Origin: Dimorphilus gyrociliatus
Taxonomy: Eukaryota > Animalia > Annelida
Length of the DNA: 64,000 nt
Reading direction: 5' to 3'
Assembly: GCA_904063045.1 (NCBI GenBank)
Contig: CAJFCJ010000007.1
Coordinates: 3,231,404 to 3,295,403, forward strand
Part shown: positions 1 through 64,000 of the stretch, piece by piece
Layout: each line of letters begins with the position of its first letter
Numbering within the stretch: the first letter of the stretch is position 1
Notes under the pieces: model-generated
The model's input: only the letters and a program-made list of their open reading frames with translations
The model's database searches: none
What the model was told of the DNA's origin: nothing
Position numbers and translations under genes: made by a program

Positions 1-123
1 TGTAAGTTATCATTAAAATATTATGTATAAATAGAATATAGATCTTTCGAATAATGGATAATTGATATACTATATAATATGCTGATTACTAATTACTGAT
101 ATATTCTTTGTTCCATATAAAAG

Positions 124-1323
124 GACAATATGTTCCACGTAGACGTTGAAAAAGAAAAGTTTGCTTTAAAACCAATGAATTGCCCAGGTCACTGGTAAGA
201 ATAATATATTCTCATATAGATTTATACGAAATAAGTGTCGCGTAAGATTTTATAAATCCATTTCCTATTCTAGTTTGATGTTTGATGTTCGTCCAAGATC
301 TTGGAAGGAACTTCCATTAAGATTAGCTGATTTTGGAGTCCTGCATAGAAACGAACTGTCTGGTGCTCTATCTGGTCTCACTAGAGTTAGACGATTTCAA
401 CAGGATGATGCTCATATCTTCTGTCGACCAGATCAAATCAAGGAGGAGATAAACGGTTGCCTTGATTTTTTGAAAAGCATTTACGATGTTTTTGGATTTA
501 CATTCCACTTGAACTTATCTACCAGACCCGAAAAGTTTCTAGGAGAAATTAGTATGTGGGATGAAGCCGAAAAGCAGTTGGAGGAGAGCTTAAATAGCTT
601 TGGTGCAAAGTGGGACTTTAATCCTGGAGATGGTGCGTTTTACGGACCAAAAATCGATATTACGATCAAAGATGCTTTGAAGAGATCGCATCAATGCGCA
701 ACTATTCAGTTAGACTTCCAGCTTCCGATTAGGTTTAATTTATCATATGCCAGGTTGGTTATTATTACAGTCTGACGTACTTTTTAGATTTAAATATCTT
801 GATATTTCTTAGTGGTGAAGGTCAAAACGAAACCAAACCAGTTATGATTCACAGAGCAATTTTGGGTTCTGTTGAAAGAATGATTGCTATTTTATGTGAA
901 AACTATGCTGGAAAATGGCCATTCTGGCTATCACCAAGACAATGCCTTATTGTTCCAATTGGACCTGTTTTTGATGAATATGCAAAGTTCGTTGGTAAGA
1001 GTATTCGCGATGCTGGATTTCAATGCGAAGTTGATTTAGACGACGGTACTACAATGAATAAGAAAATAAGAAATGGACAATTATCTCAATTCAACTTCAT
1101 TCTTGGTATGGAAGAACACATATTACATGTAGATGAGTCTTCATTATCTATCTAAAAATTATTTCTATTTTCAGTTGTCGGTCAAAAGGAGAAGGACAAC
1201 AATACTGTTAACGTTAGAACCAGAGATAACAAAGTTCATGGAGAGAGGTCAATTGAAGAAGTTATCGAGAGATTTAAGGAATTTAAGAAGACTAGGATTC
1301 TTGATGCAGAAGAAAAATTCTAA
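124..1323 (+). CDS. TARS1: Threonyl-tRNA synthetase, cytoplasmic type; 3' half only (gene continues upstream of the window)
   Basis: Manual exons ~124-194, 274-753, 813-1105 and 1175-1323 with GT-AG introns. Motifs: [68 protein letters not shown], and anticodon-binding domain [17 protein letters not shown]. Stop TAA at 1321-1323. Confidence 0.97.
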
Positions 1324-2017
1324 AGAAAAAACACCATGTCAGCCTAATTATTAAACTTTTATCATTAATAACTATTCTAAGAAAGTGAAAAAAATAACAA
1401 CAAAGTATTTCCTATATGAATTGAGATTCCAACTAACCAATTTTCTATTTCTCTTCTTACCAACCATTGCTTAGGTTGCGATTTAAATGAACAACAGAAA
1501 CATTACGATCATTTAATTAAATTTTCCTGGAAATACTTTCTGTTTTCTTTTCCTTTTCTTTTGGGAATTAATAAAAGTATGCACATGGAATAAAAGTTTA
1601 ACGTGGAGTGGTTATAAATCTAAATTATTTTTTTAAACTCGTATAAATAATATATCTATAAATAGCTCCATAAGAATATTATAATTAGGATAGAGGGTAC
1701 TAAAAAAATTAAATTACTCTAACTCTAGTTGGTTAATTTTTAAGTCACCTGAGTATGGAGATAGTTATCGCAGCCTATCTTAAACGAAATTGCCGACCTT
1801 GACACTACAAAAACTGGTTGAACATTTTAGTTCGATGCTAAGTAGAACTTCATAATCGCAAACATTAATATAGTCTGCAACTAAATTTGGTGTTTAAGAC
1901 TTTCGATTGTGATATTATTTGGAGAATTTAGGTTTTTTGTTTTTAGGAAAGAGTCAGAGTGCTATGCTTTAAGCATTATTGTCATTCGCTCACGTGGAAG
2001 CTACATTATCGCTCACA

Positions 2018-4071
2018 ATGAATGGACCTGATATCATATTTTTTCTAGTTATGCTATTTCAGCTAGTGATATGTCCTTATAATAAAGTAGAAGAATCATT
2101 TAATACGCAAGCGTCTCATGATATAATATTTTATGGCCCAAATATAGGAATGGTGAGTTTACAAATAGAAAACAATTGAAATTTATATTAAAAAAACAAT
2201 AATAAACCTATACTTTGATCTAAATTTATTAAAAATAATGTGTATTAAATGATACTTATTAAGTATATATTATTATTTCAGTATGATCACTTAGAATTTC
2301 CTGGAGTTGTACCGCGTTCTTTTATAGGACCGCTATTTTTAGCAACAATGTCATCTCCATTTGTAGCTCTATTTAAAGCAATTGGTTTAAGTAAATTTGC
2401 CAGTCAATTGCTAAGTATGTTGTTTTCTCTTTAAAAAAAAGGATGGAGAGAAAATCTAATAAAAAATATTAATTATTCCAATTTATTCATCTTCAGTTAG
2501 ATTAGTTCTTGGTTTAACTGTTTGGCATGCTTTTAAAAGATATCAGGCAGCAATTGGTCAAAGATATGGTCAAAATATTACAAAATGGTTAACTATTATA
2601 AGTTGTACTCAATTTCATTTTATATTCTATATGACAAGAACATTACCGAATACATTTGCATTAGTCTTATGTTGGTAGTTTATTTAAGAAAACATTTATT
2701 TATTCATGTTTCAATTTATCTAATAACTTTTTTTGTTTTCCTTTTTTTTCTTCTTCTCTTTCTATTTATAGGTTTACATGCTCTAGCATTTGTAATTAAA
2801 CGAAATCATCTATCTTTCATTTTTTCTGCTGCCTGCGGAATTATCATCTTTAGATCAGAATTGGCTATAATGATGGGTTGCTATTTAATATCAGAATTAA
2901 TGACTAAATTGAGAGTTGTTGATGCAATAAAATATTCAATACCAGCAGGTTTTCTATGGATATGTAAGTTTTTTCTAAATGATTATTCATAGATTTTGTA
3001 TAGGTTTACTCTTTCTTTTTTTAGTTTTTACAGTTTTTATTGATTCATATTTCTGGAGAAGATGGGTTTGGCCGGAAGCTGAGGTATTCTATTTTAATAC
3101 GTTCCTAAACAAAAGTTCAGGATGGGGGGTTTGTTTTTCATTGCTTTTAAAAATGCACAAGATATTCATTCTTACATTAACATTATACTTTAGACATCGC
3201 CATTTTTCTGGTATTTTTATTCAGCAATACCAAGAGCCTTGGCTACTTCTTTATTTTTTATTCCATTTGGGTTTTATATGGAATCTGGAATCCGACAATT
3301 ATTCCTTCCGGCAATCGTATATGTCGGATTTTACTCTTTCTTACCACACAAAGAATTAAGATTTATAATTTACATATTCCCAATCTTCAATACTGTCGCA
3401 GCGGTTGCTTGCGCAAGATTGTAAACAATTTAACATTTTATAACTATATATACTATATATATATATATATATAATGTATGCAACCCCATTAAAAATTATT
3501 CATTTTTTTTCCAGTTGGCGTTCAATGAATCAGTCGTTATTTAAAAAAATCCTTGCAATATGGGTTATAGCGCATTTGGCGTTAAATATTCTTTTCTCTG
3601 GTCTATTGTTATATTTAGCAAATATAAACTATCCTGGTGGACAAGCTATGCAAATTCTACATAAAATCGAACCTAGATCTTCCCCTGTATACGTTCATAT
3701 AGATACTTTATCAGCGGAAACAGGTGTTTCCAGATTTACGGAATTGTTTGATAATTGGAGGTAGACATATTTCAAAAAAGAGATATTTTACATGTCGATA
3801 ATATGACAAAAACACTAATAGATTTTATATCTATAGCTATAGTAAAAAAGAAGGTATTGCTCCTAATTCTGAAGAAATGCTTGGATTCACACATATTTTA
3901 ACCGAACCAGGCGTAAATAATGAAAAACTTAGAATGTATAATCAAACTCATTCAGTTATGAGTATTATTCAAGGACATCCCCAATTAAAGCTAGACTTAA
4001 ACGCCTTTCCATGGATTCCTATACGAATATTAACAAAACCTGCAATATATATTTTAAAGAGGAACGGTTAA
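2018..4071 (+). CDS. ALG12: Dol-P-Man:Man7GlcNAc2-PP-Dol alpha-1,6-mannosyltransferase
   Basis: Seven exons joined by GT-AG introns. Motifs: [112 protein letters not shown]. Confidence 0.94.
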
Positions 4072-6208
4072 AATTTAAATTATTATTTCTCTGGAAGAAA
4101 AACAAACAAACAAACGAAAAAAATAAACAAAATAAAACAACTAAGTCAATGAGTGAAACAGTCAAATATTGATTTTTTTTCTTTTCTTTTCTTATACCAA
4201 TACTATATCATCCGTTTAAGAAAGAATTCATTTATTTTAATAAAAATATGAATCAAATATAATAAATAAACAAACAAACATAAGAAAGGTAATAAATATA
4301 TAAAAATGAATGTTATACGTAAGCTTTGGTTTAATTGTTAATCAGTTTGTTACAAATGCTAACTGTCCTATATACAGTATATGATGAAGTAATCAATGGT
4401 AAAAGGGAATAGCGTATAATATACGTAATTCATTTTTTCTACAGAATAGTTAAGTAAAGGTATTAAAATTGACAATATTATGCGTATATTGTTTTTATAA
4501 ACTTGACATAAAAAATCATATTATAGTATGACAGTTAATGAATGAATATATATAAGAAACCATCAACACTGATGAATAAATAATGAAAGTATAAAAGATA
4601 GTGAAAAGGTTATGAATTTGAATTTTAAGCATTTCATAAAGTATGAATATAATACTTTAAATAAATTTCTATTCCTATCATCTCTACACTCTTATTAGAT
4701 TAATTCAAGAATGAATGAATGATTCTATAGTATCTCTGTCCAGCAGAATGAAGAACTATTGATTACATTTTATAAGAAAATATACTATTTATATAAGGTG
4801 TTTATATTTAGCCATTTGAATTTTACACTAAAGAATCATAAAGGGTTATTTGTAACTTTTGTTTCATCTATAATTCATTATCTATGATATACAAAAGAAC
4901 TTGTAAATGTATTTTATATGTATACTCTACTAATGACTTATACGTTTCTTTTTAATGATTTAAGTAAAAGTATTATGTAAATATCATCTACTTTCCTATT
5001 TATTTTGTTTAGATACATGAAAATTTTATTATATTTCTAATTGAATAGTTTCCAAATATAAAACTATTAATAACTGAATCAATAAGGTATTTACTTGGAA
5101 AATCGATAGAAATATTCTTTTCTTTCTTTAAGTATTCTGATATGATGACGGACTTTAGAATAGGCGCCTTATTCTCTCATCATTTTTCCGCCTTCTTAAA
5201 TTTTGTTTACTCGAGTTAATTGGTCTATCATCTATCTTTGATCATGCTATGAATCTTAATATTATAAGAAACAAATGTATTCAAGTAGCTTTTTTATTGG
5301 TCTAAAGGTTTTTGGTCATGTTTTTTTATTCTTTTTACTCTGAAATGAAATCTTTCAATGAAAAGCTAAAATAACAAGATGTTTTCGATATTATAGACAA
5401 TTTACTATTTTAACTCGGATTACTCGATAAATAAAATAAAGATTTCTCTTCTATTGACTTTTCAATACAATAAAACAACAGAAGAAGATGAAGAAGAAGA
5501 AGAAAACCCTGTATGTACACTGATAAAAAAAGGAATAGAAGAAAGGAGTAATCTTTAGAGAGATTGATTAGAATTATCTGATGTTTTTCAATGTTTTCCA
5601 ACATTTTAAATATCTTAAATAAAACTATCTTATGATAGTATTCTTATTTATCTAATGAAATATCCTTCAGTCTATCGAAGTGTATTAGTAAAAATTACAG
5701 AAAATGATCTTCTTATCGGAGAAAGTAAAAAATTTAAGTTTAAATAAAAAACAAAAAGAAACTCCATATTGATTATTCTGATTATTCTTTTATCCAAGTC
5801 TGGAATCTTCATTTAAATGTTATCTTTATTTAGACAGATAAAGTTTATTTTTTGTCTCAATCTGATATGAGAAACCAAACATTCGTTGTAACAGTTATTT
5901 ATTATTAAATCTATTATCAAATGAAACGTAGATAAGCTTCCATTTTTGAATAAACAATTTATTAACGGAAGAGGGTTAGAGAAGAAGATTCAAAAAGTCA
6001 AATGGACGTAGATAGACCTAGAATAATATCAGTTGAAAACGTTTTTAAACCATCAATAGTAGATAAGAGCTGTTGATTAGTAGTATATATTTTTTTTATC
6101 TCTACTGAGAAATGATTGTGAAACTTGTAGTAATATCATTTTGTTATTTTGAATGTTAGATAAAGAATAGAGGAGGTAGAGGGAGAGAAGGAGAAAGGGA
6201 GGGAGGGA

Positions 6209-6213
<5 letters not shown>

Positions 6214-6248
<35 letters not shown>
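6214..6248. repeat. (GA)n microsatellite at the end of a polypurine tract
   Basis: Direct reading of gagagaga... following gggagggagg (6181-6248). Confidence 0.95.
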
Positions 6249-6249
<1 letters not shown>

Positions 6250-6281
6250 GGAGGTGCGTCTACCTACAAAAAAAGAGACAA

Positions 6282-6294
6282 CTTGGTGGCGCTT
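6282..6294 (+). promoter_or_regulatory. CTCF-like motif CTTGGTGGCGCTT
   Basis: An identical 13-mer recurs at 11025-11037. It resembles the 3' core (AG[AG]TGGCGC) of the CTCF consensus. Confidence 0.4.
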
Positions 6295-7533
6295 TCGTTT
6301 AAGATTTTAAATAAATGACCTCTTTTATTTAAAAGCCATCAGCACTTTAACTTTTAATTAACTATAAAAGAGGAATATACTGTAATGCAAACTATATATA
6401 TATATATACATATATACAATCCATCATTCTACAAGGGTATAATAGCAGCATTAGCAGTCTGATATCCAGTTAAAGTATATTGGCAAGTACAATATGTATT
6501 GTTTCACAAATCCAACATGAAAACCACGCTTTTTAATTATATAACTTAATAACTAAATATATAAGAAGAAACTATTTAAATCGACAAAAAAAAGAAGAAA
6601 AAGTTAGTGGTACGTGCATGTAGGCAAGAGTCACCAGGTGAGAAGATAACCAAGATAAATCGGTTTTAATTCAGGAAATTTTAATGAAAACTTAGTTATA
6701 AGTCAAAAGTAATCAAGTAAATCAATTACGTGAAAAACCAGTCTAACATAATACTTTCTTAGGTATGAAAATTAACTCATTTCTCATTCCTTATAGAATT
6801 TCTCGACTACAACGGATCCTTTAACAGGAAATACTAATGTATTATACTCTATGAAGTAATGATTAATATATTTAATGCTTAATCTCTTCTATAATGATTA
6901 TTACATTCTAGCCATGCTTCTTGTATTCCTTAACATAGTAAATCAGTTTTATCATTCTCTTTCCACAACAATTTACTAATGCCATCTATAGTTTAAATAT
7001 GTAATTACATATGTTGAATCTATTATTAAAGTTATTGTTATTTAATTCCTATCTATGTTTTTGTATAAATACATTGTATATTCTTAGAAAATATCACTAG
7101 CACTCCTACTATCTTCTTTCGCAATATTCTTTGAAGAAGGGAATATTGTAAATAAGAACAGCCCTATTCAATTGGAGTATAGAGGTTGAGTATTTAGGAC
7201 ATGAAATTTTTCAATGGCTATTCAAGCCATAGATGTTTTCAATATATGCAAAATACCACTATTATCTAAGAGAAGGTATGTTACAATATCTTTAAATTGG
7301 TCGTCCGAATTATTCGCATCAAAAGCCTCTGACATTTTTAAAGGGAAACTTAAAAGGAAGGTGAAAGTTATAGGACGTTTGGTTAATTTAGAGGACATTG
7401 AGCGCAGAGGCGCTGCGGCATGGCATACATTCTCAACCTCTCAACTAGTATAAAATGGACAAAACTTATCTACATCTCTACAATCTTTCAGGAACATTCA
7501 AACTGAAAAGATAACTAAAACCTTAATAGAAAA

Positions 7534-8254
7534 ATGTCTAACATCGACTTTTACTACTTTGTCGTAAGTCCTTATTGCAGAAGCGTTCTTTATGCTGCTG
7601 AGGTGCTAGATGTAAAATTGAACAAGAAAGTGATCAATCTTTTGAAAGGAGAACAGAAAAATGAAGAATTTGTTAAGGTATATATATTTATAGAAAATAT
7701 ACTTGAAATCTTTACCAGTTGTATTTACTCTTCAGTTAAACCCTCATCATAAAGTCCCTACTCTTGTTGATGGGGATTTTGTATTGGGTGAATCCAGATC
7801 CATCCTTACCTATCTTTTCAACAAGTACGGTAAATCCAAGCACGAATATCTCTATCCTAAAGATTTGAAGAAGAGAGCTAAAATTGAACAATTTTTATAC
7901 TATACTGCAACAACAGTTGCTCCGGCCGTTCTTGGTTATTTTGCGGGAATTTTCTTCGGAAAGAGAAAGCCAACAGAGGAGGAGACAACTAAACTCGAAA
8001 CAGCTTTGAATGACCTTGACAAGATTTACTTTCAGAATTCACCTTTCATTTTTGGTGATAAACCGACTCTAGCAGATTTCGATTTGGCACCAGTCATTCT
8101 CCATTTGGAATTGCTTAAATACGATTATTCGAAATACCCTGGAATTTCTAAATTTATCGCCGCAGTCAAAAAATCCGATTGGATTACAGATACTGAATTA
8201 GAGTTCAAACAAACAGCCGAAGCACTTATGAAAGATTTCAAACCTTCAGCCTAA
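7534..8254 (+). CDS. Glutathione S-transferase 1 (theta/delta-like)
   Basis: Exons 7534-7677 and 7736-8254, separated by a 58-nt phase-0 GT-AG intron. N-terminal SPYCRSV, then LNPHHKVPTLVD..LGESRSI and FIFGDKPTLADF. Confidence 0.93.
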
Positions 8255-8938
8255 AAACTTTATAAACAAATAGTATTAATTCAGTTTTATAAAACCCCGT
8301 GATTTGTTTCCGTCATCTTTTTGATAATTGTAGATTGATTACTTAGTAATAAATAAATCAAAAGTATTCGTATCTTTTAGTTTTATTATCACATTCCTAA
8401 ATGGAAATTAGTTGCAAAATTTATATTTATAGACTGGTTAAAACATTCTATTATTTTTGCTTTTATTCCATATTTATTTAATCATAATTGAGCGATAATA
8501 AAAGTTGACACGGAAAAATATTCAAGTAAACAATAATAGAATTACATAAACTATTGTATAGATAGTGATAACAATGCTTATTTATTTATAAACAGTTTTA
8601 AACTAATCTATATTACAATATATAGTTACATTGTTATTATTAGGGACAAAGAGACTCTATAATACACTTAATACAATGATATATAAGATGGTATAATGCA
8701 TTCGAATTATTTATAGATTAACCTATTTCCTTCAAATTATAGCGAGTTTTTAGGCCTAAACTGATACATTATTCAAAAAGATAATTTGTCTCTTTAACAA
8801 AAAATTAGAGTAAGTTAATTTACGAGAGCAAAGTGCGATGAGACGTTTTTTGCATGATTTTCATACTACGCCTTGTAGGCCCATACATTTTTTCAGAGAC
8901 TCTCAAATGAAAGAGAGAGCGAAAATCATAACAGAAAA

Positions 8939-9088
8939 ATGCCTAAACTTGACTTCTACTACTACATTTTAAGCCCTTATTGCAGAAGCGTTCTTTTTGG
9001 CGCCAAATTGTTAAATGTAAACTTGAATTTGAAAGTGGTTGATCTTTTTAAAGGAGAACATAAAAATGAGGCATATCTTAAGGTATAA

Positions 9089-9120
<32 letters not shown>

Positions 9121-9675
9121 GCAAAACATAGTAGAACTCTTTACCAGTTATATTTACACTTTTAGTTAAACCCTCATCATAAAGTCCCTACTCTTGTTGA
9201 TGAAGATCTTATATTGGGTGAATCTAGATCCATACTTACTTATCTGTTTAACAAGTATGGTAAATCTAAGCACGAATATCTCTATCCTAAAGATTTGAAG
9301 AAGAGAGCTAAAATTGAACAGTTTTTTTACTATTCTGCATCAACAATTGCTCCGGTAGTGACTACCGGAATTCTGCTTGGAAAGAGACAACGAACAGCGG
9401 AGGAAAGAACTAAACTGGAAGCAGTTTTGGATAATCTTGATAAGATTTACTTTCAGAATTCACCTTTCATTTTCGGCGATAAACCAACTCTAGCCGATTT
9501 GGATTTGGCATCACTTCTTCTATATTTGGAAATGCTTAAATATAATTGTTCGAAATATCCAAATATTTCTAAATTTCTCACTGCATCCAAAGAAAGCGAA
9601 TGGATTGAAGCTTCCGCTACAGAGTATAAACAAACTTCCGAAGCTGTAATGAAGGATTTCAATCCTTCAGCTTAA
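8939..9675 (+). CDS. Glutathione S-transferase 2 (theta/delta-like; recent paralog of GST1)
   Basis: Exons 8939-9082 and 9166-9675, with an 83-nt intron containing (TA)n at the same position as in GST1. Motifs SPYCRSV, LNPHHKVPTLVD, GESRSILTYLFNKYGK. Confidence 0.92.
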
Positions 9676-11024
9676 ATAAATTACACATTTAGTATTGCAT
9701 CAATCTTATAAAACTCCATGGTTTATTTTAGTTTTATCTGTTTTGCAGATGATTACTTAATAATAAACTATAGAAAATGCAAAAAGAAGATAAAACTACT
9801 CTGTATCTTTTAATTTTATTATCGCTCCTAATGGCAATTAATGCAAAATTTATATATATAGGCTTGTAAACATTGACTATTTTTGCTTTTAAACGAAAGT
9901 TTTTAGCACACTAATCTGTAAGGTAAACTACTTTATTCCCATATTTGCGTTATATATTCACACATTGAGCGATAATAAAAGTTAATATAGAAATAATATT
10001 AAAGTACATACGCAAGTACTCAATAATATAATTTCTTAACATTATTATATGAATGACAAATGTTTATTCGTATAGAAATTTGGTTTAACATAATCAAATA
10101 GAAGATCCAGTAACATTGTTTTCGTTAGGATATAAATGTCGAATATTCTCTATAACCTTGGAATTCTTATAGGTTAACCTACTTCTTTTAAACTGTATCA
10201 AAGTTTTAATGCCAAAACTCATATTAGCGTCAATTAAAATCTACAAATCTCTTACTCTATATTATAAAATAGAGTATATAAATACATAGTTAAAGTATAA
10301 TTGTTAATTAGGTCAGTTTAATTGCTATCTAGAAAAATATTTATAGCATCTTCATAGAGTTGACAATCGTCTAATTATAAGAATGCATGCAAGGTTGACA
10401 ATGATAACACAGCGGGTGGGTTTTGTTTTTTTATCTAGAATGAATAAGTGATGTATTTAACCAAATCATCTATTATTCCTAAACGAAAGTTTACGCACTT
10501 TGTCAATCTATTTCCATTAAACTATGCTCCTAGTAAAGAATCATATTACATATATTTTTCATGTTATACATTTACATTTTTAGTTTATTGCATGCACAAA
10601 TGTATTTCATGATTATTATCAATTTTTGTATGATATATCAAGGAAAATATGCTAATTAGGTTTCTTAAGAGGATTCAACATTTCTTGATCCGTTTCCCTT
10701 ATCAACCCTTTCCTTTACGTTTTTCTTTTTTGCTTATTCATTATTGTATTCACTACTATTTTCAATAGAATGTAGATAAACCAAAAGCTATACACTGTTA
10801 ACAGACTCTTAGTTTCATCATATCTAACTGATAAATCTAGTAGTATTAATGCGTTTTGTTGATATAATATTGAATATGGGAATAAGACGTTTAAGATTCA
10901 GATAATTGGTTAACATTGCAGATTAGTGTGGAAGGATGAACTAATTCCTTGGAGCATTCTTGGGAAATGTCTAATTGAAAGTTTCTTTCAATACGGGATG
11001 TAGAGTTCAATATATGTAGCATAG

Positions 11025-11109
11025 CTTGGTGGCGCTTCAAACCAGCATAATTATTGACCTCATCTTTATTGTATAAAAACTGAAAGATTCTTTTTCTTGC
11101 CACATCAGT
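11025..11109 (+). promoter_or_regulatory. GST3 proximal promoter: CTCF-like motif, TATA box, initiator
   Basis: CTTGGTGGCGCTT at 11025-11037, TATAAAA at 11072-11078 and TCAGT (Inr-like) at 11105-11109. The TATA-to-Inr spacing is ~30 nt, and the ATG is at 11146. Confidence 0.55.
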
Positions 11110-11145
11110 GAGTGATTCGGAAATAATAGTGAAAACTTCTAAGCA

Positions 11146-11876
11146 ATGCCTACGTTAGACTTGTACACTTTTGCTATCAGCCCACCATGCAGAGCTGTCA
11201 TCTCGACAGCCCAGATTCTTGGTGTGGACTTTAATGAGAAACATTTGGAATTGTTTAAGGGAGAACACCTAACTGAAGACTTTCTAAAGGTAAATGAATC
11301 GAATTTTTGCTGTTTTATATGATGTATGCTGAACTTGCATTTTTTTTGCAGCTGAATCCTCATCATAAAGTTCCACTACTGGTCGATGAAGACTATACTT
11401 TAGGAGAATCTAGAGCTATTCAAATATACTTGTTCAATAAGTACGCTAAACCAGAGTCAGACTATCTCTATCCCAAGGATATTCAAAAGAGAGGAAAAGT
11501 TGATTGGCTACTGTACTTTGATTCTGCAACCCTTTTCCCCAATGCTCTTGCCTTTTTCAAAGCATACAAATTTCAAGGAAGAAAGCCGAATGAAGAAGAA
11601 ACTAAAACTCTAATAGATACTCTGGATTTGGTAGATAAAAACTACTTTCAAAATTCCGACTTCCTCTTTGGAGATAAGCCATCGCTTGCCGATATTTCCT
11701 TCGCTGCCAGTCTTTCCTTTCTCGATATGATCAATTTCGATTTCTCCAAATGGGAAAGAATTTCGAAATTCTTAAGTGCTTCTAGAAATACCGCTTGGTT
11801 TAAGAAGGGCCCAGCATTGTACAACGAAATGTCTGAGGAGTGGCGAAATAGTATTAAGGAGAAAGGTCTTATTTAA
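11146..11876 (+). CDS. Glutathione S-transferase 3 (theta/delta-like)
   Basis: Exons 11146-11289 and 11352-11876. Motifs MPTLDLYTFAISPPCRAV, LNPHHKVPLLVD..LGESRAI, RGKVDWLLYFD, FLFGDKPSLADI. Confidence 0.93.
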
Positions 11877-12050
11877 GACAAGACATCAATCATTGTGTTC
11901 ATTATAGAACAATAGATATGATAATAGATCTAAAAATAATTAACAAAGCTGTTATCTTTGAAAAATGTATGTGCTATTATAGAAATAAACAAGAACTTTG
12001 CAAGATAATAAATTTGTTCGATATACAGTGTTTAGCACGTAATAATAATA

Positions 12051-12118
12051 CAGATGGCGCTGAAATCAAATATTATATCACTTATATATTGAACTAATCA
12101 AATAAGGTTGGTGGCGCT
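12051..12118 (+). promoter_or_regulatory. Pair of CTCF-like motifs upstream of GST4
   Basis: CAGATGGCGCTG at 12051-12062 and TTGGTGGCGCT at 12108-12118, in otherwise very AT-rich DNA. Confidence 0.45.
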
Positions 12119-12175
12119 CATTAGAACCTAAATGTTCACACTGAGTTTGAATATCATTTCGGTGTAACAGTCAGT

Positions 12176-12902
12176 ATGAGTACGGTTGACTTTTATTATT
12201 ACCCTTCGAGCGCCCCTTGCCGAGCTATCTTGTTCACAGCTAGAGCGATTGATTTAAATCTTAACCTCAAACACGTTGAACTTTTCCAAGCAGAACATAC
12301 TAAAGAGGACTTCATAAAGGTTAATTTCAAAGGGTGTCGTAAAGAGGTCTAAATAGATTATTATAATTTTTTAGTTGAATCCTCACCAACAAGTACCACT
12401 AATTGTTGATAATGGATTTTGCCTGGGAGAATCCAGAGCTATCCAAATGTATCTTTTCAATAGATACTCAAAGCCAGAACATGATGATTATTATCCTAAA
12501 GAATTGACTGGCAGAGGAAAGATAGACTGGCTTTTATATTACGATGCAACCACCATATGGCCTGCTGTCCAACCCTATTATGCATCAATCATGTATAAAA
12601 GTAGGCAACCAAACCAAGAAGAGAAAGAGAAACTTGAAAAAGCTTTCAACGATCTGGATACAATCTATTTTAGTAAAAACGTCTTCTTAACGGGTGATAA
12701 ACCAACTTTAGCTGACTTATCGATTGCGGCAACGATAACTCTTCTAGATGTCATCCAATATGACTTCTCTACGTACAAAGGCATATCCAGGTTCCTTTCA
12801 AATGCAAGAAAAGCTGACTGGTATCAAGCTGGAGACAACGATTATCGAAAGTTGATTGAAGAGTGGCAGAAGGGTTTCAGAGAGAAGGGTCTAATTGACT
12901 AG
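12176..12902 (+). CDS. Glutathione S-transferase 4 (theta/delta-like)
   Basis: Exons 12176-12319 and 12375-12902. Motifs MSTVDFYYYPSSAPCRAI, LNPHQQVPLIVDNGFCLGESRAI, FLTGDKPTLADL. Confidence 0.93.
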
Positions 12903-13113
12903 CTTGTTATTTATTAATGATATTGTCGTTTATTTTCTTGTAATATCATTTCTGAGAAAGAACCTTTTTTTCTTTCTCTTATAAAGGCTATCATGAAAAC
13001 AGGTTCTTTCACGAGTTACAAAACCCGAGAACAATTGAACAATTCTATAACGACTATGAGAAATAAACGATTATCTAAAAAAAATACGGCGACATGTATA
13101 AACTCTATCACAT

Positions 13114-16100
13114 TTAACGTTGAGGTGGTTGAATGTGGACACCCAAGCGTTCTCTTTGCAGCAATTGTTCCCTTACCAAAGCATCGTGATGTAATAAGTG
13201 CTGTTGGGCAATTAATTGCTCATTACCAGCTTGCCGTGCTAAAAGTTCTCTTTGTATCAAGGCGTCCCTCTCCATTAATGCGGAATGTGAGCCGAAAGGA
13301 AAGCCGTTTGCTAACGATGTTGGCGGTTGAAAATGTGAAAGGGAATTTTGAATTTGTTGGGCACTAAGTAATGATGAGGATTGAGACGAAGCATCTGGTG
13401 GTTGAATGTGAAAGGGGTTATGAGAATGAGAATGATTGTGTGAATGTACAGCTGATGCCATCTGTAGTCGAGCAACCGGATCTGTAGCCAAAGCCATAGC
13501 TCTTTCTGCTTGATATCTCTCGGCTATTAAACATAATCATACTTAGCAAACTAGAATAATAAATTTGAGAAAATAACACTTAATTTGTCTTCAATATACG
13601 TAACATGATAAAAGCATATGTTAATCTGATATTGAAGAGAAATTCGATTAGACACAAATTACATAACACTCACCAAGCGCTCGTTCTCGCATTTCTCGCT
13701 CCCTATGTATAATATCGCTTGCTTGAACTTGAGGGAAGACACCGGATAAATGGGGCTGAGCGTGCAATCCAGATCCGGTTAAGGTGGCTAAATGAGGCGG
13801 AAGAGGCATTCCCCTTAGGGCATATTCTCTTTGAAGTTGCATTATATGGGCGTCAGCACCAGAAATAACTGGCTTCATCTCCAACTCTCTTTTCATTTTT
13901 TCCTGCATTTCAAAATCTCGTAATTCTCGTTCCCTCATCTCTCTTTCTCTAGCATCTCTTTCTTGCTTTTCTCTCATAAATTCAACTTCCAGTCTATCTC
14001 TACCAACGCTCGGATGCTGAAATAGGCTCCTTTGATGTAAAAGTTGTTCACTGTTGCCGTAAGCCAAACTCGTTGGAACTCCTTGTGAGAGACCTAAGGC
14101 GCATGCTCTATCACTGTATGCTCTAAGCTGAGACAACGCTGGTGTATTATCAGAACCTAAGTATCTGTGGCCTCTATCATAAGCCCCAGGAACAGGTTGA
14201 TTTATATGGGATGATATTTGTGCTTCGGAACCCTTGGAATTTTCAATCTTGGGCTTTTCATCTTTAACAGAGGGAGCATTTGATGTTTTTCCTAAAGACA
14301 TTCTTTTTTCTCCATTGGAAGATTTTTTTAGTGCCCAGTTTGAGCCTGGCTTCATTCGGAAGCCAAAATCTGTCCTTGAACACGAATTAACACCTCTATC
14401 TAAACATTTGACAAAAATAGCGTTAGTCGTTTCTTTAATGACAATTGAAACTGGTTCTGCCTCTTTTTCGTCTTCTAAATCGGATGAAGGAATCGAATTT
14501 TCTTGCTCTTCATCCGATTCCATTTCCTGCTTTACAGGTAAGCGTCTCAGGGGAGGTGGAGGACCCAAAGGCGACTTATTGTTCAATCCCGCATGAAGCG
14601 AAAGAGGAGGCATCATGGCATCTGCAGGATCTTTAAGCTCTTCTTTTACTTGTTTAATTAAAGGTATTGGCTGTTGTTGCTGCTGCTGTTGTTGTTGTTG
14701 CACTGGGGGGACGGCCATGACAGGTCGTTGTTTGGATTCTCCATTTGTTCCGTTAATTTCTTCCGTTTTTTCTGTTTGGATGAACAATGGCTCGGGGCGA
14801 TGAGGCAAAGGCGTCAATAATTGTGGCTTAGTGGGCGGAATGGCTGCTAGCTGAGGAGGTGGGGATAAGTGACCTTCTTCTTCCGTATGTGCTTCTGAAC
14901 CAGAGCTGCTTGAACTAGAACTACTTGAACTCGAACCGGAGCTCGAGGCAGATGAAGACGAAGTTAATTGTGGAGGTTTTATCGGTGGTGTTGTACAAAC
15001 TGATGACTCTAGTTCCATTGGTTTTGGAATAGGAGTAGAACACGTAGAAGAACAGTCTGATTCATTTTCATTCTCTTCGTTGTTCGTCTCTTCAGCATCT
15101 GCATCTCCTCCTTCACTTTCGTCTTCTCTCTCCGTTTCATTTGATTGATTATCAGGAGTAGGATTCTTATCCATTTGACTCAAATAGCTTGGTTCTTTTA
15201 TTCTACCTGTAGGTCTATCAGCTCCAACTTTTTTCCAAAAATCATAGCACAAACGACAAAGTTGACCTTTAGCACCTTTCTGCCAATCTAAATTTGCTCC
15301 AGCCACGAAACAATTTGCACAATGAGGAATCGCACTATCGCTATCTTCAGTGTTACTTTCGGCTGAACTACTACCTTCAGGGTTTAAGATAGGATCCGGT
15401 ATTTTGGGGGGTTTTTGATTTTTCTTTTGACCAGCTCGTCTCCTTGTCAGTCGAATATTGCTAGCAGCTTGAGTTTTCTTCCAAATGTAATAATATTCCA
15501 CCAACTCGCAAACTTCCTTATGTGATAACAGCTCCTTTCGGATTTTGAAAAAATTCTTTCCATATTGTCTTAAGCCTTTTGTGAATCGCCTCTGTAAAAT
15601 TTATCGGAAAAAAGCGCATTAATAAGAAGATTAATCCAGATTTATTCCTAGTTTAACAGACGGCCCTAATCTTTTTCAATTCAGGCACTAAATCGACCAT
15701 TGAAGGGTTTACGACACCAATAAAAAAAAAGAAGATAGCTTCCCAAGATAAGTACACCCGTACTAAATTGCCTATTCATTTGCTCAATGACTTGGGTACT
15801 GAATTGATTTAAAAGGGTATACAGGCCTAGACAATAAAGGTCAGCTAGAAAATTTTAGGTGAACTGGGCACATAGGCTTAAAAAGCAAGTTAACCAAGAA
15901 AATAAAACAACAATATATCCTGGCCGGGGTATATAAAGTGATTGACGTAGCGCATGCGCATTGGCTGATCAAAGACATCCATTTCCTTCAGTTAGCGCAC
16001 GTACGATATCTCAGTTACAAAAATGGCAAGAAGGAAGGGGCGTAAATAAGGAATGAGCTTCTAGTTTAATTTCCCGCTAATTAGAACTAAAGCGTCTTTT

Positions 16101-17481
16101 TTTTTCCTAGAGACAAAATAGAGATCAATGTAGCGTTACACAATCAAAAGAGCCATTATCTCAAGGGTCTTATTATTTTCCCTTTCTAATTTTACAATGC
16201 AATCTGTTCATTTTGGTCTAGTAATTGTTTATACTAGTCGATAATTATATACATATGATTATTTACTCACGGTTTCCTCCTCGTTCCACTTTTGTTCTAT
16301 ATTGACCGGAACTGGGCACTTGACCAGAACTTGAAGAGCCTCACCTTTATCGTAATCGCAGTCATGCAACTAGTAATTTTACACAATAGAAGGAGGTTTC
16401 GTTATCAAAAAGCTCAAGATAAATGAATAAATAGATATTTACAATATCAACTGCGTTCGCTGTTGTACAATCTTTTGAAGCAGCTAAGCTACCATCGTCC
16501 CCTGAGTCTGGATCGCACATACCAACGAAAAAAGCCATTGATCTGGCTGCTCTCAGGTACATGATTAAATCCTGATCCGAAATAGACGATGGCACCCATC
16601 TTAGATTTTCTCTTAGTTTATTATCGTCCTCATAAGATTCTGAATTACATTCTGGAAGTTTTGCTTGGTGAGCCGGTCCTATTTTTTTTATGTAAATAAA
16701 ACATAAGTACATATATACAAGCATAAAAACAAAATACATCCGTTTTTTTTTTGTTTCATCAATAAATATAAACGGTAATAAAAAAAATGGGTGGGGAGGG
16801 GGTAGCGCAAAGGAGCGGAAAATAAGGGAAAGGGGCGGACATGAATCACGTAACCGTGGAGCTTTGGGAGAAAAAAGAGACTTTTTATGCAAATGACGAG
16901 GAGTTTTTAGTGGAATTGCAGGTGCGGGGAATTTTTTTCACAGGCTTTTAAGAAAAGTTTCACTGACCCGAGAAACGAATTGGTTATAAAATAATAAAAC
17001 GATTAATGCGCAAAGCAAGAAATTAGTGGGCTATGCGGGTACAAGTTAACGAAGAGAATAGGGCAAGAAATTGGGTCAAACCTTGGGGGCAGGTTTAAGA
17101 GCGTATTTTCACTCTCTGTCCGGGGATTTGAGAGAAACAAATGGGCTATTTCTAAAAGGGTAAAGGTTTAAGAGGTGGAGAGGGGAAGAAGGATAAGAGG
17201 TAGGGGTCGAATTTTTTCGCCGTAATGCTCCAGGGGGTCATGCAATCGACCGTCGAAACTCGGTGGTTAAATTATAATTTAATTACTTGCCCACCACTCA
17301 AAAAAGAATAATGGAGGCTAGGTACTAAGGAGCATTCTTGAAATTAGTGCGGCGGGAATAAGGGTAAATCCCTATTATTGTAAACATAAAAGGAAATGGG
17401 ATATTTACCTATACGAATTTCACCCTGCGTGGAAGCCACGGTGCCGGATTTTTTGATGCCCCTAAAAACGTTCTTTACTTT
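13114..17481 (-). CDS. RERE: Atrophin/RERE (ELM2, SANT, GATA-like zinc finger, atrophin region); no BAH domain found; start codon unresolved
   Basis: Minus-strand exons 17481-17409 (..ASTQGEIRIG), 16678-16443 (PAHQAKLP..LIMYLRAARSMA, ELM2), 16369-16271 (LHDCDYDKGEALQVLVKCP..KWNEEET), 15591-13674 (RRFTKGLRQYGKNFFKIRKELL..VEYYYIWKKT, SANT; CANC..CRLC finger; Arg-Glu repeats) and 13523-13114. All phases are compatible. Confidence 0.9.
15930..15964 (-). promoter_or_regulatory. Intronic promoter-like motif cluster in RERE (CCAAT, NRF1-type palindrome, CRE half/core, TATA-like)
   Basis: The plus strand reads tatataaagtgattgacgtagcgcatgcgcattgg. GCGCATGCGC is at 15950-15959, TGACGT at 15943-15948 and ATTGG at 15960-15964. 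Confidence 0.45.
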
Positions 17482-18811
17482 CTGGAATAGAACAAAAGAA
17501 TGAAGAATATAGTAAATCTTTATAATATGTATTCAACGATAAATATTGTACCGTTTAAGCATTTACTAAATATGATTTATCTTCCTCTTGAGTATTTTAA
17601 ATAAAGTAGTTAAAGGACTTAAGAAAATAAAGTATGCATTTAATCAGATAAAATGCCGTTATCAATAAAATGCTAGCCAGCGTGTTATGATTGAACCACG
17701 ATTTGTTATTTAGATAAGTACAACACTTGATGCCTTTCTCTTTTAAGTTCTAAAAACTTTCTAAACATTACAATATCATTGAATAAAATATCAGTTACTA
17801 CCTTTTTACACTAGTTAAAATATTCAAAAGCCTTAAATTTTTGAATTGGTAATTAATCAATAAAAAAGTTTGAATAGGGAATTTCAAATCTATTTCAGTA
17901 GAATGTTTGTATTTAACGTTAAATCAGCCTTTATTCGATGACCGATACGCTTTTAAAAACCTTTGGGATGTAACTAATGCATTTTGTAACTTTAAATAGA
18001 AACATCAAAGAAAGATGTTTAGCCGGTAGGAAAAAATTCAATCTCTAAGACGATCGATTATAGTTGTAAATATAAAATTTGCAATAACCAATTAGATTAA
18101 AACTAAGGTATCATTTTTTGAAATTCTTAACTATTAAATATGCATAATACACATAAAAATAGAGAATTACCTAGCCGAGAGTTCCATAATAGATATGCAT
18201 CACCTTCGCCATGTCGCTTTATATTTTCCACTACATGTCTACTGAATGGTGATTGGTCAAATCGAAATCGCAAGCTTATCGAATCGATCGTTTTACCCCT
18301 AAATCGAAATCGACAACGTGATGTTCAAGTGAACAAAAGAGACGCCCTAATCTTGTAATGTCTTTATGTCCTTATGCATTCCCTTTGAGAATAATTTCCG
18401 ATTTTATTTTGTTCTAATGTAATTATGGAAGTATTTATAAAAGCGATTAGTTTTTCTCTATTAATTTTTTAATACGTAATGTCAATTAAAAGCTTAATAC
18501 CGATAAATAGTGATTTTACTCATCAAGGAATAAGTCTTTTCGCATTAACCTGTATTTCCTGTCTACGGGTATTGCTGACAATTGATGTATTCATTATGAT
18601 CTTTGTACTGAAACCCTTGCGATGCTTTTATTTATTGTAAAAGATACAACAATCTTCCTCATTCTTTACGATTGTTTAAGTAGAACAAAAACAATCGTAC
18701 TTGTCTTAGCTTTGAAAGACATTTTAAACAAAGATTATCAGTCTATACTGAGATCCTAGAAAAAAATACTTTAGAAATAGACATTGTAAAGTTGAGATAG
18801 AGATAGAGGGA

Positions 18812-18940
18812 AGGCGAGAGAGAGAGAGAGAGAGAGAAAGAAAGAGAAAGAGAGACTAAGAGGAATGATAGAGAGACAAAAGAGAGGACGAAAAAGAACG
18901 AGAGAGCGAAAGAGAGAGAAAGAAAGAGAGAGAAAGAGAC
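18812..18940. repeat. Compound (GA)/(GAAA) polypurine microsatellite upstream of RERE coding exons
   Basis: Direct reading. Confidence 0.9.
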
Positions 18941-19980
18941 GTATAGCATCAAAGTGACTAGATTAGAATTACCCTAACTCGTGTAGTTCGAGAATTTAAT
19001 TACTTCTCGACTATAACCGTAATTATAAATAAAACCACAAGTATGAAACTGACTGAATTTAGTTGAGAAGATTCTATAAATAAGGTAATTAATTTCATCC
19101 AATTTATCTTCTTCTTTCGAGCAATTTCGAATAAAATTGCATTTCGTTGGAGTAATAGCAAATTGTTAGATAAATTTGGTATTACGGACTTTCGTTTTGT
19201 CCTTTCCCCCTGCCTCTTGCTCCTTCCCTTCTACCCCCGCTCTCTCTCCCACTATCCTTCATTCTTTAGCGTAACCTTACCCTACTCTAACTGTGTCTTT
19301 CTTTTCATTTGACCCTCCACCCCTGCTTTCCGTACGTCCCCTCCCCTGCCCCCCCCCTTTCTTGCTTCTTGCCTTAACCCTTCTCTGACAAAGAAGAGTC
19401 TACGAACTAACAAGCGAACCGGGAACGTATTTTAGAGCGATTCATTATAATAATTTGCGTCTCTTTTTATTAATTGGTTAATTAATCTTCTGTAAATATC
19501 CTTTAATATTTGTAATATGATATTCACTTTGTACGGTCTCTTTTATACCGATAGATCTAAAGAAGGGCAGCGGAGGATATATGAATATATATATATATAA
19601 GATATTCTCTTATATTTAGTCTACAATCAATAGATCAGCCTATAATTATCTTTTGATTTGTATATTGAATTCCTTATTATTTTTATAGTAGTAGCTACAG
19701 CAATGGAGCGAAAGACTATTTAAGATTATAAATATGCAAACAACTCAAAGTAAATATATGATAAACGTTATTAGAAGATTATTAGAAATTATCAGCAAGT
19801 CAGTTATCAGATAGGAAGAGGTTGAATAAAGGATTTCTCTAAAAGAAGTCCGTAAAATGATTCCATTTCATTTTTTGGCTTCTCTTCGCTCTGAATAGTT
19901 AATTAAAAGGGGGAAGCCAACCGCAGATCGACTCTGAGAATGCTAAACTAAACGCTCTATCTATATTCCACAGCTGGATC

Positions 19981-22900
19981 TTAATTATCTATAGTTAAAC
20001 TATGTACATCGTATAATAATAAAAAAATTATATATATATTTATATATTTATATAAATAGATATAGAAGGAAACGCTTACCGCAATCTCTTTCATCAGAAG
20101 CGTCTAAACAGTCATCTAAGCCGTTACATTTTAATCTTATGGGAATTATTCTACCGTTTTCACAAACAAACTCTAAATTTATAGATTACAAGTATATTAA
20201 TTGACATATATTATTACGAATATAAAAAATGGTTTACTTGTGAAAGAATATACGAATGTTAGTACATCCGGTGATAATTTTGTAAAAATACTAGGCCTAC
20301 CATAGGTATTACATCGATTAATTGCGGCACTTAGAATACCAACTAAATAGTAGGAGCCAGTCATTCCATTCTTACAAAAAAGGGGACCACCTAAGAAATT
20401 ATTTAACAGGAATTGAACGATAACGGTTTTTTTTGGGTTGAGAAACATTATTATACAGTATTTTTGAAGCTAGTCGAGTACAGACCGCTATCTCCGTGAC
20501 AAGGCGTTACTAAAGCAGATTCGTAGCCCGCGCATAGAGATGAATTATTCTTCTCTAGCCACGGATAGGCTTCTAAGCATTTCCTGTTATTCCAAATCAT
20601 TAATCTAATAGTTCTTAACTTTTCGGAATATTCCTCTAAATTAGATAATCTCCACCCAACCATTTCACAGGCTATTCCCTCAATTGATCCTAATTTCCTT
20701 AAGCAAAGTACTGAATTTATTCCAGCTGGCTCGATAGTTTCTAAAATAGCAATATCATAACCCTGGGCGAATGATGAGTAATTTGGGTGTATTATTACTC
20801 TTTTAATCTTTATATTTTCAATCGTATTGCTATCCTTTCTATTGACAACTAAAATCATATGCCTAATTCTATTCGGACTATGAAATAACTTAATTTACTC
20901 TTCTTCCCGTTCATTTATAAATAAAAATAAACCTTTTATCCATATAAACTTACATAATGCAATGAGCGGCTGTAACGGCGAAATATTGATCAATAAATGT
21001 TGCTGTACAAGAATCCGGCCCACTTTCTTCTAGTAAATGAGGGGCGTCAAAGCTTATCGGTACTGTCCAAGGCCAGTTTATGTCTCTTATTTGACCTTTC
21101 GAAACGATATTCTCGCCACTCTCACCGCACTCTATATTTATATAATAAATATTTGTTTGTTAATATAATAGGTTATTCTTAAATGTATACGTCATATTTA
21201 AGAAAAATAACAATAAATAACAACAATAAAAGAATAAACAAAGAGTACCAGATGGACCGCACTCAAGAATTAATACTTTCTTATCAGGACAATAGGTATC
21301 TACGTTAAAGTATAGGGATTTATTCTCAAAAGTACCGCTGATAGTGACGTAAACATGAGATGAATAAACAATCCAATCAATGTTTTTCATATACCTTTTT
21401 TTTTTTAAAAAAAAAAACAATATCAAGAAAAAAAAAATACTGCAATAACTCAAGGTAAATAATTATAATGTATTTTTTATATCTAGTGTTGTTTCTTACC
21501 CGTTTTTAACCTTCATACATAATTGATCGGCTAATAAAGATGAAATATTCAAATGGCATAACGGTATCCAATCAAATGGATAAGCCTTTATCATAAATAT
21601 ATCTTCATCCGTCGATATTTTAACTATAATGTTGATATTTTATTTATATATGAAAAAAAATTAAGCAATTTGTAAAATGTATTTGCTGTATTTTAGGACA
21701 AAAGCAAAAAACGCCTCTCATCTATTCTTACAACAATTTTGTTCATCAGAACCATCTGCGCAATCGACTTTACGATCACATTCTCCGGAAATAGGAATGC
21801 ATTGTGTATTTTTACACTGAAATTCCCCTCTGCTACATACACTACAGCTTTTTTCATCCCAACCGGATATACAATCATCAACCCCGTCGCATATCAATTC
21901 ATGTGGTATACAATCTCCATTCGGGCATTTAAATCCACCCTTGGAGCATTTTTTGTCTTAATTAAATAAATACTCTTTATTTATGAGTTATTTATATATA
22001 TATTAGAATATTGATCATTTTTTTACCGCAATTTTTCTCGTCGTCTCCATCGTGACAGTCTCTGTGCTCGTCACAAACTCTATAACGATCTATACATATT
22101 CCACTTTTGCACTTATACTCGTCTTTCGAACAGTTGCATAAGATTTCATCAAGAAAATTTCCGCAGGTGTTTATTCTGTCGCAAACATATTTATTTTCAA
22201 TACATTGACCATTACCACAGTCAAATTTATCATTGCAGCTTCCGGTATTGGGACATATTCCTCTCGAAAGAGATAAACCGTCTAGGGCCATATCAATTGC
22301 TGGCAATTTCCAGCTGTAGCCAAGAAACACAATGGTATCAGTAGCACTTAAAGATATATTCAAAATGGACAAATTCCATTTTTGACCCCTATCCGGTTTT
22401 GCTAACCAAAGATCAATTGATTTAGAATGATTACGTAATATGTATAATTTCAAGCCACTGGGAACTGTTCCACTATAATAAAGTATAATTAAAGTATTAG
22501 ATATATTATTTATAGGAATACTAAACACCTGAGAAAATAATAGAATCTAAAGCAAAAGTCTTGCGTTTCATTAATTAAAATGCTCTTTGAAGCATTTAAG
22601 TGCAGTTTGGCCGTTTTAATTTGAGGCTGATTAACGCCATTTTTACCCATTGATCCATCTAAATAATAGTAGCTATAGCCATACTTTCTAGTTGGGTAAG
22701 ATATTGGACCAGGATAATAAGTTCTATCGGATTTTTCAATCCATTTATAATGGGAATAATCGTTATTTTTATCAAACGTTATCCACCAGCTATTAGATGC
22801 ATCTACTTTACAATCTAATTATTTTTAATATGATTTAATAGCAAAACTCTAATTAATTATTTCTAAGAAAGTTAAAGATTAATACTCAAGTTAATTACAA

Positions 22901-24010
22901 CTGTCGAAGTGCTACAAAACAATTCATCAAACGCGTCCATACAATCGATATTATTATCACAAACTAATCGATTATCAATACATTTCTTACTATTTAAACA
23001 ATTAAATTGTCCTTTTTCACATTTATTAATATCTTCTTCATTATTATAATCGTTAATCGTTTGTAAATATTTTTTATTATTCGAACCAATTTCACATGAT
23101 CTAGGATCAAAATCATTTGGCATAGGCCTACATTCCATAGGCATAATACAAGCTTTAACGATTTCTTTGCAAAATATCGAGCATGGATCGAGTCTTTCCT
23201 TAGAAGTTTTGCAAGATGGAATTCCAGCTGAGCAAATATACTTTAGAGCGTCTTTATGACAATTAGAATCCGGTTTAAGTAGCTTGTACATTTTCTTAAC
23301 TTTCTGTTTTAATTAGGTAATAAATTAAGATAATTGTATATATAAAGATATCTGTGTATTTGTCTGTTTGAACAAAGAGAGAGAGAGAAAGAGAAAGAAA
23401 GAAAGAGAATATAATGTTTATTATTTCGCTTTCCTTATGAATGTCGTTAAAATTATCATCACCCATAATATTTGGAATAATAGTCTTTTTATAGTATTTT
23501 CTACATAAACTGAATAATGGGAATTTCTTGGAAAATGGTATCCTAGTACACTTTGCTAGAAAATTGCAGATTGTTATTTAAATAGCAATTATCTTTTAAG
23601 CTATTAAAACTATATTAAAGTTTTAATGGAAATATATTTTAATACTTTTCCCAAGAACTTGTAATCTAGAAATGTTTATATTAGAAGAAGGAGCAACTGA
23701 AACGATCACTTTAGAAAATCTTGATAAGGTTCGATTGTTAATCCCATAGCTTATACGATTTTCTTTATAATCATCATACCATTCAGATTTATTAATATAA
23801 TCCTTATAATCTATTAAAAATATTTTTCTGTACATTCTTTAATTAATTATTTAGTTATATTAACAAACCTTTATTGAATAATCTTAAGAAGTATTCAATA
23901 TGGATCCTTTGATTAATGTAAAATGATAAACCTATTATTAATGCTATAGCTATTATAACAATACAAATACAAATGATTACAGTAGTTATCGATTTATAAC
24001 CTTTAATCAT
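19981..24010 (-). CDS. Mosaic type II transmembrane serine protease: TM anchor, Frizzled CRD, LDLa, MAM, 4x LDLa, SRCR-like, trypsin-like S1 domain, LDLa
   Basis: The start [31 protein letters not shown] is a signal anchor. The Fz domain has 10 Cys. There are six LDLa repeats (e.g. [35 protein letters not shown]) and a MAM-like segment ([30 protein letters not shown]). The catalytic triad is TAAHC, DIAIL and GDSGGPL (split by an intron). The last mini-exon (DN-stop at 19988-19981) and one donor (see findings) are tentative. Confidence 0.85.
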
Positions 24011-24329
24011 TGTTTATTAATAAATTATTTGAATGTTATTGTAGTGAGTTTAAATTTAAAATGTAAATCTTGACAAACTATAAATATAATTAATTAATTA
24101 TTTCTATTTTTAGAATATTTTTTTTCTCTTTATCAAGACTGTATATAAAGAATCTAAATTACATAGACACAACTTTAATAAACATGGATAAAAACGGAAA
24201 ATAATTACATTTATACCATTTGTAAATATTTATAGACGGTAAGTAAGCCTATTCTGATTACGTAATATTAGTAAAAGAAATAGCGTGATTTTTTGCTAGT
24301 TTTTGCCTGTGTTTACAAGATTGAAATGT

Positions 24330-25420
24330 CTAACTCTTAGTTTTACGATCGTTGGTTCATTTCCAACTTTATTGGTGCAAATATCATGTGACGAGTTTTA
24401 GCTATTCTTTGCTTTATCCATTTAAGAATCTTGTTAATGGGGTGTTAAAAGTAGGTAAAGGTGAGAGGAAATCTTGGCCAGTTTGTTGGAAGCTATTTAA
24501 AGACGATAGTGAAGGAAGTATTGAGGTTATTAAACACCGGAAGGTGCACGATAGTCTAATTAAACTGAACGTGACCGTTTGTATCACTTATTCGCAATTA
24601 TTGGAGACTCTATGTGTGTAATACTTTTAGTAGAGTTAGTCACGTGGAGAGAGACCAAAGTTCGTTTAGTTAGACTAAGAGAGCTTTTTTCTCAATATAT
24701 TTGCTACAAGTGGATAGAACTGGACTATTCTTTAGAGAGCCTCGATTACAAATCTAAAAAGGTGCTTCAATAATAGTCGATGCTCTATCAGACAATTTTT
24801 TTAGACTGTTGGATGACATTGAAGCCGAATTGACGACTCAGGAGAAATTGATCCGATTAGAGCAGACTAAAATGGGTGGGAGTGCTGTCAGAGTCGTATC
24901 TGTACACGAGGGAAATTTCGTGCGCAGTATAGCTTCTTTCCTTTCTAAAAACTCTTATTAAGAGTTCATTCATCGGTCAGTTGCTGCGTGTGAATCCAAA
25001 AAGAAACACTGTGATGAAAACGCTTTTTTTATTACTATTAAATATATGTCAGAACATCCCTTATAAGATTATAGAAACAGAGCACGTTCTCTTCATTGAC
25101 CTGTGTGACGTTGACTTCTTCAAAGCACAAACTACTAGATTTACCTAGGCATATGCCATAAAAATTTCCTATAATAGATACATCAATTTAGCTTAACAAG
25201 AAAACACTTCAATAATCAAAACAAAGCGAGTTTTCCAGCTGATCTATCTCCTCTACTTAGACATTTTCCGTATGTATGTATACAAGTAAATTATATTCGT
25301 TTCTTTCAAGAACGTTCCATTTACGGTCGTTTCGGGTGTTACTAAATTCTTAGAGATAATGAGACAGAAACTGAATACTCGGAGGAACGTCTAATGATTT
25401 TATCCATCCTTTAAAGTATG
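24330..25420 (+). pseudogene. Possible decayed coding remnant (weak NACHT/STAND-like motif)
   Basis: The region is GC-richer than its flanks and has long, stop-poor reading segments in shifting frames. 24761-24958 is open, and it continues through a stop at 24959-24961 as KNSY*EFIHRSVAACE. No splice model rescues it. Confidence 0.3.
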
Positions 25421-25933
25421 GAATGTTTTAATCAAGTCAAGATTTTATATATTTCTTAATAGATAAACCAATTTAGTGTTAATAATATAATATATAACAA
25501 AAAAGAAACAAAAATATAATTGTATTATTTTATATGAATAGAAATGTTCAAGGTTTAATAGAAAAAATACCCAAAATCGATAAAATAGCTATAACAATAC
25601 AACGTAATAAAGATAAAATCACAATTTCGTACCTCTTTTACCTTTCAAAAAAGCCGACGACGGTATTCTTCCTTTGAAAAAGAAAAGCTTTTCATCTTTT
25701 TCTTATTGGTAATCTGCTTTCATTCTTACTCTTTCGTTCTCCCTTCCCCCTTCCCTCTCACTCCCCCTCTTTTAATTTGGAAACTTCATCTAATCCACAA
25801 AAGGTTGAAATAGTTTGTGATAAATTGTATGTGTTTTTGTCATTTTTTATTAACTTTATGTTTTCCCTATAACTAAAAATATTTTGTAAAGAGTGTAGAC
25901 TTTTTTATTACCCTGAACTTATTTATTAATAGC

Positions 25934-27656
25934 TCAATGGAATAGCACCCATAGAGCAATAACAACATTGGTTGCTACTAATAGAGTGCCAAAAAGTAAT
26001 ATTACGGTAAAAATTGCCAATCTGCTGCTTTTTTCGAGGAATGGACTAAGCACAAGCTCTAAGATAGCCATTAAGATATACTGTCCATCTAAAGCGTAAC
26101 AAGGCACAACATTGAGCAAAGCCAATGCTCCACTTAAGCTGATTACGTAATTAGCAATCGTTTCTAAAACGTAAGGAGCATGCACAGGCACAAAGCTCGA
26201 ACGAGGAGTATAATCGCTTAAAGTCAGTGAATAATGTAAATCTAGAGGATGTCCCAGGAACAGGAGGGGTGCTCTTCTCGTATGAACAATACGTATTAAT
26301 CTCGTTGAATTGTCTAATGACGGTGTAGTACAGAAATTTGGTGAATTTGGTTTATAACAGTCTGACTGGAGTTTGCATGTCTGCCGATCGGAAGTGCTTC
26401 TGGCGGGTAAACAAGCATAATTTGGTTTTACTTTTGTAGTTTTGGTAAAATAGGAAAAGCATAAATGTGTTGAACTGGAGTTCGAACAGCATTCGACATT
26501 TCCATGCATTGTTTTAAGAATATTCGGCTGAGATATATCGTATTGTTTTATAAACTCAGCAGGAACACAGTAGCCAGTAGACTTTTCGGACAATGTTTTC
26601 TCTATACACATTGTCCATTGAGCAATATTACGAACTCTGCAGTTGTTCAAACTAGTTATTTGATCTCCTACCAAAAGACCGCGGGGTCCAGAAACAGCCG
26701 AACCGAGGACGATACTAGTTACAACAACACTGGCATTCGTTGAATAGAAGACTGATAAGATATAGGGCAAAATTAATCGAAAAACCAGGGCCAATATAAC
26801 AAGTACAATATTGTGCCAAACTCCAGCACAATAAATTCGGAGCTGCTTCAGCGGAGACAAATTGGTTAAATGCTCTGTTGATAAGTCAACAAACGCTCCG
26901 GGGTATACGGCCAAAATAAATAGACCAAATCCATGTATTTTGACCTGCTCACTGAGAGAATAAAAAGAATGTTCTTAATTTTAAAATCTACATTTAAATG
27001 TCTTTCAAACATTAAAATTAATTAAATTTCTTCTACTTACCGAACCGCTGCTATTGCGTGGCCAAATTCGTGCAAAACTCCACAAACTAGCAAAGTTAAT
27101 AGGTAATATCCAATTTGGTTAGTTGGAATATTAACACCGGGCATCTGTGTTTGTTTACATTATTATAAACAGAAAGTAAGAGAAACTTTAAACAAAAACT
27201 TACCACAGGAGTTAGAACTTGCTGCTCAACTGGACGCTTTCTCAGTGTATTAACAATCATTAATGTAAGTAATGTAATCGAAATAAAGGTAAAAAAAAGC
27301 GAAATGACAACACCAATTGTAAACCAGACTTTAAGGAAGTTCTTTCTCCATTGACCAAACCTGAGAAATTGCCTGTTTAGGCATGTGCTGTACCATCTTA
27401 TTTGACAAACATAAATAGACAATCCAGTTTTGTGAATAAAGTCTAAGTATTTGCCTTGTGAAGATAAACTTGTCTGAAATTATACATAAATATAAATAAT
27501 TATTCAGACGCACACACATATATATATATATATATATGTATATGTTTATATTATTTATCGAATGCAATCAGGCTTACAAACCTTCAAATATACATCACTT
27601 AAATACAAAATTGCCCAAAAACCCATAAACAAAGCAATAAAACTAGTAGCTATCAT
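25934..27656 (-). CDS. MBTPS2: Membrane-bound transcription factor site-2 protease (M50 intramembrane metalloprotease)
   Basis: Four exons. Motifs MIATSFIALFMGFWAILYLSDVYLK, VLHEFGHAIAAVR (HExxH), AVYPGAFVDL, RIYCAGVWHN, a PDZ-like and Cys-rich insert, and LNVVPCYALDGQ. Confidence 0.96.
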
Positions 27657-27936
27657 ATTTCATGAAAAATATTATAACTTCATTTTAATTTTTAAACGCA
27701 GCTTTTATTAGACATTAAATTTCATGTAGATTGAAGATATGATCGGAAATATGGCCAGTATTTTAATATTATCTGTTCAATGTATACTTTCATGCTATAT
27801 AGTCACATATAATATTAAAGTTGGACGTTTTTTTTGTTTTTATTTCTGCAGCACGCTACTGAGCGATAAACCATTGATTTAAGAAATCATACTCAAATAG
27901 AAGTAAATACATTTTCAAGGGATAGCATTATTCTTT

Positions 27937-28007
27937 ATCACGTGATCTGTCTTTTTTTCTGATTGGCCAAAAACTTTAGATTTTTTCGAATTCTCTTATC
28001 ACGTGAT
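27937..28007. promoter_or_regulatory. Two ATCACGTGAT E-box palindromes flanking a CCAAT box, in the MBTPS2/ISWI divergent intergenic region
   Basis: TTATCACGTGATC occurs twice (cores 27937-27946 and 27998-28007). GATTGGCC is at 27961-27968. Confidence 0.55.
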
Positions 28008-28742
28008 CATTCTGGACACTGCAAATAGGCTATATTTCGTCTCGAACATTTTATTTAAATCGGCCATGTTGAAATGTAATAAATATTACTTCCTAAAGTC
28101 ATTAAATTACGTCCTGATACCTCCATAAACTATACGAAATATTGAACTAAAAATCAGACATGACAGTCTTACTCATAATTTAGCAAACATTATTGACTAC
28201 CTATTATCAACTTAATGTTCTATTATTCTTATAAAAAGTCTATTGACTCATTGTGATATACAAGTACTAGTAGCATATTTGCAAAGATAAACTTTTATTT
28301 AATTCTAAAGATATTTCTTAGTTGTCATTTGCATTTAGGTTTAATGCAAATATTTGGTCTGACATCTCCTTGGACAAACTATTAAATTGATTATCAATGA
28401 CAGAGTGGATTCTAGCTGGTAAACAAGTTTAAATGTATTAAGTAAACTTTCTTTCCGCAAAGCTGGGCAAAGAGAAAAGTTCATTACTTTCACTTAATCC
28501 AGATTTTTCTTATACAAGCTTTGTTTATCTACTAGAAAAAACTATATATCAAATTAAAGTTTTCCGCTAATGATTTCCAAAAAACTCTATTCGGATTAAA
28601 ATATTAAGCTGTTTGTTAAAACCCGCCAAATTTTGCCTTCAAAAGAGCTCTAATAACTGGTAACAGATATTTTGCATAAATTTGCAAAAAGCGGTTATTT
28701 TCCCGACTGTTCATCTCTGATATCCGCTTAAACTGATCTAAT

Positions 28743-31700
28743 ATGTCGGATTCAGACGGAGATTCTTCAGCAACGTCCTCTTCAGAAGAGGTAATAGTAA
28801 GAATTTTTATTAAGTTTTTATTTAATAGTATTTGATTCACGATCTTTAGTAAACATGTACTATTTTTCGTTGGGTTCATTTGTATTCGTTTTCTTCCATT
28901 GTTTCCCTAACATAACTATCTTAGCAGAATGGCCGACCACTTCCAAAGCCGAGATCGGACACAGACTATCATGCGAAGATTGTAAGTAAATCATATTTTC
29001 TTGTTTCGCTGTCTAATAAACGATTTATTTTTTAGAAAAGTGATGCCACGAAAAGGTTCGACTTTCTTCTCAAACAAACGGAATTTTTCGCCCATTTTAT
29101 GGCTACTGGATCTCCAACAACAACGAAACCTACCTCCCCTCTGAAGATGCGTTTGGAACAAGTTGCCCAACAAGCCGAAGAAACCAGCACAAGAACTCGA
29201 ACAACATCTTCTTCGGATGATCATCGACATAGAAGAACTGAAAAAGAAGAAGACGAAGAATTACTAAGCGTGGCCGCAAAAACCAACACTCAATCGGGAA
29301 AAGTTACAAGGTTATTTGGAATAATTTCTGAGAAATATTACTAGACTTTTTTTTTTGAAGGTTTGAAGACAGTCCTTCATTTATCGAAGGAGGAAAGATG
29401 AGAGACTATCAGGTTCGTGGATTAAATTGGTTAATCTCTCTTTATGAAAATGGTATAAATGGAATATTGGCGGATGAAATGGGATTGGGAAAAACTCTTC
29501 AAACTATTTCTCTTCTTGGCTATATGAAGCATTACAGAAATGTTGCTTCACCTCACTTAATTATTGCTCCTAAATCAACATTATCAAACTGGATGAATGA
29601 GATAAAACGCTGGTGCCCTTCGATGACAGCAGTTTGCCTAATAGGAAATCAAGAACAAAGATCAGCTATAATACGAGATACACTATTACCAGCCACAGAA
29701 TGGAATATATGTGTAACTTCATATGAAATGATCTTGAGAGAACGAGCTGTTCTTAAAAGATTCAATTGGCGTTACTTAGTTATAGACGAGGCTCACAGAA
29801 TTAAAAATGAGAAATCTAAGCTTTCTGAAATGGTTCGAGAATTTCGTAGTACTAATCGTTTGTTGTTAACTGGAACACCTTTACAAAATAATTTACACGA
29901 ACTGTGGTCTCTTTTAAATTTTCTTTTGCCTGATGTATTCAATTCTTCAGATGACTTTGATGCTTGGTTTAACACCAACAGTATTCAATCTGCTGACCAA
30001 CAGCTAGTTCACCGTCTTCATTCAGTTCTACGACCATTTATGTTAAGAAGAATTAAATTGGATGTAGAGCACGCACTATTGCCAAAGAAAGAAACAAAAA
30101 TTTATATTGGCTTAGCAAAAATGCAAAGAGAATGGTATACAAGGATTTTAATGAAAGACATTGATATAGTTAACGGAGCTACAGGACGATCAGATAAAAT
30201 GAGGTTGTTAAATATTTTGATGCAACTTAGAAAGTGTACAAATCATCCATATCTGTTCGACGGTGCCGAGCCTGGACCTCCTTACACAACTGATAAACAT
30301 ATCGTTGATAATTCCGGGAAAATGATCCTACTAGATAAGTTGTTACCAAAGCTTAAAGAGCAAGATAGTCGTGTTTTAATTTTCAGTCAGATGACAAGAT
30401 TGTTAGACATCTTGGAGGATTATTGCTGTTGGAGAGGATATAATTATTGTCGTCTTGATGGCCAAACGTCACACGACATTAGACAACAACAGATTGATGA
30501 ATATAATGCGCCCAATTCATCTAAATTCATTTTTATGCTTTCAACGAGGGCAGGGGGTTTAGGTATAAATTTGGCAACAGCGGATGTAGTAATTTTGTAC
30601 GATTCAGATTGGAATCCCCAAGCCGATCTGCAAGCCATGGATAGAGCTCATAGAATTGGTCAAAAGAAACAAGTCAGAGTATTCAGATTAATAACAGAAA
30701 ATACCGTTGACGAAAGAATTTGTGAAAGAGCCGAAATGAAATTAAAGTTAGATAGCATTGTTATTCAGCAAGGTCGATTAGTCGACGGAGCTGGTAATAA
30801 ACTAGGAAAAGATGATATGTTAAATATGATTCGTCACGGCGCACAGCATGTCTTCTCTTCGAAAGACAGTGAAATTACTGACGAAGATATTGACAGCCTC
30901 TTAGAACGGGGTGAAAAAAAAACGAAAGAATTGGCTGAAAAACTAAAAGATATGGGAGAAGGGAATTTAAGGTCTCTAACGTTTGATACGGAAGATAATT
31001 ATACCATCTACGAATTCGAAGGCGAAGACTATCGAGCAAAACAAAAGGTTCAGAGTTGGATTGAACCACCGAAACGTGAGAGAAAAGCTAATTACGCAGT
31101 TGATGCGTATTTTAGAGATGCTCTAAGAGTAACGTCAGCCGAACCAAAAGCTCCAAAAGCTCCTCGTCCACCAAAACAACCAATTGTTCATGACTTTCAA
31201 TTTTTTCCGCCAAGGCTCTTTGAACTTCTTGATAAGGAGATATACTACTTCCGAAAAACTGTTGGATACAGAGCTGCTAAAAATCCAGATTTGCCTTCAG
31301 CTGAAGCGGAAAGAGAACGTCGAGATGAACAGAGAAGAATTGACGAGAGTGAACCACTAACAGAGGACGAAGTAGGCGAAAAAGATGAACTATTAAAGCA
31401 AGGTTTCACACACTGGTCCCGCAGAGATTTTCATCAGTTTATTAAAGCAAATGAAAAATACGGGAGAGATGATTTAGATTCTATATCAAAGGAAGTCGAT
31501 GGTAAAACTTCTGAACAGGTCATGGACTATTCTACTGTATTTTGGTCAAGATGCACAGAATTACACGACGTCGAAAAAATTATGGCTCAAATAGAGAGGG
31601 GAGAGGCGAAAATTGCCAGGAAGCATGCTGTTAAAAAAGCCTTAGACAGCAAAATGGAACAATATAAGGCACCTTTCCATCAATTAAGATTACATTATGG

Positions 31701-32096
31701 CACAAATAAAGGAAAAAATTATACTGAAGAAGAGGATAGATTTTTAATTTGTACTTTACACAAACTTGGATTGGAAAAAGACTATGTTTATGATGAACTA
31801 AGAATGTGTATAAGAAATGCGCCCCAGTTTAGGTAAAAATATAGCTAACAATATTTCCTATTTTAAATATTCATAACATTTATTTCAACAGATTTGATTG
31901 GTTTCTAAAATCTCGCACGTCTTCGGAGCTTCAAAGGAGGTGTAATACATTAATTTCGTTGATCGAAAGAGAACACATGGACAGTCAGCCGTCAGATGGA
32001 AAACGTAAAGCTGGTAGTGCAGCTGGACTTCCAGCAAAGAAAGCCAAACATGAGGATTCACCCGCTCCAGCAAAGTCCAAATCAAGAAGAAGATAA
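28743..32096 (+). CDS. SMARCA5: ISWI chromatin-remodelling ATPase (SMARCA5/SMARCA1 family)
   Basis: Exons ~28743-28790, 28928-28981, 29036-29310, 29361-31832 and 31892-32096. Motifs [97 protein letters not shown]. Confidence 0.97.
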
Positions 32097-32279
32097 AGAA
32101 TTCCCTCAATTCAGCCTTTTTTCTTTATTTTATGGATGTTGTTTTATTTCATTAGAAAGACGTATCGATATAGACCTTTTTTATAAAGCATATGTACAAA
32201 GAAACAGGAAAATACATTCTTTAAATTATTATAAATATTATTATCAATTTCTGTTTTTACAAATAGTAACTTTTAATTT

Positions 32280-32984
32280 CTAAAACTTAACTACTTTAAC
32301 TTTTTTAGTCCGTACAGGTTCTTTAACAGTTTCTACCGCTTCATCATCAACATTATTATCCGCTAATGTTTTTAATGTTGTATGAGCTATACCGCTCCTT
32401 TTCATAAATTCAGGACAGTCTTTTTTAAAGTGTTCTACAGAGCCGCAGGATCGACAAGAACCCCCATTTGGATAAAGTCCTTTTGGATTATCTGGACACT
32501 GGTTTGATAAATGACCAGTTTCTTTACAAATAAAACAAGTAGCATAGGGTAATTGTCCGTCTGGTACTTTAACCCTACAAGTATGCATTGAATGTTCTGT
32601 TGAACCGCATTTAAAGCAAATACCATATCCAATTTTTGTCTTTGATTCTGGGCAGTGCTCTGCCGAGTGTCCAGGTTTTCTACAATTAAAGCAGGCCTTT
32701 CCCAACTCTCTCTGATCTATTCGCTTTATTCTACGGTTTTCTCGTCGATCATCCTTTCGGATAACCGTGTCGATTGCTTCTGCGGCCTCTGTATCATCTT
32801 TATATTCTGTTTTTAAGTTTTCTAATCTTTCCCGTTCTTTCGAATAAGTTTTGGATTCAGGGTGAGGCCGTTTTAGATTTTTGTTTCCTTTCTTTTCTGG
32901 AACTTTCTCCGAGAGTGACGACCAGCTTGATGCCTCGTGTGGCTTCTTCTGATTTGCAGGACCACCTCTAGCGAATCTTGTCAT
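32280..32984 (-). CDS. ZCCHC9: Zinc-knuckle protein with four CCHC fingers (ZCCHC9-like), single exon
   Basis: 234-aa ORF starting MTRFARG. It contains RRENRRIKR followed by CFNCRKPGHSAEHC, CFKCGSTEHSMHTC, CFICKETGHLSNQC, NPKGLYPNGG, CRSCGSVEHFKKDC. Confidence 0.9.
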   Translation of the reverse strand: MTRFARGGPANQKKPHEASSWSSLSEKVPEKKGNKNLKRPHPESKTYSKERERLENLKTEYKDDTEAAEAIDTVIRKDDRRENRRIKRIDQRELGKACFNCRKPGHSAEHCPESKTKIGYGICFKCGSTEHSMHTCRVKVPDGQLPYATCFICKETGHLSNQCPDNPKGLYPNGGSCRSCGSVEHFKKDCPEFMKRSGIAHTTLKTLADNNVDDEAVETVKEPVRTKKVKVVKF

Positions 32985-33323
32985 GCTTTCTAACTCGATT
33001 TAAAAGTATACATTGAAAATATTGACGAACTATGGTTTATGCTCGAAGTAACTAAAGTTAATTTGAAAATAGATTCGGAATACAATCCACACAATCAATA
33101 ATTTAACGAACCAGCCAACCGTCTACCTTAATAGAAAAAAACAAAAGTTTCATAAATATAATAATTTTTAAATTGAAAACTAATCAGATTTTTTATTACT
33201 AATTTTGGTTAAAATTTTACTTTTGGCAAAATATCTATGAAATAAGGTTTTTATAAACAAAATTTGATAAAAGTATACCATATCGCTCATTTAAACCAAT
33301 CAACGTCTTCGTCTTATAATTCA

Positions 33324-33358
33324 ACTTCCGATTTCAGTTTCTTCATGAAAATGGCGGC
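33324..33358. promoter_or_regulatory. ETS-like and YY1 motifs in the ZCCHC9/separase bidirectional promoter
   Basis: ACTTCCG at 33324-33330 and AAAATGGCGGC at 33348-33358, within the 491-bp gap between the divergent ATGs. Confidence 0.5.
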
Positions 33359-33475
33359 ATCATAAATAAGGCTGGTTTTTAATAGTTAATTTCGATAGCA
33401 GCAAATCCTCGACTAGTTTTCTTTGAACCTGAAAAAAAAAGTTTTATCTAGTAGTTTCCTATCTATCGAATTTCT

Positions 33476-36400
33476 ATGGCAGATAAAGCAAATAAAATAG
33501 AAAACTTTCTAGAACAGCTGAAGGTAGCTAAAGAAGTTAACATTAAACCTTCAAACAACTGTCTAAAAGGATTAAAACTTTTAAATGAATCTCTTAAATG
33601 CTTGCCTAAAAATTCCGACTATTTCTTCACTAATATAACTCAATTCATCGTCCGAATATTATCGATTAATTACAACGAATACAAGGAAACGAAAGGGGAG
33701 CTCGTGACTGAAAAATTATGGATAAAAGCACTATATGAGACAATTTATTATTTATTACAAAATTTGGATAAGTTCATCAAAGGTATTTATTATACAGAAT
33801 TAACGGTTGTTGTCATTTACTATGAAACAATTTTACAGATCGAAAACAAACTATGAAAGAAATTCTTCTTATAATTCAAAAATTTCATAGCATTTTGGAA
33901 AATTCCACAGAGAATAAACATAATTTTCTTCGTTCCCAGTACTGGAATTTAGGTATTAATACCATTTTTGTAACTTAATAGTATTAGTAATACTAATTAT
34001 ACTTGGTTCAATACAGCTGCTGTAGTAAATAAATACTGCTTGAATTTCCATAAAGATTTTGTTGTTGACATCTGCGAGTTAGTTCTAAATTGCTTAAAAT
34101 TTTGTATTGATTTACAAGACTCAAATGAAAGTCGTATTAAGACGGCAAAGGACGTAAGTTATTAAATTTCTAATACAGTACTAATTATTGATCCAGAATG
34201 TATTAATAGGCAAAGCTGTCAACATTTTACAAAATTCTTATTGACGAGTTATTTCGAAATAAGAAATATGATTTAATAGAAAAGTTCCTAAATGAGTGGA
34301 GAACGTTCAATGACGACGAATTCTTAGCAACTATAATTAAGTATGATATTAAGCTGAAGATGCTTTCCAGTAATCATCTTACTTCCGCTCAGAGGTATAG
34401 ATAATTCTTATAATAATCTATTCACTAAACTTTTCTAACTTATGCTTCTACAAAACTTCAAAAGAGAAATGAAAGTGCAAGATCTTTTAGGAAGTATTTT
34501 AAATGAATATGAAGAGGTTGAATCCGATAGTGCATACGAAATCAAAGCCTACTGTTATTATCTAAAATATTTATTTCAAGATGAGCGAATTGTTCTAGTA
34601 AGTTTATCATACCATTGTATTTTTATAATTTATGAATGCCAATAGAATGAAATAATTCATTCTTATTTTGTAGAATTTAACTGATGAAAAATTGGAGAAA
34701 CGTAAAGAACTTATTTCAACTGCCAAATTACCTTCTCTCTTTGCTCAATACAAAAGATGTTCAATTCTAAAAGATTCTCTAAATATGTGGAAGAAAGTCA
34801 AAAGTTTTGATAAGAAAGATAATTCTACACTTAAAGAAATTGTGACAGAAATTATAATTATAGCAGATATTTTTAATCTGTTACGAATGGTAAGTATTAT
34901 TAATTTTATTCTTTAATGTTCATTTAATTACACTTTCAAAATAATTCAATACAGCCAAACAAAGAATTAGAAACACTCTTCTTAGTATTAGGGGCTATTC
35001 AATCCAGAACTGAACGACGTTTATTAAATATTCATTTAGAGATTTTATGGAGGCTCATTTTTCTATTCAGTGAAATGAATTCTCTCTCCTGCGCTAAAGA
35101 AATGCTTGTTAAAGCTGAAACCATTTTAAACTGTAGTAGCTTTCAAAAAAATGACATCTTAACCATAAAGTTTGCTCTTTGTAAAGCTCACGTTAATTTC
35201 CTCACTGGAAAGGTACAAAATTTTTCATATGATATCTGTATGGTTTATAGTAATAAATCTTTTAATAGATTAAGGAAGGTCTAGAATTACTGCAAGAAAT
35301 AATTGATAGCTATCAACCGTCATTTTGGAAGAATATGACAACTTTACCATTAAAAATATCTATCGATATTTTATTAGCTAAAGTTGGTTCCTTTTGTAAA
35401 TGCAGTTTTTTGATTAATAATACTTTTTGATGTGTAATTTTTTACTTTTAAAATTATAGATGTCGATGAGAGATGATAGATTTATATGCAAAACCCACTA
35501 CCTGGAACAGGCTGTTACAAAATGCTTCAAACTCATTAAACTACATTTTGTTTGTAAGGAGGATAATACCGATCTAAGTAGGATAAAAATTTTTGCTTTA
35601 CTTTTAAATCTTACAAAGGTTGTATTTCAGTTGAACGCAACGATAAATATAGAGTATTATCATTGTCCTTTAATTGCTTGAAAGACTATATCAATTTGAT
35701 GATAAAGATTGGTGATACTCGTTATGTCGAGGTCTATTTGCACGAAGGAAAAGCTTTGGCTATTTCTTTATGCCTTCCTCATTGGTATTTATTCAATATT
35801 TCGTTATGAGATGCTAAAACTTATTCTTTCAAAGGGTTGTTGAATTTCTTATCTTGCAAGAAAAATTCGAAGTAATGACTGATAGATTGAAGTCAGCTAC
35901 TGTAACATTACATCAAGTCGAGTACATTCTTACATCAGAGACAATCCCTGTCACTGAGGCGGAAGCTAAGCAGAAATCAAAGACAAAAGGATCTAACGAT
36001 AATGCAAATGAGGGGGATAATGAGGACGAAGAAGAAGAAGATGATGATGACGATGATGGATTTGAAATTAAATCTAGTGCTGTTTTAAATCAGAATGCGG
36101 AAGATGATGAAAGTGGTCATGAAAGTGAAAGTGGTTTAGACGACGGAGAAGATGATATGATACTCTCTCGTCGTTCAGAAAAGAAACTTGAATATTGGGA
36201 ACACGAATCTTGTTCATGCGATTATTGCAGTGACATTATTTTACAATCTGCCATATTAAATTATTATTATAGAACAGTTGAGTGTGCAGAATCGAAAAAT
36301 GATAAAAAAGCTGTTGATTCTGCTATGAAACCTTTACCTATCATCTATCATACAGTTACAACGAAAGGTTACGAATGTTTAAAGACAGCCTTTTACTCTT

Positions 36401-39071
36401 GGAAAGATTACGATAGTGTACACGTCGACTCAACAGTTTCTAGTCTTTTATACCATAAACAACTCGTTGAATTGAACATTTTGTATTTAAGAACAGCAAC
36501 CTGCTTCCATAATGCTAAAAGATTTAAGGAATTTATAAAGAAAACAGAGAAACTTCTTGTTTCTGACAAATATCCATTCCTGATTGACAGTGACTATTTA
36601 GAAGAAAGATTATATTATCAAGCAATTGCTACTTTTCCCCAACTTCTTAAATTAGAAATGGGGAGAAGAGAAAATGAATTACTCCAAATTGCAGGTGATT
36701 TCGTTTCCAGTCCTATATTGGGTCATAAAGCCAAACTTAAGGAAAGAAAATTACGAAGTGGTCTAAGGCCTAAGGAGGTTTCTTATTTAAGTTATTTTTA
36801 GGATTTATTCTAATAATTTTTCTTGATCTATTTAGCACAAGACAAGATTACGGAGTTTAAATGATGACAAAGTTGATATGGAAGCTATCCGAAATTCAAA
36901 TGATGTCAATAGTGACGATTCCAAATCACCAACGAACATGTCAAAATCTATATCAATAGTAAATGGTACGCGTTAATTTCAATGAGATAAATTATATGAA
37001 AAGTTTATTCATTTCTTACTCTTTAGGCTTTCATAAGGATCAAAACAAGGCTAAAATAATATTAGTTGATCTATTTAATAGAATAAAAAATGAACCACCA
37101 ACAGTACTATATCGATATGTGTGTGGTGCTTTGGCATTGCTTTCGGACAATCCTGTAGAAAAGAGTTTCTATCTGACAGAAACGCACGGAATCACTTACA
37201 GACATTTTTTACCTCTGGTTATGGCAAAAAAATTTGAGTAAGTTTAATTATTTTGTAATTAATATAATAATTCCAATTCAGATATTCTAAATTTATTCTA
37301 TTGTACTTAGATCGTCAACAGAATGCTATTTAAATAGCGTTAAGTATATAAAATTTGGAAGTGATTGGACCAGTCACCACACAATGGTGAAAAGTATTCC
37401 AAAAAGTAATTCTATTTACATTGTTTATTGGATGAATATAAATTCAGCAATTATTTTTAATATTTATAGATATAACAGTCTGTCAACTAACTGTCGCAAG
37501 ACCGTCTAAAATTCACAATCAACGTTTATTTTTGACACGCTATAATGAGAATCTAGGACCGATTGTGATTCCCTTAGGGGGTTTTGAATTAAATGAGGTA
37601 ATTATTTAAATATATGTATATATATTTATTTAATGTATAATAGCACAGTTAATTATGTTTATTGTAACTATTAATTTTATAGTGTCAGAAAAACGTGGAA
37701 AAGTTTTCTGACTTGATTAAACAACAAGATTTTTCAACGTCGCTGACTGAGAAATATTCCTACTGGAAAACTCGAAATAAATTAGACAAAGAGTTGAAGG
37801 TAAAGAAATTAGTTTGTTTGTTTTTCTAATTTGTTGAATTGATGGGCATTTGTCTTTATTTTTGTTCGCATGATCTTAGACTCTATTGGAATCTTTAGAG
37901 AATAGTTTATTTGATACTTTTATCATCTTTATGAAACCCCTGCCGTTAGTTCAAACTGATTACGATTTATTACAAGAGAGAGCTATCAACCTCGCCGAAG
38001 AGTTTAACCTAAAAGATCACGTTCACTTTCTTATGGTTTGCTTATTGTTTATTTGCATAAATAATCCAAGTCTCATTAATATATGTTAAAATTTGTATAT
38101 AGGTACTGCTCAACGGGGCTAGTTTCTTAACAAGATCGAAAATTGAACAAACAGTCATCTTGTACTGCTCTTTTAACAAAACACCTGTAATATTCGATTC
38201 GGCCAAGCTGACAGAGATGATTGTCAAATACGAAAAAGAGCTTAATTGTTCTGTTATGACAACTCGACCACTAGTCCTCATTATCGATAGGGTAATTTAA
38301 TTTGATTGAAAAGTATTGACATTTTTACACAAATCAACTTCTGTACAGTTATTGCAACATATACCTTTTGAAAATATGCCGTTTTTGAGGGATAACTATA
38401 AAAGCTATCGTATGCCTTCTCTACACTGCATACCGCAGCATTATTACTTGATGGATAAGGAGAGCATGGTTACTAAAAACGCTTATTATGTTTTGGATCC
38501 GGACAATAATTTACCAGATTCTCAGAAGCTTTTATTACCTTTCTTTGAAAAACTAGGTTGGAGTGGTGCTAAAGGAAAATTACCGGATTGGGAGGAACTA
38601 AAGATGGTATTGGAATCAAAGAATCTATTTGTGTATGCTGGTCACGGTTCGGGAAGCCAATGCTTTTCAAAAAAAGAAGAATTATTTAGACTAAAAATGA
38701 AGTCGACAGCTATTTTAATGGGATGTAGTAGCGTTCGATTGACAACGGAGGGAGAATTTGATGCTTGGGGAAGAACTGTATTGAATTTTCTAAGCAGTGG
38801 ATGGTAATTAAGAATTAAATTATATTTCATTATAAATAAATACTAATTATGAATTTTGAAATTTTCCAGCCCAAGTATCATGGGAAATATGTGGCAAGTA
38901 ACTGATAGGGATATTGATCTGTTTACTAAAGAAGAGATATCCGCATTAAATTCCGTTGATAAGCACGAATATGTTCCGTTTATAAGCAAGGAAGCCCGTC
39001 AAAATTGCAAATTAAAATATTTAACAGCAGCTTCCCAAGTTATTTACGGATTACCTATTCGTAGTAAATGA
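33476..39071 (+). CDS. ESPL1: Separase (peptidase C50)
   Basis: Many short GT-AG introns. The helical N-terminal region includes HESCSCDYC. The C-terminal protease has RPLVLIIDRLLQHIPFENMP, RMPSL, YVLDPDNNLPDSQ, FVYAGHGSG (catalytic His), LMGCSS (catalytic Cys), GNMWQVTDRDID and YGLP. Confidence 0.93.
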
Positions 39072-39192
39072 AAAGTAAAATAACTAATCTTTTATTACTA
39101 AAAATCTATATTTCTTACGAATAATTAGAATCTAATTTAATTTAGTTATAAAACAAAAAGTCTGATAGAATAAAAATCAAAATTAAAAAAAA

Positions 39193-39256
39193 ATATTTCA
39201 TTTTTTATAAATATTTTTCATTTTTTATAAATATTTTTCATTTTATACAAATATTT
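39193..39256. repeat. ~20-nt AT-rich tandem repeat, about 3 copies
   Basis: The unit ATATTTTTCATTTTTTATAA starts at 39193 (shortened), 39211 and 39231. It lies between the convergent separase and VWA genes. Confidence 0.85.
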
Positions 39257-39691
39257 ACTAATTTATTCAGTAAATTTTGGAGTGGGAGGGGTTGGAGAGG
39301 GTGAAAGGAGGAAGAGGAGGAGAAGGAGAGGAAGGTTTTTTTTTATTTTTTCTTTGCTAAAAATAACAAAAGTTTCTAGGAATCCGATAAAATTATGACA
39401 ACATAAAATAAGAAGAGCAAAGTTTTGGAAACAAAGTCCAAATAGATCAACTTAAGAATTAATAAAAAACGTAGTTATTAGGTGGAATAAAAGGAAAAGA
39501 ATAGGGGAAAAGGACTTTTTAAAAAGTAAACTTTTCATTTGTCATATTAAAGAAATACGTAAAAAAGTTATATTTTTCCAAAGTTTTATGGAAAACTTTT
39601 CCTTTTTTAAGTGTCCAAGAAAATAGTCATTTTTTCCATATAAAATGCAGTAGCACCTGTGAATGCATTTCTTTCTCTCTTTGTCTTTTGC

Positions 39692-42600
39692 TTATTTACA
39701 AATAGAGTCTAATATACGATCAGCGGCGATGAAACTATCCCTTTCGTTTTCTAACAATTGAACAAAAGGCTCTCCTACTCCGCTCGCTATTTCTACTATT
39801 TCAGCCATATCGACCTGTCGGCCCATGGCGGCTACGTACAATTTTGCACCGTCGTTCTTGAGGGCATCAGCCTTAATCTTTGTTTGATTCTCATCGATAT
39901 TGCTCTCGCCATCCGTTATAACGATAACGTGATCCTGTACACCAATTCTTGCTCCGGATGAAACCTGCAGAACAGTATTTCTAACAAGCTCCAAGGCGCC
40001 TTGAGTGTTGGTTCTACCGCCGGTTAGTTTTGAGAAAACTACAGCATTGAGGAGGTCACGAGTGTCTGAGTATTCATTTAAGAGGAAGTGAACTGTCACC
40101 TCTGTTTCATAGCTAACTAACGCTACTCTAACCATATCTAATCGATATTCCAAACCAGCGACTATCCTTCTAATAAAACCTAGTTTAATCTCGTAGTATT
40201 CATCTGTCATGGATCCGCTTAGGTCGACGACAAAGACAACATCGGCTTGCCTAGTACAAGTTCTATCGCACGTTAAACCAGTAGATCTTATTGGACAATT
40301 ACATGTCCAGTGATTGATACCATTCAAGCATGTTCCACCGTTCAAGCAAGGTTGGCTTACGCATTCATTCTGCTCGTTGCAAACAGTTCCAACTATCCGC
40401 CTAACGACCTCGTTAATAGCTAGCAGAGAATTAAAATTGTCCGCAGTAAATACGTTAGCTTTTCCTGGATAAGAAGCTAGGGAATAAAGTTCCTTAAGGT
40501 TCAAATACTTTCCGATAGCTATGACTATTATATGTAGGCCAGCTTTTCTAGCCTTTACGGCGGCTTTTATTGTGTTTACATTATTCTTTTCGGCTGGTTC
40601 ACCGTCCGTAAAGAGAATAACATAGTTTGGAGCATCGTTACGATCGCCAGCTCTTTGCTGGTATACGTCTGAAAGTAACATATCAAAGGCGTATCCAATG
40701 TTTGTAGAACCACCGCTATATTTTATTCTTCTTAAAGCCAGCATAGCATCTTTCTTGTTAGAGAAAGTAGTTAAATTAAATTCAATTTTTGCAGTATCAG
40801 CAAAAGATACAGCGGATACTCTTACTGCGTTTAAATTGATATTTAATTGCAGTAAAATAGACGCCATCATCTCTCTAACATCTGGGAAATTTTCTTGCGT
40901 AATTGAACCCGATCGATCGATTACTATTGATAAATCGAATTTTGAATTACATTTTCTTTCACAGTTCAAACCAGTAGCCGTTAGAGGGCAAACGCATTCG
41001 TAAGTGTTGATTAAGTCTTTACAATTTCCTCCATTTTGGCAAGGTGACGTTATACATTCATTTATCTCGTTGCACAAGCTACTGATAAGACGATCTTTTA
41101 CTGAAAGAAGCGATATGAAATCGTCTATGCTTATAAGAACGTTAGGATTATCGGCTAAAGCTACAAGTTCAATATCTCGGAATTGATCGCCGATAGCGAT
41201 GACAATAATCTGAATGCCTTCTTGTCTTGCTAATCTAGCCTCCTTTATAGTTTCTTCAACATCTGTTGATTTACCATCTGTAATAATTATTCCGACTTTC
41301 GTAGCTCCTTGTCTAGCACCTTTTCTCTGAATAAACATCTCGGTTCTTAAAGCTTTTATTGCGGCTGCTGTATTAGTCTTTCCTCCAGTATAATATGGTA
41401 CAGCTAAACCATCTAATAAACTAAGCCTATCGTCCACAAAATCGCCAAGGTTCACGTATATTTTTCGATCATCTCCAAATGTTTCCAAGCCAACTCTCAC
41501 ATTTAGAGGCAATTCAGTTACAACTTCTCTGATAAAGCCCATCATTATTTGGAAATTTTCTCGGCCTATTGAACCTGAAGTATCGACTGCAAATACAACG
41601 TCCGTGGAATCCTGACAATTTTGATCACAATTTGATCCAGATTTTCCAATAGGACATTGACAAATATACGAATCAACTGTATCCAAACACTTTGAATTAC
41701 GAATGCATTTTGACGATGAAAGACACATTCTCTCTTCTATTAATTAGGAAAGAAAAGAAGCGAATTATTGATAAATTACTCTGGAAAATACTGCAAAAAG
41801 TATCTAATATACTGTATAACTTACTATAGCATATCATTCTGTGCAGTTTGTCTTGCCATTTATTGTGATTATTAATTTGTAGAAGCTGAATGAATTTGTC
41901 AACAAATATAACGTTATTGGTAAATGGATAACTAGATATTGTCTGTAGTTCATCCTTGTCTAGGTAACTGTAATAGTTTTAATATCAGTAATTATTATAG
42001 ATTATTTAGTCCTATACAATACCCTCCTACTCCAATAGATATTATATGAATATTCTCTTTCTTGGCTAAACTTGCTTCGTGGGATGCTAAACTTTTATTA
42101 TTGGAGGCTCCGTCTATCGAATTAAAATTTAATAGATAAGGAAGAGAATACTTTCTATATTAATAAAAGATTAATAATTTACCAGTTAAAACGATTAGAT
42201 AACGTTTCGCATTTGGTCTAGAACCATTTTGAGGTGTAAACATATACTTTCTAGCAAATTCAATAGATTCGCCAAGATAAGCCTTTCCTTCTCGATTGTA
42301 TTCGCTCTGCAAATTGAATTAAATTTTAGGTGAGTTCTATATATAAATATAAACTGCAATAGTTACTGTAAAAAGAGCATTTCTGAAGTCTTCAACGTTG
42401 CTATAACGATTCAAATGGAATTTTAACTCAACTCCTTTTCTGAATATGATAACTCCCACTCTAGTTTTCTTAAAATCAAAATTTGACAATAGTTCCTGAG
42501 TGAAGATGAGCGAGTAGGCGAAACTTTTACCGGAAATAGAAGCTGAACCGTCTAGGATAAAAACGACATCGGATAATACGCAACCATCGGGAGGAGCGGG

Positions 42601-45600
42601 AGTAGTGGGGGGAGTAAAAGTGGGAGTAGGAGTGGGAACTGGAGGAGTAGGTGTTGGAACTGGAATGGGAGAGGGTGATGGTATTGGAACAGGTATAGTA
42701 ACAGGAGGCTCGACAGTAATAACTATAGGAGTAGGCGTTGGGACGGGAATCGTTACCGTAACTGGAGTCGGAGGTCCAGTAGGCTTTATTCCGCTCTTTA
42801 GAGAAAAGATCACAATAAATTTTAATATTCTATGTGTACGCTATAACTCACATTCAATTGCGAAAGACACATTCCAGCTGAAAAAGCGTAGGAACATTCA
42901 TTATCCGAACCGTAAACGTAGACAGCAAACTTTCTCTCAGTCGGTAAACCGGATAAAGTAAAAGAGTTTCGTCCAGATTGCAAACTGATAACACTTGTCT
43001 CCCAGTTAACATTAGAAAATGACTGCCAAGAGTTGGTCTCGTAAGGTCTATCGTTTAATCTAATGTTAGATCTATAACCCTTTTCAATAATTACTCTTGC
43101 AAATCCATTAGTTGGTGAAGCGAAATGGAAACTATTCGGAAACTGTTCCATAGGCGGAACAATAATCATACTAGGCTGTGAACCATCTTCTCCTCCGTAG
43201 ATGATAGACACAGAGATTGGAGAACCATTGCGTAAGCGTCCACTTTTCGTTGTAATATATTGTAGTTCGTTGTTATTACCGACACCTTCCCATGTATCGC
43301 CTACAAACTGAGATGTATATCTTCCACCGCCATTTACAAATAAACTTATTCCTTTCTCTAAGAAGGTTATTGCAATATAGTATTTCCCTCTTGAAGGGTC
43401 AGGCGCCGCAAGGAACTCTGTACCCCAACTATTGGTTGGAGTTAATTGCTCTAGAAGAGTATCTTTTTGTCCTGTACGAGCTACTTGAGTATCATAATAA
43501 CCAGAGAAAACTGCAGCTGAATCTCCTTGGATTACTTCAACTGCAGTACCTCTAAAATCGCCTCTTGTGGTTACCAGTTGTAAATCTTCGTTGCTTTGAA
43601 CTTGAACTTGGAAGATATCGTTACGACGATAAGTCTTCCCGTCAAGACTAACCTCTATATCTCTATTCGGTAATCTTATTTGTGCCAGAGTTGAGCGGAA
43701 ATTCGACGATCCAATATAGCTTAGAACTGATTGTCCGTTAGTTGTCCTTGGACCGGAAACGAAATACTGAGTTCCTAACGTATTCGTTGGATAAGCATTG
43801 TAAGCAGAACAAGTGGACGAACTGTCTCTCATATAAACTACTACACTAACATCGGTTGATGCTTCAATTCTTGCAAAAGTTCTACCCTTTCCAGATACTG
43901 TTCTTTGGTGAAGAACTCTTGGGTTAATATCAATAGTTTCTACTGCTCTTCTACCAATACTTCTCCTAACTGGATTAAATCCTTGTCTATATTAATATTA
44001 ATAGAATCAATGAAATTAGAATATAATAGCAATATTCATTTATATATATATATTAGTAATATAGATATATATATATATATATATATATATTTACTCAAAG
44101 TAGGACAATGTTATGGACGCTCCATTTTCGGTTGAGATAAGTACTTGAATGGATTGAATTGTAGATGATGAAGCTACTGGGAAAGAAAGATGGAAAATTC
44201 TTCCAGTAGTACTATTAACACAAGGTTTGTCTGTAGGAATTAATATAATGATAATAATAAAGAATCATCGAAAGAAATCGGAATATTTATGAAATTAACC
44301 AGTAGTAGGAGTAGTTGTAATCTCAGGAGTTACTGTTGACGTTGGCCTAAGAGTGGAAACCGTTGGAATAACTATATCACCCTATAAAAAGGAAGAAGAA
44401 TATAAATATCATAAGCATATCCTCTATAATATTCCTATCTTACTCCAATAAAATTAAGACATTGTCCAAGTGAAAATGAATGTGCAGCATTACTTTGAGA
44501 TCCGTAAAAGAATGCCGAAAATCCAACAGCAGTAATAGCATCAGTATTCCAAAACAATCTATATGTTCCTCTTGTAATTCTGAAATAAGCTGTCTCCCAA
44601 TTACTAACTGATGAACTATATCTTCTCCAATTATCTACAAAAACATTCACAGGTAACATTAATTTCAGTAAAAGTAATAGGCCTAGATATATTCTTACTT
44701 GCTTGAACAACCAATCCATTCAAAAGTAGTTTATCCCGTCTATTTCTAGGAATAACTACTCTTAGATCGCCGTCGGTTGGTGCGTAGAAATAAAATTGAT
44801 TTTTATATTGTTCTATTGGTGGAACCAGAGCGGAACTCACTCCACCGCCGTGTTCAGTACCGAATGTCTCTGTTACCAATACGTTAGAATTTTGGGAATT
44901 TTTATTTGTTGTTAAGTAATAGATATTATTCATATCTAGCTCAGTTTCCCAGACATCACCAGCAAATTGAGAAGTGTATCTTCCTCCTCCATTTAAGAAG
45001 ATAGATATACCTTTCGTGAGGAAGGTTGCGGATACTGTCCACTTTGAGAAACCTGGAAACGGAGCCAACAGGAATTCACGACCCCATGAGGCAATTGGAT
45101 TCAATTGACTAAAGAAACCATCAGATTTTTTAGAGTTTTGTATTAAAGGTTTGACAAAACCAGCAAAAACGCTGATTGATCCACCGCCTTCGACGTTTAT
45201 TAGAGTTTCCTGGAAGGAACCTGCTTCTGCAACTAATTGTAATTCTTCTTCACTCAATAATTGAACAACTAATTGTTCACTTTCTTTATAGGTTCGACCA
45301 TCGAAAATCATTCTGAAGCCTATGGTTGCTGGTAAAGAAATTCTAACTGTTGTTGACCTATGATCTCGATGGGCTATAATATTCAAAACTGACGTTCCAG
45401 AGTCAATCATTCTTCGGCCACCAACAACATAATTGAGACCAGTAACATCGACAGGAAAGCCTGTTACAGATGAAAGATAACGAAATTAAGGTAAAAGATA
45501 ATGTACCATGTATTATTTACCAGAGTAAGAGAGATAAGAATGCTCTGAACCAGAATTTGGCTGATCATCCTCGCTAGCGGCAAGAATAACTCCAATTTCT

Positions 45601-48600
45601 TGACTGGCGCTAATTCTGATTGCTAAATTTCTTTTAAAAGATTTAACTGATCCTGGTGGTGACAGTGCTTTATCAATATTAACTCTGATAGCGTTATCCG
45701 GTGATACAACTGATGCTATGTTTCCTATTGAAAGTCTGTTTAATTCAAATGTTTAGTTTTCATTAGACAACTAAATGAAAGGTTCATTAAGAATAAATGA
45801 CTTGTATATTACTTTGGAAACATTATAGTTGCTGTTGTAGTCTGTTTTGATGAGATGTAAATATCAAGGGATGATACAGTGGTGAGTAGTGATGGGAATG
45901 ACACGTAAAATTCCTTTCCAAAAGTTGAATTCCTACAACTATCAGCTGGAGGAAGAAAACCAAAACATTGTATTTATTCTAATAATAAAATCTTCTAATT
46001 ACCGTAATTAGCCACAAATGGATTCGGTGGATCTGTTACTACTGTTGTCGGATGTGGAAGAGTTGTTTTAGTTGTTATAGTTGTTACAGTTGTAACAGTT
46101 GTTCTGGTTGTTGGTTTTCGAGTTGAAATGTCCAATTCACCCTAGTTTTGTCAATGAACTCAAATAATTATTGAATGGTAGAAATTATTAAATACTTACG
46201 CCAATACGATACAGGCATTGACCAAGGGAAAATGAATAGGCAGCATTATTTACATTAGCGAAGAAGATAGCTAAAAATCCGCTGGTTTCTGATTCACCTT
46301 TCCAAAATATTTGATGGACACCTGAACTTACGCTTACGGTTGTAACTTCCCAATTATTACCGAAAGATGATGATGAGAAGGATTTCCAATTTGCTGGAAA
46401 GGAAGATTTATGAATACTAAAATTTGAATAAAGTTTATTATTGCTTTACATGAAGTATACGAAGCATCGTCTAAGAGTAGGCTGTTTCTCTTATTCTTGG
46501 GTATTGCTATTGATAAAATCCCGGTCGATGGAGCAAAGAAGTAGAATTGGTTTTTATATTGAGCAACAGGTGGCACTACAACAGTACTACTGTCCCCACT
46601 ATCTGATCCGTAAGTAACAAGTACCATTATCTTTGAGTTTTCGACTGATTTTTTTGTTGAAATTGTATAGACCTGTCCATCAGTTAATTCATTTTCCCAA
46701 ATGTCGCCAACATATTGCGATGTATATCGGCCACCTCCGTTTAAAAATATCGAAATACCCTTATCCATGAACGTGGCAGAAACCTTCCATCCATTAACAT
46801 TAGAGTAAGGAGTTAGAAGAAATTCGTTTCCCCACGAAGTACTTGGAAACATTTGTTCATAGAGAGCGTCATTTCTCTGAGAGTTTTTAATTTTGGCTAA
46901 AATTGAACCAGAGAAGACGCTAATTTGACCTCCACCCACAACGTCTATAATAGTTCCTCGAAAGCTTCCTTCGTCTGCTGCTAGTTGAAGTTCTTCTTCG
47001 CTGAACAATTGAATTACTATCTGATCTCTCCTTTGATATTGTTTATTGTTATAAGTAAATTTGAGGTTGGTGTTTGGTAAAGTTATCCGAATACTAGTTG
47101 ATCTATATTCAGCAAAGCAAATAACGTTCAGAATAGATTTTCCAGATTCAAGATCCTTAGTTCCACCAATAACGTAATGTTTTCCTGTTACTCTTGTTGG
47201 AATTGCTGTATAAGCAACACGGGAATTGGAATTTTCTCTTGCGACAACCCTTACGCTTATATCTCGAAGTGATTGAATATTGACTGCTGCGTTCCTCTTA
47301 TACGATTCTAAATTGGACGGTGACGCTAATCTATTAATTCGAAATCTAGTAGATCTTCCTTGTTCGACATTAACCGTTCCACCATTTATTCCCAGTCTAT
47401 TTTAATAACAGTATAGTTTAATAATCATATAATAAGACACAGATATATTACTGACTTTGGATAAGTTATCGTTGCAGACGTTTCATATTTACTGGAGATA
47501 AAAACCTCCAAAGTTGAAACAGTAGATGACATAGATGGGAAGGAAATGTAAAAATTTTGACCACTTGTTGAATTTCTACATATCTCATCTGTAGATTCAT
47601 CAGTAATGAGTATAATTATGCAATTAGTTTTGAAGGGCTAAGACTATTTGCGTATACCGTAATGAGCAACTCCTGAAGCATACTTAGGAGTCGTGGGTGG
47701 ACGAGTTGGAGTAGAAAATTTTGTAGTGCTTGGAGGTTGAGTAGGTAAACTTGGTATTGTTGGTGTAGCTATTTCTCCAAAACATCTCCCCGCTACGAAT
47801 GAATATCCGCAATCTCCGGTAGAACCAAAAACATATACTAAAAACTTGCTTGGCTCTGTTCTATGCCACCATATTCTATGAAAACCAATCTTTAGTGGGA
47901 AAGATGCTATACGGTATTGATTAACCGTCCTCCAAACTATAGCTAAACGAAAATAGTATTATTTAGGTCTATCCATAAAAAAATATATTTATATTTTAGT
48001 ATAAATCTATAAAACTAACTAGGCTTAATAAATTCTCCGTCTATAACAAGATTATTCGTATTCTGACTCTTAGTAACTACAGTTATATTGGCCTCTGTTG
48101 GAATTGAAAATTCAGCTTGATTTCTCCATTGTTCAGTTGGCGGTATTGTCATTAAACTAGGTTGATTAAAGTCGTCGCCAAAATATTGAGCAACCATGAT
48201 TGGATTTCCTCCTGTATTTACTCTTGTAAATTTATTCGAAGATGTAATTTTGGTCCTAAATACTCCACCAGCTTTTCTATATATATATATATATAAAACC
48301 ATAAACGTTTCGTTTTAATGAGTATAGAGTCATAATATAATCATTATTGTTTTAATTATGACAAACCTAAATGTATGTCTACCTCCTCCATTAAAGAATA
48401 GTACGGTTGTTTCGTCAACTATAGATACTACTTCGATATAGTATTCTTGATTTTTTAGACCTGGATTTGGGACAATCAAATATTCGTCACCCCAAGTTGA
48501 AGCTTTAGGGATTTGAGTATATAGAGCGTCTTGATTTCCTTTAGAGCTATTAAAAAACAAAAGATATATTTATGAATAAAATATTTGAGTGAATAGTTAA

Positions 48601-51144
48601 TTTTAATTACTTAATATTCGTTTTTAAAGATCCGGCAAAAGTTGAAAATTTACCATCTGTTGAATAGATTGCAGTACCACTTAAATATCCTTCAGTTGCT
48701 ACTAATTGAATAGATTCTCTAGCTTGTAAATTTACTTGAATAACCTCTCTCTTTTTATAAACTTTTCCATCATATGTAAGCTATAAAAAGAAACGGACAC
48801 TAGTTATCTATTGTTATAGATAAAATATGAATAAATTATAATAGAATAGTCTAAAATACAGTAGATTTTAACAATAAGAATGAAAGGGGGGCTATTTAGA
48901 TATTGGTGATCCCCTTTAATTATAAATTTAATGCAGATAAGTATTAAATTAAATCATATCAATAAGGTCTCTTTTAAAGGTATAAAAGAGGGTTAGGTAT
49001 TTATATTGTGATATATATTTAGGCTAAATTTTATACACGAATTTACCTGGAGTGGGTTACTACTTCCGGCATCGGGTAGGTAAATAATAATATTTAAAGA
49101 TTTATCATGGGCAATTACGCTTAACGTTGACGATTCTCGCCTAACTCCTCCACCTGATGAAACGTAATATAAGTCACCCGAATGCTCAGTAGGAATAGCC
49201 GTATACGCTAAACAAGATGAGCTAAGAAGGGAAAGTTATTAGATATGATTACTAATAATCTTATAAAAAAAAGTTGTGTTTTCCTTCAATTACCTTCCTT
49301 CATTTGAAAAGGCCAATGCATTGATTGAGCTTGAAGCTTCCAATTTAATAGCCTTATTATGTTTCGACGAGCCGGAAGTTAATACATTTGAATTTACATC
49401 AAATTTTACCCAATCAAGCTGATTAATCTATTGTTGAAAGAAAAGACAAAACAGAATAAAGCAACATTATTAATTATTCTTCATTTAATTATAATAGATT
49501 TAAATTAACCGAGTTTCTATCGAGTTGCTTAGATGTCGAACCAAAACCAGCTTTAGGATAGCTAAGAGTAATTCTAGTTGGGTTTTTTCCCCAACTGAAC
49601 AAGTTTATATCAGGTGTGGAACTATCCATAGGTGGAAAAGTTAGATAAAAGGTTTTGCCATGATTACTGGTAGAACAATCACCTATTGAAAAGGAACAAA
49701 GGGTGAGAGGGATAAAATTAAAAGATCTACTTTACCATATATTGGAGGAATGATAATGCCAGAATCAGCTGCTTGACAAACAAGTTGAGAAACGTCTAGA
49801 ACGATATTTTTTAAATCTGTAAATTTGTCTAATTTCCAATAATTTCTTTTATTATTTGTACTATTAGACGCTAATTTCTGAATATATATGTATGAATAAA
49901 TTAATAAATGAATGCTTAATTAACTCTTTAATTACTTTAATGTCTTGTTCTCTTACTCTGTTACCAACGCCAATAGAGTACATTGTAATTCCATATTTTA
50001 CAACGGCTTCTCTCATATAAGTATCGACTAGTTGTCTATCAATCGTTGCGGGACCATCAATAAGGAATATCCCTATATTGTTGAGGGAAAGACCCTTTTC
50101 TACCTCTAATACATCATACAGCATCTTAAAAAGGGCTCCAGTAACATTTGTTTTACCCGGCTTATAGACAATATTTTGTATTCTTTCCTTAGTTTTTTCA
50201 TTATTTACGCTAAAAAATTATTAATTATGTAAATAAATTAGCATATTTATGAATAAATAAATGCTTAATCCTTATCTTTAAAACATGTCAATATTTAATA
50301 AAATATATAAAGACAGAGAGAGAGAGAGAGAGAGAGAGAAAGAAAGAAAAGACGTAAACTACTATTAAAGTAAAAAATGGGACTATAGGGGGTCCTATAA
50401 AATCTAAAAAGGTGAAGAACCTAACAAACCTACTAAGGTCAATATACAGTAAACTTATTTTGTATACATAAAATCTTAAATATATGATAATAAAAAGTAT
50501 TAAAAAAATTGCTCAAGAATTTTATATAGAACTTTTTTTTTTTAAAAAAAAAAGAGTGTCTCTTATAATAATCGTTTATCATTTCTGTGTTAATGTACTT
50601 TTAATATCTCTGAATATTTCCTATAAGAACCATAGATCTTATTGAAAGAGAATCAAGATAAACGTTGATCAATATAGAATAGAATAGTCTTGAAAAAAAA
50701 AAAGGGAAAAATACTAAAATACTCTTATTTGTAATATGTTTAAGATAGATAAGGATAAGACTATAACTATAAATATTTATATAATTACTGATGAATTCTT
50801 TTAAATTCTACTGTAGCTTTATCACTATATTGTATAAGGGAGAAAAACACATTCTCATTTGTTGGAAAATTATCCGTAGTTGACTTTAGAAAGTCTTTTA
50901 TTCTTTGAAAATTATCTTTATCATCATCGATAACTGAGCCAGAAGAATCAATTAGAAAAGTAACATTCATCTTCTTCTTGCAATCTAAATATTGAATATA
51001 TTAATTATGTTTCTTTTCATTAGTTTTATAAAAGAAAATCTTACCTTCCAATTGACCTTGACTTTCGTGAATCAATTGACCAATTATGAATATTGCCGAG
51101 ATAATTACGTAATACTTGAATCTCGACATTTTAAACACCTCCAT
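39692..51144 (-). CDS. Large secreted mosaic protein: signal peptide, VWA, four FCGBP-N (IgGFc-binding)-like modules with Pro/Thr linkers, VWA, (EGF-VWA)x3
   Basis: The signal peptide is (MEVFK)MSRFKYYVIISAIFIIGQLIHESQG. There are five VWA domains with DxSxS motifs (IDSSGS, LDGSAS, VDTSGS, IDRSGS, VDLSGS), four ~1.4-1.9 kb modules sharing NST.G..F..SFP, EQ..P..SWG.EF, FxNGGGR and YSF..G.C, and three EGF domains. Exon phases chain through to the stop at 39692. Confidence 0.82.
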
Positions 51145-52005
51145 TAAACTATCGTCGTGCTGTCTGTTATTTCAAAAATAAAAAAAATTAGGCCTAAAAG
51201 TGAATAAATAGCATAGACTGTTTGTTAAGGTCATAACCAAGTGGTACAAAAGTTACAAGCCATTAATTCGTTGAAAAGTTTACCTTTTAAATACGTTTTT
51301 AGCGACTATTTAGAGCATTCTTGCTAAATGTGTTGTTAAAAAATTAACATATAGCTATTACGTCATGGTTAAATGTTAATGGATACAATCAATCGGTAAA
51401 GTTTTATTAACCATATATAGAATCTAGTAAGAAAAAAAAAGAAATAAAAAATATTAATTATATATATATTATTAATAAGTTAATTAATTAATTAATTAAT
51501 TCTATATATTCAATAATGAATTATTAAATTAATAGTTAGTTTGAAAAAAATGTTCTCTTCTATATTAAAATTACCTAGATATTTAATCCGATCCTGAAAA
51601 AGGGCCGGGCGCATTACCTGAAGAAGGTAAGGTATGTTTAATATAAGAAACTGTTCAATACGGCCGATTTTTAAGGCCGTCCATTCAAAAGCAAGTTTCT
51701 TTGCATAGGAATAAAGGCTCATTAACATTCAACCAACGTTTTTGAAAAATTTTCAATTATTATTTAAAAAAATTTTAAGAAAGTAGAAGGAAAGAACAGA
51801 GAGGCTAGTGCTAGTCAGAGATTTTCCTTGGTATGTTTCTTGTACTTTCTCCTCCTTCTCCTTCTCCTCTTCCTTTTTTATTTTCTATTAATAGAGAATA
51901 TTTTATTATGCACTGCAAAATTATTACATCATTCTAATTATCCATTTTCTTTTACAGGAATTAACGCTTTGTTCTTGCTTCTTCTACTTTATCTATTCTC
52001 CTCCC

Positions 52006-52031
52006 CCTCCTCCTCCTCCTCCTCCTCCTCC
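52006..52031. repeat. (TCC)n trinucleotide tract
   Basis: Direct reading. It produces the low-complexity poly-Ser and poly-Glu ORFs in the track. Confidence 0.9.
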
Positions 52032-52715
52032 TCTTCTACTTCCGCTTCTCCCCTATCTGCCTCTTCGTCATTTCTCTCATTTTTTAACAGATATTTGAAA
52101 TTGTCTTTAGAACAATTACTAAAAAAAATATCTGTTGCAAAACTATTTCGAGTTACTTTATATCCATACATTTTTTCTAGTAGGCCCCTTAAACATGTCC
52201 TCAGTCACCCGAATAGTCCTATCAAATCATTAGCAAATATGAAAAGTATTAACTTTTAATCGATCTCTTCTTATATAGGGTTATATTATCTAATTATTAA
52301 TCTATATTCACTGGAGCAGTTATAGTAATCGGGATAATAAGAATAAAAGATTCGAGAAAGGAAGAAAGCCATGATTGCGTACTCAGTGGTGGGCGGAATT
52401 GACAAAACATTTTAGAATTCTATTTTTACTTTATTCATGATAAATTCTTTTTTAAATACACCTTAAAAGGAAAATTAACGTGGAATTTGTTACACATATA
52501 AGAGTTATATAATAGAAAGGTAAAAGCAGATGACGTAGATGGGACAAAAAGAATTGGGCGATAGGGTCACAGAAAAAGTGTGTTAAAGATTTATGTAAAT
52601 ATGTGGTAGGATACAGAGATTGACAGACAAATAAATAGATATATAGATAGGACGTAAAATATTAGTTTCAGTTAAATTTAGTACAAAAGTGAAAGAAAGA
52701 AAGAAAGAAATAAAT

Positions 52716-52720
<5 letters not shown>

Positions 52721-52745
<25 letters not shown>
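52721..52745. repeat. (GA)n microsatellite
   Basis: Direct reading. Similar tracts occur at ~23375-23405 and ~50316-50340. (TA)n tracts lie in several introns and at 63080-63117. Confidence 0.9.
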
Positions 52746-52749
<4 letters not shown>

Positions 52750-53686
52750 AGAATAGGAAAATTTCCCCTTTTTTTCTTCTTTTTTTAATAGAATAAAAAT
52801 TTTTTAGACTAGGCCTATTCTAAAAAATGTTGTGAATATACTCTAGGAAAAGTAATAATTATCTATTTACCTTTCTTATATAAATAATATTTCTTATAAT
52901 ATTTGTTAAGATAGTAAAATAATGGATAATTTTATCCTTTCTTTTTTCTTCTATTAGCACTTGTTGTTATTTCATTTAACATTTCAAAAGATTTAGATGA
53001 TCTTATTCTTTCAAAGGCCTCATACACACATATATATGTATATATTCTTCATTAGTTAATAATCTATAAAAGAAGATAAGAACACCTGTAAAATGTTATA
53101 TATTCTATAATTACTCTTCAATAGGTAACCATTAACTCAATGAGTTTAAAAAGCATTGATACTTCTGTTAATTGAAATAGTGAAACGTCATTTGCATCAC
53201 CTAAGTATTTTCGTATTAGAGAAGGTAGTTAAGAATATAAAAGTTTAAGCCTAAATACAAAAGCCTACTTGTTATTGAAAATTTTATGAAAGAGCAGATT
53301 GTTATGGGGCTACGTTTCTTGTTCAAGCAATTTGTATTGATTAAAAATTCTATTTTAAAAAAATGGAAGAGGAACCTTTACAAGGAGAATAAAAAGTAAA
53401 TTATTCCAGTGTAATACTAATTGAATTAATAATTTGTAAGCCTATTATCAGAGAAGATTTATTTATATCCAACATATATATATATATATTTATACTATAA
53501 TATTCAGCATAATATATATGGTATTTTATTAGAAACATAAATATATATCAAATATATACGTGTGTGTGTGTGTCTTGTGTGTTTGTTTCCCTTTCAAGTA
53601 TTAGGCTATTTTATTTTCTTTTAAGTAATAAAAATTAAATATTATAAATAAAGTATACAGAGATATAATTGTTAGTTTGTTCTTGC

Positions 53687-56600
53687 TTATTGAGACCTCA
53701 AATCGAGGAATTGGTTTGATAGGTCTGTGTAATTTCTAGCTCCTTGTGCATTGGCCGCGTCAGCCTGATTTGGGAATAATATTCGGCGTATTCTTGCTGT
53801 TGATATTCTTGGTCCAATTGATGTGTTTGCATTCTTTGCTAAAAATTTACTCCATACACCTCGACCAAACGCTTTCTGCAGGTTATGTGCCAACATTATT
53901 AAATCTCTTTTTATAGTGAGTATATCGACTAGAACCAAACTGCCGAATGTCACTACTAGCATGGTTACAGCAACGTTACCATACGTTTTTGCGTTAGGAG
54001 CTTCGGCCGGCTCTTGATTCGGATTGATCTCTGAATAAAATAGAAAGATATTGTTAAAGAATTTCAATTTTGAGCTTGAATTTGTAATTATCAAACCTAA
54101 ACAATCTTTAGGTTTTGGTACCCATTCAGCAATATTTCCGGTCGGCGAACACTCAGATATAAATGATGATGTCATAAACATCCCGTCGCTAGTATTTACT
54201 TTTATATGATAGTTGACTGGACAAGTGAAATTGACAATTGACCAAGCAGTTATATCAGTTGTATTAGCTGTTAAATCTGTCGTAGCTATAATATTTTCGC
54301 AAGAGATAATCACGCACCGTGGTACAATCCCAGACCATACCCCATTCTCGTCACAATTTATGGATGCGCTATCTATTAATTCTGTTTGGTTATTAGTACC
54401 ATTTACAAATGAACCTAAACTTATAGGTTCATCTTTAGATAAAGATATTTTATAGCCAGTAACACACGTATACACGATCTCGCTTTTATATTTTACGCTT
54501 AGGCCTGTTGGGGTACCATGTACGACGACAGGTACGGAAGGGCATTCAATGTCTGATGAATAAATAAATATTTTTTTAGGAATTAATCACTTAAAAATGT
54601 TTAGATTAACTGACCTCTACAGCCGTATTTAGATAGATAAGGATCGATATTCCATGATTCATTTTGTAAGCATTTCATTTGTAGTTTAGTCTGTAGCTTT
54701 GATCCTGGCTTAAAGTATTTTGTCTTGAAATGATATCCTTTTTTACACGTATACACTACTATAGAATCCATTAAAAAATCTTGGTATTTCATTTCGGAAT
54801 TTGGTAAGTGCTTGGGCACGCTACACTTAACTTCGATGCAGTTTGAGACAGTATCATTCCAACTGCCATCTGGGTTACATTGAATTGACCAGGTCTTGAC
54901 TGAAGATTTGAAGAATTTATAACCCTTAATACATGAGTATGTCCAAACGTTATCCATATCAGTAACATTGCCACTAACAATACTATTGGCTACATTAGGA
55001 GGTTTCTTGCAGCGAGCTACAGAACAATCTCCACTATTTTCCGACCAATCCCCGGTCGATGTGCAAGTTAACATCTTATCGGTAGTTCCTTCGGGAAGGT
55101 AAGAGTTAATGCACCACAAGTTTATAGCTTGGCCAACCTTATGGAATATCCTTGTACTGTTCATCTTTAGAGTTTTGCTAAAGTCCTCTGTTGAACAATA
55201 CGTTTCATAGCATGAAGGGGGATATTTTATTGACCATTCGGTATCGCGAGTGCAAAAAATTTCTAACTGAAGGGTCTTATCGGGCAATGAATATCCATTG
55301 TTACATATATATAGCAATTTCGTTCCCATTGGATAAAATTTAGGATCAACAAATGAGCTATTTCCTAAAAATGGTGGTGGGGGACAATTCCACGGCGAAC
55401 ATGGAGATACTGAAAAAGGTTCCCAGTATCCAAATCCAACGCATCCGATTGATTTTATTCTCTTCCCATCCGGAAATCTCATTCCGTCTTTACACAAGAA
55501 TGTAGCATTATGAGAGACATCCATCTTGATAACTCTGGCATTTACAACTTGTGGAACTGGACCACATCTATTTGGAGCACATTTGGGTCCTCTTGGAGAC
55601 ATCCAACCAGATAGTTTACAAAATGACGTTACACCGTCTCGACCATCTGAATGTAGTTGGTTATCTGGACATGGCATCCAAATTGATTGCATATATTTTA
55701 AAACTATCTTTTTACCCGACACTTTAGTTATACAAGTAATCTGCCGACAAGCCCATTCTGAAACATCTGTTGACCAAGTTTGATCATCTTGACATACAAT
55801 GGTTCTACTATAATCTTGCATGTCAAAAGACATTCCAACCGGACAGCGATATTCTTTGATTGAGCCCACCAGATAATTACTCTTGCCTCTCATTATGGCA
55901 TTTGGTACTGTTAGGGGTGGAGGGCAACTCTTGGGAATACATCTTGGAACTTGATCACTCCATTTTGCATTGCTTAAACATGTTATTTCTATACTTTTCA
56001 ACTTTGGATTATGTTCAAAGAAATAACCCTGAAAACAAACGAAAGCAACAGACTGCCCCACTCTGGCATAGGTTCCTGGTCCATATCTATCAGCTCCTTC
56101 AGCATCGTTTAAAGGTGAACAAACATCATTTTCGTTCAGGGGAATCGATGGACTGTTTGGAATTTGCAAGATTTCAGAGCAAACAGGCTCATTTCCAGAC
56201 CATCTTTTACTTAAAAGGCATTTTCGAACCATATCTCCATCGGTGTGTGTATAACCAAATTTACATAAATATCTTTTTTCGTTACTATACTCATTACCAC
56301 CAAAAAATACTGCATTTTCAACTGGTCCCAGTTCTGGACAAGTTAAAGGTTTACAATAAAGTGGCAATCCTGACCAAGTTGCATCTTCTTGGCACGTAAT
56401 TTCCTTTTCTCCTTCACTTATTTCATAACCAATCAAGCACTCATAAGAGAATTTAGATTCATAATTAGTACTTTCTCCGCTTACTAGAGCATTTAAGGAT
56501 GAACCAGGATAACCGCAATCAACTTTTTCACATACTGGCTGCTCCCCACTCCATTTTTTATCTGCTTGACAAACCCTGAAAACAACTTTTCCCTGTTTTG

Positions 56601-59600
56601 AAGTGTAACCATAGTCACATATGTATCTAATAATATCCGTAAACTGAGTTGAATTAGCCTCTAATCTGCTATGTTTGATGATCTTAGGAACAGAACAATT
56701 AGTTCTGTCGCAAATTGGTAGAACGCCTGTCCAAGTTTGATTTAAGTGACAATACAGAGAAGTTCCACTAACTTGAACAAAGCCGTTACTACATGTATAA
56801 GTCACAGTGTCACCAACAGCGAATCCGCCATTGATTTCAGCATTATCAACAAAACCAGGATGAGGACATGTTTTTCCTGAAAGAAAATGTACTTTATGTC
56901 AAATCCAGATTATATTTATTTATCTTACTAGTGCAAACTGGTACACCAAGATCGCCATACCAGTTTCTGTCATCCATGCATTGAAGTTTTGAAGAACCAG
57001 AAACCATTTCATAAGCTTCATCGCATGTATAATTCACGTGATCTAAATAGGTAAAGGAGCTTCCTGTGAAAGATCCCCATTGAATTGACGGTGGTGAACC
57101 GCACGATAGTTCTAAAATGATTAAACATATCATACAATAAATGTTAAAAATGTTTTTCTCATTGTCTTACTTTTACAACCGGGAAGCATTCCTGTCCATT
57201 TCAATGATGTACCATCGAATATACAAACTCTTTCGCCATTTCCTTCAATCAGTTGTAACCCTTTTTTACATTGATACTTGATAGTACCATTCACAATTCT
57301 ATTACCAATAACAGTTGTGTTAGGTACAATATCTGGTTCTCTACAAGAACTCGGCATGCATAAACTTTCAGTAAACTCCCATTCACCATCCATCCCACAT
57401 TGAATTTTTGTCATGGATGTTACATTCTCATATGGTAAATCACAAGTGTATTTGAAAAATTGTAGATATTGATACGGTGGTTTCCCTTCAAATCTAGTTC
57501 CATTAATAGAATGCTGTGGTGGTGTCAAACAACCAACTTTTGTACATTCCAAATCGTTACCAGTCCATGTTCCATCAGCATTACAAATTTTCACGTTATC
57601 TCCTGCTGTTCGTGCATATCCGAATATACAATTTATTATAACAGAATTGTTTGCAGCAAAATATTCCCAATTTGCTGTTGAATTTGAAGGTAACGGAAAT
57701 GAATTGCAAGTTACTGTTGAGCAAATCGGAGGAGAGTTGGACCAGACGCCATCACTGCCACAAGTTCGTGTTAATGAGCCAAATACCAAACGAGAACTCC
57801 CTGTACATTCATATGTATAATTGTCTCCTATCTTGTTACTACCAGATACTATTGAAGCTGAAGCAGGCAGATCTAAATCAATGCAATGACTTCGTACACA
57901 ACTCGCTGGGGTCGTCCATAATCCATTGGCTTGACAAACTGATGTATTCATTCCGGTTAAAGCAAAATTATGTTTACAAGTATATAAAACGGAACTGCCA
58001 TATTCGGTTGAATTAAATGTAACTTCTCCATGACTTATGTTTGATGGTTTACCGCAATCAACTTTTTCACAACTAGGTTGTGTGTCACTCCAAGAGCCAT
58101 CTACTAAACAGGTTCGATAATTCCTGTCAACTATCGAATATCCTGTATTACATGTAAAGGTAACATTTACACCAATAGGAAATGGAGGAGTTGACGGTGA
58201 TCTTATAGCATTCGATATTGCTCCAGGATCTGAACAACCAGCCTTAGTGCATACGGGTGACGATGACCATTGTCCTGTACTGAGACAAGTGGAATAGTTT
58301 GCACCTTCAAACTTATAATTTTCATTGCAGTAGTAAAATGCTTTTCCAGTATAATAATTATTTGAAATGTTGTGTAAAACTGCTCCATTCGGAATTGAAG
58401 GAAAAGTGCTACAAGATACGTCTGTAGGATAGAAATAACAATGAATGCTTGTTTATTTTCACCAAAAATTGTTTTTTTAATATAAATTATTTACATTCAC
58501 AAACAGGAGGCGTTCCACTCCAGGTTCCATTCTTCAAGCAAGTCCTTACATCAGAGCCAGATTTCAAGACATTTCTCGGGTTGCAAGTATAAGTTATCGT
58601 AGTTTCCACATGATTATCTTGCTCCGTAGTGTTGGTAGCATTTAGTACTTCTATTTGAGGAGAATCACAACGATATCCTGATATAATTAAAAAAGATAAT
58701 CAATATTAAATTCATCCCTAAATCTTATAATTTTACTATCGCAAATTGGAAATGCAGCCCAACTTCCATTCATAAGGCATGTTGACGAATTGGCTCCAAT
58801 CAATTTAAAGTTTGCTAAACACGAATGAATAGCTATACTTCCGTTTGTAGTTCCTTGGGCAAATGACACATTTCCGTGCTGAATTGGAGGGAATGTCTCG
58901 CAATCAACTAAGACGCAATCCGCCATATTATTCGGTATCCAATATCTAGCTCCTGCCTTATTTCCACAGGTGTAAGTTATTTCATATGATCCATTCATTG
59001 CCACATATCCTGGTTTGCATTTAAAATTCACCTTATCCATATAAGCCGTTCCGGTCTCATTTAAAAATGTTGAATTCTCCTTAGTGTAATTGATTTGTGG
59101 GCATCTGAAGTCTATTAGAAATGATAAAATTTACTAACAGTCGTCGTCTTTTTTTTACAAAAAACAACTATTCATAATTACATTCGCAAGCATAATAATT
59201 TTGAACATTGCAATCTTGTCCTCTATATTTTAAGCCGGGATTCGAAAAAGCATATACACACTCTTTTGAATACTCAAGAACAGTAGATTTGGCAAGAATT
59301 TGTCCGTTATTATATTCAAAATCGGCTCCTGCAGATTTAGCATTGATAAGAAACCTGTAAAAGCGTTTGTTATCATATAGATTATATTCCTATGAATTTA
59401 GTTACAGACATCGCTCTCGATGAATCGTAAAATCTTTCGATATAATCTAATAATGCAGCACCTCCAGCATTCAATGGATGTTTTGATATTAGAATTGAGT
59501 GTTTCTTTTCGCATTCAGAGATAGCATTATCATAATCTGCTGTATGATTGGAATTTTCTACCGATAAATGAATACATAAATCCACTTTATCCACTCTCCT

Positions 59601-62600
59601 AAAGCCAGATGGACATTGCTCTACAGGTTAAAATGAGAAATTGGTAACAAAATTTTTATAAATAGATCTTAAAAAATTCATACTTTTGCATGTATGTCGA
59701 GCTACACTCCAGTTGCCATGTATTAAGCATCTAACGTCGTTGTAAGAAGTAGGCGATACTTGAACACTGGGTAAATTATCTATAAAGTGATTAGAATCGC
59801 ATTGTAGAAGTGCAAAATCTCCAAAATAACTTGATGAATATGTCCATTTTCCGTGTGTTCGATTGGGTAAACTTTTTAAGCATTCAATTGCTATTTGATG
59901 TTATAAAAGAAATAAAATATTGAATTAAATTGAAATTAACTATATACTTGTCGAACAATCGTGTCCAGTATACGTAGGCATGCAATAGCATTTAAAAGTA
60001 CTATAAGAAACTGGAACGCATGTTCCTCCATTTGCGCAACTAGTTGGGGTGCAAACTGATAATACGTCTGAAAAAGCAAGTAAACTATTTATAATTAATA
60101 ACCTTTAATGCTTAACAGTTTTATTACTTTTTAAGCACTTTACATATCCTATTGTGATTGAAAAATCATATTTTGTATCCCAGTCCACTGAAAAAATTGG
60201 TACATGTTTTTTACCAATTATCACTCCTTCATCCGTTTTGTTCTCTCCATCAATCTTATCTTGAGCTTGACAGTCATAATGATATGGACCTTCCAATTTT
60301 TGTTAATATTAGAAAACTAGATGGACATTGAATTGCAGTAATGATAAAATACCTCTTATATCGCAAATTCCATCGGTTTTTAAATCATCTAAATTAAAAC
60401 TAGAAGAGTTATATGGAGTTAATCTTACATTGTTTAGAGGATTATCTCCAGTGGGAGAACCAATTCTTAGAAATTGCTCACAATGAAAACTCGCATTTTT
60501 CAAGATATTTAATTGATCGTAACTTGCGCTAAATAAATCATTATGTTATTTCTTTATTAAAAATTCATACGTTATCCTCTACCTGTAAGAAATAGATTCA
60601 TTTCTGCTAACAACTTTATTATATTCAAGAATAGTAATTCCAAGCCCGTCTTCAAAAGAGCAAAAGACCTGAAAGGGAATTGTTGGGCCTTCAGGTCCGT
60701 CTGGATCAATTGTAAAAATACCATTTGTTGTATTCCCATTATCATGATACTCTTGGCAATCCTTACGATACAGAGATTCTGAAAAATTATTAATAAATTT
60801 GAAAATGTTTTATCAAATACTGTGCTTAAGCAAAATTACTATCGCAGTCTTCGACATCTCCTGTCCATGTCCATCCACCAAGTGCGCATTTCAGATTAAA
60901 TTCATAGTCATTCGGATGTGATGTATTATATCCTGAAGCACAAATATAGTTTATTTCATCTTCTAAAATATTAGATCCAGATTTTTGAACTTTCCAAGAA
61001 TTTGGCACAGATGGATAATTGGTGCATTTATGTAACGTACAATTATATAAAGTATTATTCCAAGTTCCATTAGTAAAGCAAGCTAAGTTTTGATCAAATG
61101 ACTGTCCGTTCACGGAGTGATATCTATCACAGAATAGTTGTAAAGATGATCCACTAAAGAAATGGTTAACTTCAACATTTGTCAAATTAACATTTTGAAG
61201 AGTATCAATTCCATAGCACTGTGAAGCTTTGCAGAGAAAAGGAACAAGGGTTGAACAATCTGCTACATGCCATTTCAATGGATTTGACTCATTGCAGATA
61301 GAAGCGTGAACACATTTTTCAGAAGGAAGGTACGAATTAGGAGAGCTCCAAAAATTTTGAGAAGGAGCAATTTCTTGATTGTCAGACCAAACCAGGTTCC
61401 CACTCTCATTCTTCATTCCAATAAGAGTTACGGTGGGACCAAGATCGAGTTGTGTTCGCAACCAACTAGCAATCTCTGCAGTTTCCAAATCACCCAAACG
61501 ACTGTTCAGCATATTGCATATATATTCTGCATCAGATCTAGTTCCAATCATATTTACAGACTGCGATGACCAGTAGCACTGGCCTTTATATGCACTAAAA
61601 CCAGAGGGACACCAAGCTATTTAAAAGTACGCATGGTATTAAAAATTAGCACTGTTTTAAAATATTCAAATTCAAATTCATACTTTGACATCCAACAACT
61701 TCTTCTCCGGTCCAGTTTCCTGATGTTCTTTCACAATATCTTTCGTAAGTGCTATATTTTCCATTTATCTTTTGCCATCGATTATCGCAACTATAAGTAT
61801 ATTTAGATCCAAAGCTTATATCAGCGCTAGCTTTGTAAAGAGTTACGTTCATTCCAGGAATACTTGGTAAAGCAGGACACAAATTTTCTATTGGAAAAAC
61901 TTTTAATTACTAATTTATAAATAAAAGTTTATTACTAACTAGTTCCACAATTTCCCGTCGTTTGACCATTTGTACAAACGCAATTATATACTGCAGGATC
62001 ACACAATTCTCCCTTGCAATCAAGATTTGTATTTATACAAGCGTTACTACTGTTTGGGTTGTTGTAGAAACATTTGTAAGAGAGTAAACTAATAAATAAC
62101 ATAGACGAATTTCGAATCTTGAATGATAGAACTGGAAGTTTCTCAATCCTTACAATATATCCAAGCTCACTTTCACTGTTCGAGGATGTATCGCATAAAC
62201 AAGGATTCATTGGATCTTGTCCTAAGCACATATCTTTTGTATCACGACCCCACTCCCAATTCTCTTTCGTCTCGCCGAAAATACTGTCTTTGTAAGTCCA
62301 CATTAAATTATTTCTTATCTTGTGACCAGCTGAGCAGCTCAGAGTTATGTGAAGCTCACAGTAAAAAGAGTCACGAGTAAACAAACTGTATGAAGAAGAA
62401 TTTGTCTAAAATTTAACTCTTAAATTAAACTTCTACTTACTGTACAGCTCGCCAGTCTCCATGATAAACCACATCGTGTGTACAAAATTCACCTGAACAA
62501 ACGCCCGTTCCTAAACTTGCACTAAAAGTATACCTTTCTGCGTTATTTACACTATCGCAGAATCCCTCCAAACGATAGCCCTTATAAGTTTGATTGAAAC

Positions 62601-62772
62601 CTATCTGTGCGTTTGTATGTTCACATAGTTCGACCACTCCTGTAAAAAATAAAGTTGTTTTCGACAAGTTTGATAAAATAATTGAATAAAAATTCATGTT
62701 TTTACCACAGTAAACACATTTGAAACTTAGAAGAGAAAGAAAAATAAACTTGAAGCTAAACATAGCATTCAT
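53687..62772 (-). CDS. Large type I membrane protein: signal peptide, Caspr-type fibrinogen-like module, sushi, C-type lectin, 2 sushi, second Caspr-type module, EGF, sushi, second C-type lectin, long sushi array, TM, cytoplasmic tail
   Basis: Signal MNAMFSFKFIFLSLLSFKCVYCG. Motifs DCQEYHDNG..FTIDPDGPEG..FQVFC and PCLCD..G..EKLPV (Caspr-like), CTL WCPSGFSAYKGQCY..KWHVADCSTLVPFLCK, and EGF CANGGTCVP..CYCMPTYTGHDC. About 25-30 CCP repeats by manual count. TM VAVTMLVVTFGSLVLVDIL. All introns can be explained as GT-AG. Confidence 0.85.
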
Positions 62773-63079
62773 CTATTAAGCTCCAACAGATGAGTGAACC
62801 ATGAAAAACTTTTCTATGCAATGAATTAATAATGAGTATGTGACTCTCTCCAATAATCAATTATCAATGATAAATATAAATCTACTACTCTATAGAAAAA
62901 GAATCTCTTTCTCTCAAGGCTTCATTTATTGAAGATAGCTTGTAATCAGTAAAATTTCTAATTTTCTTGCTTTAGAATTTTTTGTATTCTTACAAAGAAA
63001 ATAATAAATAATATTTTATAAATATTTATTAAAATTTAGAAAATATAAAGGTCTCTTTTCAATTCTATTGCTTTGTATT

Positions 63080-63120
<41 letters not shown>

Positions 63121-64000
63121 TCCAATGGAAGAGCAGTGATCATTGAAATTAACTGCTTATTGATCCTAATTTACAAATACATCAAATATGTTGATTCCTT
63201 TGTGAGTATGAGCATATTATTGGAGAAGTGTTCTACATTCTCTTTGTTCGCTATAAGTAAAAATACGATAAAGTGATATATTAAACCGTGTTATAAACGT
63301 TTTCTAATCAGACTAAAGACTAAAGAGCATATCTGATACAAAAAAAACCAGAAAGGGAATAGAAATTAATAAGGATTACACTTTAAGTCCTTCGAATTTT
63401 TTCCTCATTAATTATTAACCGAGATGATAAATGCATAGAAAAAGACAAATAAATTCAATCTGTATTTGCTACAAGTATATAAAATAAACATATGAAATGA
63501 TAGAAATGATGATCATCCTTTGTCTGAAAATGATCATGTAAGTCAGCAAACTGTAAAAGATCTTACATTACAATCAAAACTTCTTATAGTTTATAGAAAA
63601 AACATTTATAATAGTTTTGATTATTGGTCTCGTATCTAGTGTATTTTTATACTTTTATTGAACAGTCCTATATCATTTAACATGTTCAAAAAGAATTCAA
63701 TTCGCCAAAAAAATATTCCAGACTATAATTAGCTCAATCACCTCATCCTTCTTTTATTTACCCTACTATTTATTATGTCTTACATTTTTATCGTTTTCTT
63801 TTGTCTCTCTTTTTCTTCATCACCGACTTTCAATAATTCTTATTGGTAAGTATAGAACAGAAAGAATCGATCATTTTCGTTCTAGCTCATACTTTTTCAC
63901 CTAGAAAAAACAAGTTACAATGGCTTTCTATAAATAAACTTGTGGGACAGCAATTTATTAATTGTTCATAAAGATTTTACCAAAAGTGAATGATATCATC

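Follow-up and report, generated by a model that had tools for sequence, protein, structure and literature searches.

A very probable GA-AG intron of the major spliceosome in a corin/enteropeptidase-like protease gene of Dimorphilus gyrociliatus

In the 64,000-nt stretch of Dimorphilus gyrociliatus DNA that was analysed (hereafter the window, within which all positions are numbered), a corin/enteropeptidase-like protease gene on the minus strand, both intact and transcribed, carries in its Frizzled (Fz) domain what is very probably a genuine and constitutively required GA-AG intron of the major (U2-type) spliceosome. The coordinates of this intron and its surroundings are collected in Table 1. 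Here, exon 3 closes on the minus strand with the codons AAC GAC ATT CAT AAG, after which come GAAAGCGAAATAATAAAC, a long CU tract, and TTACCTAATTAAAACAG, while exon 4 opens with the codons AAA GTT AAG AAA ATG TAC. The donor at this boundary, AAG/GAAAGC, agrees with the consensus at positions -2, -1, +1, +3, +4, and +5. In fact, the positions given in the original prediction, which was made from the letters of the DNA (AAG at 23434, A at 23432, and AAAACAG at 23304), all hold on the sequence.

Table 1. Features of the GA-AG intron and its flanking exons (window coordinates).
Feature	Position	Strand	Content or basis
Upstream acceptor of exon 3	TCTAG at 23556	-	sequence; phases checked exon by exon
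Exon 3	23434..23555	-	N-terminal part of Fz cysteine-rich domain; ends in phase 0
Unused in-frame GT donor G/GTGATG	23461..23462	-	sequence; absent from listed contig joints
Donor hairpin containing the exon-intron junction	23398..23436	-	fold compared with shuffles
Non-canonical 5' splice site AAG/GAAAGC	23428..23436	-	G+1 at 23433, A+2 at 23432
GA-AG intron, 130 nt	23304..23433	-	X3 junction, single-copy locus
CU-rich tract, 5' half of intron	23374..23409	-	3' arm of the donor hairpin lies in its first part
Simple repeat flagged in read mapping, at the CU tract	23368-23411
Candidate branch site UUAAU (yUnAy)	23324..23328	-	branch A 23325, 21 nt before 3' splice site; sequence only
Second candidate branch site CUAAU	23312..23316	-	branch A 23313, only 9 nt before 3' splice site; sequence only
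3' splice site AAAACAG/	23304..23310	-	sequence and X3 junction
Exon 4	22886..23303	-	C-terminal Fz part (Cys 3-10), linker, LDL-receptor class A module

As had been foreseen, an unspliced reading runs from exon 3 into the CU tract and comes to a stop, which is the TAA at 23298-23296 (ORF 23296..23466). The frames of exon 3 and exon 4 are offset by one base, and so the removal of 130 nt (1 mod 3) fits. A GT alternative does exist, as was also claimed, and with the 23462/23461 donor joined to the AG at 23301-23300 it would yield PNIM-VKKMY with the loss of 11 residues.

The gene itself was read exon by exon, starting from an ATG at 24010 with a membrane anchor, and all of the more than 13 exons read are open, compatible in phase, and lacking any disabling change. 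The order of the modules is a transmembrane segment, Fz, LDLa, MAM, LDLa repeats, a cysteine-bearing linker, a trypsin-like domain, and at least one further LDLa, of which Fz, Ldl_recept_a, MAM (weakly), and Trypsin were recognized by Pfam scans of single exons. Moreover, the protease domain contains the TAAHC, YDIAIL, and GDSG/GP motifs. We conclude that the gene is an intact and transcribed corin/enteropeptidase-like type II transmembrane serine protease. With corin and enteropeptidase it has in common the N-terminal membrane anchor, the Fz, LDLa, and MAM modules, and the C-terminal trypsin-like domain with its His, Asp, and Ser, though the module order mixes the two, with Fz as in corin and MAM as in enteropeptidase.

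How the Fz domain is distributed over exons 3 and 4 bears directly on the junction. Exon 3 alone gave no Pfam match, whereas exon 4 matches the Fz profile (PF01392) at positions 43-92 from its residue 12 (E 1.2e-4; 23.1 bits, which is below the 32.1-bit cut-off), along with a match to Ldl_recept_a (E 2.3e-7). Since the Fz match in exon 4 begins at profile position 43, positions 1-42 must be supplied by exon 3 together with 11 exon 4 residues, in agreement with the GA junction, and the cysteines are divided as two in exon 3 and eight in exon 4. Residue 6 of exon 4 aligns nine residues before Cys3 of P0119, which is another Fz-LDLa protein; exon 3 showed no meaningful alignment to a sub-range of P0119 without the start of its Fz domain. 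The spacing from PN to Cys3 is 26 residues with the GA junction, 24 in P0119, and 15 with the GT alternative; the spacing of 26 had been called usual for Fz domains. Also lost with the GT alternative would be the GD.. segment, which comes after PN in this protein as in P0119. An exhaustive search with exon 4 returned no orthologue among its best 150 matches, where LDLa repeats dominate, and the matches that combine Fz with LDLa (P0049, P0060, P0119, P0137, and P0018) were set aside as orthologues, as they are without a trypsin domain. A word search with exon 4, under a length filter that removes full-length proteins, gave no match. Two ORFs that flank or span the donor were likewise absent, by exact look-up, from the collection searched.

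Several other features of the gene and its neighbourhood were observed. In the protease domain, ENIVSKG (window 21100-21131, minus strand) is found in place of the R/IVGG of trypsin-like zymogens, so that the cleavage site is not preceded by a basic residue, and a Thr occupies S1 position 189, six residues before the catalytic Ser (window 20484-20560, minus strand). Judged by these residues, ENIVSKG and the Thr at S1 suggest an unusual activation and specificity. An extra LDLa exon (window 20080-20172, minus strand) follows the trypsin-like domain by way of the GT-AG joint 20172->20238, and the gene therefore extends past its protease domain, an unusual arrangement among corin/enteropeptidase-like proteases. 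As for the neighbouring genes, one looks like a site-2 protease with an HEFGH motif (25934-27420, minus strand), and the other like an ISWI/SNF2-type ATPase with an 812-codon exon (29398-31836, plus strand).

The evidence from RNA comes as assembled contigs, which are unstranded and record the presence of joints rather than read counts; such contigs show presence and not absence, and the depth of a single contig is not an isoform ratio. Although no run is recorded as RNA, those that we call X2, X3, and X4 carry exact junctions of the gene and are therefore derived from cDNA. Run X3 belongs to the same study as the genome, and run X2 to another study, which is three years earlier and has a different organism label. 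In these contigs, the gene has the GT..AG joints 20172->20238, 21131->21249, 21956->22027, 22814->22886, and 23810->23869, and hence the claim that the other introns follow the GT-AG rule holds for the five introns of this gene with junction evidence. Among the listed joints, none is at the 23462 GT donor and none at the GC donor, the two options that the original prediction had weighed and disfavoured.

Run X3 is the only one with the GA-AG junction, which it provides by way of a single contig (k-mer depth 15.3) in which 23303 meets 23434 and 130 nt are left out, exactly where the junction had been predicted. The ends of the joint are CT..TC on the plus strand, or GA..AG on the gene strand, and its shorter side is 113 nt long. 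Two letters (AG) fit both sides of the joint, and this overlap also permits the registers GG..CA and AG..AC, though GA..AG alone has G at +1 together with a terminal AG. Whether the contig has letters between the two sides is given as 'not known' in the mapping output; the 2-nt overlap and an arithmetic of depths indicate that the sides directly abut. Here, X3 has a depth of 1.83 in the bin 23316-23449, the very value that the exon part alone would contribute (15.3 x 16/134), and the interior of the intron is thus without an X3 contig. This contig shows that 130 nt are removed from the RNA exactly between AAG/ and /AAA, and that the removal restores the reading frame and with it a probable ten-cysteine Fz domain.

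In run X2, a 910-nt contig (depth 18.2) spans 22930-23810 with zero differences from the assembly and has intron 1 (58 nt) spliced out, while both the 90-nt GT-AG intron at 23556-23645 and the GA intron, with its A at 23432, are retained. As the neighbouring GT-AG intron is kept as well, the GA donor is not singled out by this retention. According to the genome paper, short introns are the ones that D. gyrociliatus removes best (PMC7854359).

A further observation from the same contigs concerns the intron at 21624-21731. Both X2 and X3 contigs skip 66 nt at 21631-21696. Read on the plus strand, the ends of this skip are GT..AG, and on the gene strand CT..AC; the skip sits inside this minus-strand intron and leaves 42 nt holding a TGA. 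The contigs with the 66-nt skip also carry the minus-strand junction 21956->22027, and the sense junction of the intron (T/GTAAGA at 21731 and TTATAG/ at 21624) is not found among the listed joints. The skip could be a spliced antisense RNA that was merged with the sense RNA by unstranded assembly, or else an indel allele.

With regard to the genomic base, run X1 has a contig at depth 218 that may itself underlie the assembly; it spans 21438-24100 with zero differences and has A at 23432. Taken with the A in the X2 contig, this makes a base error in the assembly unlikely, and of the options first put forward for the GA donor, it is genuine splicing that the X3 junction supports. The locus is single-copy in the 77.9-Mb assembly, where the only other match is one of 41 nt to the CU repeat alone, and the joined form is therefore not a retrocopy; an origin in a repeat family is ruled out in the same way. 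Editing of the donor from A to I was rejected by reasoning, as the product would be GG rather than GU.

In the collections, the only related sequences are three assembly contigs from other runs (L014-L016). All three (L014:2039-5590, and also L015 and L016) are collinear with window 25151-20888 at 71-86% nucleotide identity. As judged by its sequence, the orthologue in this relative is a unitary pseudogene and the window copy is intact. Exon 1 of the relative has a stop and a frameshift, exon 2 a 12-residue deletion, the linker of exon 4 a TAA, and exon 5 a stop and a frameshift, and several cysteines are replaced by Tyr, Ser, or Arg; in exon 3 the stops come directly after KKTI, that is, past the conserved part. 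The acceptor in the relative is CAA, versus CAG here, and neither the donor region nor the CU tract can be aligned. Nonetheless, alignment is still possible over the final 30 nt of the intron, from which it follows that the intron is older than the split between the two lineages. That the window copy has no disabling change in the exons read argues that it has been kept by selection.

These observations also bear on whether the assembled donor is the one being spliced. It could be that a hidden GT allele gave rise to the spliced transcripts in X3, and that the assembled GA allele is splice-damaging, an option named in the original prediction, with the unspliced transcripts in X2 being its product. 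Contigs do drop rare variants, and the sole intron-containing RNA contig, from X2, carries GA and is unspliced, but that same contig also keeps the neighbouring canonical intron, and no other letter is seen at 23432 in the runs that cover the site. Similarly, the decayed orthologue in the relative means that constraint on the gene may be weak in the clade, yet the window gene is intact over more than 13 exons as against a copy with many stops. On balance, we regard a hidden GT allele as very unlikely.

When the RNA around the junction is folded, a hairpin is formed that contains the GA donor. It consists of AAGGAAAG and GAAAUAAU paired with AUUAU-UUC and CUUUCUUU, amounting to 16 bp with an AAAC loop, and in it the start of the intron is paired to the stretch at +25 to +36. 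For the 40-nt segment between -4 and +36, the folding energy is -9.1 kcal/mol (z -5.0), with 0 of 200 shuffles folding as well, whereas the same 40-nt window at eight GT donors of the gene gave values of 0 to -6.7 kcal/mol (z -1.2 to +1.8). The hairpin is thus unique among nine donors of this gene. When compared with its shuffles, the whole intron folds slightly better (z -2.45). Pairing of the two ends with each other (first 25 nt against last 40 nt) is weaker than chance, at -3.0 kcal/mol for a shuffle mean of -4.4, and the CU tract as a splint that pairs both splice sites was dismissed as not significant, its pairing with the 3' splice site ranking no higher than the top 8.8% of the windows used as controls. 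As a feature of the sequence the hairpin is real, and for its role we infer that it may mark or present a weak donor, or that it may throttle the access of U1 and so lead to occasional retention and a truncated product.

Another reading, for which a hairpin that would hide the donor from U1 may be cited, is that of a mostly non-productive locus, in which the GA donor is recent and weak, the gene is near loss, splicing is inefficient, and retention in most transcripts gives the truncated ..HKESEII..TES followed by a stop. The intron-retaining contig is the deepest (18.2) among the contigs of the gene in X2, though this is a depth for one contig and as such no measure of isoform ratio, and no X3 contig crosses the interior of the intron. 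Moreover, while the orthologue in the relative is a pseudogene, the exons read here are without a disabling change. We hold this reading to be less likely still than a hidden allele. Least likely of all is a junction made by template switching of the reverse transcriptase or by an error of k-mer assembly, for which the stable hairpin at the start of the interval, the simple CU repeat inside it, the short purine repeats that flank it (GAAAG and AGAAAG), and the restriction of the junction to one contig might be cited, but slippage on GAAAG (23433-23429 and 23304-23300) would produce a 129-nt skip with a broken frame rather than the 130 nt observed in frame, assembly with 31-mers needs junction-spanning reads when the two sides share 2 nt, the depth of the junction contig is like that of the other exonic contigs of the gene, and the same junction had been predicted beforehand from the protein.

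In seeking how a genuine GA-AG intron might be recognized, we searched the whole assembly (77,897,245 bases in 349 contigs) for U1 genes at the Rfam threshold. Of those found, 13 in number, all 13 have ACUUAC at positions 3-8, with A facing +2, and are hence canonical at the base that matters for this donor. A compensating U1 variant was accordingly rejected, as none of the 13 genes has U opposite +2. Three of the U1 genes (L010-L012) differ at position 1 only, where they start with G (GUAC). A divergent U1 at L009:1501-1666 (G000:C3:2401789-2401954, minus strand; 120 bits) was also observed, whose 5' end, AAACUUACUUG, is altered at positions 2 and 9. As regards the class of the intron, a U12-type intron (/RTATCCTT donor and branch TCCTTAAC) was rejected, given that the donor here is GAAAGCGA and the best branch-like match, ATCTTAAT, agrees at 5 of the 8 positions, the intron being rich in AT. 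Birth from a transposon, in the manner of an introner or MITE, was set aside as well, as the intron is single-copy, has ends without pairing, and predates the split from the relative.

For the genuine GA-AG intron that we favour, ordinary U1 would pair with the donor at -2, -1, +1, +3, +4, and +5 and tolerate an A-A mismatch at +2. The G at +1, a yUnAy branch site some 21 nt before the acceptor, and the AG acceptor itself would then see splicing to completion. Recognition by an unchanged U1 has also been proposed for the GA donors of Eurytemora affinis and Oikopleura dioica, which have an AG/GA-A donor context in common (PMC7072748).

GA-AG introns as a kind are already known, and the nearest likeness to the present one is found in the copepod E. 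affinis, whose GA and GG donors are constitutive and needed for the full-length protein, as the present one very probably is (Robertson 2017, PMC5714493; Frey and Pucker 2020, PMC7072748). In E. affinis, the GA donors have an obligate AG at -2/-1 and nearly always an A at +3, and U1 is unchanged (PMC5714493). The same signature and a canonical U1 5' end are seen here, and in both cases gene models are compromised. However, E. affinis is an arthropod in which such donors account for ~12% of introns in curated genes, whereas here there is an annelid with one case in the gene, and no donor hairpin has been described for E. affinis, while one is present here. In the larvaceans O. dioica and Fritillaria borealis (PMC7072748, PMC13326754), a compact genome with short introns accompanies the GA-AG introns, as is the case here, and their removal is the work of the major spliceosome, in which the U1 sequence is conserved. 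Larvaceans show large-scale intron turnover, U2AF paralogues, and altered snRNA m6A; the D. gyrociliatus genome has been described as conservative (PMC7854359).

Another system for comparison is the GA 5' splice site of vertebrate FGFR1-3 (Brackenridge et al. 2003), which, as it is presented in two later papers (PMC5714493, PMC7072748), is used efficiently by the major spliceosome and has otherwise strong complementarity to U1. By the same accounts, the FGFR site is an alternative one, and its use requires a canonical donor that lies six nucleotides upstream. In contrast, the nearest GT here lies 29 nt upstream, which is in the wrong register for the FGFR mechanism as so described, and is unused in the contigs. 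For D. gyrociliatus, the genome paper reports no non-canonical splicing (PMC7854359), and a literature search that combined the species name with non-canonical introns returned no paper describing such introns in this species. What is new in the present case is the donor-specific hairpin, the unpaired intron ends, the lack of a compensating U1, and the dead orthologue.

Taken as a single case, the finding is a modest one, adding one more GA-AG intron with one supporting contig. We nevertheless take seriously, without as yet favouring it, the possibility that the need for U at +2 is relaxed across the lineage of D. gyrociliatus, with many constitutive GA-AG introns, an unchanged U1, and RNA structure that helps at the donor, here in the form of the local hairpin. 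If true, such a relaxation would mean that frequent GA-AG splicing arose independently in animals once more, besides its origins in copepods and larvaceans; Spiralia would have its first example, and for the first time RNA structure would contribute to defining the donor. On a practical level, gene predictors that admit only GT or GC donors cannot model this junction and are bound to shorten the protein, leave out a conserved Fz helix, or break the gene in two, and the same failure would apply to any other GA-AG intron in the genome. Should such introns turn out to be frequent, an annelid with a conservative genome would offer a tractable third system for how an A at +2 is tolerated without a change in U1.
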